Assembly: GCA_043778225.1 (NCBI GenBank)
Contig: JAYWGM010000014.1
Coordinates: 1 to 42,462 of the forward strand
Direction of reading: 5' to 3'
DNA length: 42,462 nucleotides
Source: Deinococcales bacterium
Lineage (GTDB): Bacteria > Deinococcota > Deinococci > Deinococcales > JAAFIG01
This document shows, piece after piece, positions 1 through 42,462 of this stretch (within the stretch, counting starts at the first letter, position 1; each line of letters begins with the position of its first letter). The notes beneath the pieces are model-generated. The model was given only the letters and a program-made list of their open reading frames with translations, did not search any database and was not told the DNA's origin. The position numbers and the translations under genes are program-made.

Positions 1-690
1 GTGCGAACAATCGAGCATCACCACCGTGGCAGCGCTAGACTGGTACTCGGATTGCCGAATCACCAAGTCGGACTCGGTAATGTTCTCGAGACCTTTAGAA
101 ACAAGGTTTTTCATGGTGCTGGTGACATCTAAGTTTAGCGTGTCGCCAAACTCGTAATCTTTAAGGTCGCCAGTCATTTCTACGCCACTGGAGTATTCGC
201 GGGTATCGTGCCGTCCTGCGCTGGATTTACCCAGTCCACCCAGAATATCGCGCAGGGTTTTATAGCCCATAAAATCAATGCTTTTTTGGGTCAGTTCAAA
301 GCGCGCATCGCCAGAATTACCCACACCGCCCTCGCCTTGCGGCACAGCGCTTTCTCGAGTTGGGTCGTCGACTCTGATCATGCCTTCGTCTTGGAGGCGC
401 TGAATCATTTTGTTAATTTCTTGGTTTAATCTGGTTTGCGAAAAATCCTTGCTGGACTGGGCTTCTTTAAGCATATCCTCGGGGATTAAATCGCGTTCCA
501 TCAGGGCTTGCAAAATTGCTTCACGCAATTCATCCATGCTCGAGCCAGCGTTTGGGTCTGGGTCATAAGGATTATTAAACGCACTGCCGATAATGCTGTC
601 ACGAATCATGTCCATTAGGCTGCCCGTGTCAAGGTCATCGAGGGTGGATTCGTACTTGGAATAACGGGTTGAACGCAGGGTACTTAACAT
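1..690 (-). CDS. VWA-domain protein (partner of MoxR/Mg-chelatase-like AAA+ ATPase), runs off window
   Basis: Not in the ORF track. Hand translation from ATG 690 (GAGGAG RBS) gives [15 protein letters not shown]...[14 protein letters not shown]...[13 protein letters not shown], ending at the start of a MIDAS DxSxS motif; open to base 1. Confidence 0.85.
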
Positions 691-716
691 GGTTTTTGCT
701 CCTCGAGAAATGTGAA

Positions 717-994
717 TCAATAAACTTCGTCGTGTGTTCCAATGTCAATCAATAAAATTTCGTCTTCGGGGTTATTGGTAATAAATTCAAAAATAATTCT
801 CAGGTCATACCCTGCACTACACGCCAAATAACCAGTCCATTCTCCTCTTAGCTTATGAGTCTCGAGCCACGGTTCACGCGGATTGATTTCAAGTTGACGC
901 GTTGCAGCCACTATTTCCTGCTGTAAATTTGGGTTTTACCAACAAACTTCTTAAATGCCCGTTTGAAATCAGGGCTGAGTTCAACTTTTGGCAC
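717..994 (-). pseudogene. YafQ/RelE-family mRNA interferase toxin with a 1-bp frameshift
   Basis: GTG 994 gives MPKVELSPDFKRAFKKFVGK. One extra A in the A4 run (T4 at 934-937) would continue NPNLQQEIVAATRQ...LETHKLRGEW...DIGTHDEVY, 92 aa with typical YafQ motifs. Confidence 0.8.
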
Positions 995-1199
995 TGATTT
1001 CCTCGAGAAAATCGTCTACTGAACCGGTTTTTAATTCGCCACGGCGGTAGGCAGCACTGGTTTCCTTGGCTTGTTCAATCATTTTGCTACAGCGTAACTC
1101 GAGGTCGCGCTTTTGAATAATACTGACCAAAGTCTGCCAGTTTTCTCTTGGTAATCGTTCAACAAAATCTAGGGCTTCGTCTACGGTTACGGTTTGCAT
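981..1199 (-). CDS. Putative cognate antitoxin (72 aa)
   Basis: MQTVTVDEALDFVERLP...GELKTGSVDDFLEEI. Start is coupled to the Uma2 stop (TAATG) and the gene overlaps the toxin start. Confidence 0.7.
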   Translation of the reverse strand: MQTVTVDEALDFVERLPRENWQTLVSIIQKRDLELRCSKMIEQAKETSAAYRRGELKTGSVDDFLEEISAKS

Positions 1200-1765
1200 T
1201 ATTCTCCTCCTATTCCAGCATAAATCTGTTCTAAGGTTAGCGTGGTGCTTGGGCATGGAATTTCGATTTTGCCATCTGTGTATTGCTCGAGTTGCCAAGT
1301 ATTATTCTCGAGGCGGCGATGAAGTTCCACTAATTGTTGGTCTTGATGCACAATCATGTAGGCTTTGAGGCTGTCAATGCGTTGGTAGTTGGTTTTCTTC
1401 TCGGTTAAATCTATACGTTTGGTGCTGTCGGATAATACTTCTACGACAAAACAAGGTTTGGTTTTGAACAGCGCGTTATCGTCTGAGTCATCACAAATAA
1501 CAATTACATCAGGGTAATACGACACGATGGGAGGTTGCACAATCGTTAATTTCATATCGCTCTGCATGACTCGGCAGCGTTTTTCTTTTTTGGCTCGAGC
1601 CACGAGTGTTAATTCAAAAACAATATTTCCTACTATTAAATTGTGATTCTCAGTTGCTCCTGCCATGGCATAAAGCTGCCCGTCCACAAATTCGTGCTTG
1701 GTGGTCGCACGTTCTTCAAGCTCGAGGTACTGTTCTAAGCTGATTGTGGATAGGGTACTGTTCAT
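1199..1765 (-). CDS. Uma2 (DUF820) family endonuclease-like protein
   Basis: KHEFVDGQLYAMAG, YYPDVIV and VVEVLSDST motifs. Confidence 0.92.
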   Translation of the reverse strand: MNSTLSTISLEQYLELEERATTKHEFVDGQLYAMAGATENHNLIVGNIVFELTLVARAKKEKRCRVMQSDMKLTIVQPPIVSYYPDVIVICDDSDDNALFKTKPCFVVEVLSDSTKRIDLTEKKTNYQRIDSLKAYMIVHQDQQLVELHRRLENNTWQLEQYTDGKIEIPCPSTTLTLEQIYAGIGGE

Positions 1766-1779
1766 GCTTTATGGTACTC

Positions 1780-3210
1780 CTAATTCCAGCCTTTGCCGCG
1801 TCCGCCTCTGGCTTGTTCTTGCTCTGGTGCGGCGTAACCCATTTCTTCACTTCTCGAGACTTTCTTCTTGCCATATAAGCCTTCTAAAACAAATTCGGCA
1901 GCCGCGACCGTGTGGGCATCGGACGCACCTTCTGCCAGTTCTCGAGCAAATTTAATCAGGCTGGGTACTTTCTCGAGTTCTTTAATCGCACTGCTCGAGC
2001 TTCCAAGCTGCGGAATGTTGAGCGTATTGCCGTCTTCAAACCACTTCTCAAGATTTGCAGTGTCGTTTTTGGCAGCACGGCGACCATAGACTGCTCCGGC
2101 GGCTTTGCGGATAATATCTTTGGCGATGTTGTCCGCGCCTTTCATTTCGCCTTCGTACTCGAGTTCGAGCTTGCCAGTGATGGCAGGTAAGCCAGCGTAA
2201 ATATCGCTCGGACGTGCCACGGCTTCTTCGCCAGACACAATTGCGCGTCGCTCGGCGTTTGAAGCCACCAACTCGAGCAGACTGATTGGCAAGCGTTGCG
2301 AAACACCACTTTGTTTGTCCACGCGGTTGTCGTCTCGAGCTTGGAAAGCGATTTCTTCTGCCAGTTCTGCCATGTAGCTCGGTATGGCTGCTCGCATTGT
2401 GCCGCCATCCTCGAGCCATGCTTCTTGCTGCGTAATTTCCATGCCAAGATGTACATGATTTGGGTAGTGGGTGCGAATTTCCGAGCCGATGCGGTCTTTG
2501 AGTGGCGTAACAATTTTTCCTCGAGCCGTGTAGTCTTCGGGGTTGGCACTGAAGACCAGCATCACGTCTAGCTCGAGCCGAATTGGGTAGCCTTTAATTT
2601 GTACATCGCCTTCCTGCATGATGTTGAACAGACCGACTTGGACTTTTGGACTAAGGTCGGCAAGTTCGTTGACCGCAAAAATGCCTCGGTTGGCTCGAGG
2701 GAGCAACCCATAATGCACGGTTAATTCGTCGCCCATGGTTTTACCAAGTCTGGCAGCTTTAATTGGGTCTACATCGCCAATCATGTCGGCAACGGTTACA
2801 TCTGGGGTGGCGAGTTTTTCGACATAGCGCTGTTCTCGAGGCATCCAGCCAATTGGGGTGTCGTCGCCGTACTCGGCTAAGAATTTGTGGGCTTCGCTCG
2901 AGATTGGGTTCATCGGGTCGTCGTGCAGTTCTGTACCAAGGATGTAGGGGATTTCTGGGTCTAAAAGGTTGGTGATGGCGCGTAAAATACGGCTTTTGGC
3001 TTGCCCACGCAGACCAAGCAGAATAAAATTTTGTTGCGCCAGGAGTGCATTGACGACTTGAGGCACAACCGTGTCTTCATAGCCCATCACGCCATGAAAA
3101 AGGGTTTCTTTGGCACGCAGTTTTTTGATTAAGTTTTCGCGCACTTCTTGCTGTACGCTGCGAGGACGGTAGCCACTGGCTTTCAGGTCTTTTAGGGTAA
3201 GTGCTTTCAC
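1780..3210 (-). CDS. Mg-chelatase/MoxR-like AAA+ ATPase
   Basis: GLRGQAKS Walker A variant, [27 protein letters not shown]. Start moved to GTG 3210, which has TACAAT 6 nt upstream. Confidence 0.88.
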
Positions 3211-3358
3211 TTCTTTATTGTACCGCCTTAGAGATTTGAAGACTGTGCGGTACGCAACCTCGAGACCGCATCTCAATTGCTGCTTAGGATACATTGTAAC
3301 TGACGCTGCCAAGCCCACATCTGCCAATTATTTTTGATGCTTGGGTTAGACTGCCAAT

Positions 3359-3979
3359 ATGGCGAGAATTCTCTTAATCGAGGACAATCCAGACCAAGCC
3401 TTTGTGGCAAGTCGTTTTCTTGAACGGGCTGGTTTTGCAGTGGCGCATCAAAGCACGGCTCAATCGGGTCTCGAGAGCGCTGCCTTGGGTGGTTTTGATT
3501 TAATCATGCTCGATTATGGCTTGCCAGATTCCGAAGGCTTAACTACCCTCGAGCAATTAACTCCCTTTGGGATTCCCATTATTTTGGTGACTGGTCGCAA
3601 CGAAGCCGAATTGGCAGTCAAGGCACTGCAAGCTGGAGCAGCCAATTATATCGTCAAAGATAGCCACTATTTAGGAAAGTTACCCGAGATTGCTCAGCAA
3701 ACCTTGGAGCAAATTGCAGCCCGTCCGGTTAGTCTCGAGCCAAAGCGCCTTGCCAGCCAAGCCCAGAGCCTAGAAGAATTTAGGCGCTCGGTGCGTCAGG
3801 CACTTAACCCAATGGTGCAGCATTTTCGAGATCGAATTTTAGAAACCAGTTTTTCGGATGCCGTCGGCGAACTCGAGAACACCTTGGAGAGCGCCGAAGC
3901 AGTTTTAGACGAAGAACTCGAGGCGCTGGATCAATTGCTCTACGAAGAGCTTTCTCGAGCCTTGCAGCCACAGGCTTAA
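3359..3979 (+). CDS. Response regulator (REC domain plus helical C-terminus)
   Basis: ILLIEDN, LIMLDYGLPD, LVTG and GAANYIVK receiver motifs. Confidence 0.85.
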   Translation: MARILLIEDNPDQAFVASRFLERAGFAVAHQSTAQSGLESAALGGFDLIMLDYGLPDSEGLTTLEQLTPFGIPIILVTGRNEAELAVKALQAGAANYIVKDSHYLGKLPEIAQQTLEQIAARPVSLEPKRLASQAQSLEEFRRSVRQALNPMVQHFRDRILETSFSDAVGELENTLESAEAVLDEELEALDQLLYEELSRALQPQA

Positions 3980-4000
3980 CGAGAAAAAAAGCAAGATTGC

Positions 4001-4495
4001 TCAGGTTTCTTCCTCGTTTCTCGTTCCTCGTTCCTCGGCTTCATGTCTTATGGCTTTTTGAATTGTTCCAAAGGCAAAACCACGGCGCATTAAAAAAGCA
4101 ATTGCTTTTTGGTCGGCTCGTTCGCCAGTAAAACGGTTTTGGTATTTCTCGAGCAGGGCTTTTGCGGCTTCAAAGTCGGTGTCTTGGTCTCGAGTGGTTA
4201 GCACATCCTCAATCAGGTGCTTATGGATGCCACGGTGGGCGAGTTTGCGCTGGATTCCAAATTTGCCAAGGGCTGGGTTTTCGGATGCTCGAGCGGCAAT
4301 GGCGGTGTCGTCAAGAAATTTAAGTTCTCGCAACCGCGCTAAAATGGTTTTAATATCCGCAAAACTGACTTTGCGGGTTTTTAGTTTTTTCTCGAGTTCA
4401 AATTCGGTTAAGGCTCGAGCCGATAAAGCCCGAATGGCGTATTGCAACGCATCCTGAGCCGACATGGGTTTAATATCAAATTTTTTGCCGTACAT
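4001..4495 (-). CDS. recX: Regulatory protein RecX
   Basis: ALSARALTEFELEKKL, FLDD, G..IQRKLAHRGI, FLMRRGF. Confidence 0.88.
   Translation of the reverse strand: MYGKKFDIKPMSAQDALQYAIRALSARALTEFELEKKLKTRKVSFADIKTILARLRELKFLDDTAIAARASENPALGKFGIQRKLAHRGIHKHLIEDVLTTRDQDTDFEAAKALLEKYQNRFTGERADQKAIAFLMRRGFAFGTIQKAIRHEAEERGTRNEEET
4011..4038. repeat. Four tandem heptamers T(C/T)CTCG(T/G) in the recX 3' end
   Basis: TCCTCGT TTCTCGT TCCTCGT TCCTCGG. Confidence 0.7.
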
Positions 4496-4502
4496 AACAA
4501 CC

Positions 4503-5678
4503 TTAATTGGCGTTTAAGAAACTCAAGATGCCTTTTGCAATACCCAAGGCTAGTTTTTGCTGATACCAATTTGTGCCTAGGTTTTTACCTTCGGTTGGGT
4601 GGGTGCCAAAACCAGTTTCGATTAAGATGCTTGGAATACGTGGCTTTTTAATCACCCAGAATTCGGCTTGTTTGACACCTTGGTTGTATGCTCCAGTGCT
4701 GCTGATGAGGTTACTTTGCACCAAACTGGCGAGTTTCCTCGAGTATTTCACATTTAATTGCGCCAATTGGTCGTTGATTAAATCCTGTGCTAAATTTCTG
4801 GCGGCTCGAGTCAGGGCTTTACCAGTGCTGCCCCCGCCGTTTTCACGTTCAGCTTGCGCCAGTGTTTCGGAGTCTGGCGATTGTCCAAACAAATAGGTCG
4901 AAATGCCCTGCGCCCGCGCATCGGCACTGTTGACATGAAGACTGACAAAAGCATTGCGGTCGCTGCTGCCCATGTTGGCTCGAGTATCGAGGTCGCAGCG
5001 TTTATCGCAGCCGTTGTTGCCTTGCCAAGCATAATCGCCAGTGCGCGTCATCACCACAGTAACACCATTATTCTCGAGGATGGCGCGAACTTTAATGGCA
5101 AGGCTTAGGGTAACAATTTTTTCGGTCACATATTTACTCATACCGGGGTCTATGCCACCATGTCCAGCATCTAAGACGACGGTCAATTTTGGTTTGGTTG
5201 GTGTTTTTGGTTTATTGACAACAGGTTTAGCCACAACTGGACTCGAGGTGGTGGTCAGCACCCCAAGTTTTTCGCCAAGGTCAATCACGATGCGGTTAGG
5301 TTGGTCGCCGGTTGGGTCTAAAGTAAAGGCTTTCCAGCCTTTGGAATTACTCATGTTAAAAGTGGTTCGCAATGTCAGGACAACGCCAGTGTTTGCATTT
5401 TCGAGTTCCCACGAAGCCAATTCTGGAGTGTCGCTGCTGCCACTGCCAACGGCGGCTCGAGCCGGACTGATCGTCATTTCAAGGGTTTTACCATTGGCGC
5501 GAATCGAAAATTTGGGTTTGCTGGGGGCATCCAAAACAACCCGTGTAAAACCAGCTTCGCTATGGGCAGCAATACGCGGCGTGCCAACCCCATCGAGTTG
5601 TGCCAAGCCAACCGACAACCCCACAAAAAGCAACACAAAAGCGGCTGCTGATGCTTGGAGCAATCGAAAAAGTCGCAT
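4503..5678 (-). CDS. N-acetylmuramoyl-L-alanine amidase (Amidase_3, AMIN-like N-terminus)
   Basis: Signal peptide, VVLDAGHGGIDPG, FVSLHVNS, PSILIETGF. Confidence 0.92.
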   Translation of the reverse strand: MRLFRLLQASAAAFVLLFVGLSVGLAQLDGVGTPRIAAHSEAGFTRVVLDAPSKPKFSIRANGKTLEMTISPARAAVGSGSSDTPELASWELENANTGVVLTLRTTFNMSNSKGWKAFTLDPTGDQPNRIVIDLGEKLGVLTTTSSPVVAKPVVNKPKTPTKPKLTVVLDAGHGGIDPGMSKYVTEKIVTLSLAIKVRAILENNGVTVVMTRTGDYAWQGNNGCDKRCDLDTRANMGSSDRNAFVSLHVNSADARAQGISTYLFGQSPDSETLAQAERENGGGSTGKALTRAARNLAQDLINDQLAQLNVKYSRKLASLVQSNLISSTGAYNQGVKQAEFWVIKKPRIPSILIETGFGTHPTEGKNLGTNWYQQKLALGIAKGILSFLNAN

Positions 5679-5764
5679 GGCGCTATTATTCCAAGAAAAA
5701 GCCATTCTGTCGAGGGGTTGCCGCGCCTAAAACCACAACATTTGGTAGGTTGGCAAAGTTTGAC

Positions 5765-5807
5765 CTCAAGTGAACGTATGATGTGCAACTCAAGTGAACG
5801 TATGATG
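5765..5807. repeat. Perfect 19-bp direct repeat (24-bp period) duplicating the ribF 3' end
   Basis: CTCAAGTGAACGTATGATG at 5765-5783 and 5789-5807. Confidence 0.9.
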
Positions 5808-6692
5808 AGGTAAAATTTCTCGAGCTTTAATTTTATCGGTTTCGAGTTGGGCAATCAAAGCGGGTAAACCCGAAAATTTTTGTTCACTGCGAATAAATTC
5901 CACAAACTGGACACTGACCTCGAGTCCATAAATATCTTGGTCAAAGTCAAAGATATGAACTTCAAAACTTTCGGTCATGCCACCAATCGTTGGGCGTGTG
6001 CCAATGTTGGCTATTGCGTTGTGCCAAATTCCATCTGGGGTCTCGAGCCGCACTGCATAGACTCCTTTGGGCAGTAATTTGCCTTCTGGCACGGCAATGT
6101 TGGCTGTTGGTGTGCCAATTGTGCGCCCAAGTTGCTGACCCAAGACCACCACACCACTGGCATGATACAAGCGCCCTAGCATCGCGTTAGCTGCCGTAAC
6201 ATTGGCAGTTTCCAGCGCAGAGCGGATGCTCGAGGCATGAACTTCTAAGCCGTTGAGGGTTTTCATCTCGAGGGTGTGAACAGTTGCCAGCGTCTCAAGG
6301 TCGGGAATTCCACCAGCCCGTTTATTGCCAAAGCGAAAATCATGCCCGACGATAATACTTTTGGGATGCAGCGCCCGAATATCCTCTAAAAACGCGCTGG
6401 GCGCTCGGCTCGAGAATTCAAGAGTAAACGGTACAGCAATCACTTCGGCAATACCAAGACTTTGCAGAATCTCAAGTTTTTCGGCGAGAGAATACAAAAA
6501 TTTACTGCCCTGCAAAAGCACTCGAGTTGGCTGGTCAAAGGTAAAAACCACGCTTGGGACATGATGGTTGCTCGCCAAAATTTTAAGTTGCTCGAGCAGC
6601 GCCAAATGCCCGAGGTGCAAACCATCGAAGCTACCAATGGCAACCACACTCTCGGTTTTTGGACGGTCAAACGGGGATTGATACACGCGCAT
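5790..6692 (-). CDS. ribF: Bifunctional riboflavin kinase/FAD synthetase
   Basis: IGSFDGLHLGH, GHDFRFG, GRTIGTPTAN, NIGTRPT, EVHIFDF. Confidence 0.95.
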   Translation of the reverse strand: MRVYQSPFDRPKTESVVAIGSFDGLHLGHLALLEQLKILASNHHVPSVVFTFDQPTRVLLQGSKFLYSLAEKLEILQSLGIAEVIAVPFTLEFSSRAPSAFLEDIRALHPKSIIVGHDFRFGNKRAGGIPDLETLATVHTLEMKTLNGLEVHASSIRSALETANVTAANAMLGRLYHASGVVVLGQQLGRTIGTPTANIAVPEGKLLPKGVYAVRLETPDGIWHNAIANIGTRPTIGGMTESFEVHIFDFDQDIYGLEVSVQFVEFIRSEQKFSGLPALIAQLETDKIKAREILPHHTFT

Positions 6693-6696
6693 TGGG

Positions 6697-8154
6697 TTAT
6701 TTTACGGGCAAATGATGTTGGACATTTAACTTCTCGAGGTGTGGCTCGAGTCGGCTTAGAAAATCTGCGTAATCTCTATTCTTTGGTTGCGACCAAAGCA
6801 CCTCGGACAGCGCACAAAGCCTAGGAAATGCCATGCGCTCAACATCTTTAGGCGTGGGCAGATATTCGCTCCAAAGTTGGCATTGACTGCCCAGCACGTG
6901 CCGCCCTTCAAGTTCGGTCAGTTCGGCTGGAATGGGTTCGTACCCATACACTTTCTCGAGCGTTGTGCAGCCGCCAATGGCTAAAGGTTCGAGGTCGGGG
7001 TTCTCGGTTTGATAATGGTCAAAATAGACATGAGTCCCCGGAGTCATGACCACATCATGCCCAGCTTTAGCCGCAATAATCCCGCCAGCCTCACCACGCC
7101 AAGACATGACCGTTGCGCCATCTACCAAGCCGCCTTCGAGAATTTCATCCCAACCAATCATTTTTCGACCTCGAGATTTGAGAAAAGTGTTGATTCGACC
7201 CACAAAATAACTTTGCAACGCTTCTTCATCCTCGAGATGATTGGCTTTCATGATGTTCTGAGCCACAGCACTTTCTTTCCATTCTTTTTTCGGGCATTCA
7301 TCGCCGCCAATGTGAATGTACGGTGATGGGAAAATCTCGAGAACTTCGGTCAAAACATCCTCGAGAAACGCAAATGTTTTTTCTTCAGGGCTAAAAACGC
7401 TCTCGAACACGCCCCAATTTCCCACGACTTCAGGCGCAATGCCAGTATTGCCAAATTCTGGGTACGCCGCCAGCGCCGCCGTGGCATGACCGGGCATCTC
7501 GATTTCTGGCACGATGGTAATATGACGCTCCGAAGCGTAAGCCACAAGCTCGAGCATTTGGGCTTGGGTGTAAAACCCACCGTGCGGAATGCCATCATAG
7601 ACTTTATTTTCGGCTAAACCATGCCCAATTAAAGTCTGCTTACGCCAAGCCCCAATTTCGGTCATACGCGGATACTTTTTAATTTCGAGCCGCCAACCTT
7701 GGTCGTCGGTCAGGTGCAAATGCAGCATATTCATTTTGTGTAATGCCAACAAGTCCACATATTTTTTCAGCCATTCAAAGGGCATAAAATGCCTCGAGAC
7801 ATCTAAGTGCGAACCGCGCCAAGTAAAACGCGGTGAATCTTTAATCACAACACAACTCGAGTCTCGTTGCAAAAGCGTGACACAACCATAAAAAAGCCCT
7901 GCCAACCCACTCGAGGAAATCCGCACACCAGATTCTCGAATCTCGAGAATATACGCTTCTGGATTGCCTAGATTTTCGGTCAACTCGAGATGAATGCCGT
8001 TCGGTACAGCCTCCCCAATTCTGAGCGGCAAACCGATTTTGGCTTGTAATTTTTTGGCTTCACTCAGCGCGGCAGTGTTACAAGTTATGGCTTGAGCCAA
8101 TTTGAGAAGAAACGCTCCCTCGAGTGGCATAATCTGATTTGGAATTGGAATCAT
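6697..8154 (-). CDS. Beta-N-acetylhexosaminidase (GH20)
   Basis: WRGSHLDVSRH, HLHLTDDQGWR, EIEMPGH, catalytic HIGGDE. Start moved to ATG 8154 (MIPIP). Confidence 0.94.
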   Translation of the reverse strand: MIPIPNQIMPLEGAFLLKLAQAITCNTAALSEAKKLQAKIGLPLRIGEAVPNGIHLELTENLGNPEAYILEIRESGVRISSSGLAGLFYGCVTLLQRDSSCVVIKDSPRFTWRGSHLDVSRHFMPFEWLKKYVDLLALHKMNMLHLHLTDDQGWRLEIKKYPRMTEIGAWRKQTLIGHGLAENKVYDGIPHGGFYTQAQMLELVAYASERHITIVPEIEMPGHATAALAAYPEFGNTGIAPEVVGNWGVFESVFSPEEKTFAFLEDVLTEVLEIFPSPYIHIGGDECPKKEWKESAVAQNIMKANHLEDEEALQSYFVGRINTFLKSRGRKMIGWDEILEGGLVDGATVMSWRGEAGGIIAAKAGHDVVMTPGTHVYFDHYQTENPDLEPLAIGGCTTLEKVYGYEPIPAELTELEGRHVLGSQCQLWSEYLPTPKDVERMAFPRLCALSEVLWSQPKNRDYADFLSRLEPHLEKLNVQHHLPVK

Positions 8155-8170
8155 GGGTTTAGAATACCTG
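8155..8170. promoter_or_regulatory. Overlapping back-to-back -10 elements for two divergent, probably leaderless genes
   Basis: TAGAAT (+, 8160-8165) lies 5 nt before ATG 8171; TATTCT (-, 8166-8161) lies 6 nt before ATG 8154. Confidence 0.6.
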
Positions 8171-8431
8171 ATGCAGCCGTGGCGACAACTGGGACTCGAG
8201 GCGTGGAAGGCAGGCAATGACCTCGAAGCGATAAAATGCTTTTGGCGCAGTGCCGAAGAGCATAAGCAAAATTCGCTCGAGTGGGCAATTTCGTACCGCT
8301 TGTATGGTTTAGCCCTGATTCAAGTGCAACGCGAAGTTGAAGGTACGTTTGCACTCGAGAAAGCTGATGTGGTTCTGGATTTGTTTGGAATTGCAGCGTT
8401 TGACCAAAGTAATATCCCAACTCATTCATGA
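8171..8431 (+). CDS. Small helical (TPR-like) hypothetical protein
   Basis: MQPWRQLGLEAWKAG...YRLYGLALIQVQREVEG; fills the gap between genes; -10 box just upstream. Confidence 0.55.
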   Translation: MQPWRQLGLEAWKAGNDLEAIKCFWRSAEEHKQNSLEWAISYRLYGLALIQVQREVEGTFALEKADVVLDLFGIAAFDQSNIPTHS

Positions 8432-8908
8432 CTTTTGCGATAATTGTAAATATGAGCGCAGAATCACCAAAGTGATTCCAATGGCGACGATTAGACCACC
8501 AGAAATACCGAGTTCAATCATTGCTTGGCTAAAGCGTACTGGCTCGAGTGTACCTTTGGCTTCCTCAACTCCAATACTTGCGCCAACTGCTAGAATTCGT
8601 CGGGTGGCTGAGATTCCGCCAATCACTAAAAATGGCACAAGACTTTCTGCCACATTGGGTTGTCCTGGCGTGTTGATAAAGCCAATCACCGTCCGCAGTA
8701 ACTCGAGAACAATCAAGGCTAAAAGCACGTCGTTAATCAAAGTGATACTGGCTTCCAGAAAACCTTCGGACAGTTTTTGTATAAAAGCAATGATTGCGTA
8801 ACCGACAATACTCAGGGCGGAAACAACCAGCACAAAACCAGCAATAAAATAGGCGATTCGGTCAAGCCGCTCGAGGATTTGTATCTGTGGTGACCCAAGT
8901 TTTCTCAA
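8426..8908 (-). CDS. PsiE-family membrane protein
   Basis: Four hydrophobic segments, LLALIVLELLRTV, PFLVIGGISATRRIL. Confidence 0.8.
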   Translation of the reverse strand: MRKLGSPQIQILERLDRIAYFIAGFVLVVSALSIVGYAIIAFIQKLSEGFLEASITLINDVLLALIVLELLRTVIGFINTPGQPNVAESLVPFLVIGGISATRRILAVGASIGVEEAKGTLEPVRFSQAMIELGISGGLIVAIGITLVILRSYLQLSQKS

Positions 8909-9182
8909 AGTGACTTAGGTTACGCTGGATTGTGATTTTTGTTGGTACGAAAAACTGTGATGATTTAGTATCCTACGATAGCAATAAGTTTTTGTGGAAT
9001 CAAAGACCTTTTGCGCTTGATCAAAGTAATATTTCATACCAAATTTCGGAAGTTCCTAAGAACTTCCCGACCAAAGGGAGTGAAAAAAAGACCGTCTTTG
9101 ACGGATATGGCGTATTTTGCGCTTTTGCGGAATACAGAGTATCTATGTAAAGACGGTATCAGATGAATTCGAGCTAAAATGA

Positions 9183-9209
9183 AAGACCTTGCAAGTAAAA
9201 CGAGGTCTT
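9183..9209 (-). terminator. Intrinsic terminator downstream of the choice-of-anchor I gene
   Basis: AAGACCTTG-N9-CGAGGTCTT hairpin flanked by A/T runs. Confidence 0.6.
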
Positions 9210-9224
9210 AAAAAAATTCTTATT

Positions 9225-10778
9225 TTAGCGCAAGCCAGCCACTCGAGCCAAATCTATAATTGAAACACTGCCTTCTGGGTCGGTTTTGTAATCATCCGAT
9301 GGTTCGGCTTCGTTGGCAGATAATAAGTAACGTCCGTCTGGGGTGAAGGTCACCATGTCTGGTAATGCACCAACAGTTTCGGTGGAAAGAATTTTGCCTT
9401 CGGTGTCCATAAAAACAATGCTGCCGGCATTGGTTTTGACGGGGGCTTCTAGGGCAACTGCCACCAAACCATTTTGTACTGTTACACTGTTTGGAGCGCC
9501 TTTATCGGCAAAGCTAATCGAACGAATCAATTTGGGTTGGGCTGGGTTGGCAGCATCAAGAATATCTACGCTGCGGGTGCTGCCGTTGACCACAAAAACC
9601 CGCTTACTTTTGCTGTCAAAAGCTGGAATTTCGGCTGCACCTTTGTTAAAGGCAGGTTTGCCATTTTCGGTGTACACAAAGCGTCCAAGTTTACTCAGAG
9701 CGCCTTGGTCGCTGACTTGCCAAAAGGCGGTTGAACCACTGACTTCGTTGCCGACTATCAGCATCGGTTGACCGTTGGGGCTGTCTTTGGCGGCAACAAA
9801 GACCAAACCCTCTGGTCCAAGGTCGCCGTTGTCTTGGTAATTATTGGCATCGATGGCTTTGCTAAAATCGCGGTTGCTTTGGTAATCCCTAAAGACTGGT
9901 GATTTTGGAATCGTGATGTCAAAACTCAGAATCGCACTCTGGCGTTCTAAACCCACAAAAGCGTATGTCCGTAAACCAATTTTACCAATCACCACGCCTT
10001 CTGGCTCGGGTCCTTTGGCAGCGCTGCGCCCATCCAAGGCATTGGCGGTGTGGTTGCTGTTAAAAAACTGTGGATTGCGGGCTAAAACGGTCTGCTCGAG
10101 GAAATCGCCCGAATCCCAGACCAGTTTAATGTCGGTATTCCAAACGCTAATCGAACGCGCCCCATACGAATAAAGCTGCTTGTAGCTTGTGCCAGACTGT
10201 CCCAATGCGCGGGTGACTTGTAAACGCGCCAGTGCGGTGCGGTCTTCGGGTGTGTAGGCGCTGGTGTCAAGGGTCAGGTCAGAGACTCGAGCTTCTTCGT
10301 TAAACCCAGTGTAAGCCCGAGCATCGCCTTCGTTAGCCGTGATTAAATAGCCTTGATTGCCAAGTTGAGTATAGGCAATCGCATCTGGCTGATACATTCC
10401 GCACACTTTGGCTGGGCTGATGTTGGCTTTGGCATCTCGGTCATTAAAGTCTATGCCGTTTCCAACCCGACTGTGGTCTTTATAGCCAAGTGGTAAAATA
10501 CTTTTAACTCGAGCCGTCGTAATGTCCACCACTGCAATCGCATTATTTTCTTGCAGCGTCACATAAGCGGTTTTTGAATCGTTAGAAACCGCAATGTATT
10601 CTGGCTCGAGGTCTTGGGCTACGGTGGCATTAGGACCATAAATCCGCACGCCAGACTCGAGCAATTGTTCGCGCTGCGAATTATAGGACTTGAAGTCGGC
10701 TGTAACCACAGAGGCTTGTTGCGCTTGGGCGATCACCAAGGCGCTACCAAATAGAATCAATAAGAGTCGTTTTTTCAT
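9225..10778 (-). CDS. Secreted choice-of-anchor I / alkaline-phosphatase-associated beta-propeller, circularly permuted
   Basis: Signal peptide; DLEPEYIAV, TLQENNAIA, ANEGDAR, KGPEPEG, DLGPEG, GNEVSG, then AAEIPAFD, GALPDMVTF, DPEGSVSII. Confidence 0.85.
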   Translation of the reverse strand: MKKRLLLILFGSALVIAQAQQASVVTADFKSYNSQREQLLESGVRIYGPNATVAQDLEPEYIAVSNDSKTAYVTLQENNAIAVVDITTARVKSILPLGYKDHSRVGNGIDFNDRDAKANISPAKVCGMYQPDAIAYTQLGNQGYLITANEGDARAYTGFNEEARVSDLTLDTSAYTPEDRTALARLQVTRALGQSGTSYKQLYSYGARSISVWNTDIKLVWDSGDFLEQTVLARNPQFFNSNHTANALDGRSAAKGPEPEGVVIGKIGLRTYAFVGLERQSAILSFDITIPKSPVFRDYQSNRDFSKAIDANNYQDNGDLGPEGLVFVAAKDSPNGQPMLIVGNEVSGSTAFWQVSDQGALSKLGRFVYTENGKPAFNKGAAEIPAFDSKSKRVFVVNGSTRSVDILDAANPAQPKLIRSISFADKGAPNSVTVQNGLVAVALEAPVKTNAGSIVFMDTEGKILSTETVGALPDMVTFTPDGRYLLSANEAEPSDDYKTDPEGSVSIIDLARVAGLR

Positions 10779-10922
10779 AGTTATCTCGAGCTAGACGCTA
10801 AGAGCCGATTGTCATGGGATTGTCAGTGAATCGGTTACACTCGAGCCAAGTTGTCAAGCTGTGAGTCTCTTTTTTAGGTAGAATCCTTTTCTTGTGTTCT
10901 CCTTTTCTTTCTCGAGGTACTT

Positions 10923-12350
10923 ATGATAAAAACCCGAATTGCTCCAAGTCCAACTGGCGACCCGCACGTTGGCACGATTTATCAAGCGCTGTTTAATCGT
11001 GTTTTTGCCCATCAGAATGGTGGAAAGTTTATTCTGCGAATCGAAGACACCGACCGTACCCGTTTTAACCCAGAATCCCAAGCGCGGCTGCTCGAGATGC
11101 TCGATTGGGTGGGGCTGCCCGCCGATGAATCGCCAACTGTGGGTGGTCCGGCTGGCAGCTATATTCAAACCGAGCGGGTTGCAAATCACCAAAAATATGC
11201 AGCCCAGATGCTCGAGCATGGCACAGCTTACCGTGCCTTTGATACCAGTGCTGAACTCGAGGAGCGCCGTAAAATTGCTGAGGCGCACAAAGCCAGTTAC
11301 CGTGGTTATGACCGTCGTGACCGTGATTTAACTGCCTCTGAAGCCAAAGCTCGAGCCGAGGCTGGCGAACCATTTGTAATTCGGATTAAAGCGCCGCTCG
11401 AGGGCGAAGTCATTGTCCAAGACCGTCTGCGCGGGGCAGTAACTTTTAAGGCTGCTGAACTGGACGATAAAGTGCTATTAAAAGCCGATGGAATGCCCAC
11501 GTATCACCTCGCTGCCATGTCCGATGATCATGATATGGGCGTGACCCACGTGATTCGCGCCGAGGAATGGCTGACCAGTTCACCAATTCATAAGCTGATT
11601 ATCCAAGCCATGGGCTGGAACGAACCAGAATGGATTCACACGCCGCTCCTGCGAAATCCAGACAAATCAAAATTGTCTAAGCGCAAATCGAACACCAGTG
11701 TCGAAAGTTATAAAGAAATGGGCATCACCCCAGAAGCCTTGGTCAATTACCTTGGGATGATGGCGTTCAGTATGCCCGACGGACGCGAATTGTTTAATTT
11801 CACCGATTTACTCGAGCATTTTACTTGGGAGCGTGTTTCGTTGGGTGGACCCGTTTTTGATATTGCCAAATTAACATGGTTAAACGGGCGCTATATCCGC
11901 GAAATTTTAAGTCTCGAGGAGGTCGTGTCTCGAGCCAAGCCGTATTTACTCAAAGCCGGTTATGACTTGTCAGACACGGCGAAACTCGAGAAAGTGATTC
12001 ATGCCTTGCGTCCGCGATTTGATTTGTTCTCGGATGTCGCTGGCAAAGCCGCTTATTTTTACAACGACATTGTTCTTGAGGAAAAAGCCCAAGCCAAACT
12101 TGGAGAGGGGAGAGGTCACTTGGCTGCGCTTGTGCCTTTGCTCGAGAATGCAGCATGGATTTGGGAAGTCCTCGAGCCAACGATTAAGGGTTACGCCGAA
12201 AATTCTGGCGCAAAACTTGGCGCGGTGATGCAACCGATTCGGGCTGCTTTAACTGGTAAACTCGAGAGTCCAGGTATGGGCGAACTGCTCGAGGCACTGG
12301 GTAAAGATTTATCGCTTCAACGGCTTAGAAGCGCCATAGGAGACTTATGA
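10923..12350 (+). CDS. gltX: Glutamate--tRNA ligase
   Basis: TRIAPSPTGDPHVG, LRIEDTD, THVIRAEEW, KLSKR. Confidence 0.97.
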   Translation: MIKTRIAPSPTGDPHVGTIYQALFNRVFAHQNGGKFILRIEDTDRTRFNPESQARLLEMLDWVGLPADESPTVGGPAGSYIQTERVANHQKYAAQMLEHGTAYRAFDTSAELEERRKIAEAHKASYRGYDRRDRDLTASEAKARAEAGEPFVIRIKAPLEGEVIVQDRLRGAVTFKAAELDDKVLLKADGMPTYHLAAMSDDHDMGVTHVIRAEEWLTSSPIHKLIIQAMGWNEPEWIHTPLLRNPDKSKLSKRKSNTSVESYKEMGITPEALVNYLGMMAFSMPDGRELFNFTDLLEHFTWERVSLGGPVFDIAKLTWLNGRYIREILSLEEVVSRAKPYLLKAGYDLSDTAKLEKVIHALRPRFDLFSDVAGKAAYFYNDIVLEEKAQAKLGEGRGHLAALVPLLENAAWIWEVLEPTIKGYAENSGAKLGAVMQPIRAALTGKLESPGMGELLEALGKDLSLQRLRSAIGDL

Positions 12351-12760
12351 TTACTGACCTTGCACACACGGCTTTTCGGGTTCATGACTTGGCAGCTTCG
12401 CTCGAGTTTTATGCCAAACTTGGTATTCACGAAGCCTTTCGCCTTAACCACACCGACGGCTCGTTGATGTTGGTCTACTTGCACGTTGGCGGCGATAGGT
12501 TTATCGAACTATTTCCGGGTGGTGACGCGCCAAAAGCACTGACCGATAGTTTTATGCACTTGTGTTTGGCATCAAACAGCATCCGCGAGGATGTCGAAAA
12601 ACTTCGCACCCAAGGTGTTGTTATTACCTCGGAAGTCAGTCTAGGGCTTGACAAAAATTTACAAGCATGGCTTGCCGACCCAGATGGCAACCCGATTGAA
12701 TTGATGCAGCTTTCGGAAGATTCACCGCAACGAGCAGTGACTCGAGCCGCCCAGAAATAA
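12347..12760 (+). CDS. VOC/glyoxalase family protein
   Basis: HTAFRVHDL, IELF, HLCL, DPDGNPIEL. Confidence 0.9.
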   Translation: MITDLAHTAFRVHDLAASLEFYAKLGIHEAFRLNHTDGSLMLVYLHVGGDRFIELFPGGDAPKALTDSFMHLCLASNSIREDVEKLRTQGVVITSEVSLGLDKNLQAWLADPDGNPIELMQLSEDSPQRAVTRAAQK

Positions 12761-12801
12761 GAGGGTTACTCTGAAAATGGCATCTCGAGTCTGGCTTTGG
12801 T

Positions 12802-14148
12802 TTACATCCTCGAGATGCGTTCAAAAAATTCTAAAGCAAAGTCAAAGCCTTTTTCAAAGTGCGCTTTGACAATGTTTTCGTTGGGCGCATGAATAAAGCT
12901 CTTATGGTTAGAAATGCCAGCACAGACCACAGGCAGACCAATGTATTCAATAAATGGGTGCATCGGTCCGCTGCCACCAGCGCTGGGGTGTACAACTGGC
13001 TCAGTTCCGTAAACATCTCGAGCCGTTGCAATTGCAACCTGCATAAATGGGTGATTGAGGTCGCTGCGGGCTGCATTTTGTGAAGTCTCGAGTTCAACCA
13101 CTTCAATATCTGGCAAACCAATTTTAATCAAATGCGCTCTGACCAACTCGAGGATTTTGGCTGGCTGTTGGTCTGGCACAAGTCGAAAGTCGAGTTTCAC
13201 AAAACCTTCTTTGGGCAAGACAGTTTTACTGCCAGCGTCGCCGTAGCCACCATGGAAACCGTTGATGTTCAGGGCTGGCTCGAGACAGAGGCGTTCAAAA
13301 AAGCGTGCGCCACTGGCGTTTTCAAAGAAACTTTGTATCCCGTAGGCTTTGGCTAAAGCTGCCGATTCATCGGGGATACTGGCAACCGCAAGCAGGTCGG
13401 CAGCCGATGGAGCGCGAACCGAATCGTAAAATCCTTCGATTAAAATTTTGCCGTTGCCATCGCGCATACTCGAGACGGCGGTGGCGAGTTTCCAGAGCGG
13501 ATTGTCCACGACTGCACCATAACTCGAGTGCAAATCTGAATCGGCAACTTTGGCACGCAGTTCTAAACAAATAATGCCTTTTAAGCCACCAACCAGCACT
13601 GGTTTTCCCGATGGGTCAACGCTGCCAAACTCCCACCAGCAACCATCGGCTTGGAGTTGGCTGGCATGGTCTTTGACAAAGGCTTCTAAACTCGGGCTAC
13701 CAATTTCTTCTTCGCCCTCGAGCAACCATTTGATTTTGAGTGGCAGCACCCCATTGTGTTTGGCTTTCAAGGCGCGAAGGGCAGCCAGACGTACAATAAA
13801 CTCGCCTTTGTCATCCGAAACGCCTCTGGCATGAAGCCGTACAATGCCGTCGGCATCGGTGCGCTCGGTGACGGTAAATGGCTCGGATTCCCATAAATCT
13901 ATCGGGCTTTCGGGTTGGACATCGTAATGGTTATAAATCAAAAGCGTCCGTTCGCCAGTTCCGACTTCGGCTACCAAAATCGGTGCAACTTTTCCAGCAT
14001 AGCGCTTGACTATAAAACCTTCGCGCTCGAGTAGGTGGCTTACAAAATCTGCACCTTCCTCGAGATTGCGCCCTTGAGCGCTGACGGTTTCTATGGCAAC
14101 AAGGGCGGTCAGGTCTGCGTAGGCTTGTGTTATAAAGGAATTGTTCAT
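12802..14148 (-). CDS. M20/M25/M40 family metallopeptidase
   Basis: YNHYDVQP, RGVSDDKG, EGEEEIGS, DLHS, IHAPNE. Confidence 0.93.
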   Translation of the reverse strand: MNNSFITQAYADLTALVAIETVSAQGRNLEEGADFVSHLLEREGFIVKRYAGKVAPILVAEVGTGERTLLIYNHYDVQPESPIDLWESEPFTVTERTDADGIVRLHARGVSDDKGEFIVRLAALRALKAKHNGVLPLKIKWLLEGEEEIGSPSLEAFVKDHASQLQADGCWWEFGSVDPSGKPVLVGGLKGIICLELRAKVADSDLHSSYGAVVDNPLWKLATAVSSMRDGNGKILIEGFYDSVRAPSAADLLAVASIPDESAALAKAYGIQSFFENASGARFFERLCLEPALNINGFHGGYGDAGSKTVLPKEGFVKLDFRLVPDQQPAKILELVRAHLIKIGLPDIEVVELETSQNAARSDLNHPFMQVAIATARDVYGTEPVVHPSAGGSGPMHPFIEYIGLPVVCAGISNHKSFIHAPNENIVKAHFEKGFDFALEFFERISRM

Positions 14149-14263
14149 GGTCTCGAGTCTACCGCACTTATTGTCCGACTCGAGAGGCTACAAAGCTATT
14201 TTGACCAAGTGTGAATGCGCGGTGTCTTGCAAAGTCTGGCTCGAGAACTTAGTATTCTAAGAT

Positions 14264-14731
14264 ATGAGTCTCGAGATTGGTCAGCCCGCCCCAGAATTTA
14301 GCGGCACAGACGACACCGGAAAAGTCATTTCACGAAGTAGTTTGTTGGGGCGTTGGGTGGTGCTTTATTTTTACCCTAAGGACAATACCCCGGGTTGCAG
14401 CATCGAAGCCAATAAGTTCGAGCAGATTTTGCCCGAGCTAAACGCGCTTGGCGCAGAAGTGATTGGGGTTTCTACCGACTCTGGTACTTCCCACGCCAAA
14501 TTTCGAGAAAAATGTGGTTTGAGTTTTCCTTTGTTAGCCGATACCGACAAATCGATTGGTAAGGCATACGGCGTGCTTGGCGGTTTAATGGGCATGATTG
14601 GGATTGCGGCTCGTGAAACTTTTTTAATCGACCCCCAAGGCAATTTGGCACAACACTGGAAAATGGTCAATCCAATGACCCATGCTTTGGAAGTCAAACA
14701 AGCACTCGAGAAATTGATTGAAAAAAATTAA
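14264..14731 (+). CDS. bcp: Peroxiredoxin (Bcp/PrxQ)
   Basis: VLYFYPKDNTPGCSIEA, IGVSTD, FPLLAD. Confidence 0.92.
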   Translation: MSLEIGQPAPEFSGTDDTGKVISRSSLLGRWVVLYFYPKDNTPGCSIEANKFEQILPELNALGAEVIGVSTDSGTSHAKFREKCGLSFPLLADTDKSIGKAYGVLGGLMGMIGIAARETFLIDPQGNLAQHWKMVNPMTHALEVKQALEKLIEKN

Positions 14732-14742
14732 AATAGGCAGAC

Positions 14743-14770
14743 TTGACATTTGAAATCTAGTTGGTATACT
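14743..14770 (+). promoter_or_regulatory. Near-consensus sigma70 promoter of the ncRNA
   Basis: TTGACA (14743-14748), 16-bp spacer, extended TGn-TATACT (14765-14770); no downstream ORF on the + strand. Confidence 0.85.
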
Positions 14771-14775
14771 TTCTA

Positions 14776-14900
14776 CCAGGATGCGGCAGACGCGTAGTCA
14801 TACGCGACATCCCGTTACCCGAAAGGGTCGAGGCTGGTCCGGTAAAGACGATCTGAATACCAAGGTAGCCCTTGGCGAAGCCCCTCAAGGGGGCTTTGTT
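14776..14900 (+). ncRNA. sroH: SroH-like structured small RNA (~120 nt)
   Basis: Own promoter and terminator. Stems GGATG/CATCC, CGCGTA/TACGCG, ACCC-GAAA-GGGT and CCAAGG/CCTTGG. Blocks CCAGGATG.GCAGA, ACATCCCG, GGTC.AGGC, GTCCGGTAA, TCTGAATACCA and TGGCGAA match E. coli SroH as I recall it. Convergent on a yjaZ homologue, as in E. coli. Confidence 0.8.
14878..14900 (+). terminator. Intrinsic terminator of the SroH-like RNA
   Basis: AAGCCCCT-CAA-GGGGGCTT followed by TGTTATTT. Confidence 0.8.
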
Positions 14901-14903
14901 ATT

Positions 14904-15428
14904 TCATGGGTTTGATTTCAATGGCTTACCAAGCAGGGCATTTTTGGCAATTACAAAAAATCCCCTTGGTTTGGTTTTTTCCAAAGATGAAACTCTGTGG
15001 GCAGTTTCGATATGAAGACGCAATTTCTTTTCTTCTCGATAAGCCTTAAAGACGATTTTATAATAAATTTTTCGACCTGATTCATCAAAAATATGTATAA
15101 GTGCCGATTTTTCATAGCCAGCATCAAATGTGTGGCAATTGGGTAAATTATTAATAATTTCAGGCAATTTTGTCGAGTCGTGATAACGCTCAAAATGAAA
15201 TGGTCGCTTATCTCTTGGGGCGCTATACATCAGTTCTTGCCTTTCTAGAAGCGTTAAATCGTCACTATCTTTGGCAAAACAATGAAAACTGTATGTAACA
15301 AAAAACGTGTATGTTTTTCCGTTTTTTGGATCTGTGAATGATAATTTTTTAGCATTGAGGTGCGATAAATCATAATTTCTTCCTCTATAGGAAAAATCGT
15401 GCCATTTTTCAGTTTCGTTGTAGTGCAT
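14904..15428 (-). CDS. yjaZ: YjaZ/HtrC-family protein (function unknown)
   Basis: EKW..F, DLSHL, F.VTYS.HCF.KD, LMY.AP...RPF..ERY, AGY, F.A.RE.KKLRLH..TA and FF.IA.N.L align with E. coli YjaZ as recalled. AT-rich, no CTCGAG. Confidence 0.85.
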   Translation of the reverse strand: MHYNETEKWHDFSYRGRNYDLSHLNAKKLSFTDPKNGKTYTFFVTYSFHCFAKDSDDLTLLERQELMYSAPRDKRPFHFERYHDSTKLPEIINNLPNCHTFDAGYEKSALIHIFDESGRKIYYKIVFKAYREEKKLRLHIETAHRVSSLEKTKPRGFFVIAKNALLGKPLKSNP

Positions 15429-15485
15429 CTATTTTGATTGTATCAATCTTTATCTATAAGAAGCCTCGTTTTACCTTGGTATCCA

Positions 15486-15519
15486 ATAAAAGGAGGACGA
15501 GCGCCTTGGTCTCGTCCTC
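15486..15519 (-). terminator. ddrO terminator
   Basis: GAGGACGAG (15493-15501)/CTCGTCCTC (15511-15519) stem followed by CTTTTATT on the - strand. Confidence 0.7.
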
Positions 15520-15534
15520 GCACTCGTCCTTAAT

Positions 15535-15924
15535 TTACTCGAGGATGCGTTTTAAGTTGCGGTAAATGTCGTACCAGTCTTCTTTGGTTTGTGGACGTTT
15601 GCCACGCAGTTCGATACGGGCAAGGCTCGAGACCCAATCTGGGGTAATTTGACCGCCCAAAACAGGGTCAGCCACCAATTCGGCAAGTCCTTTTGGCAAG
15701 GCTTGGGTGCTGATTTCGCCGTAAAATTCAACTGGGCTTAACAGGTCATGAACCGTGATGTCGTAAGAGGCAGCCAAGGTTTGCAACGTCTCGAGGCTTG
15801 GGTTGGTGCGTCCGCGTTCCAAGTCCGAAAGATATGGGATGCTGATACCAGCAATTTCGCTGACATCTTTGAGGCGTTGACCGCGTTCAGAGCGGAGTTC
15901 GCGCAGGCGTTCGTGGAGTTTCAT
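15535..15924 (-). CDS. ddrO: XRE-family radiation/desiccation response repressor DdrO
   Basis: 129 aa, [15 protein letters not shown]...[17 protein letters not shown]...RIELRGKRP (IrrE/PprI cleavage site EL|RG); GGAGG RBS. Confidence 0.96.
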
Positions 15925-16038
15925 GGGTGTTCCTCCTGTTCTCGAGAGGTGAAGGGTTTGCTCGGGCAGGAGCTTAGAGCGCACCATCTCGAGTTTCGTC
16001 GTCCTTGTAAATTCGTGACGACAATTCTGCTTGTGACG

Positions 16039-16074
16039 AGGTTAGCACAAAGTTTGGTTTCGGTCAAGACGTAA
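16039..16074 (-). promoter_or_regulatory. ddrO promoter with an RDRM operator over the -35
   Basis: On the - strand, TTGACC-17-TAACCT; 17-bp TTACGTCTTGACCGAAA (16074-16058) fits the RDRM pseudo-palindrome. Confidence 0.75.
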
Positions 16075-16087
16075 TATAGGTGTGGAC

Positions 16088-16121
16088 TTGCTGGATTTTA
16101 CAAATTATGCTATACTCGTAA
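16088..16121 (+). promoter_or_regulatory. Divergent promoter with an RDRM operator over the -10
   Basis: TTGCTG-17-TATACT with TGn extension; TTATGCTATACTCGTAA (16105-16121) fits the RDRM consensus. Confidence 0.82.
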
Positions 16122-16147
16122 TTATAAAGACTGTTACGGAGGCTATC

Positions 16148-16513
16148 ATGCGAATACTCGAGACCATAGCAAGAAGTTTAAGAACCCAAGCCATTCACCC
16201 GACCACGGTATACAACGCCTTAGTAGACCTCGAAAACAACGCTGGAATTGGCGCATTATCCGACCTCGAGTATCGCCTTGCTCGTTTGGTTCGTGCCATG
16301 AAAGACCGCAATGACCACTCGACAGGTGTTGCTTTTGCTTGGCTTTGCAGCACCCGCGCCTACCTCGAGCAGCACGGACAAGCCATCCCCTTGCAAGACA
16401 TCAAACCTTTGTTTGCGCCAAAGTCAATCAGCCTACACGAAAAAGTCCTCAGCCTGATTCAAACCAAAATCACTTCGCCAGTCTATTCTATCGCTCGTCA
16501 TCAAGGAGTCTGA
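16148..16513 (+). CDS. Small Deinococcota-type DNA-damage-response protein (possibly DdrR-like)
   Basis: GGAGG RBS; LETIA.S....IHPTTV.N.L...EN...AWL.STRAYL resembles a small Deinococcus family as recalled; directly behind an RDRM. Confidence 0.65.
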   Translation: MRILETIARSLRTQAIHPTTVYNALVDLENNAGIGALSDLEYRLARLVRAMKDRNDHSTGVAFAWLCSTRAYLEQHGQAIPLQDIKPLFAPKSISLHEKVLSLIQTKITSPVYSIARHQGV

Positions 16514-16515
16514 CC

Positions 16516-17433
16516 ATGCCCGACCAAACTTGCGCTCATCTCAGCCCAATCGGTAATTGGTGCCGCTTAAAAAATAATTTTAAGTGTCCAGCCCAAGCTG
16601 GACGTGTCGGTTGCCCATTTCCAAAAATCCCAAGCCTCAATGACCGCGCCGAAGACCGCCGCGAACGGATTGCCAAAGCAGCCTCGCTCGAGACCATCGA
16701 AGTCAGTGCGCCAGTGCTGCAACCAACTGTACTCGAGACTGCCCGAATCCAGCATTTAGAACACGAAATGTTTGAGCGTAAAAATGCCTTTGAACAACTC
16801 ACTGCACTTTTCCCGCCAAGTGCCATCGAATGGCGACTCGAGAGCCGTTCCCGCGACCAACGCCGTGCTTTGGTGCGCCCTGTCTTGAGTGCCAAAACAG
16901 TTTCTGAGCGTCTTGATGCCGTGGTCAGCACCGCCGGCTGGAGTGACCTCTATACTGCCCTACCGGGTTCGCGGGTGGCTTGTCGGCTGACTGTGCTGGG
17001 TGTCACCAAAGAAGCCATCAGCGCTGCCCTTGAGCCAGAACTCGCCTATGCTGATGCCTTGGTGCGGGCGGCGGCAAAATTTGGTCTGGGGCGTGCCCTA
17101 GAGCGGATTGTTGGCACTTGGGTAGACTGGGACGACAATCGCAGCCAGCCGCTCGAGCCACCCGTGTTGCCAGATTGGGCAGTGGCTATTCCAGCCCCAG
17201 CGATGGTGCAAATCGTACCGAGCCAACAAGTTGCCGAAACTCGCACAAACGAAAAACTGATTACCGATTTAATCAGGGCGGTGCGCGAATTGCCGGGTGG
17301 CGAAATCGAATTGCGCCGTCTGATGCGTCGCCGAAACCGTTGGCACGCCAGTACCGACACCGATAAACGGGCGCTTTATGGCGAATTGCGTAAAGCCTAC
17401 CGTCAACTCTCGAGCGGCAGTGTGGCAGCTTAG
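16516..17433 (+). CDS. Rad52/Rad22-family (DdrA-like) protein with a Cys-rich N-terminal extension
   Basis: AAGGAG RBS; LTALFPPSAIEWR, ERLDAV, CRLTVLGVTKE, DALVRAAAKFGLGR, WVDWDD, LPDWA. Confidence 0.85.
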   Translation: MPDQTCAHLSPIGNWCRLKNNFKCPAQAGRVGCPFPKIPSLNDRAEDRRERIAKAASLETIEVSAPVLQPTVLETARIQHLEHEMFERKNAFEQLTALFPPSAIEWRLESRSRDQRRALVRPVLSAKTVSERLDAVVSTAGWSDLYTALPGSRVACRLTVLGVTKEAISAALEPELAYADALVRAAAKFGLGRALERIVGTWVDWDDNRSQPLEPPVLPDWAVAIPAPAMVQIVPSQQVAETRTNEKLITDLIRAVRELPGGEIELRRLMRRRNRWHASTDTDKRALYGELRKAYRQLSSGSVAA

Positions 17434-17495
17434 GGTATGCCAAACCTCAACCTTAGGGCGTGCCAAACCGCAACCCCTAGGGCGTGCCAAACCTC
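17431..17495. repeat. Three tandem 23-24-bp units duplicating the lepB 3' end
   Basis: TAGGGYRTGCCAAACC at 17431, 17454 and 17478. Confidence 0.88.
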
Positions 17496-18145
17496 GAGAA
17501 CGGAAACAATCGCCATGTGGCTCGCCCTGCCACATCTTTGGCTTTGACCAGCCCAAACGCCCTCGAGTCAAGGCTTGCACCAAGGCGGCGATTGTCGCCC
17601 ATGACATAAAAAGTACCTACTCGCACCACGGTTTTCATGGCGTTGTCTAAGCCTTTGGTTTCAGAAGTGTAAAACTCACGCAGCCGTTGGTCGTTGACAA
17701 AAACTTCCCCTTTTTTGATTTCGATGGTGTCGCCCGGAACGCCAATAATGCGTTTAATCAGATACGGACGAAAAGTCCAATCATCGGGGATTCTCCATGC
17801 CAGAAAACTGACCAAAGGCAGTCCCTCGAGATACGCCGATAGTGGTTCGCTGCTGTTGGGATTTTCCTGCGGTGGCTTGACGACAACTAAATCGCCGCGC
17901 TGTAGATAATTTGGGCGAATCCCCCAAGCTGCAAACCAGCGCTCGAGTTTATAGACGATTAAGTAATCACCAGTGTTCAGGGTCGGACTCATGCTTTCGC
18001 CGCGCACACCAACAGGTATCGCCAAAAAGGTCACAAATAACCAAGCGGGCAGCAGCGTCTCGAGTACAACTTCTCTTAAAAAACGCTGCCACCACGGGAT
18101 TGGTACTTTTTTTTGAGGGTCGTTTAGGGCTGGTAAGTCCGACAT
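17477..18145 (-). CDS. lepB: Signal peptidase I
   Basis: GESMSPTL, RGDLVV, LIKRIIGVPGD, VMGDNR..SLDSR.FG. Confidence 0.95.
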   Translation of the reverse strand: MSDLPALNDPQKKVPIPWWQRFLREVVLETLLPAWLFVTFLAIPVGVRGESMSPTLNTGDYLIVYKLERWFAAWGIRPNYLQRGDLVVVKPPQENPNSSEPLSAYLEGLPLVSFLAWRIPDDWTFRPYLIKRIIGVPGDTIEIKKGEVFVNDQRLREFYTSETKGLDNAMKTVVRVGTFYVMGDNRRLGASLDSRAFGLVKAKDVAGRATWRLFPFSRFGTP

Positions 18146-18183
18146 TGCTCCTCGAGTTTACAAAATTGCCATGAGGACTGGAC

Positions 18184-18372
18184 TCAATGACGTTTGCTGG
18201 CTTTCCATGTGCCGCCATACATATAATTTTTATGCTCAAGTTTGGCGTTGTTTTGACATGAGCCACAAAGGAAAATCCAAGGCAAATTTTGATCGAGGCG
18301 AACACGATACAAAACTTCAAAATTTAAGCCACAATGCCCGCAAATTTTTTGACGGACTCGCGCTTTTTTCAT
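18184..18372 (-). CDS. Small CxxC...CxxC zinc-ribbon hypothetical protein
   Basis: CGHC, LYRV, WIFLCGSC, YGGTWK; start overlaps the GGDEF stop (ATGA). Confidence 0.75.
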   Translation of the reverse strand: MKKARVRQKICGHCGLNFEVLYRVRLDQNLPWIFLCGSCQNNAKLEHKNYMYGGTWKASKRH

Positions 18373-19304
18373 GTATTCAAAATGGCTTTGGCTGCCCGTT
18401 TGCGGCTATACATTTGGGCATCAGCACGCTCGAGAATTGCATCTATTTCGTCTTGGCGGCTGACTGGAATGCTGCCAACGTCACCTCTGACGGTTAATTC
18501 TCCTCGAGAGGTTTTGACAGGTGCGACAAAAATTTTCTCGAGTCGGGCTTGTAAATCTGGGTGTTGTGAAGCCACCAAAAATTCATCGCCACCAATTCGC
18601 GCCACCAAATCAGAGCGCCGTACACTGGCAAGTAAACGCAATGCCACTTCTTGCAAAACCTCATCGCCAGTTTTATGCCCAAGTCGGTCGTTGAAACCCT
18701 TAAAATCGGTCAGGTCAATATAGGCTACCGAAACGGCTTCGCCACTTTTGCACATTTCCTCGAGTCGCGCCAAACCTGCCGAACGATTAAAAAGATTGGT
18801 TAAAAGCGGGTCACGCCTTGCTGCACGGCGCTCGAGCGATAAAGTTGTGGCGGCTGCACCCATCGAAGTCAGTGCCACAAAAAGCATTGAACCGGTCAAG
18901 ACATCAAAATTTTGCCATGCCCCAGCAATCCCGCACCCTGCACCCATCAGCAGCATCCACGGAATTGGTTTGGTTTCTCCATCCACCAAATTGGCAAGTG
19001 CCACGCCAAAAAACCAAACTGGAATAATCATCAAAAAGGGGCTGTTTTTACCACCAGTGGCTTGAATCATGAGGACGAGCGTAATCGTGTCGGAAAACGC
19101 CAATGTCCAACGAACCCATGGTGGGCTGCTCGAGAAAGCCGCCAGCAGATAAAGCACAAAAGAACCCAATTGGGCAGTCAGAACAAGTGTGCTGAACGGT
19201 AAAATATTGGTAAAATGTAAAACCAAGTAAAAAGCAAACGACCCTAAGCCGCCATAAACCCGTTGTCGCCAAATAGCACTGGTGGATGCGCCAACGAATT
19301 TCAT
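18369..19304 (-). CDS. Membrane-bound diguanylate cyclase (GGDEF)
   Basis: TM helices, DPLLTNLFNR, DLTDFKGFND.LGH..GD, RIGGDEF. Confidence 0.92.
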   Translation of the reverse strand: MKFVGASTSAIWRQRVYGGLGSFAFYLVLHFTNILPFSTLVLTAQLGSFVLYLLAAFSSSPPWVRWTLAFSDTITLVLMIQATGGKNSPFLMIIPVWFFGVALANLVDGETKPIPWMLLMGAGCGIAGAWQNFDVLTGSMLFVALTSMGAAATTLSLERRAARRDPLLTNLFNRSAGLARLEEMCKSGEAVSVAYIDLTDFKGFNDRLGHKTGDEVLQEVALRLLASVRRSDLVARIGGDEFLVASQHPDLQARLEKIFVAPVKTSRGELTVRGDVGSIPVSRQDEIDAILERADAQMYSRKRAAKAILNT

Positions 19305-19349
19305 GAGCCTATTCTACTCGAGCCAGCGTCACACGAACGTAAAAAACCA

Positions 19350-19952
19350 TCAATCGCTGTAACGTTCTTCACGCCACGGGTCGCCACGTTTGTGGTATCC
19401 ATTTTTTTCCCAAAAGCCAAGGCGGTCGCCAGTCATAAACTCGAGTCCAGAAATCCACTTGGGGCTTTTCCAAAAAAATAAGTGTGGTACGACTACTCGC
19501 ATCGGTCCACCATGTTCAGCGCTTAATGGTTGCCCATCATAAATATGCGAGAACAGATTCTCGGGGCGCAAAAAATCCTCGAGTGGCAGATTGGTGGTGT
19601 AGCCGCCGTAGCAGTGCATCATCACATGGGTGGCTTGGGGTTTGAGCGCAACCAATTTCATAATTTCGCTCACACTGATTCCAGTCCAAACCATATCGAG
19701 CTTGGTCCAATGGGTAACACAGTGAATATCATAGGTCTGGGTGGTCATTGGCATCTGCATCAGGTCTGCCCAAGGAATCTGAACTTCGGCTTCTACTTCG
19801 CCAAAAATTCGGATTGAAACCTGTTCGGCATCGACTCGAGGCACAGGACCATAGGTCAGCACAGGAAAACGCTCGGTCAGCGATTGACCGGGCGGGGTGC
19901 GTTTTGCCAATTCAGAATTGGCGGCGGGTTTTTGAAAGAGTTTAGAAAACAT
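19350..19952 (-). CDS. Sulfite-oxidase-like molybdopterin oxidoreductase (YuiH-like)
   Basis: RTPPGQ, DIHCVTHW, YTTNLP, HGGPMR, WKSPKW, GYH.RGDPW.EER. Confidence 0.92.
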   Translation of the reverse strand: MFSKLFQKPAANSELAKRTPPGQSLTERFPVLTYGPVPRVDAEQVSIRIFGEVEAEVQIPWADLMQMPMTTQTYDIHCVTHWTKLDMVWTGISVSEIMKLVALKPQATHVMMHCYGGYTTNLPLEDFLRPENLFSHIYDGQPLSAEHGGPMRVVVPHLFFWKSPKWISGLEFMTGDRLGFWEKNGYHKRGDPWREERYSD

Positions 19953-20023
19953 AACCATACTCTAAGCCTTGTGTAGAGATAACATCGTTGTCTCGAATGC
20001 AAATCGGGCGGTATACTTGAGCC

Positions 20024-20437
20024 ATGCCAATCGTTGTTGCTGCTCGTTTGCGGGTTCGGGATGGACAATTGACGCCAGAATTTGGCAGACATGCCAACCT
20101 AGCCATCGAACAGGTTAAAAAAGCCAATGGTTGCTTGGCAACTGCCTTTCTCGAGGATGCACAGCTCACTTTTTGGAATTTAAGTATCTGGAAAGATGAA
20201 GCTACAATGCTTGACTATATGCGCTCTGGCGCTCATCTGGCTGCTATGCCAGACCTTAAAAATTTATGTGACCAAGCCACGATATTGCGCTGGGAACAAG
20301 AAAATGCAGATGTACCAACGTGGCTCGAGGTGTATGCTCGAATCCCACTCGAAGGACGTGCCTCGATGTTGACTCACCCAGTGCCAGAGCATTTATTGTT
20401 GAGTTTCCCCAAGCCCCAAATAAAAGAAGAAGCCTAA
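20024..20437 (+). CDS. DUF3291/ABM-like dimeric alpha-beta barrel protein
   Basis: FWNLSIWKDEATM..YM.SGAH..AM. Confidence 0.75.
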   Translation: MPIVVAARLRVRDGQLTPEFGRHANLAIEQVKKANGCLATAFLEDAQLTFWNLSIWKDEATMLDYMRSGAHLAAMPDLKNLCDQATILRWEQENADVPTWLEVYARIPLEGRASMLTHPVPEHLLLSFPKPQIKEEA

Positions 20438-20453
20438 AAGGGCTTCTTCTTTT
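20422..20453. terminator. Bidirectional terminator between the DUF3291 gene and ftsH
   Basis: AAAAGAAGAAGCC-TAAAAG-GGCTTCTTCTTTT. Confidence 0.85.
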
Positions 20454-20458
20454 ATTAC

Positions 20459-22330
20459 TTACGAAGATAAACTTGTGGGCGGCACATCTATCGTGCGCCG
20501 TACCCGCTCGACGGCATCGCGCACCGTCTCGCCAGTGATAATTTCGTTTTCTAACAGTGCATTGGCGACATCGTGCATCGCTTGGGCGTACTGTTTCATG
20601 ACCGACTTGGTGTTGGCATAGGCGCGGTCAAGAATATCTTTGATGTCGGCATCAATCATTCGAGCAGTTTCGTCTGAGACCTCGGAACGATTGACCAATT
20701 GGTCGCCCAAAAAGACCGGTCCACTGCTTGCGCCACCCCACGCAATGTTGCGTAAGCGGTCGCCCATGCCCCACTCGAGAACCATGCGCCGCGCCAGTTG
20801 CAAGGTACGCTGAAAGTCGTTGGATGCGCCAGCCCCGACATAGCCAATAAATTCTTCTTCGGCAGCCCGACCAGCCAGTGCTGCTGCCAAGGTTGCCTCA
20901 GCGCGTTGCTGGGTCATCTCGAGCATTTCCGATTCGTTTTCTGGGGCAAACATGGCGACACCCAAGGTTCTGCCACGTGGCACAATGCTGACCTTGACTG
21001 GTTTCATGGCGTAAGGCAGGACTTGCGAAATAACCGCGTGACCAGCTTCGTGGTATGCCGTCGAGCGCTTCATTTCTTTACTAATCATCATGCTGCCATG
21101 CTCGAGTCCAAGGGTAATTTTATCAAATGCCCTCGAGAAATCCGCCATTTTAATGATGTTTGCGCCGCGTCGTGCTGCCTCGAGAGCGGCTTCGTTGGCA
21201 AGATTTTTAAGGTCTGCGCCACTCATACCGGGGGTCATTTTCGAGAGTATTTCGACATTGACATCGGGGTCAATCGGCTTATTTCGCATATGAACCTGAA
21301 CAATTTGTTCGCGTTCTTTCATGGTTGGTAAATCGACCGTGACTTGGCGGTCAAACCGACCGGGGCGCAACAAGGCACTGTCGAGAATGTCTGGTCGGTT
21401 GGTGGCTGCCATGATAATTACACTGGTTTGCTTATCAAAGCCATCCATTTCGGTCAAAATTTGGTTGAGGGTTTGCTCGCGTTCATCGTGACCGCCGCCA
21501 ATGCCAGCCCCACGTTTACGACCAATGCTGTCTAACTCATCAATAAAAATAATCGCTGGAGCGGCTTTACGGGCATCGTCAAATAGACTGCGGACTCGAG
21601 AAGCACCGACACCAACAAACATCTCCATAAATTCAGAAGCCGAAACCGTGAAAAACGGCACACCAGCTTCGCCAGCTACAGCCCTTGCTAACAAGGTTTT
21701 ACCTGTGCCGGGAGGTCCGACCAACAGCACACCTTTGGGGATTTCTGCACCAACGGCATGGTATTTGCCGGGGCTTTTGAGAAAGTCCACGACCTCGATT
21801 AACTCGCGTTTGACTTCTTCGTGACCTGCCACATCTGGGAACATCGTCGAGACTTTTTTCTCTTTGCCATACTGCTTGGCTCGAGACTGCCCAAACTGCA
21901 TCACTTGCCCTTGTGCGCCTTGACCGCGCATGAAAATAAACCAAAAAATACCGAGCATCAAAAGCACTGGTAAAAATGCAGTCAACAAGCCCAACCACGG
22001 CGAAGGGTTCTGCGCCCGAATGGCGACTTCGTACTTTTTGAGGGTTGGAATCAAGTCTGGGTCTCGAGCCTCGACCGAAGGCAAGAGGGTATTGAATTTA
22101 CTGGCGGTGCTGGAGCGACCGTTTAGAAGCATGATTTCTTCTTGCTGCTTGGTTCTTAGCTCGAGGTAATTATCGGTAATCGAAACACTTTCGACTTTAC
22201 CAGCCTCGACCAGACTCAAAAAGCTGCTGTAGCTAACCTGACCGCCACCCGAAGCGGTCGGATTGATGGCATTAAAAGCAAAGAACAACGCGATGATGAC
22301 AAGGAAAATAACAAATGGATTAATTTTCAA
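20459..22330 (-). CDS. ftsH: ATP-dependent zinc metalloprotease FtsH
   Basis: Two TM helices, [30 protein letters not shown] start at 22330 with GGAGG RBS. Confidence 0.96.
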
Positions 22331-22470
22331 CGGAGGTGCCTCCTTCAAAGGCGGTGAGAGACGAATAACTTGTAGCCCTATCAATATACACGTGGTCTGT
22401 GAGGAACAATGTACTTCAACATTCAAGAAAATTTAACTTCGGATTCAAATTTAGTGCTAAACTTTGCACT

Positions 22471-23055
22471 ATGACGATGGTTGCCACCCAACTGATGACT
22501 GCCGAAATGCTCGAGGTGCTGCCCAACGATGGACGGCGGCTTGAGCTTGTTAAAGGAGAATTGATCGAACTTATGGCGAGTGGTGGAGAACACGGTGCTG
22601 TAACGGCACGTTTGACTTGGCGAATTGCACAAATTGTTGAGGAGAATGATCTTGGTGAGGTTCTTGGAGCAGAAACCGGATTTATTATAGACCGCAATCC
22701 AGATACTGTTCGAGCGCCAGATATTGCTTTTATTTCTAAGGCGCGGATCGAGGATATGAATGGAATTCCTAGAGGATTTATTCCACTCGCTCCTGACTTG
22801 GCAGTTGAAACGATTTCGCCGAACGATTTGTACACCCAAAGCCATGATAAAGCCCTGATGTGGCTCGAGTTCGGTTGTAAACTGGTGTTGTTGCTCAACC
22901 CTCGAAAAGCCAGCATTACGGTATACCGCTCTAAAAAAGACATCTTTATTCTGGAAGCTGATGATTCACTCGAGTTCCCAGACCTTGTGCCAGGCTTTTC
23001 AATCAAGGTTGGTAAAATTTTCAACATCAGTTCGCCAGTTTTGAAGCAAAGCTAA
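22471..23055 (+). CDS. Uma2 (DUF820) family endonuclease-like protein
   Basis: [31 protein letters not shown]. Confidence 0.92.
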
Positions 23056-25585
23056 AGCGCCCATCCAAAAAATCCACTATTAAACTCGAGTTGTCTGGTA
23101 CTTCACCCCCTAAAATTCGCTTAGCAATTGGAGTCTCGAGTTCGCGCCCAATGGTGCGCTTGAGTGGTCTTGCGCCATACGCTGGGTCGTAACCCATGCC
23201 CGCCAAGTGGTCTTTGGCAAGCTCGGTCAGTTCTAAGCTGACCCCGCGCTCGAGTAAGCGACTGCGTAATCCGAGCAGTTGAATATCCACGATTTCACGC
23301 ATTTGATGGACACTGAGCGCGTCAAAGACCACGATTTCGTCCACTCGGTTCAAAAACTCTGGGCGGAAGTGGTGGCTTAAAAGCTGCTGTACTTCTTCGC
23401 GCACCCCTCTGGTCATGCCGCCATTTTTAGCTGCCTCGAGAATCATCGGGCTGCCAATGTTGCTGGTCATGATAATAATGCTGTTGCGAAAATCTACGGT
23501 TCGCCCCTGACCATCAGTCAAACGTCCATCATCCAGCACTTGCAAAAGTGTATTAAAAACATCAGGGTGGGCTTTTTCGATTTCATCGAGCAATATCACC
23601 GCATATGGGCGACGGCGCACTGCTTCGGTCAGTTGACCACCTTCGTCGTAGCCGACATAACCCGGAGGCGCACCAATCAGGCGGCTGACGCTGTGTTTTT
23701 CCATGTACTCAGACATATCTAGGCGAATCATCGCATCTTCGGTATCAAATAAAAATGCGGCTAGGGCTTTGGCAAGTTCGGTCTTACCAACACCAGTCGG
23801 ACCAAGGAACATCAGGCTACCAATAGGGCGCTTGGTGTCGGACAATCCTGCCTTAGAGCGCCGAATCGCATCGGCAACCACCTGCACGGCTTCTTCTTGC
23901 CCAATCACCCGCTTATGAAGCTCTGCCTCGAGCCGCAGTAATTTGCTGCGTTCGCCCTCGAGTAAACGCGCCACGGGTATACCAGTCCAACGTGCCACAA
24001 TCTCGGCAATATCGTTTTCGGTAACTTGGCTCGAGGCAAACTTTGCACCTTTTAAGTGCTTCTCAAGGCTGCGGACTTCGAGCTCGAGTTGTGGCAGTGT
24101 GCCGTATTTTAGCTCAGCCGCTTTAGAAAGGTCGTAATCGCGCTCGGCTCGTTCAATTTGCACCCGCACCGAATCGAGTTTTTCTCGAGCCTCTTTGAGT
24201 TTATTGAGTTCGCCGCGTTCGACTTCCCACTCGGAACGCAGACTCTCGGATTTGGCGCTGACATCTTGTAATTCGCGCCGTAAATCCTCGAGCCGACGGG
24301 CTGAATCTTCGTCTTTTTCTTTTTGTAGGGCTTGTTGTTCGATTTCGAGTTGCAATTTACGGCGCTCGAGCGTGTCTATTTCCTCGGGGCTGGATTCAAG
24401 CTGCATCCGTAAGCGGGCGGCGGCTTCATCTATTAAATCTATGGCTTTGTCGGGCAGTTGGCGGTCGGCAATATAGCGGTGCGAAAGCCTTGCAGCCGCC
24501 ACCACGGCGGGGTCGGTAATTTCGACATTGTGATGCACTTGATACCGTTCTTTGATGCCGCGCAGAATGCTGATGGTGTCTTCAACACTCGGCTCGGTAA
24601 TATAAACGGGCTGAAAACGCCGTTCTAAAGCTGCATCTTTTTCGATTTGTCGGTATTCTTTTAAGGTCGTCGCGCCAATTAAATGCAGTTCGCCTCGTGC
24701 CAGTGCGGGTTTAAGCATATTGCCAGCGTCGGGGCTGCCCTCGGTTTTACCCGCGCCAACGATCGTGTGTAACTCGTCTATAAATAAAATAATCTCGCCA
24801 GCCGCCTGTGCCACTTCAGACATTACAGCTTTGAGGCGCTCTTCAAATTCACCACGAAATTTTGCCCCAGCCAATAAGTTGCCAATCGCCAAACTGACAA
24901 TTCGTTTGTGCTTTAAGCCTTCTGGCACGTCGCCTTTGACAATCCGTTGGGCAAGACCTTCGGCAATCGCGGTCTTACCAACGCCGGGTTCGCCGATAAT
25001 CACGGGGTTATTTTTGGTGCGGCGCAATAAAATCTGCATCACGCGGCGGATTTCTTCGTCGCGCCCAATCACGGGGTCGAGTTTGCCTTCTCGAGCATAG
25101 GCGGTCAAATCGACACCATACTTCTCGAGTGCTTCAAAAGTTGTCTCGGCGGTTTTACTGTCGACTTTTCGTCCTTGGCGCATTTTCTCGAGTGCGGCGC
25201 GTAAATCCAAAGCACTCGGCAGGTCTTGGCTGATAAATTGCTCGCGCATGGCTAGAAAAAGTGCGTCTGCTCCAATAAATGAATCTCCGAGTTCTTTGAC
25301 GATGGTTTCGCTGCGTTCTAAGCCACGAGCAAATTCTTGAGAGGCAAACTGCCCAGCGTTGCTCGAGGCTTTGGGTTGGAGATTTAAGAACTTCTCGAGG
25401 CTGGTTTTAGCGATTTGCGCTTTGCCGCCAGCCAACTCGAGCATTCGCGTGCTGGGGCTGTCTGGCTCGAGTGAAGCCAATAAAACATGAGCCGGTAAGA
25501 GTTGCGAGTTGCCAATTGTTTGGGCTTTGGCTTGAGCGCTTTGCAGGGTTTCTAAGGCAAGTTCGGTGTAGCGTTCTGGGTTCAT
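23027..25585 (-). CDS. clpB: Chaperone ClpB
   Basis: Two AAA modules ([16 protein letters not shown]), coiled-coil M domain, GYVGY pore loop; start MNPERYT. Confidence 0.97.
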
Positions 25586-25635
25586 GGGCAGTCCTCGAGT
25601 GCCGAAGTGAAAGAAGATCGGCTGGTCATAGTAAC

Positions 25636-25665
25636 ACAATAAAACTTGAGTCTAGTCTTGTCAAG
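25636..25665 (-). promoter_or_regulatory. clpB promoter with HspR-binding HAIR element
   Basis: CTTGAGT-N7-TGTCAAG (25645-25665) versus HAIR consensus CTTGAGT-N7-ACTCAAG; overlaps - strand TTGACA-17-TATTGT. Confidence 0.85.
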
Positions 25666-25692
25666 TTTATTGCAATACAATTCTGAGATTTG

Positions 25693-25723
25693 AAAGTAAG
25701 GACTAAATCTGCTAAAGTAAGGA
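25693..25723 (+). promoter_or_regulatory. Direct repeat AAAGTAAGGA x2, putative TA operator
   Basis: 25693-25702 and 25714-25723 (21-bp period); the second copy overlaps the -10 TAAAGT. Confidence 0.6.
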
Positions 25724-25724
25724 T

Positions 25725-25997
25725 ATGAAAGCGACCGCAAAAATCACCAGTAAAGGTCAAATCACCATTCCGCTCGAGGTTCGCAAGTTACTTGGAGTTG
25801 GGGCTGGCGATTTTCTCGAGTTCCTGACTCAGGGCAATAGTTTAACTTTAGTTCCAAAACGCAAACAAAACTTATTTGTCAATCCGCCGATTCAGAAATA
25901 TCAGTTGCAGGGTCAGACCGATGCAATAAGCTGGCAGCGTGAGTTGCGTGGTCATGATGAAATAGACGACTTAGTGTTCGCGGAAATACCAAAATGA
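25725..25997 (+). CDS. AbrB/MazE/SpoVT-family antitoxin (VapB)
   Basis: AKITSKGQITIPLEVRKLLGV. Confidence 0.9.
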   Translation: MKATAKITSKGQITIPLEVRKLLGVGAGDFLEFLTQGNSLTLVPKRKQNLFVNPPIQKYQLQGQTDAISWQRELRGHDEIDDLVFAEIPK

Positions 25998-26416
25998 TTT
26001 CGCTGGACACGAATATCCTCAGTGCCTATTTGAATCCTCGAGATGTGCAATTTGGTGTTGCCCAGTCAAACTTGGCTCGAGTCGCAAACAAGCACCGCCT
26101 GCTGGTTTGTGGTGCAGTTTATAGCGAACTTTTGGCAGCGCCATTTTCTTCTGAGTCTGGCTTGGATGAATTCTTGGAAGACTATGCGATTGCGATAGAT
26201 TGGCAAACCGAAGAATCCATCTGGCGTGAAGCTGGTCGGGCTTTTCGGGCATACAGTCAACTTAGGCAAAAGTATGCACAGCCAGCCCCACGACGTATTT
26301 TGGCAGATTTTCTGATTGGCGCTCATGCACTGGAGCGCGGGCTGACCTTGCTGACCCTAGACTCGAGGCTTTATACCAGCAGTTTTCCAAAGCTACAGCT
26401 TGAAATAATAAGTTAA
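25994..26416 (+). CDS. PIN-domain VapC toxin
   Basis: LDTNIL, VYSEL, ADFLIGAHA, LLTLD; ATGA overlap with the antitoxin. Confidence 0.92.
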   Translation: MISLDTNILSAYLNPRDVQFGVAQSNLARVANKHRLLVCGAVYSELLAAPFSSESGLDEFLEDYAIAIDWQTEESIWREAGRAFRAYSQLRQKYAQPAPRRILADFLIGAHALERGLTLLTLDSRLYTSSFPKLQLEIIS

Positions 26417-26426
26417 ACTTTAGCCC

Positions 26427-27350
26427 ATGACCGATTTGCGTGGACGTGATTTTTTAACCAACCTTGACCTCAATCCGTTTGAGTACCGCGCCTTGATGGA
26501 TACAGCCCACGCCCTTAAACGTGGCGAGTTCAAAGGGCAAAAGCCACTCGAGGGCAAAACCTTAGCGATGATTTTTGAAAAACCAAGTTTACGCACCCGC
26601 ACCACTTTTGATGTGGCGATGTTCCAACTCGGTGGACACAGCGTTAATTTGACCAATGCCGAAATTGGGTTGGGAACTCGAGAACCCGTGCGCGATATTG
26701 CCCTCAACCTCGAGCGTTGGGTGGATGGGATTATGGCGCGGGTTTTTTTGCACTCGACCCTCGAGGAACTTGCCAAGCACTGCAAAAAACCAGTCATCAA
26801 TGGTTTATCGGATTACTTACATCCTGTGCAGTTGTTGGCAGACTTCCAAACCGTTGAAGAAGCCTTTGGCGACCCAAAAGGCTTGCCCGTAACTTACATT
26901 GGCGATGGTAACAACATGGCAAATAGTTTTATCCAGATGGCACTTTTGACGGGTATCAATTTAACCGTTGCCACACCACGCGGCTACGAACCCAATGCGG
27001 CGGTGATTCTGCAAGCCCTCGAGCAGGGTGCAAAGGTCAAAATCAGTAACGACCCACAACGATCAGCCCGAGATGCCAAGGTTTTATACACCGATGTCTG
27101 GGTCAGCATGGGACAAGAACAAGAGGCTTCTGAACGGCGCAAAATACGCGATTTTGCTGGCTTTCAGGTCAATCCAGATTTGCTTGAACTTACCGCTCCA
27201 GATGCGATTTTTTTGCATTGTTTACCGGCTCACTACGGCGAAGAAGTGGTCGAGGAAGCCACGATGCACCCTAAGTCTCGAGTCTTTGACCAAGCCGAAA
27301 ACAGGCTTCATGCCCAAAAGGCGCTGTTGTATCACCTGATGCGTGATTGA
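26427..27350 (+). CDS. argF: Ornithine carbamoyltransferase
   Basis: FEKPSLRTR, HPVQ, GDGNNMA, DVWVSMG, HCLP. Confidence 0.96.
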   Translation: MTDLRGRDFLTNLDLNPFEYRALMDTAHALKRGEFKGQKPLEGKTLAMIFEKPSLRTRTTFDVAMFQLGGHSVNLTNAEIGLGTREPVRDIALNLERWVDGIMARVFLHSTLEELAKHCKKPVINGLSDYLHPVQLLADFQTVEEAFGDPKGLPVTYIGDGNNMANSFIQMALLTGINLTVATPRGYEPNAAVILQALEQGAKVKISNDPQRSARDAKVLYTDVWVSMGQEQEASERRKIRDFAGFQVNPDLLELTAPDAIFLHCLPAHYGEEVVEEATMHPKSRVFDQAENRLHAQKALLYHLMRD

Positions 27351-27378
27351 AGCATACTGCACGTATTGCCTGATTAGA

Positions 27379-28338
27379 TTAGTCGCCGGGGTTGGCTCGA
27401 GGCAGACCAGTGCCAATTCGGCTGGTTTGGCTCAAGGGCTTGTAGCTTGTTTCTGGGCGAAGTGCCTCAAGGACAAAAGCAGCAACCAAACCAAGCAACA
27501 ATCCAGCTACAGCAGCCAGTACAGTCATCATGGCTGGCTTAGGAGATTCGGCATTGACTGCTAAGGCTGGGGCTGCCAAGACTTGGGCTTGGAAACCTTG
27601 TCCTAGTAAAGACTGAAAGGATTTTTGGTCTTTAAGAATAGCTGTCAAAGAAATTTCTCGAGCTTGCAAACCAGCTAATCCCACTCGTAATTGTGATATT
27701 TGTAACGCCAAATTGACCAAAGCTGGGTTGGTGGCTCGAGCCAGTTGTGGGTCTATGCCTCGTGCCTCGAGGGCAGCGGTGTCGGTGGTATTATTAAGAA
27801 TCACTTTGGTGCTGTTTAAGAGTGGCTCGAGGCGCTTGAGGTTATCGCTGCTGCTGGCGATGTCTATTTTAATTTGGGCAAGATTGGAATCTAAGTTGGT
27901 ACGAACCGTGTTGCTAATTTGATTGGTAAAGTAATCTAGTGCCACAACTTGAATTTTTTGCGCTCTCGTCAAGGCTTGTTCGGCACTCGAGCCATACGCA
28001 GATAAGGTCAGCAAGGATTTTTTGTCATCGAACTTGGCTTTGAGAATACCTTCTAAGCGCTCTTCTTCTAATGCCTGTGCTAAGGATTCATTATTGACCA
28101 GTTGAATAAAGCCTTGAGACAAACCAACCGCGTTGGGGGCAGCTTTGAACTCGCTGCGTTCAGTATTGACCGATAAGTTGATAATCACTTGGCTCGAGAA
28201 ACTCTTTGGCAGAATCAGGGCAGCAAGTAAAGCAAGCACGGCTGCGCCTAAAGTTACGCCAACAATTAAGCGAATGTTTTTCTTGAGAATCAGATACACA
28301 TCTCTCAGGCTGATTTCTTCGTTCACTTCGTTTGTCAT
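27379..28338 (-). CDS. Wzz-family polysaccharide chain-length determinant
   Basis: EEISLRD, N- and C-terminal TM helices, SPKP proline motif, coiled coil. Confidence 0.85.
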   Translation of the reverse strand: MTNEVNEEISLRDVYLILKKNIRLIVGVTLGAAVLALLAALILPKSFSSQVIINLSVNTERSEFKAAPNAVGLSQGFIQLVNNESLAQALEEERLEGILKAKFDDKKSLLTLSAYGSSAEQALTRAQKIQVVALDYFTNQISNTVRTNLDSNLAQIKIDIASSSDNLKRLEPLLNSTKVILNNTTDTAALEARGIDPQLARATNPALVNLALQISQLRVGLAGLQAREISLTAILKDQKSFQSLLGQGFQAQVLAAPALAVNAESPKPAMMTVLAAVAGLLLGLVAAFVLEALRPETSYKPLSQTSRIGTGLPRANPGD

Positions 28339-28468
28339 AAGTATTGTTTAGATTAACAAATTTAATCACCAAATCGCAAACGATTTTTCACAATTTCAGA
28401 TCGAGTCTTAAAAAAGTAAGTCAAAGCTCACTTAATTCCAATCTTTAGGCTTGTGTTAGGCTGTGGTT

Positions 28469-29257
28469 GTGAAATTGCTCGCTTTTGACCTTGATGGAAC
28501 GATTGTCACCCAAGACTATCAGATTCCAACTGTAATCCTCCAAGCCATTCAAACTGCACGTGCCTCCGGACACTTAGTGACCGTGATTACCGGACGGGTT
28601 TTTGCCAGCGCTGCTCCGTTTCTCGAGCAACTCAAACTCGAGACTCCAGTCGGTACAGCCCAAGGTGGTTGTGTGACCCACCCAGATGGACGTTTGATGC
28701 GCGACTTACGGCTAAGCTACCAACATACTCGAGCCATCATTGATCGTTATGCGCCCGAAGTCGAGGAGTTTTTTGTACCTCACGAAACCCGCGTTTTTGT
28801 CAAGAACCCAAATTCAATTCGCTCTGATGGCAAGCCTTATTGGGATTGGGTGCGCGGCGAGGGTCGAATCGTAGAGCCGTTCTTTGAAGGTTTCCCAGAA
28901 GCCGAGCCAGCTAAGCTCACCTTACATGGACACGGGGTCAATCGGCATTTAAGTACCTTGCGCCAAGATTACCCGAACCACACGTTTTATCCGTGGGGCG
29001 ATTACTACCTCGAAGTTGCTCCGCCGGGCGCGGACAAAGGCGCAGCCCTCAAAATGATTGCCGAACATTTGGGGATTGCCCAAAAAGACACGATTGCTTT
29101 TGGCGATGGCAACAACGACTTAACCATGCTCGAGTGGGCTGGTTACAGTGTGGCGGTTGGCGAAACCGAAGCCCACCAGAGTGGCTTAACCAACGAAACG
29201 ATTCTTCCACCCGAGGAAAACGGCGTGGCGCACTGGCTCGAGAAATTTCTACAATAA
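28469..29257 (+). CDS. Cof-type HAD hydrolase
   Basis: AFDLDGT, ITGR, DKG.AL, FGDGNNDLTM. Confidence 0.92.
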   Translation: MKLLAFDLDGTIVTQDYQIPTVILQAIQTARASGHLVTVITGRVFASAAPFLEQLKLETPVGTAQGGCVTHPDGRLMRDLRLSYQHTRAIIDRYAPEVEEFFVPHETRVFVKNPNSIRSDGKPYWDWVRGEGRIVEPFFEGFPEAEPAKLTLHGHGVNRHLSTLRQDYPNHTFYPWGDYYLEVAPPGADKGAALKMIAEHLGIAQKDTIAFGDGNNDLTMLEWAGYSVAVGETEAHQSGLTNETILPPEENGVAHWLEKFLQ

Positions 29258-29261
29258 TTTT

Positions 29262-29738
29262 ATGGCAAAATTGATTGACATTGAAGGAATTGGTAAAACC
29301 TATGCTGCCAAACTCGAGGCACTGGGCTTAAAAACTACGCCAGCCCTACTTAAACAAGCCGCCCATTTGCGTGGACGTAAGGACTTGGCGCTGCTGTTGG
29401 GCATCAGCGAAAAAAGACTTTTGGCATGGGTTAATCGTGCCGACCTGATGCGTGTGCCGCGAATTGGCACACAATTTTCGGATTTGCTCGAGGCGGCTGG
29501 GGTGGACACGGTTAAGGAGTTGCGAAACCGAATTCCCGAAAATCTGCACAGTAAATTGCTCGAGGTCAATGCCGCTAAAAATTTAGCGCGCCGAGACCCA
29601 ACCCTTGAAGAAGTCAGCGCTTGGGTCTTGGCTTCTAAAAAACTTGTGCCACTTGTTACCCACAGCGCCAAGGGCGAACAGCTTTTGGCGCATCAGGCAA
29701 AACGCAGGGTTGCTTTAGCTGCAAAACTCGAGGCTTAA
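29262..29738 (+). CDS. DUF4332 helix-hairpin-helix protein
   Basis: DIEGIG..YA.KL, WVNRADLMR, LLEAAGVDTVKEL. Confidence 0.85.
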   Translation: MAKLIDIEGIGKTYAAKLEALGLKTTPALLKQAAHLRGRKDLALLLGISEKRLLAWVNRADLMRVPRIGTQFSDLLEAAGVDTVKELRNRIPENLHSKLLEVNAAKNLARRDPTLEEVSAWVLASKKLVPLVTHSAKGEQLLAHQAKRRVALAAKLEA

Positions 29739-30854
29739 CGCCCGTTCAATGGTTTTTTGCACCCGTGGGTCTGAGTCGTTGCGTCTTTTCTCGAGTAAGC
29801 CAGTGGCTTTTAGAGTGCCAAAACAACCCAGCGCCCAAGCACTGGCTTCGCGCACTTCCCAGCCAAGGTCGGTTAAACCACGCTCGAGTAACCACAGATG
29901 CTGCTCATCGCGCAGATTGCCAAGTACAATAGCCGCATTGCGAGCCATGCCTTTGCGCCGCGCACGGGAAAAAGCCGAATGGGCAAACTGGCGTTCAAAC
30001 CAACTTCCAGACTCGAGAAACCAAGGCTCGATGTCTGGATAGACAAAATCTGGCACAGGTTCTAGCAACCCAGAAAAATGCCCAGCGTGTTGTGTCCACG
30101 GACAAATATCAAGGCAATCGTCGCAACCAAATAAATGTGTCCCAAATTTTTTTCGCAATTCGATTGGCACTGCGCCGCGATGCTCGACCGTATAATAGGC
30201 AATACACAGCCTCGAGTCCACAGTGCGGTTGGGCATAATTGCGCTGGTTGGGCAATCTTGGATACAAGCCATACATTTTCCACAACGGTCTGGATGTGGT
30301 GTACCGGTTTCCACCTCGAGGTCGGTCAGCAGCACCGCCAGAGTTGTCAGCGCCCCAAGTTTGGTACTGATGATTTGGCTCGAGCGCCCCTGCCAACCTA
30401 ACCCAGCCCGCGCTGCAAAACCACGCTCGAGAATCGGGGCATGGTCAATACAGGCTTTAGAAGCAACACCGAGTTGACTGGCGATTTGCTCAAGTTGACT
30501 TAAAACTGGTTTTAAGGTCGTGTGATAGTCTTTGCTCCAAGCATAACGCGCCACTTGCCCGACTCGAGTACCGCCTGTGGGTTTTTCGGGAGCGGTATGA
30601 TTATGCGAGACCATCAAAACCAAAGCACTTTTGGCGGGAGCAAAGGTTGTGGTCAGGTCGCTGCGACGTGCCACACTGCGTTCTAAGTAATCCATACCCG
30701 CCTGCTGCCCAGCCTCGAGCCAATTTTGAAAAGCCAGAATATCTTGGGCTGGTGTTACGGCGCTGACCCAAGCCGCCGCGTCAAAACCAAGCTCGAGGGC
30801 AGCATTTTTGAGGGTTTGTAGCTTTATGACAGGATTGCTGCCGTCAATGCTCAT
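29715..30854 (-). CDS. queG: Epoxyqueuosine reductase QueG
   Basis: ARYAW..DYH, ILER..A.RAGLGW.G, CGKCMACIQDCPT, FGCDDCLDICPW. Confidence 0.93.
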   Translation of the reverse strand: MSIDGSNPVIKLQTLKNAALELGFDAAAWVSAVTPAQDILAFQNWLEAGQQAGMDYLERSVARRSDLTTTFAPAKSALVLMVSHNHTAPEKPTGGTRVGQVARYAWSKDYHTTLKPVLSQLEQIASQLGVASKACIDHAPILERGFAARAGLGWQGRSSQIISTKLGALTTLAVLLTDLEVETGTPHPDRCGKCMACIQDCPTSAIMPNRTVDSRLCIAYYTVEHRGAVPIELRKKFGTHLFGCDDCLDICPWTQHAGHFSGLLEPVPDFVYPDIEPWFLESGSWFERQFAHSAFSRARRKGMARNAAIVLGNLRDEQHLWLLERGLTDLGWEVREASAWALGCFGTLKATGLLEKRRNDSDPRVQKTIERALSLEFCS

Positions 30855-31771
30855 GACAGGATTGTACCAATTTTAATTTGATAGCCTTTCGCCCAATCTA
30901 GTGCTTTTAATCTTGGTTTGCCCTCGGGTTGAACCTCGAGCAATTCCAGCGCACCATCGGCGGTTGCCACCACCACTCCAGTCTCGAGTCGCAGAATTTC
31001 GCCGGGTTGTCCGTGTCCACTCGAGATTTGTAGTTTGTGGATTTTTAAGAGTTTGGAGTCTAGGTCAGTAAACGAACCGGGCCAACCTGCTAGACCACGA
31101 AATTGGTTAAAACTCGAGATGGTGTTTTGATGCCAGTCAATCCGACCATCTTCTTTTTTGAGCATTCGTGCGTAAGTAGCTAAATCGTGATTTTGTGGGA
31201 TAAATTCTAAAGTCTCGAGGTTTGAAAGGGCTTTGACAATTAAATCCGCACCCAGTGCTGATAAACGCGGTGCTAACTCGAGGCTGGTTTCGGTTGTACC
31301 TATCTCGAGCGACTCAACCAGCGCAATGTCGCCTGTGTCCATTCCCACATCGGTTTTCATAATGGTAACGCCAGTGGTTGTCTCGCCGCCGATAATCGCC
31401 CACTGAATTGGGGCTGCACCACGGTATTTGGGCAGTAAGCTGGTATGGACATTCAAAAAACCAAATGGCGGAAGCTCGAGTAGAGATGCTGGCAAGATTT
31501 TACCGTAAGCACAAGTGACCGCCACATCTGCCCCACTCAAGCGCAAGACATCGGCAAAAGCTGTGTTCTGACGGAGTTTTGTAGGTTGCTCAAGTGGCAG
31601 CCCTAATTCTAAAGCTCGAGCTGCCACGGCTGGTGGGGTCAGTTTTAAGCCTCGTCCGGCGGGCTTACTTGGTTGGGTCACGACCAGCACAACCTCGAAC
31701 TGCGCCCGAATTGCCTCGAGAACTGGCAAGGCAAAAGCCGGCGAACCAAAAAAAGCAACTCGAGGATTCAT
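30851..31771 (-). CDS. fmt: Methionyl-tRNA formyltransferase
   Basis: FFGSPAFA, NVHTSLLPKYRGAAPIQ, MDTG. Confidence 0.96.
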   Translation of the reverse strand: MNPRVAFFGSPAFALPVLEAIRAQFEVVLVVTQPSKPAGRGLKLTPPAVAARALELGLPLEQPTKLRQNTAFADVLRLSGADVAVTCAYGKILPASLLELPPFGFLNVHTSLLPKYRGAAPIQWAIIGGETTTGVTIMKTDVGMDTGDIALVESLEIGTTETSLELAPRLSALGADLIVKALSNLETLEFIPQNHDLATYARMLKKEDGRIDWHQNTISSFNQFRGLAGWPGSFTDLDSKLLKIHKLQISSGHGQPGEILRLETGVVVATADGALELLEVQPEGKPRLKALDWAKGYQIKIGTILS

Positions 31772-32331
31772 TTTTGTTTGAGTTCCTTCAAAAATGCTTT
31801 GGCATCTTTTTGCATTTGTGCTAACTCGCTGCGGTGCGTCTCGAGAACACTTTTTGGCAAGTAATCAAAGTACAGTTTACCAATTAAATGGTCAAATTCG
31901 TGTTGCACCACCCGAGCCTGGTAATCCTCAAGTTCTAAGGTTTTTGCTTGTCCATATTCATCTTGGTAGTTAATTCGCACGGCTCTGGCTCGAGCCACAC
32001 CTTCTTCGTAAATCCCGGGGATACTCAAGCAACCTTCTAAGCCCAAAACTGGGGTTTTCTCGAGTAATTCCAACTGAGGATTAACCATGATGTGTTCGGC
32101 AAGCAGTTTAGAGGTACTTTCCTCGCCTTCCTCTTCTTCATCGCTGTATTCTGCCCAGACAAAAAGTTGTTGTGATAAACCGATTTGCGGTGCAGCTAAC
32201 CCCACACCTTTGGCTTCGACCATCGTTTCGATCATCTCGGCTGCCAAGGCTGGAATGTTTGAAAAATCGGTAACTGGACGTGCTTTAGCACGCAAAATAG
32301 GGTCGCCATAAAGTCGAATCGGTAAAACCAT
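31768..32331 (-). CDS. def: Peptide deformylase
   Basis: GVGLAAPQIG, EGCLSIP, QHEFDHL. Confidence 0.96.
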   Translation of the reverse strand: MVLPIRLYGDPILRAKARPVTDFSNIPALAAEMIETMVEAKGVGLAAPQIGLSQQLFVWAEYSDEEEEGEESTSKLLAEHIMVNPQLELLEKTPVLGLEGCLSIPGIYEEGVARARAVRINYQDEYGQAKTLELEDYQARVVQHEFDHLIGKLYFDYLPKSVLETHRSELAQMQKDAKAFLKELKQK

Positions 32332-32371
32332 AACTCGAGTTTACCAAAAATCTGTGTTAGATTCTGTGCCT

Positions 32372-32641
32372 ATGTACGAATTATTACTCTTACTCAAAAG
32401 TGGTCGTGAAGTCGTGGTCGGACGGGCTGCCAGCCAAGCCGAAGCCCAACAACTCGCCGAGGGTGTCTCGAGAATGTACGCTGGGATTAAAGTTGCCACC
32501 GAGCAGCACCATGCCCTGATTATGAACTTTGAAGGCGCGGTTTACTGGGTTGTGCCTTCGGAAATCGAAGGCTTTAGTCTTTATCGCACCGACGAAAACG
32601 CGCCGCCGTTGGTGATGCAGCAAAATGAAGGTGAAAAGTAA
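32372..32641 (+). CDS. Hypothetical protein (89 aa)
   Basis: Globular-looking ORF filling the gap divergent from def, followed by an inverted repeat. Confidence 0.6.
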   Translation: MYELLLLLKSGREVVVGRAASQAEAQQLAEGVSRMYAGIKVATEQHHALIMNFEGAVYWVVPSEIEGFSLYRTDENAPPLVMQQNEGEK

Positions 32642-32704
32642 AAAAGGTTAAAAGGTCAAAAGTCTATTACCTTTTAACCTTTTTCCCCTTTAACCTTTTC
32701 CCCT
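32641..32704. repeat. 16-bp perfect inverted repeat built from 8-mer units (terminator-like)
   Basis: AAAAAGGTTAAAAGGT (32641-32656) / ACCTTTTAACCTTTTT (32669-32684), plus further CCCCTTTAACCTTTTCCCCT. Confidence 0.8.
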
Positions 32705-33277
32705 ATGCCTTTTGACCCTGCCAGTGTTGTGGCTGCCTACCGTGAGGGCTATTTTTTAATGGACAACGGCGAGGGCTTAAATTGGTACTCGAGCCGAGTT
32801 CATGCTTTAATTCCATTGGATACGCGACTGCATATTCCCTCAAGCCTCAAGCGAAAACTTAATGCTGTCCGTTTTGAAAGCCGCATCAATACCGATTTCG
32901 CTGGCGTTGTACGTGGCTGCGCCGACCGCCCCGAAACATGGATTACTCCAGAACTTTTTGCGCTCTACCTCGAGTTGCATCGTGCGGGGGTGGCGCATAG
33001 CTTTGAGACCTGGCTGGATGGAAAATTGGCTGGTGGTGTGCTGGGTTTGGCGATTGGGGCTGCGTTTATTGGCGAAAGTATGTTTACGATTGTCCCAGAA
33101 TGCGGCAAGCTGGCGCTGGTGCGCTTAGCTCAACATTTGGCACAACAAGGATTTGTGTTGTTCGATGCCCAGATTCAAAATCCGCATTTGGCGCGTTTTG
33201 GGGCATACCAAGTGCCAGAGCGTGAATTCAAAAAAATACTCGCCCAAGCGGTGCGGCTCGAGCGAGTATTTTGTTAA
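32705..33277 (+). CDS. aat: Leucyl/phenylalanyl-tRNA--protein transferase
   Basis: AYREGYF.M, TWIT, AHSFE, F.GESMF, D.Q..NPHLARFGA. Confidence 0.93.
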   Translation: MPFDPASVVAAYREGYFLMDNGEGLNWYSSRVHALIPLDTRLHIPSSLKRKLNAVRFESRINTDFAGVVRGCADRPETWITPELFALYLELHRAGVAHSFETWLDGKLAGGVLGLAIGAAFIGESMFTIVPECGKLALVRLAQHLAQQGFVLFDAQIQNPHLARFGAYQVPEREFKKILAQAVRLERVFC

Positions 33278-33281
33278 ATCT

Positions 33282-34841
33282 TTAGCGTTCCGGAGCGCCA
33301 CCCGTGGCGGGTTGGCTCAGGGTTGGCAAGGCTGCGCTACTGATAATTGGCGCTAAAATGCCACCCGAGGCAACGGTGTTTGGCTGACTTGGCAAGACCA
33401 TTGCGTTTGGCACTTTGATATTCTTGCGAACTCGAGCATCGTTGGGATTGACCGCCCAAAGTTCGCCCCAAGGTACATAATTGCTAAAAGTCGTGTCTCG
33501 AGCCACAGTACCCGTGTTGTAGCGCACCACGCGGTTAATCCGCACATTCATGCCACGTTCTGCGCCCGATAAACGTTTGGCACGTCCCAAACGAATTTCT
33601 GGGTCGGCGACATAACGGGCGGCTGGTGGTTGGCGGACATTGTAAATATAGCCTTCAGAAATACTGACTTTGCGGTCTGGTTTTTTGCCAAAGAAATTCA
33701 TCTCGAGTTTTTGGCTGCGTAAATACCAAGTCACTTGGACAAAAAGAGGTGCGCCCGTGTCGTTCTTAAAAATCAGATTTTTATACGGCGAAAAAACCGT
33801 GGCTTCGAAACCGGGAGGATCGTAATACGAAACGCGGTAAGAATGAAAGTTGCGTTGCACAATCGGTAATCCAGCGTTATAAGCTGCTCGCCAAACGGTG
33901 GTTGAGACTTGGCAAATCCCGCCGCCAATGTCTTTTTCGAGAATCCCGCCCTTGATAATATAACCATCCACAAAACCAAGTTCTCGAGAAATACCGACAT
34001 CGCGGTTGAAGTTAAAATTTGCCCCAGCCGCAATCGTGATGTTGTCTATTTGCTTTGCGCCAGCCACAATGTTGGTGACACGAAAACTCGAGCTGCCACG
34101 AAAGTAACTCTCGCCGCCGCCAAAGTGATAACGGATACCTTTGGCGTGCCAATCGGCTAAGTTGCGTTTTGGCTGGCTGCGTTGCACCACAATTCGGGCG
34201 CTTGGTTTATTGTACTTTAGCGCCTCGAGAACAAATGCACGGCTTTGTTTGGTATCCACTGCCCAAGCACTTTGTTGGGTTGCCACCCAAGACTTGCTGC
34301 TCTTGTCAAAAAACCAGACCGCATCGCTCGAATTTCGAGCCAAGCTGCGCCAAGTGTTCTGCATGGCGGTCTCGAGTCCAGGGCTTGGTTTTTGGTTTTT
34401 GCGGCTTAGGGTGACGCTTTTAACCGGTAACTTAAAGCTGCGGATAATCAAGACATTGCGAAGTTCGCCATTGCGGATTTCGGTTTCGGTGGTCTCGAGT
34501 CGCAACTCGAGCGGCAGGCTGGCAACAGGTTTTGGGGCTGGCTTGGCTGGCGCAACCACTGGTTTTGGCTTTGGAGCGACTGGCTTTGGGGCTGGAACGG
34601 GTTTAAGCGGCTGGGCTGGAGCAGTTGGTTGTTGGGTCGGGGGGGCTGGTTTGACTGGGTTACTTGGGGCTGGCGTTGGGGCGGGTAACACGGGGTCTGG
34701 TTGGGTTGGAGGCAGAGGTTCAACTGGCACTGGCTCAGGAGACACTGGGGCAGTTGGAGGCACAGTTGGGTCGGTTGGCTGGACTTGGGCAGCCGCCACC
34801 GCTAAGACCGCAACCAAAGTTAAGGCAATCAAGGCTTTCAT
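33282..34841 (-). CDS. Secreted VanW-family protein with Pro-rich linker
   Basis: Signal peptide, Pro-rich tract, GGGICQVSTTVWRA, RNFHSY, FKNDT. Confidence 0.9.
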   Translation of the reverse strand: MKALIALTLVAVLAVAAAQVQPTDPTVPPTAPVSPEPVPVEPLPPTQPDPVLPAPTPAPSNPVKPAPPTQQPTAPAQPLKPVPAPKPVAPKPKPVVAPAKPAPKPVASLPLELRLETTETEIRNGELRNVLIIRSFKLPVKSVTLSRKNQKPSPGLETAMQNTWRSLARNSSDAVWFFDKSSKSWVATQQSAWAVDTKQSRAFVLEALKYNKPSARIVVQRSQPKRNLADWHAKGIRYHFGGGESYFRGSSSFRVTNIVAGAKQIDNITIAAGANFNFNRDVGISRELGFVDGYIIKGGILEKDIGGGICQVSTTVWRAAYNAGLPIVQRNFHSYRVSYYDPPGFEATVFSPYKNLIFKNDTGAPLFVQVTWYLRSQKLEMNFFGKKPDRKVSISEGYIYNVRQPPAARYVADPEIRLGRAKRLSGAERGMNVRINRVVRYNTGTVARDTTFSNYVPWGELWAVNPNDARVRKNIKVPNAMVLPSQPNTVASGGILAPIISSAALPTLSQPATGGAPER

Positions 34842-34903
34842 AAGTGCCTACTTTACCTGATAAAGTAGCTCCTTGTGTACACCCAACAACACGGTAGGCA
34901 ACC

Positions 34904-36067
34904 ATGACTCGCGCTCCTCGGGTACTCGGCATGATGAGCGGTACAAGCGCTGACGGTCTGGATGCTGTGCTGCTCGAGCTTTCTCATTTTCCAGCGCTGG
35001 GCAGTTTGACCAAAGCACCCAGTCTCGAGCTAGCTGTACCTCGAGCGCGGGTACTCGAGCATTTGTACACGCCCTACCCCGACGACTTGCGAGATTGGGT
35101 GCTGGCAGCCATGCAGGACAAAATCGGGGTCTCGAGTCTGACCCAACTTTCATTTGCGCTTGGCGATTTTTATGCCGAAAGTGTCAAAGACTTGGCTCGA
35201 GAAGCTGACCTGATTGCCAGTCACGGACAAACGGTCTATCATATCCCGCGCCTAGACACGGCTCGAGATTGGATAGTTCGCAGTACCTTACAAATTGGCG
35301 ACCCTGCGGCATTGGCGCTGCAAACTGGTAAACCAGTCATTTCTGATTTTAGGGCTGCCGACTTGGTGGCGGGTGGTCAAGGTGCGCCACTTGTGCCGTT
35401 TGCCGACCGGATTTTCTTTGCCGAAAGCGGGGTAAGACGAGCCATTCATAACTTAGGTGGGATTTCTAACCTGACTTATCTACCCGGCTTAGATGCAAGT
35501 GGTGTGCTGGCATTTGACACCGGTCCTGCCAATTGCCTGATCGACGAAACCATGAATCGTTTAGGACAGCGCTTTGATGATGGTGGCAAAATTGCAGCTT
35601 CGGGCAAACTCGAGCCAAAGTTATTAGAACTTTGGCAGCAAGACCCATACTTAGAACTTGTTCCGCCCAAAAGCACAGGGCGTGAATACTGGATGCTCGA
35701 GAAACTGCCCAGTGTCTTTGAGTTATCGCCTAAAGATATTGTGGCTAATGTGACTGCTTTAACAGCTTTTACAATTGCCGACCAATACAGGCGCTTTGTG
35801 CAACCGCACGGCTTAGATGAAATTCTGGTGGCTGGTGGCGGTACAAGCAATATTGTCCTCATGCAGCACCTTACCTCGAGTCTGGATGTGCCAATTGTGC
35901 GGCTCGAGGATTCAAAATTTGGACAGTATGGTTTTACCAGTGCAACCCGCGAAGCCGCCGCTTTTGCATTGTTGGGTTATTATGCTTTTCAAGGCTGGGA
36001 AAATACGTTGCCATATACCACTGGCGCGGCTCGAGCCGTGATTGCTGGGCGTTTAACCAAGCCGTGA
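34904..36067 (+). CDS. anmK: Anhydro-N-acetylmuramic acid kinase
   Basis: GMMSGTSADGLD, SHGQT, DFR..D...GGQGAPLVP, FDTGP.N, PKSTGRE. Confidence 0.95.
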   Translation: MTRAPRVLGMMSGTSADGLDAVLLELSHFPALGSLTKAPSLELAVPRARVLEHLYTPYPDDLRDWVLAAMQDKIGVSSLTQLSFALGDFYAESVKDLAREADLIASHGQTVYHIPRLDTARDWIVRSTLQIGDPAALALQTGKPVISDFRAADLVAGGQGAPLVPFADRIFFAESGVRRAIHNLGGISNLTYLPGLDASGVLAFDTGPANCLIDETMNRLGQRFDDGGKIAASGKLEPKLLELWQQDPYLELVPPKSTGREYWMLEKLPSVFELSPKDIVANVTALTAFTIADQYRRFVQPHGLDEILVAGGGTSNIVLMQHLTSSLDVPIVRLEDSKFGQYGFTSATREAAAFALLGYYAFQGWENTLPYTTGAARAVIAGRLTKP

Positions 36068-37384
36068 AGCGGTGACAGGAACTCCATCTTTTGGGCGCAT
36101 GGTTAAACTGGCGTACACCTCGACTTTATAATTTTCGGCTTTGGCAAAATTGACTTTTGAAAGCACCGTGGACAACAAAATCAGCCCTTCCATTTCGGCA
36201 AACATATTGCCAATACAAACCCTCGGTCCGGCACTAAACGGAAAATAGGCATAGTCTGGCAAACTTTTTTCATAGCCTTCAACCCAACGTTCGGGCATAA
36301 AGGCATCTGGATTCTCAAAATACTTGGGGCTGCGTTGCGTCACGTACTGCGACAAAATAATGTTTTGCTTTTTTGGAATCAGGTACTCGCCCAGCTGCAC
36401 ATCCTCGAGTGCCGTCCGCCCAATGCTCCAAGCGGGCGGGTAAAGCCGCAAGGTCTCGAGCCAGATTTGTTTTATCAGCGGCAATTTAGCAATATCCTCA
36501 AGTCGGCAGCCTTCTTTGCCCAGCACGCTTCTGGCTTCTTCGGTAGCGGCTTTGAGGATTTTTGGATGCTCGAGCAGCAGATGTACTGCCCACGATAAGG
36601 CATTGGCGGTGGTTTCATGACCCGCTAAAAGCAGCGTCAGGCATTCATCACGCAGTTGCTCGTCGGTCATTTGGCTACCGTCGGTATCGGTGGCAGCTAC
36701 CAGCATGGCTAAGAGGCTGTATTCGGTCTGTTCAGCGCGTTCTTTGGCAATCATCTCGAGGGTAATGCTGTCGAGTTCGGCTATCGCAGCTTTAAGGCGT
36801 TTATGCCCCGGCAACGGGATACTTAATGGCAGCGGAATCGGTTGTCCCATTTGGGCGCGGTTAGCAATCAGGGCTTCCTCGAGGGCATGACCAACACGGC
36901 TGCCTTGACCACCACGAATATCGGCATTAAATAAGGTTTTTGCCACAATCTCGAGCGTTAAAGTGTTCCAAAATTCAAATAAATCCAGCTTGGCTGGCAT
37001 TGTCTCGAGTGAGCGCAACGTATAAAGCCGCATTGTTTCGCCATATGCCCGAATTTTTTCTTTATGAAAAGCGGGTTGTGCCAGACGGCGTTGACGCAAC
37101 CAAAAATCGCCATCACTCGAGAGTAAACCGTTGCCGATTAAGGCATTCAGGGCTGGAAAACCACGGTATGGTTTCTTGAATTTTTTGGCTTGGTCACGCA
37201 GTACCAACGCCACCAAATCTGGGCGGGTAATCAGCGTCATCTTGCGCGGACCAAAGCGCATATTGACAATTTCGCCATGCGATTTTGTAACGCGCATTAA
37301 GTATCCGGGTGGGTCTTTGGCAAACTCGAGAACGTGTCCGAGAATTGGTACACCTTTGGGCATCGGTGGGGTTAATGTTGGCAT
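36053..37384 (-). CDS. Cytochrome P450
   Basis: AGHETTA, ETLRLYPP, PERW, FSAGPRVCIG heme motif. Confidence 0.95.
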   Translation of the reverse strand: MPTLTPPMPKGVPILGHVLEFAKDPPGYLMRVTKSHGEIVNMRFGPRKMTLITRPDLVALVLRDQAKKFKKPYRGFPALNALIGNGLLSSDGDFWLRQRRLAQPAFHKEKIRAYGETMRLYTLRSLETMPAKLDLFEFWNTLTLEIVAKTLFNADIRGGQGSRVGHALEEALIANRAQMGQPIPLPLSIPLPGHKRLKAAIAELDSITLEMIAKERAEQTEYSLLAMLVAATDTDGSQMTDEQLRDECLTLLLAGHETTANALSWAVHLLLEHPKILKAATEEARSVLGKEGCRLEDIAKLPLIKQIWLETLRLYPPAWSIGRTALEDVQLGEYLIPKKQNIILSQYVTQRSPKYFENPDAFMPERWVEGYEKSLPDYAYFPFSAGPRVCIGNMFAEMEGLILLSTVLSKVNFAKAENYKVEVYASLTMRPKDGVPVTASRLG

Positions 37385-37452
37385 GGTTTTAGTATTGCAT
37401 AACTGCCAAGGTGCTATCGTTTCGAGTAAGATGGGCGGGAACAAAAAGTTGC

Positions 37453-37803
37453 TTAACTTTGTCCCAAATAACGCCGCGCCCAACAATCAATCTCGGCAAT
37501 CACTTGCTGCATTGCAAACCCTGCTTGGGTCAGTTCGTAACTGGTGCGTGGTGGCATATAGCTTTCGATGGTTTTTTTAAGAATCCCGTGGCGCTCGAGC
37601 ATTTCAAGGCGCTCTGAAAGTGTGCTTGGGTTGCAATTGCCAATCGCACGACGCAACTCGTTAAAACCTTTGGGGTTCTCGAGTAACGAGCGCACAATGT
37701 ACAGCACCCATTTTTCTTGCAAAATTCCAATGGCGTGTACCGCAGGGCAAAAAATCGCACTGTGTTCACTTTCTGGTTTCTCGAGCGATGCCACTTCTGT
37801 CAT
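37453..37803 (-). CDS. HxlR/DUF24 winged-helix regulator with N-terminal Cys
   Basis: FCPA, EKW, FNEL, LSERL..LE..G, PPRTSYELT. Confidence 0.92.
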   Translation of the reverse strand: MTEVASLEKPESEHSAIFCPAVHAIGILQEKWVLYIVRSLLENPKGFNELRRAIGNCNPSTLSERLEMLERHGILKKTIESYMPPRTSYELTQAGFAMQQVIAEIDCWARRYLGQS

Positions 37804-37917
37804 GGCAGCATCATAGCACCTCGAGATGTATTGAGGTATACAGAAAAGACTGATATAAATTATATACTGCTCCTAGGTTCAGAGCGATACGGCTCTGTAA
37901 CAAAAAGGAGAACCACC

Positions 37918-38448
37918 ATGAGCCAGAATTGGAATATCGACCCTAGCCACACCAGCCTCGAATTTGCCGTCCGTCATATGATGATCAGCACAGTACGTGG
38001 CAGTTTCAAAGTCACCGATGGTACAGTTCAAATCAGCGAAGATGGCAAATTACTCGGCGTAGAAGCCAATATCGAAACCGCCAGCATCAACACCAAAGAC
38101 CCACAACGCGACGGACACCTGAACGCCGCAGATTTCTTCGACAGTGCCACTCACCCAAACATCAGCTTCAAAAGCACCAATGTAACCGCAACAAGCACCA
38201 ACAATTACAACGTTGAAGGACACCTAACCATTCGCGGCGAAACCAAACCAGTCACGCTCGAAGTTGAAACCAGCCAAACCGCCAAAGACCCATGGGGCAA
38301 CACCAAAATTGCCGCCAGCGGCACAACTAAAATCAGCCGCAAAGAATGGGGCTTGGTTTGGAATCAAGCGCTCGAGGCAGGCGGGGTATTGGTCGGCGAC
38401 GAAGTGAAAATTACTTTGGATGTCCAAGCTGCTGCACCAGCCGCCTAA
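37918..38448 (+). CDS. YceI-family protein
   Basis: AAGGAG RBS; WNIDPSHT..EF.VRH, RDGHL...DFFD, G.LTIRG.TK. Confidence 0.94.
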   Translation: MSQNWNIDPSHTSLEFAVRHMMISTVRGSFKVTDGTVQISEDGKLLGVEANIETASINTKDPQRDGHLNAADFFDSATHPNISFKSTNVTATSTNNYNVEGHLTIRGETKPVTLEVETSQTAKDPWGNTKIAASGTTKISRKEWGLVWNQALEAGGVLVGDEVKITLDVQAAAPAA

Positions 38449-38457
38449 AGAAAAATT

Positions 38458-38496
38458 CAGATGGCTCGAGTTATGACCCAAGCCATCTGGTTTTCA
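38458..38496 (+). terminator. Hairpin/terminator after the yceI-like gene
   Basis: CAGATGGCT...AGCCATCTG followed by GTTTT. Confidence 0.65.
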
Positions 38497-38518
38497 CCTT
38501 TTGCGCCTAACCTAAAAC

Positions 38519-39001
38519 ATGAGCATACATCCCGAAACAAGAATTGGACACATTCACCTCAAAGTCAGTAACCTCGAGCGCAGTTTGGCTTTCTACCGCG
38601 ATTTACTTGGCTTTGAAGTGACGATGCGATTTGGCGATAGTGCTGCCTTTTTATCGGCTGGCGGCTACCACCATCATATTGGCTTAAACACTTGGGAAAG
38701 CCTTGGCGCAGCCCCACCGCCACGGCGCAGCACTGGTTTGTACCACACCGCGATTTTATACCCAAACCGCCAAGAACTCGCCAAAGCGCTACAAAAGTTG
38801 CTCGAGAACAATTATCCACTTTCGGGTGCGTCTGACCACGGTGTTTCCGAAGCCATTTATTTAGATGACCCAGATGGCAATGGTGTCGAATTGTACCGAG
38901 ACCGACCTGTGGCTGAGTATCCTCGAGATGCCAACGGCGACCTTGTTATGGGTAATAAAGCCTTTGACTTACAACAACTTTTAACTGAAATTAAAAAGTA
39001 A
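38519..39001 (+). CDS. VOC-family protein (CatE-like)
   Basis: IGHIHLKV, GGYHHHIGLNTW, GLYH.A, DHGVSEAIYLDDPDGNGVELY. Confidence 0.9.
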   Translation: MSIHPETRIGHIHLKVSNLERSLAFYRDLLGFEVTMRFGDSAAFLSAGGYHHHIGLNTWESLGAAPPPRRSTGLYHTAILYPNRQELAKALQKLLENNYPLSGASDHGVSEAIYLDDPDGNGVELYRDRPVAEYPRDANGDLVMGNKAFDLQQLLTEIKK

Positions 39002-39003
39002 CT

Positions 39004-39309
39004 TCAGTCTTTGTCTATTGTTTGGCTCGGTTCGATAACTGTTTGATTGTTTATCGCAGCAACCAGACCCGCGTTTTGTGACATTCCGCCAACGCTTGCG
39101 CCAGCTAAACCAGCCGCAATGACTGCCGCAGGCAAGAAAGCCGATGTTGGGGCTGAGGAATCGGTTTCCTCACTCGAGATTCCTCGCAGCATTTGCTTTG
39201 CCTCTTCGTGGCTCATTGAGAACTCGGCAGCGACTTTTGCCTCGAGTTCTTGGGTGTCGAGATTGTCCTGCATTTTTACAAATGCTTTTACGTCCTGTAG
39301 AGTTGCCAT
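39004..39309 (-). CDS. Hypothetical protein
   Basis: MATLQDVKAF... acidic helical part plus Ala/Gly-rich segment; TAAGGT 7 nt upstream. Confidence 0.55.
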   Translation of the reverse strand: MATLQDVKAFVKMQDNLDTQELEAKVAAEFSMSHEEAKQMLRGISSEETDSSAPTSAFLPAAVIAAGLAGASVGGMSQNAGLVAAINNQTVIEPSQTIDKD

Positions 39310-39361
39310 GCCGTAAACCTTAAAGCCAAAAGCTGAATTGAAACTGAAAATAGGAGAACCC

Positions 39362-39982
39362 ATGAATCAACTGCACCAAGGTCTGTCCCCAGTTATGCTT
39401 GGCAACCCAGAAACCGCCCAAAAAGCCGTGATTATGCTGCACGGACGCGGCTCGAGTCCAGAGGATATTCTCAGTTTGGCTTCGCATTTTGAGGCTACCG
39501 ATACGCTCTTTGTCGCGCCTCGAGCCAGAAATAACACTTGGTATCCACAGCGCTTTATTCGCCCGAGTGCCGAAAACGAACCTTGGCTGACTTCGGCACT
39601 CGAGACCATCTCGGATTGCATTGCCCAGTTTGGCTTACCGCTCGAGAAAATGGTGCTGCTTGGATTTTCGCAAGGCGCGTGTCTTGCCCTCGAGTATGCA
39701 GTGCGGCGTGGCGGGCGTTTTGGTGGAATCATTGCCTTTTCGGGCGGTTTAATTGGCTCAGATTCCGAAGTCGGCGCACTTGGAAAGCCGTTGCTCGAGA
39801 CTCCAGTTTTTATTGGCTGCGACGAGAATGATTTTCATATTGATTTGGCTCGAGTAGAGGAGAGCAGCCGTATTTTTGAGCGCCTTGGGGCAAAAGTGGA
39901 CACCCGAATTTATCAGGGTTTAGGGCATACGATCAATAGCGACGAATTCGAGGCAGCAAAAAGTTTAATTGACACGCTTTGA
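39362..39982 (+). CDS. Phospholipase/carboxylesterase alpha/beta hydrolase
   Basis: MLHGRG, TWYP, LGFSQGACLALE, GLGHTI; AGGAG RBS. Confidence 0.92.
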   Translation: MNQLHQGLSPVMLGNPETAQKAVIMLHGRGSSPEDILSLASHFEATDTLFVAPRARNNTWYPQRFIRPSAENEPWLTSALETISDCIAQFGLPLEKMVLLGFSQGACLALEYAVRRGGRFGGIIAFSGGLIGSDSEVGALGKPLLETPVFIGCDENDFHIDLARVEESSRIFERLGAKVDTRIYQGLGHTINSDEFEAAKSLIDTL

Positions 39983-39994
39983 AATTTGCCAGAC

Positions 39995-40033
39995 TTGACA
40001 TCACCTGGTTTTGTAACTACATTGTACCTACAA
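39995..40033 (+). promoter_or_regulatory. mazEF-like promoter with tandem palindromic operator
   Basis: TTGACA-17-TACATT; TGTAACTACA and TTGTACCTACAA palindromes over the -10. Confidence 0.75.
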
Positions 40034-40045
40034 GAAGAGGTGTTT

Positions 40046-40306
40046 ATGCAGGCTGTCCGTTCGCAATTGGTTAAAATTGGTAATTCTCAAGGTGTTCGTA
40101 TTCCTAAAGTGATGCTCGAGCAATTGGATTTTTCTGGTGGAGTTGAACTCGTTATTTTAGATAAACAACTCATTGTACGTTCTAAACGAGTTCCGCGGCA
40201 AGGTTGGGCGGAACAATTTAAGCTCATGCACGAGCTAGGTGCAGATACTTTGCTTGACCCCGAAATTATTGAAACCAGTTGGGAAAAAGAAGAATGGCAG
40301 TGGTGA
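40046..40306 (+). CDS. AbrB/MazE-family antitoxin
   Basis: LVKIGNSQGVRIPK, PRQGW, EEWQW; GAGGTG RBS. Confidence 0.9.
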   Translation: MQAVRSQLVKIGNSQGVRIPKVMLEQLDFSGGVELVILDKQLIVRSKRVPRQGWAEQFKLMHELGADTLLDPEIIETSWEKEEWQW

Positions 40307-40617
40307 GTCGTTTTGAAGTTTACTTGGTCAATCTCGAGCCAACCTTTGGAGCAGAGATTCAAAAACCCCGTCCCTGTGCAATTGTTTCTCCAGATGAAAT
40401 CAATGACTATCTTCAAACCGTTATTGTCGCTCCGATGACCACAAAAACTCGAAGTCTTCCAAGTCGGGTTGCTTGCAAATTTGAAGATAAAGATGCTTTT
40501 ATTGTCCTCGACCAATTACGAACTTTAGATAAACTCAGGCTCGGAAAATACCTAGGCAAACTAGACCTTGAAACCCAAGAAGACGTGCTTGGTGTACTGC
40601 GTGAATTGTTTGAGTAA
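40294..40617 (+). CDS. PemK/MazF-family toxin
   Basis: RFEVYLVNLEP..GAEIQK.RPC, APMTT, DQLRTLDK.RL. Confidence 0.93.
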   Translation: MAVVSRFEVYLVNLEPTFGAEIQKPRPCAIVSPDEINDYLQTVIVAPMTTKTRSLPSRVACKFEDKDAFIVLDQLRTLDKLRLGKYLGKLDLETQEDVLGVLRELFE

Positions 40618-40644
40618 AGTGACAGCATAAACGGGTTGCCTTTT

Positions 40645-41016
40645 TTAATTTTCCATCAAAAGTAAATCTGTTGCTCCAGCTAAACCTGCTCCGATAATTA
40701 AAAGCCATGAAAACCAGTTGTTAAATTGATTTTTGCTATGGTGACGTAACAGAAAATGTGCAAGTATATGAATGATAAAAAACAGATTCAAGCCATTCAC
40801 CAAATCTAGATTGATGGTATTAAGTCCACCCCTAAACAGTCCCCAAAATAAGGCTATATAAAGTGGGATATGCAGTGCTGTGAAGACCAGAAACCCAAGT
40901 TGGTCATCCTGAATTTTAGATAGAACAGGCATTATGCGCCATTCTTTACGAGCAACGGCATCCATTTCATGCGTCAGGATAAATGCTAAACCAAGCCAAA
41001 AGAAAAAATGATTCAT
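40645..41016 (-). CDS. Small four-TM membrane protein (DUF6713-like)
   Basis: LTHEMDAV..KEWR, F..LHIPL; AT-rich. Confidence 0.7.
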   Translation of the reverse strand: MNHFFFWLGLAFILTHEMDAVARKEWRIMPVLSKIQDDQLGFLVFTALHIPLYIALFWGLFRGGLNTINLDLVNGLNLFFIIHILAHFLLRHHSKNQFNNWFSWLLIIGAGLAGATDLLLMEN

Positions 41017-41041
41017 TAAATCTTCGGAAATAGAACGCGAT

Positions 41042-42358
41042 TCATCTTGTTAGTTCCTTTCTGGCGGTGCTAACCACATCGGTCAGCCTTAAATCTGCCC
41101 AGCCTTTTGAAGTCCCAATAGCGCGTTCGTACACCTCGAGAATCCGCTTGGTCATGGTGGTGTGCGAACCCTCAACAAAGGCAAAGGTTCTGGCGGCTGC
41201 CGCAAACTCGAGGCGCTTGGCTTCGTTTTGTAAGAGTTCCACGGCTCGAGTGGCAAAGGCTTGTGGGTCGGCTGGGTCTACCAAATAACCCGTTTTGCCG
41301 TCCAAGACACAAGTAATTATCCCCATTTCGGCTCGAGCCACGACTGGGCAACTGCAGGCGTTGGCTTCGAGCGCCACCAGTCCTTGGGTCTCCGAGGTGC
41401 TGGCAAAAACAAAAAGGTCGGCGTGTTGATAATAGCCACTGACTTGGGAATTTGGCACATAGCCAGTAAAGGTCACGGCTTTTTCGAGTTTAAGTTGCTT
41501 GGTGTACTGTTCTAAAAACTTACGTTCAGGTCCATCGCCAACAATAATCAGGTGCGTTTCGGGCATGGCAGCATGAATTAACTTAAACCGCTCGAGCAGT
41601 GCATCTATCGATTTTTCTTTGCCGATTCTTGAGACGGTTAATAAGCGTTTGACCCCATTTGGAATACCGTGCTTTGGAAATGGGTCTGGTTTAGGGGCTG
41701 CCAGTGCCTCAAGGTTAATCCCGTTTGGCACAACCGAAATGGGGCTTTGTACCCCCATTTCGACCAATTCGTCTGCCATTGGTGCAGCCGGCGAAATAAT
41801 CTCGAGGTTGCGATTGCACAGCCACTGGTCAATTCGGGCGGCTAAGGCTTGGGTGCGGTGTTCTAGACCATCGGCTAAACGTTGCGAAACCTGTTTGCGG
41901 CTTCTCGAGCCACGGACATACCAACGGTTATCGTTCATCAGCCAAGACATCGTGGCATAGAACGGCGCGTAATGCACATAATCACGAAATCTGGTGTGAT
42001 AAGTCATGACGACGGGGACATTCAGCAATCTGCCGATGCCCAAGCCAATGACTGGCATGACCACGCCATGGGTATGAATAATATCAAAGCGCTTTTGGCG
42101 AAACTCGAGAATTTTGCGTAAACTCGGCGGAAAGGCATAGCGCTGCTCAGGCTGAGGGCGATAAGTCGTTGAACGAATCCGAATCACGCCTTGCTCGATG
42201 ATTTGCTGCGGGTGCTTGGGGGCAACGACCGTTACCACATGACCCATTTCCTCGAGACCGCGTTTTAGATTAACCACGCTGGTGACTACGCCGTTAATCT
42301 GAGGCGTGTAAGTATCGGTAAAAAGAGCAATATGCAGAGCGCGTTTTGTTTCGGGCAT
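41042..42358 (-). CDS. Glycosyltransferase family 4
   Basis: FTDTYTPQINGV, TYHT, SRIGKEK, GDGP, ETQGLV.LEA; TATAAT 7 nt before ATG 42358. Confidence 0.93.
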   Translation of the reverse strand: MPETKRALHIALFTDTYTPQINGVVTSVVNLKRGLEEMGHVVTVVAPKHPQQIIEQGVIRIRSTTYRPQPEQRYAFPPSLRKILEFRQKRFDIIHTHGVVMPVIGLGIGRLLNVPVVMTYHTRFRDYVHYAPFYATMSWLMNDNRWYVRGSRSRKQVSQRLADGLEHRTQALAARIDQWLCNRNLEIISPAAPMADELVEMGVQSPISVVPNGINLEALAAPKPDPFPKHGIPNGVKRLLTVSRIGKEKSIDALLERFKLIHAAMPETHLIIVGDGPERKFLEQYTKQLKLEKAVTFTGYVPNSQVSGYYQHADLFVFASTSETQGLVALEANACSCPVVARAEMGIITCVLDGKTGYLVDPADPQAFATRAVELLQNEAKRLEFAAAARTFAFVEGSHTTMTKRILEVYERAIGTSKGWADLRLTDVVSTARKELTR

Positions 42359-42367
42359 GAAGTATAT

Positions 42368-42462
42368 TATACCAACTTTAGGTAGATAATACGGAATGTC
42401 AAGATTAGGCACACCTCTGACCGCGCACCACACAACTGAAGAACTCGAGAAGCATTACAAGC
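42368..42462 (+). mobile_element. Possible left end of an IS630-family element (truncated by window)
   Basis: TA-TACCAACT... followed by ATG 42396, MSRLGTPLTAHHTTEELEKHYK, resembling the H(L/T)xxEELExxY start of IS630 transposases; only 22 codons visible. Confidence 0.35.

What the first reader, a model, noticed from the sequence alone, without database searches (positions are those of the whole stretch)
14743..15445. SroH-like structured RNA plus YjaZ/HtrC protein: a mobile two-component ncRNA-protein module
Seen: a near-consensus promoter (TTGACA-16-TGnTATACT) drives ~120 nt with no ORF, several stems and an intrinsic terminator. It ends 3 bp from the stop of a convergent 174-aa gene that has its own -10 (TACAAT). 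The protein gene is AT-rich and the cassette has no CTCGAG from 14711 to 15537, unlike its flanks. Knowledge (from memory): the protein aligns along its length with E. coli YjaZ/HtrC, the RNA shares many blocks with E. coli SroH, and sroH lies convergent on yjaZ in E. coli; I know no established function for either. Inference: the same pair and geometry in another phylum, in foreign-looking DNA between bcp and ddrO, means they travel as one functional unit. The conserved SxHCF, ERY and LH.(E/T)(T/S)A motifs suggest a RelE/BECR-like RNase. The best hypothesis is a toxin neutralised by a strongly expressed single-unit RNA antitoxin (type III-like TA or abortive-infection defence), or another ribonucleoprotein.
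Basis: partly seen in the sequence, partly recalled or inferred. Interest (0 to 1): 0.93.

Follow-up and report, generated by a model that had tools for sequence, protein, structure and literature searches.

The report
Mobile SroH-RNA and YjaZ-protein gene pair
A small structured RNA and the small basic protein gene that faces it travel together as one mobile unit through many bacterial phyla and plasmids, which gives two long-orphaned E. coli genes (sroH and yjaZ) a testable joint function, most likely a nuclease held in check by its own RNA.

Summary
Window 14778-14903 (+) is a roughly 125-nt non-coding RNA. It has a near-consensus promoter and a terminator, and it is homologous to E. coli SroH (Rfam E 2e-11, below the family cut-off). 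It abuts the stop codon of a convergent 174-aa YjaZ-family gene (14904-15428, -).

The pair is an about 0.8-kb AT-rich insertion between bcp and a DdrO-like regulator. Same-genus genomes have an empty site there.

The linkage is very strong:
- 77 of 80 YjaZ loci from species-representative genomes carry the RNA, and all 67 intact genes do.
- The RNA has a covarying five-helix fold plus terminator.
- RNA and protein distances correlate (Mantel r 0.82).
- Divergent YjaZ paralogues in this lineage have their own second class of convergent RNA, which is not in Rfam.
- The cassette sits on 562 plasmid records, including 2.46-kb plasmids.
- RNA copies without an intact protein occur. Intact protein without the RNA was not seen.

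Two structure searches weakly place the protein core in the RelE/ParE/BECR nuclease fold.

My best reading (about 0.4) is an RNA-neutralised RNase, a type III-like toxin-antitoxin or defence module of a new architecture. Function is untested. Earlier notes of this scan had already seen the E. coli cassette as a mobile islet.

The parts
14705..14710 (.). Left junction: a CTCGAG site at the end of bcp. Similarity to the empty sites of same-genus genomes stops here.
14711..15537 (.). Inserted cassette. It is AT-rich and free of CTCGAG. It replaces about 50 nt of bcp-ddrO spacer that holds a terminator hairpin in relatives.
14743..14770 (+). Promoter of the RNA: TTGACA, 16-nt spacer, TG-n-TATACT.
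   Evidence: A promoter of this kind at the same distance is found in 44 of 68 distinct homologous upstream regions (at least 9 of 12 matches), against 65 of 1360 shuffles.
14778..14903 (+). SroH-family structured RNA (class I), about 125 nt. The start is inferred from the -10 element.
14779..14812 (+). 5' hairpin. P1 is 14779-14783 with 14808-14812. P1a is 14791-14795 with 14802-14806. Between them lies a conserved asymmetric internal loop (CGGCAGA on one strand, A on the other).
   Evidence: P1 has 3 of 5 pairs with compensatory changes, P1a has 5 of 5
14813..14850 (+). Central domain. Long-range helix P5 (14813-14815 with 14848-14850) encloses hairpin P2 (14817-14820 with 14825-14828) and the conserved GGUCGAGG...CCGGUAAAG stretch.
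   Evidence: P5 has 3 of 3 pairs with compensatory changes; in P2, 1 pair of 4 varies and that pair covaries
14851..14875 (+). Conserved single-stranded UCUGAAUA, then hairpin P3 (14860-14865 with 14870-14875).
   Evidence: P3 has 7 of 7 pairs with compensatory changes
14876..14904 (+). Extended terminator P4 (14876-14884 with 14890-14898) and conserved UUAUUU tail. The tail touches the stop codon of the protein gene.
14904..15428 (-). YjaZ-family protein gene: 174 aa, pI 9.4, alpha/beta fold with a weakly RelE/BECR-like core at residues about 40-150.
15437..15442 (-). TACAAT -10-like hexamer, 8 nt before the ATG. If it is used, the mRNA would be leaderless or nearly so. No -35 element.
   Evidence: read from sequence; not listed
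15538..15543 (.). Right junction: a CTCGAG site just inside the 3' end of the DdrO-like gene. Similarity to relatives resumes here.

Best explanation
SHOWN:
- The cassette is an autonomous, horizontally mobile two-gene module.
- One gene is a strongly promoted, roughly 125-nt structured non-coding RNA of the SroH family.
- The other is a convergent gene for a small basic YjaZ-family protein.
- The two are inherited together and diverge together. Divergent protein paralogues carry their own divergent RNA.

INFERRED MECHANISM:
- The protein is a BECR/RelE-fold ribonuclease-type effector.
- The abundant cognate RNA binds it directly through the conserved loops around P1 and P5 and keeps it inactive.
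- When RNA supply falls (loss of the plasmid or islet, transcription shut-off, perhaps phage infection), the more stable protein is freed and cleaves cellular RNA.
- It would therefore work like a type III toxin-antitoxin or abortive-infection pair, but with a different toxin fold, a single-unit RNA that has its own promoter, and convergent gene order.
- Read-through of the protein mRNA into the antisense of the RNA gene may add a second, antisense layer of control.
For: LINKAGE
- The RNA is present at 86 bits or more in 77 of 80 YjaZ loci from one-genome-per-species contigs. Of the three misses, two end at a contig edge and one has a frameshifted gene.
- All 67 of 67 intact genes have the RNA.
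- The RNA is convergent in 76 loci. Its end lies within -12 to +5 nt of the stop codon in 69 of 77.
- The RNA is also convergent on three plasmids that were checked.
- RNA-first searches: 72 of 80 metagenome loci have a convergent YjaZ and 1 has it in tandem. In viral contigs, 6 of 8 true RNA matches have YjaZ.

RNA STRUCTURE
- 98.6% of cells are paired, 25 of 37 pairs show compensatory changes, and 0 of 500 shuffles reach the observed values.
- Conserved G-U pairs fix the transcribed strand.

CO-DIVERGENCE
- Mantel r is 0.816, with 0 of 2000 permutations reaching it.
- A second RNA class accompanies the paralogues. 17 of 24 class II matches in 41 relatives lie beside a YjaZ-family gene.

ASYMMETRY EXPECTED OF TOXIN AND ANTIDOTE
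- The RNA survives next to broken or truncated genes in 9 loci.
- The RNA stands alone in 7 of 80 metagenome loci and 2 of 8 viral-contig loci.
- No intact gene lacks the RNA.

SELFISH, MOBILE CONTEXT
- 562 plasmid records carry YjaZ, including 2462-bp ColRNAI plasmids in which it is the main cargo.
- 3740 of 5426 complete E. coli genomes hold the cassette.
- Same-genus genomes have an empty site here. One of them carries a Gp49/HigB-like plus HTH pair at this same junction.
- Toxin-antitoxin genes are near neighbours in several loci.
- No third gene is conserved.

FOLD
- The AlphaFold2 model has mean pLDDT 86.7.
- The VIA-align top rows are almost all RelE, ParE, BrnT, HigB, YoeB, CdiA-CT and colicin D.
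- The ESM Atlas structure rows are PBECR2, PBECR3, DUF4258, ParE-like and Gp49.
- The protein is basic: pI 9.4, and 44 of 47 relatives have pI above 8.

PROMOTER
- A strong promoter is conserved for the RNA.
Against: - No toxicity, binding or cleavage has been shown.
- The fold similarity is weak: Z at most 4.8, where the tool says unrelated models typically reach 7-8; TM by query is below 0.5; Foldseek against PDB found nothing at E <= 0.001.
- There is no sequence-level link to any nuclease family.
- PADLOC and PHROGs have no match.
- The E. coli sroH deletion is viable, with only envelope-stress sensitivity (passages in PMC5389530 and PMC13572404). That is unexpected for an antitoxin of a potent toxin.
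- Most chromosomal copies lie between housekeeping genes, not in defence islands.
- It lacks every architectural hallmark of known type III systems: there are no tandem repeats and the genes are convergent rather than in one operon.
- The asymmetry of losses would also arise if the RNA had a function of its own that does not need the protein.
Confidence: 0.42

Rival explanations
1. A dedicated, non-toxic ribonucleoprotein. YjaZ would be the specific binding, stabilising or processing partner of the RNA, much as a private chaperone or maturase is. The complex, or the RNA alone, would then act on other cellular targets, for example in envelope-stress physiology.
For: - The co-inheritance and co-divergence data fit this reading equally well.
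- RNA sequence is far more conserved than the protein: mean identity 75% against 51%. Long invariant single-stranded blocks are present. Both are typical of an RNA with a job of its own.
- Orphan RNAs persist without the protein.
- E. coli SroH accumulates as full-length and processed forms, and its deletion gives an envelope-stress phenotype (passages).
- A target, kbl, was reported from gel-shift tests (passage in PMC6172242).
- Both single deletions are apparently tolerated in E. coli (recalled for yjaZ; passages for sroH).
Against: - A housekeeping-type RNP would not be expected as the main cargo of 2.46-kb plasmids or on 562 plasmid records.
- It would not be expected as a patchy islet: found in 0 of 150 phylum-mates sampled and in 69% of E. 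coli genomes.
- It would not be expected in several diverged copies per genome.
- The nearest folds are all toxins or nucleases.
Confidence: 0.3
2. Pure cis-antisense control, type I-like. The RNA exists only to pair with the read-through 3' end of the yjaZ mRNA and trigger its decay. This resembles the convergent 3'-overlapping antitoxin RNAs of Bacillus subtilis (recalled: RatA/txpA, SR4/bsrG).
For: - The convergent geometry is conserved, with the RNA end at the stop codon in 69 of 77 loci.
- On the protein-gene strand the terminator hairpin is not followed by a U-run (read), so read-through is plausible.
- A strong RNA promoter faces a weak or absent protein promoter.
Against: - Antisense pairing needs no conserved fold. 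Yet five helices covary and long loops are invariant across phyla.
- Tandem arrangements with the RNA upstream on the same strand exist (L059; L173). So does a 144-nt spacer (L033).
- There is no complementarity to the 5' region of the gene beyond chance in 36 loci.
- The protein is a 174-aa soluble basic protein, not a small membrane peptide.
Confidence: 0.13
3. Reversed roles. The RNA would be the harmful or regulatory effector, and the RNase-like protein would be its antidote by cleaving it. This resembles type V GhoS or the RNA-toxin systems (recalled).
For: - The protein has an RNase-like fold.
- Processed SroH forms exist in E. coli (passage).
Against: - Orphan RNAs without the protein are fairly common (7 of 80; 2 of 8), as are RNAs next to broken genes (9 loci). 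That is the opposite of what a toxic RNA would allow.
- The RNA has the strongest promoter in the region.
Confidence: 0.06
4. No functional link. The structured element would be only the cassette's terminator or a DNA-level recombination site that happens to be carried with the gene.
For: - The element sits at the cassette's edge next to the junction.
- Its last helix is a terminator.
Against: - It has its own conserved strong promoter at a fixed distance.
- G-U pairs are valid only on the transcribed strand.
- E. coli SroH is a detected transcript (passages).
- It co-diverges with the protein, and there is a second cognate RNA class.
- About 90 nt of conserved structure lies upstream of the terminator.
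Confidence: 0.03

Closest known systems
E. coli K-12 sroH / yjaZ (htrC) islet between rpoC and thiH
   Same: The RNA is homologous: Rfam RF00372 scores 197.8 bits in E. coli and 55.2 bits here. The protein is homologous: 41-43% identity and an NCBIfam YjaZ match. The convergent tail-to-tail geometry is the same, and both are accessory islets.
   Different: The host belongs to a different phylum and the insertion site differs (bcp / DdrO-like gene). Both components score below the curated cut-offs, so standard annotation would miss the RNA. In the papers I searched neither E. coli gene has an established function: the htrC designation was retracted (passage in PMC11551758), and SroH function is stated to be unknown (passage in PMC5389530).
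Type III toxin-antitoxin systems (ToxIN, CptIN, TenpIN; features recalled)
   Same: In both, a protein with a nuclease-like fold is paired with a dedicated non-coding RNA and with no protein antidote. Both are carried on plasmids. The RNA is made in excess from a strong promoter. Cognate RNA-protein subfamilies exist.
   Different: Here the RNA is a single 125-nt multi-helix unit, not an array of short repeats. It has its own promoter and is convergent, not upstream in the same operon. The protein core resembles RelE/BECR, not the ToxN/AbiQ fold. Inhibition and toxicity are not shown.
RelE/ParE superfamily and BECR-fold toxins (BrnT, HigB, YoeB, CdiA-CT tRNases, colicin D, PBECR families)
   Same: These are the best structural neighbours of the core, residues about 40-150, in two independent searches. 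They share the small size and basic charge, and their genes share the mobile context. RelE-like pairs are neighbours of the cassette or occupy the same insertion site.
   Different: There is no sequence similarity. YjaZ has an extra N-terminal beta-strand region of about 40 residues. No adjacent protein antitoxin or immunity gene is conserved. Catalytic residues have not been aligned.
Convergent 3'-overlapping type I systems of Bacillus subtilis (txpA/RatA, bsrG/SR4; recalled)
   Same: Tail-to-tail arrangement of an RNA gene and a protein gene, with the RNA strongly expressed.
   Different: The protein is not a small hydrophobic peptide. The RNA has a conserved, covarying tertiary-type architecture. 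Overlap of the two transcripts has not been shown.

Membership tests
Rfam RF00372 sroH | Score at or above the gathering threshold of 80 bits | tested here: not met
   55.2 bits, E 2.1e-11, full-length match to positions 1-161. E. coli scores 197.8 and plasmid pB1022 scores 99.3; Microcoleus 74.5, a Planctomycetota MAG 59 and a Deinococcales MAG 40. This is a homologue outside the curated range.
Rfam RF00372 sroH | Position convergent on yjaZ, as in E. coli | tested here: met
   In L055 sroH is at 3536-3696 (-) and yjaZ ends at 3534 (+). In the window the RNA is on the + strand and the gene on the - strand.
YjaZ family (NCBIfam NF007263; Pfam PF27200) | Full-length match to the family model | tested here: met
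   NF007263: E 6.3e-35, residues 4-170 on model positions 3-174 of 179. PF27200 is precomputed on this protein and on all 39 hits, and on 99% of the nearest Atlas cluster. The local Pfam copy gave no hit for the protein.
YjaZ family (NCBIfam NF007263; Pfam PF27200) | Equivalog cut-off of 324 bits (same function as E. coli YjaZ) | tested here: not met
   120.8 bits. It is a family member, not an equivalog.
Type III toxin-antitoxin (ToxIN-like) | Antitoxin is an array of short tandem RNA repeats | tested here: not met
   Tandem Repeats Finder gave 0 rows for 14600-15650. The RNA is a single unit with five helices.
Type III toxin-antitoxin (ToxIN-like) | RNA gene lies upstream of the toxin in one operon, separated by a terminator | tested here: not met
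   Convergent in 76 of 77 loci. Tandem with the RNA upstream only in L059 and L173.
Type III toxin-antitoxin (ToxIN-like) | RNA binds and inhibits the endoribonuclease toxin | not testable with these tools
   This needs co-expression, binding and cleavage assays.
RelE/ParE / BECR fold | Shared fold of the core | tested here: inconclusive
   VIA-align Z 4.8-3.0, 67-92 residues aligned, with the top rows nearly all from this superfamily. Atlas TM 0.36-0.45 by query and 0.54-0.71 by target. Foldseek against PDB found nothing at E <= 0.001.
RelE/ParE / BECR fold | Adjacent protein antitoxin or immunity gene | tested here: not met
   No conserved second ORF among 115 flanking ORFs of 54 representative loci. 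The 2462-bp plasmid has no other conserved partner.
Type I toxin-antitoxin with 3' overlap | Toxin is a small hydrophobic peptide | tested here: not met
   174 aa with an alpha/beta fold at pLDDT 86.7; pI 9.4.
Known anti-phage defence systems (PADLOC-DB 2.0) | Match to a defence-system protein model | tested here: not met
   0 families at E <= 1.

The most novel reading that the evidence does not exclude
SroH/YjaZ would be the founding member of a new class of RNA-antidote toxin-antitoxin or defence modules. Its features would be:
- a BECR/RelE-fold ribonuclease neutralised by a single, independently transcribed, multi-helix RNA;
- spread by plasmids across at least five phyla;
- at least two cognate RNA classes, with a 3-bp long-range helix and invariant loops as the likely recognition surface.

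If so, one of the first E. coli small RNAs found (the sro set; date recalled) is an antitoxin, not a base-pairing regulator.
Probability: 0.4. Interest if true: 0.9.

Novelty: new variant of a known kind. Interest (0 to 1): 0.8.

Why it matters
SroH and YjaZ (HtrC) are old E. coli orphans. The papers I could search state that SroH function is unknown and that the htrC designation was retracted. None of the listed papers links the two genes.

Three results turn these two unknowns into one directly testable hypothesis:
- The two genes form one conserved, co-diverging, plasmid-borne unit found from enterobacteria to cyanobacteria, Deinococcota, Planctomycetota and other groups.
- The RNA has a defined covarying fold.
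- Paralogues carry a second RNA class.

If the RNase-plus-RNA-antidote reading holds, RNA-antitoxin systems extend to a new toxin fold and a new gene architecture, and a widespread cargo of Klebsiella, Serratia and Enterobacter plasmids is explained. If it fails, what remains is a new bacterial RNP with an RNA more conserved than its protein.

In practice, the Rfam threshold misses most non-enterobacterial copies, and the class II RNA is not in Rfam at all.

Tried and rejected
PROTEIN SEARCHES WITHOUT A MATCH
- Local Pfam: no family for the protein at E <= 1.
- PADLOC: none.
- PHROGs: none.
- Foldseek against PDB: nothing at E <= 0.001; the top rows were fibrinogen-like domains with TM below 0.2.
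- Profile of 47 sequences against PDB chain sequences: only chance rows with E near 1.
- hhalign of the family profile against one neighbouring Gp49/HigB-like protein: probability 0.1.

RNA AND DNA CHECKS WITHOUT A MATCH
- Simple terminator scan: 0 sites, although the hairpin is clear from folding and covariation.
- Tandem repeats: none.
- tRNA or tmRNA: none.
- Complementarity or repeats between the RNA and the 230 nt around the protein start: no excess over shuffles in 35 other loci. The window alone has an 11-nt same-sense match at p about 0.015, which I take as chance.
- Class I model on the own-genome paralogue locus: no match even with filters off. This is what led to the class II RNA.

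PHAGES
- Isolated phage genomes: no YjaZ, and no match to the one RNA copy I searched with, the orphan copy from a P2-like prophage contig.

EXPRESSION
- No RNA holder was listed among the sequencing runs.

WEAK OR MIXED ROWS
- Weak class I model matches (12-22 bits) upstream of E. coli and Shigella yjaZ and inside some genes were not followed up.
- Neighbourhood enrichment for defence genes is not convincing. Most flanks are housekeeping genes.
- 16 of 24 viral-contig pattern matches were chance hits of the short pattern.

One search failed on a search term that was too long and was re-sent.
Full report
1. WHAT IS IN THE WINDOW

- The + strand carries TTGACA (14743-14748), a 16-nt spacer and TG-n-TATACT (to 14770). 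This matches 11 of 12 positions and is the best promoter-like site in the region.
- From about 14778 follow roughly 125 nt that end in a GC-rich hairpin and a UUAUUU tail touching 14904.
- The - strand carries a 174-aa ORF (15428 to 14904) whose stop codon is 14904-14906.
- GC falls to 0.35 in this ORF, against about 0.50 on both sides.
- CTCGAG occurs 288 times in the window (both strands of the palindrome counted; 6.9 expected). It is absent between 14710 and 15538.

2. BOTH RECALLED HOMOLOGIES ARE REAL

Rfam sroH (RF00372) matches 14752-14897 over its whole length at 55.2 bits, E 2e-11, below the gathering score of 80. The protein matches NCBIfam YjaZ at E 6e-35 over its whole length, below the equivalog cut-off. 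All 39 database relatives carry the precomputed Pfam family PF27200.

In E. coli (L055) sroH scores 197.8 bits on the strand opposite yjaZ and begins right after its stop. The gene sits between rpoC and thiH.

3. THE CASSETTE IS AN INSERTION

Three same-genus genomes (G003, G004, G005) have bcp and the regulator gene about 50 nt apart, with a terminator hairpin between them. Similarity to the window stops at 14710 and resumes at 15534.

A fourth genome (G001) has a different two-gene insert at the same junction: a weak Gp49/HigB-like protein plus an HTH protein.

The RNA was found in 0 of 150 other genomes sampled from the phylum. That search ran with the tool's stricter filters.

G003 and G004 carry a cassette whose protein is 55% identical, at another place (L095, L096). 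L004 and L005 are probably the same two loci, so they are not independent. In L004 the cassette lies next to a Gp49 + HTH pair and an AAA_21 ATPase.

4. THE RNA AND THE PROTEIN GO TOGETHER

Protein-first search. A pattern-seeded search of one genome per species returned 80 loci. They come from cyanobacteria (the majority), Enterobacterales, Methylococcaceae, Psychrobacter, Pseudomonas, Marinomonas, Ferrimonas, Thiomargarita, Woeseiaceae, and MAGs labelled Deinococcales, Planctomycetota, Rubrobacter and Rhizobium.

A covariance model built from 40 of the downstream regions finds the RNA at 86-151 bits in 77 of the 80 loci.
- The three misses are two loci cut by a contig end at the gene and one with a frameshifted gene.
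- All 67 of 67 intact genes have the RNA. So do 9 broken or truncated genes and 1 gene cut by a contig end. One broken gene has none.
- The RNA is convergent in 76 loci. Its modelled end lies within -12 to +5 nt of the stop in 69 of 77. It lies at 6-30 nt in 5 and at 144 nt in 1. It overlaps the ORF by 22 nt in 1 locus. In L059 it lies upstream on the same strand.

RNA-first search.
- An exact pattern from the RNA core found 80 readable metagenome loci, and all 80 were confirmed by the model. Of these, 72 have a convergent YjaZ ORF (5 of them in two pieces), 1 has the gene downstream on the same strand, and 7 have no YjaZ although there is room for it.
- These loci are redundant: there are 25 distinct core sequences, and one of them occurs 38 times.
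- At least three of the seven orphans (L125, L129, L144) keep a few bases of the gene's 3' end. The orphans lie among methyltransferase and toxin-antitoxin-like genes.
- In viral contigs, 8 of 24 pattern matches are true RNAs. Six have YjaZ. Two sit in a P2-like prophage end next to ogr and portal genes and have none; one of these that I read (L120) keeps what looks like a few bases of the gene's 3' end.

5. THE RNA IS A STRUCTURED RNA, NOT JUST A TERMINATOR

RNAalifold plus one helix that I added by eye give this architecture (window coordinates are under parts):
- P1 and P1a: a 5' hairpin with a conserved asymmetric loop.
- P5: a 3-bp long-range helix.
- P2, enclosed by P5, together with an invariant GGUCGAGG...CCGGUAAAG stretch.
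- An invariant UCUGAAUA.
- P3.
- P4: an extended terminator in which CGAAG pairs with CUUUG.

On 40 sequences, 98.6% of cells form pairs, against 85.3% in shuffles. 25 of 37 pairs have changes on both sides. No shuffle of 500 reaches any measure, and sliding the partners drops pairing to 32-47%.

P5 covaries at all three pairs. A candidate pseudoknot (alignment columns 120-122 with 135-137) never covaries and stays open.

Conserved G-U pairs fit only the + strand. Frames opened by the AUG inside GGAUGC differ greatly in length between loci (read), so the RNA is non-coding.

A promoter with at least 9 of 12 matches lies at the expected distance in 44 of 68 distinct upstream regions, against 65 of 1360 shuffles.

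The single window sequence folds at -48.7 kcal/mol, z -2.4.

6. CO-DIVERGENCE AND A SECOND RNA CLASS

Pairwise protein and RNA distances of 38 loci correlate: Mantel r 0.816, with 0 of 2000 permutations as high. Two loci with truncated proteins were left out. Mean identity is 75% for the RNA and 51% for the protein. Related sequences share history, so this shows joint inheritance, not selection.

The window's genome has two further YjaZ-family genes, on contigs C1 and C101 (29-34% identity). Neither has a class I RNA.

Each does have, in the same convergent position, a roughly 140-nt element with a TGCTATACT promoter, a covarying 5' stem, conserved blocks (GGUUUCUAGCC, ACUGGAAUA) and a terminator at the stop codon. 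Rfam has nothing for it.

A model of this class II RNA finds 24 matches in 12 of 41 relatives, all in the window's own family-level group. Seventeen lie beside a YjaZ-family match. Seven, mostly weaker, do not, and I found no YjaZ ORF there at E <= 1.

The profile search finds 1146 cluster representatives at E <= 0.001 and 562 at E <= 1e-10. The best 150 are all single-domain proteins of 83-242 aa.

7. MOBILITY

YjaZ is encoded on 562 plasmid records: Klebsiella 374, Enterobacter 42, Serratia 34, Pseudomonas 28 and others. Of these, 291 are conjugative. Several are 2462-bp ColRNAI plasmids in which the cassette is the main cargo. The RNA is convergent in all three plasmids that I checked.

No isolated phage genome encodes the protein.

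3740 of 5426 complete E. coli genomes hold the cassette. This agrees with earlier notes of this scan, which said that about 30% lack it and that it is a mobile plasmid-borne cassette.

Among 115 flanking ORFs of 54 representative loci no third gene recurs. Most neighbours are housekeeping genes. Six loci have toxin-antitoxin-type neighbours (two PIN proteins; HicB plus PemK; ParE-like; YafQ; RES; AAA_21). A few have an integrase, TnpB, a replicase or DNA methyltransferases.

8. THE PROTEIN

AlphaFold2 on 47 sequences gives mean pLDDT 86.7 and pTM 0.82. The model has an N-terminal beta region and a strand / helices / four-strand core.

Foldseek finds nothing in the PDB. An exhaustive VIA-align pass puts BrnT, RelE, ParE, HigB, YoeB, YafQ, MqsR, CdiA-CT tRNases, colicin D and RegB in nearly all top rows, over residues about 40-150. 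But Z is only 4.8-2.5, and the tool warns that unrelated models often reach 7-8.

The ESM Atlas, using its own model of this protein, lists PBECR2, PBECR3, DUF4258, ParE-like and Gp49 clusters, at TM 0.36-0.45 by query and 0.54-0.71 by target.

The two searches agree on the fold class but are weak. The two rows of one Atlas call count as one source. I rate the fold assignment as likely, not shown.

Invariant residues are Y40, H49, F51, R75, F77, R81, Y123, F127, R137, H139 and A143. The protein is basic: pI 9.4, and 44 of 47 relatives are above 8.

9. HOW IT MOST LIKELY WORKS

Shown: an autonomous RNA-protein gene pair that moves and diverges as a unit.

Inferred: the protein is an RNase-type effector that its abundant RNA binds and silences.

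Points in favour:
- There is no other conserved partner.
- The RNA has a strong promoter and the protein gene a weak one.
- Cognate subfamilies occur in several copies per genome.
- The cassette is carried on plasmids.
- It shares insertion sites with RelE-type pairs.
- Losses are one-sided: the RNA survives without an intact gene, never the reverse.

Points against:
- The fold evidence is weak.
- There is no defence-database match.
- Chromosomal flanks are housekeeping genes.
- The E. coli sroH deletion is viable. I saw passages only: PMC5389530 and PMC13572404 cite an envelope-stress phenotype.

The main rival is a non-toxic dedicated RNP, which the very high RNA conservation and the orphan RNAs fit equally well. 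A purely antisense role is unlikely, given the covarying fold, the tandem variants and the lack of complementarity to the 5' region of the gene.

10. WHAT IS IN PRINT

I ran six accepted full-text searches: sroH or yjaZ; yjaZ; sroH with sRNA; htrC; and 'RNA antitoxin' with BECR; a seventh failed on a term that was too long. I read passages only in six papers.

They say:
- SroH function is unknown.
- SroH is a PAP I and PNPase substrate.
- SroH is mildly induced after replication stress.
- SroH bound kbl mRNA in gel shifts.
- The functional designation of yjaZ (htrC) was retracted.

No listed paper links the two genes or describes the family outside enterobacteria. Subscription journals are not covered, and I did not open supplements.

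11. VERDICT

The linkage claim is strongly supported and extended: fold, second RNA class, plasmids, empty site. The RelE/BECR idea is weakly supported. The toxin-antitoxin mechanism is plausible but untested.

By sequence the window copy is a new member of the SroH/YjaZ families. As a system it is a new variant of RNA-antidote modules, if that reading holds.

Noticed in passing
whole window, e.g. 85-90, 354-359 ... (288 matches): CTCGAG gives 288 matches in 42.5 kb (both strands of the palindrome counted) against 6.9 expected from shuffles. It occurs inside genes and at gene ends alike. The 827-nt cassette is free of it. Both junctions of the cassette, and both ends of the replaced spacer in relatives, are CTCGAG sites.
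   Followed up: partly
L086 2362-3250 (G001, same bcp / regulator junction): A same-genus genome has a different two-gene insert at the same junction: a 130-aa weak Gp49/HigB-like protein plus a 122-aa HTH protein. The spacer therefore looks like a hot spot for small toxin-antitoxin-type modules.
   Followed up: partly
L003 1346-1490 (+) = own genome contig C1; L239 1283-1437 (+) = own genome contig C101: A second, unannotated RNA family (class II) lies convergent on divergent YjaZ paralogues. It has 24 matches in 12 of 41 relatives and no Rfam match. Seven matches lack a YjaZ gene, and some of them sit between HigB/HigA-like and PIN-like genes.
   Followed up: partly
L003 1082-1303 (+) and L247 1322-1552 (+): A conserved 73-76-aa ORF (...YTNK.GA.V...GHEH.T.S..VAMRLEEL...) lies next to class II RNAs in two genomes. 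In one it is upstream on the same strand and in the other it is convergent. It has no Pfam family.
   Followed up: no
L055, L060, L066 about 2704-2835 (+) and L078 2644-2800 (+): Weak full-length matches of the class I RNA model (12-22 bits, E 0.002-0.9) lie upstream of E. coli and Shigella yjaZ on the gene's own strand, at the end of rpoC. This could be a decayed second copy or chance.
   Followed up: no
L102 and L120, 1452-1595 (-): Class I RNA copies without YjaZ lie in P2-like prophage ends, between an Ogr/Delta zinc-finger gene plus portal gene and a YhgA-like transposase gene. In L120, which I read, a few bases that look like the yjaZ 3' end remain.
   Followed up: partly
window 16339-17433 (+) and 16082-16513 (+): Downstream of the DdrO-like gene, a 364-aa ORF has a weak Rad52/Rad22 match (E 0.014, below cut-off), possibly a DdrA-like protein. 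An overlapping 143-aa ORF has no family.
   Followed up: no
L097 (2462-bp ColRNAI plasmid): In this plasmid record the yjaZ gene is split into two ORFs (117 and 81 aa) while the RNA is intact (123 bits). Sister plasmids of the same size carry an unbroken gene.
   Followed up: partly
window 14854-14867 and 15472-15485: A 14-nt inverted repeat (93% complementary) places a copy of the RNA's GAAUACCAAGGUA, in the sense of the protein gene, about 45 nt upstream of its start. Nothing comparable was found in 35 other loci.
   Followed up: yes

Follow-up and report, generated by a model that had tools for sequence, protein, structure and literature searches.

A SroH-family RNA with a conserved, covarying multi-helix fold is paired with yjaZ in a mobile two-gene cassette

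Within a 42,462-nucleotide stretch of DNA from a Deinococcales bacterium (GCA_043778225.1, JAYWGM010000014.1:1-42462; referred to here as the window), a SroH-family RNA of ~125 nt (14777-14904, + strand) and a convergent yjaZ homologue encoding 174 aa (14904-15428, - strand), the stop codon of which (14904-06) touches the RNA tail, constitute a self-contained, horizontally mobile two-gene cassette. Comparison of homologous sequences supports the RNA as a conserved multi-helix fold with covarying stems and invariant unpaired junctions. The RNA family itself is known by homology but uncharacterised; three features appear to be new: a fold of several helices that includes a long-range one, a distribution of the family that crosses phyla, and a fixed pairing with YjaZ in a mobile cassette. 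We tentatively suggest that the folded RNA may act as the partner, or even the antidote, of YjaZ.

The RNA is independently promoted and terminator-ended. A sigma-70-type promoter with 11/12 consensus matches and an extended -10 element is located at 14743-14770 (+; TTGACA, 16 nt, TG-TATACT), and the RNA begins ~7 bases past it and finishes with a G+C hairpin and the tail UUUGUUAUUU, its 5′ end being predicted by the promoter and its 3′ end by the tail of the terminator. Among 75 distinct upstream regions, 56 carry a -10 box 4 to 11 bases before P1, the first helix of the RNA, and 42 of these 56 have a -35 box too; the promoter of the window is nearer to P1 than that of E. coli. A consensus terminator scan has no match at the 3′ end of the RNA because the T run is interrupted. 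Single-sequence folding does not tell the two strands apart (z of -2.46 for + versus -2.93 for -); rather, + is taken as the functional strand because one G-U pair of the terminator is invariant (77/77 sequences) and the promoter is conserved. RNA-seq runs that match the E. coli stretch, 24 in number, do so as contigs, and the 4 that were examined span the whole 1 kb in one piece and are uninformative on ends, strand and level. No conserved reading frame was found in the homologues, the conserved blocks of which lie in 21 different frame combinations, and a 44-codon ORF (14781-14915) was rejected as spurious, with ORFs from the conserved AUG measuring 1 to 54 codons across homologues. A search for tandem repeats between 14600 and 15500 found none.

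SroH has stood on the list of E. coli small RNAs since 2003, and the E. coli locus displays the same helices, the same linkers and a convergent yjaZ neighbour. The window RNA matches the Rfam sroH model (RF00372) with 55.2 bits and an E-value of 2.5e-12 over model positions 1-161, that is, over its full length, which falls below the gathering score of 80 bits; by sequence homology it is a distant homologue of E. coli SroH that lies outside the curated threshold. At gathering scores, the whole window has no Rfam match, and at E-value thresholds sroH is the sole match not due to chance. The covariance model R1 finds both the copy of the window (locus L001, 132.5 bits) and that of E. coli (125.6 bits), and 84 further matches lie between the two. 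When six loci were scanned at the Rfam gathering score, only E. coli (201 bits) and one Methylococcaceae copy (81.7 bits) were recognised, and the cyanobacterial and Deinococcota copies among the six gave no Rfam family. The Rfam sroH model marks the terminator helix only; five more helices are supported by the comparison of homologues. The 71 loci of YjaZ relatives, drawn from one-genome-per-species contigs, are mostly cyanobacterial and include Deinococcota, Enterobacterales, Methylococcaceae, Thiomargarita, Woeseiaceae and Ferrimonas, as well as MAGs labelled Planctomycetota, Rubrobacter and Rhizobium. For E. coli, sroH is listed among paraphyletic small RNAs (PMC3318445), a full-length SroH transcript is reported together with processed forms (PMC5389530), and a 2026 paper (PMC13572404) describes SroH by its deletion phenotype only.

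The 5′ domain of the RNA is formed by helix P1 (GGATG 14779-83/CATCC 14808-12; 99% paired, two pairs changed on both sides) and helix P2 (CGCGTA 14791-96/TACGCG 14801-06; 96% paired, four pairs changed on both sides), between which lies a conserved internal loop comprising CGGCAGA (14784-90) and A14807. A three-way junction follows (14813-14850), where helix Pa encloses P3 (14817-20/14825-28, within ACCC-GAAA-GGGT at 14817-28) together with the two-pair helix P4 (14832-33/14839-40), the remaining parts of the junction being CGA and GGUAA (14841-45). Pa itself is long-range and brings CGUU (14813-16) together with A-G-ACG (14846 and 14848-50), leaving G14847 bulged; all four of its pairs are changed on both sides, 99% of cells are paired and the bulged G is invariant in homologues. 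From the junction, the near-invariant linker AUCUGAAUA (14851-14859) leads into the P5 hairpin, CCAAGG-UAGC-CCUUGG (14860-75; 98.5% paired, five of six pairs changed on both sides), and then into the terminator region (14876-14904), which consists of a hairpin (14876-84/14890-98; 100% paired, 6/10 pairs changed on both sides) and a conserved tail UUAUUU, and in which TTGTTA is invariant. All of these elements lie on the + strand.

Five of these stems, P1, P2, P3, P5 and the terminator (14876-98), had been described in an earlier note on this DNA, as had the pairing CAGA/TCTG, with the letters and coordinates seen here, and all five are recovered by RNAalifold from an alignment of 57 distinct homologues (211 columns), where 17 of the 33 pairs show compensatory change. 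Invariant columns number 47 in this alignment, mostly in linkers, and hold across cyanobacteria, Deinococcota, several gammaproteobacterial families and MAGs labelled Planctomycetota and Rubrobacter. A second alignment, of 86 model-aligned copies (77 distinct), in which fitting to the model favours structure, has 98.3% of cells paired and 23 of 40 pairs changed on both sides; a MAFFT alignment that is independent of the model has 97.6% paired. Covariation was judged by pair counts against shuffles, and none of 500 shuffles reached any of five measures, slid controls being only 33-51% paired. The E. coli stems given in the earlier note (CTGAA/TTCAG and CCAGAG/CTCTGG) are present in the E. coli loci. 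The pattern claimed in that note, of stems that vary and keep pairing between near-identical linkers, is reproduced across the homologues, and the homologue alignment that it had proposed as a check yields double changes beyond those of the shuffles.

Other parts of the proposed structure fared differently. The short hairpin GTC-CGGTAAA-GAC had to be given up in favour of the long-range Pa, being only 74.9% paired and unpaired at one pair in 34 of 57 sequences, and the loop of P3, described as a GNRA tetraloop, varies among homologues, although its helix stands. A first register of Pa, with a U-G closing pair, was dropped for the bulged-G register after phage and enterobacterial copies were compared, and a UUACC-GGUAA pairing was dropped, since the UU positions vary and GGUAA is invariant. 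The candidate pseudoknot between CAGA (14787-90) and UCUG (14852-55, within the linker) may possibly tie invariant unpaired stretches together: no sequence contradicts it, and a single pair is variable (AU in 73, GC in 2, of 75 with letters), the A-U to G-C double change belonging to a single lineage of two Deinococcota relatives, but a rival pairing of CGG (14840-42) with CUG fits the same sequences equally well. All-against-all mutual information gave no further tertiary pair, and after the helices its list is dominated by lineage-specific changes of enterobacteria. The single-sequence MFE fold (-48.7 kcal/mol) differs in its central part from the comparative fold (-37.6 kcal/mol, pseudoknot left out). 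In four loci, P2 carries insertions of ~70-100 nt (L036 2005-2220, -; L054 about 1140-1369, +; L063 1902-2120, -; L068 1291-1476, -); the insert in L036 contains an AGGAGG-ATG start, from which a frame stays open, probably by chance, through the conserved core until the UAA within GGUAAA.

The partner protein is, by homology, a member of the YjaZ family and not an equivalog, with an E-value of 6.3e-35 and 120.8 bits against NCBIfam NF007263, the equivalog cut-off of which is 324; together with the sroH match, this bears out the earlier identification of the pair as SroH and YjaZ. According to PMC11551758, YjaZ has lost its original functional designation. PF27200 is precomputed for the window protein and 38 relatives; a local Pfam copy, PADLOC and PHROG returned no family match for YjaZ, and no sequence relatives were found in the PDB. 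The wider family comprises 958 representatives when the E-value is limited to 0.001 and 403 when it is limited to 1e-10. Invariant residues of YjaZ include H49, C50, R75, R81, Y82, R137 and H139. An AlphaFold model (pLDDT 84.5, pTM 0.78) retrieved nothing from the PDB by Foldseek at E 0.001 or better. The top rows of a wide structure search (Z 4.9 to 3.0) are occupied almost entirely by RelE-family toxins, BrnT, CdiA-CT tRNases, HigB, YoeB, ParE and YafQ, and an independent search of the ESM Atlas returned clusters of PBECR2/3, DUF4258, RelE/ParE and Gp49 with TM values of 0.36-0.45 by query; hhalign of YjaZ against a plasmid ParE detected no similarity. We take the resemblance of the predicted model to the RNase-like RelE/BrnT (BECR) fold as a lead and not as a finding.

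The association of the two genes is close. Searches with the window RNA, confirmed by the covariance model, place an RNA beside yjaZ in 67 of the 71 loci, and the other four are as follows: in L045 and L073 the contig end is reached, L075 holds a YjaZ fragment of 64 residues near a contig end, and L072 combines a frameshifted yjaZ with an RNA remnant of 10.6 bits. Approached from the RNA, a degenerate pattern found 118 metagenome stretches, 13 of which have the RNA, the others being chance matches; yjaZ is adjacent in 10 of these 13 loci and on the one viral contig. An even sample of 151 cyanobacterial genomes contains both genes, adjacent, in 7, the RNA only in 2, a 58-residue YjaZ fragment only in 1 and neither in 141. 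An intact yjaZ without the RNA was found nowhere that the downstream DNA could be read.

By contrast, the RNA alone does occur. RNA-only IncFII plasmids of Enterobacter and Klebsiella carry copies of 104-107 bits convergent to ParE/RelB; the neighbours in the three RNA-only metagenome loci (of 13) are a RelB-like gene, a DUF433 and DUF5615 PIN-like pair, and DUF2887, and those in the two RNA-only cyanobacterial genomes (of 9 that bear the RNA) are a HicB-like gene and DUF2887. Type II toxin-antitoxin genes are the convergent neighbours in four RNA-only settings (ParE/RelB, DUF433 with DUF5615, RelB-like and HicB-like). That the RNA occurs alone and an intact yjaZ does not is the pattern expected of a toxin and its antidote, an asymmetry observed here in few independent events. 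On two IncFII plasmids (L196 4992-5729 and L199 2992-3729), a full-length RNA without yjaZ lies downstream of DUF2913 with a tyrosine recombinase beyond, and in L199 an NYN-domain gene also precedes the RNA. DUF2887 is the neighbour in two independent RNA-only cyanobacterial loci (L112 882-1421 and L214 637-1416); this family is related to the Rpn-type recombination-promoting nucleases, a relation that might account for yjaZ having been lost from these loci.

The cassette of the window measures ~0.8 kb (14732-15534, boundaries approximate) and lies between bcp (14264-14731) and an HTH gene (15535-15987, -). In three genomes of the same genus (G003, G004 and G005), bcp and the HTH gene are ~50 bases apart, which represents the empty site, and in a fourth (G001; L203 2408-3165) the same site is occupied by a Gp49/HigB-like gene, with a weak Gp49 match (20.7 bits against a cut-off of 23.9), and an HTH_3 gene. 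The bcp-HTH site looks like a hot spot for cassettes of the toxin-antitoxin type. Only 2 of 7 other genomes of the genus have the RNA, on other contigs and with 67% identity. Plasmid records with the RNA number 45, their neighbours including partition and recombinase genes, and the cassette is present in 3722 of 5426 complete E. coli genomes (69%). An 11.6-kb Leclercia plasmid (L198) bears two identical copies of the cassette, at 784-934 and 6606-6756, with a recombinase gene near each. In its empty sites, swaps, plasmid carriage and patchiness, the cassette behaves like typical toxin-antitoxin genes.

The junction core of the RNA is found in phages as well. In T4, where the RNA is unannotated, model R1 matches between denV and vs.8 with only 20.4 bits (E 6.5e-4, in 22 kb with filters off), and the T4 element in turn matches 1049 phage records; blastn searches of phages with either the window RNA or E. 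coli SroH as the query gave nothing useful, the link being made via the covariance model and the T4 element only. The junction of these T4-type and rV5-type RNAs is the same: six phages, drawn from five genera or groups, all retain ACC...GGU, CGA, GGUAA, the bulged G and Pa in the core, and a comparison of 16 cores from bacteria and phages shows GGUAA and the bulged G in every one. P4 is GC/GC in phages versus GG/CC in bacteria, a compensatory difference. Missing from the phage copies is the whole 3′ half, namely the UCUGAAUACC linker, P5 and the terminator, and the 5′ domain differs. No yjaZ lies beside the phage cores; rather, in T4, KP1, RZH and Merlin the core is positioned just upstream of a vs.8-type P-loop gene. 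In T4 (L201 4832-4949, -, corresponding to about 64831-64948 of the record), the annotated start of vs.8 (position 4913 of the locus) falls inside the P2 loop of the RNA, so that the N-terminus assigned to Vs.8 probably lies over a non-coding RNA. R1 has one further, weaker match in T4 (17.3 bits), at 12527-12649, beside the tRNA cluster.

We suggest that the folded RNA is the partner or antidote of an RNase-like YjaZ, a reading that we place a little short of an even chance and for the binding step of which gene linkage is the evidence. The RNA, which has a strong promoter and a terminator to itself, would bind YjaZ via its invariant junction and loop nucleotides. Bound YjaZ would be held inactive or, alternatively, the RNA would be a dedicated substrate or cofactor of YjaZ; the pair could then form a toxin-antidote-like module with an RNA antidote, in which YjaZ would have presumptive RNase activity and toxicity. 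Several observations speak against an antidote. An E. coli sroH deletion is reported to be viable and merely sensitive to envelope stress (PMC5389530 and PMC13572404), and viability would be unexpected if the sole antidote of an active toxin were removed. The structural matches of YjaZ are weak, with Z below 5, TM by query below 0.5 and no profile support, and the RNA is neither built of repeats nor, apart from its position in L054, placed upstream as in the known type III antidotes. The asymmetry rests on few independent events. Since the RNA is retained at loci that lack yjaZ and the 1049 phage records contain its core, the function of the RNA may not depend on YjaZ.

The layout of the two genes, convergent and abutting in all two-gene loci but one, with the RNA tail and terminator against the yjaZ stop codon, would suit a cis-antisense arrangement resembling type I systems, in which the RNA or its read-through base-pairs to the 3′ end of the yjaZ mRNA and determines how stable that mRNA is, while the folded body only stabilises the RNA. 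Indeed, yjaZ transcripts probably run into the RNA gene because only two U follow the shared hairpin on the yjaZ strand, and the same convergent layout recurs with ParE/RelB on plasmids. In the one exception, however, L054 of Thiomargarita, the RNA is upstream of yjaZ on the same strand. Furthermore, perfect complementarity in cis needs neither invariant unpaired nucleotides nor helices that covary across phyla; the core exists in phages and in RNA-only loci, and no conserved yjaZ 5′ leader was found with which the RNA might pair in trans. We regard antisense control as unlikely, although some antisense contribution may exist. The preference of the earlier note for a tertiary-folded RNA over a simple antisense RNA agrees with the conservation of the fold, the phage cores without yjaZ and the tandem arrangement in L054, but not with regard to catalysis, for which there is no ribozyme match. 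A -10-like box (e.g. TACAAT or TATAAT) lies 7-15 bases before many yjaZ starts, without a Shine-Dalgarno sequence, as in the window (15429-15460) and in L005, L026, L028, L041 and L049, which suggests leaderless or near-leaderless mRNAs.

A junction core shared with 1049 phage records, and positioned upstream of the vs.8-type gene in four of the phages, could also belong to an autonomous RNA, a riboswitch-like sensor or a decoy of some conserved component of the cell, in which the junction binds a small molecule or a host factor and YjaZ is merely regulated by the RNA or travels with it. The RNA-only loci fit such a sensor, as does L054, where the RNA and its terminator precede yjaZ like a leader; moreover, E. 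coli SroA and SroG turned out to be terminated riboswitches. Against it, the usual layout has no same-strand gene downstream of the RNA, and there is none in the window, no Rfam riboswitch was matched, an unsystematic look found no antiterminator pairing, and the phage copies lack UCUGAAUACC, P5 and the terminator. We consider the sensor, too, to be rather improbable.

Distinctly doubtful is a new RNA-protein class of toxin-antidote or abortive-infection systems, where a RelE-like RNase is checked by a single pseudoknotted, non-repetitive RNA and the core of T4- and rV5-like phages would be a mimic that disarms YjaZ in enterobacterial hosts. In our view it is very unlikely that the RNA is a conventional small RNA that acts in trans by base pairing in the envelope-stress response, which is how E. 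coli SroH is currently described: in vitro, SroH is reported to bind kbl mRNA (PMC6172242), and the envelope-stress sensitivity of the deletion (PMC5389530 and PMC13572404) points the same way, but an RNA that acts through a seed would not retain 47 invariant positions together with a covarying fold across phyla with differing mRNA targets, and neither the strict tie to yjaZ nor the mobility of the cassette would be explained. A self-cleaving or otherwise catalytic RNA is hardly credible: the junction is compact, with invariant unpaired nucleotides, and CUGAAUA ... CGAAG presumably bears a loose resemblance to the hammerhead core, but its letters differ at positions that are essential in the hammerhead, no Rfam ribozyme family matches at E up to 10 in 14650-15000, and the full-length transcript is reported beside the processed forms in E. 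coli (PMC5389530).

A literature search found no paper that names both sroH and yjaZ, and in papers that mention sroH and antitoxin, the sroH passages available draw no link between the two. With the cassette described here, one conserved mobile unit spans Deinococcota, cyanobacteria, enterobacteria and enterobacterial plasmids, and two orphan E. coli genes can be put directly to the test as an RNA-protein pair. Were the toxin-antidote reading true, the cassette would represent a new architecture among RNA-antidote systems, and an RNA that is unannotated would gain a role in about a thousand T4-like phage genomes.

Among known systems, the convergent type I pairs of Bacillus subtilis with 3′ overlap, txpA/RatA and bsrG/SR4, share with the cassette the convergent layout in which the 3′ end of the RNA meets that of the protein gene. 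In contrast, YjaZ has 174 residues and no hydrophobic-peptide character, the RNA structure is conserved across phyla, and the RNA lies wholly outside the yjaZ coding region, so that it could overlap at most with the 3′ UTR. RelE/ParE/BrnT toxins come closest to YjaZ in structure, though only weakly so, over residues of about 40-150; they resemble it in genomic behaviour, and such genes take the place of yjaZ in RNA-only loci, but there is no similarity in sequence or profile, YjaZ is ~twice as long and no gene for a protein antitoxin adjoins it. In the type III systems ToxIN, CptIN and TenpIN, the antidote is a tandem-repeat RNA encoded upstream of the toxin gene, whereas the SroH-like RNA has a single complex fold without tandem repeats and is convergent except in L054, and the YjaZ model resembles RelE/BrnT rather than ToxN and has no Pfam or PADLOC family. 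Nevertheless, the likeness to type III systems extends to an orphan RNA being tolerated and an orphan protein not being seen, and to a small non-coding RNA tied to a putative RNase-like protein in a mobile, plasmid-borne and patchily distributed unit.
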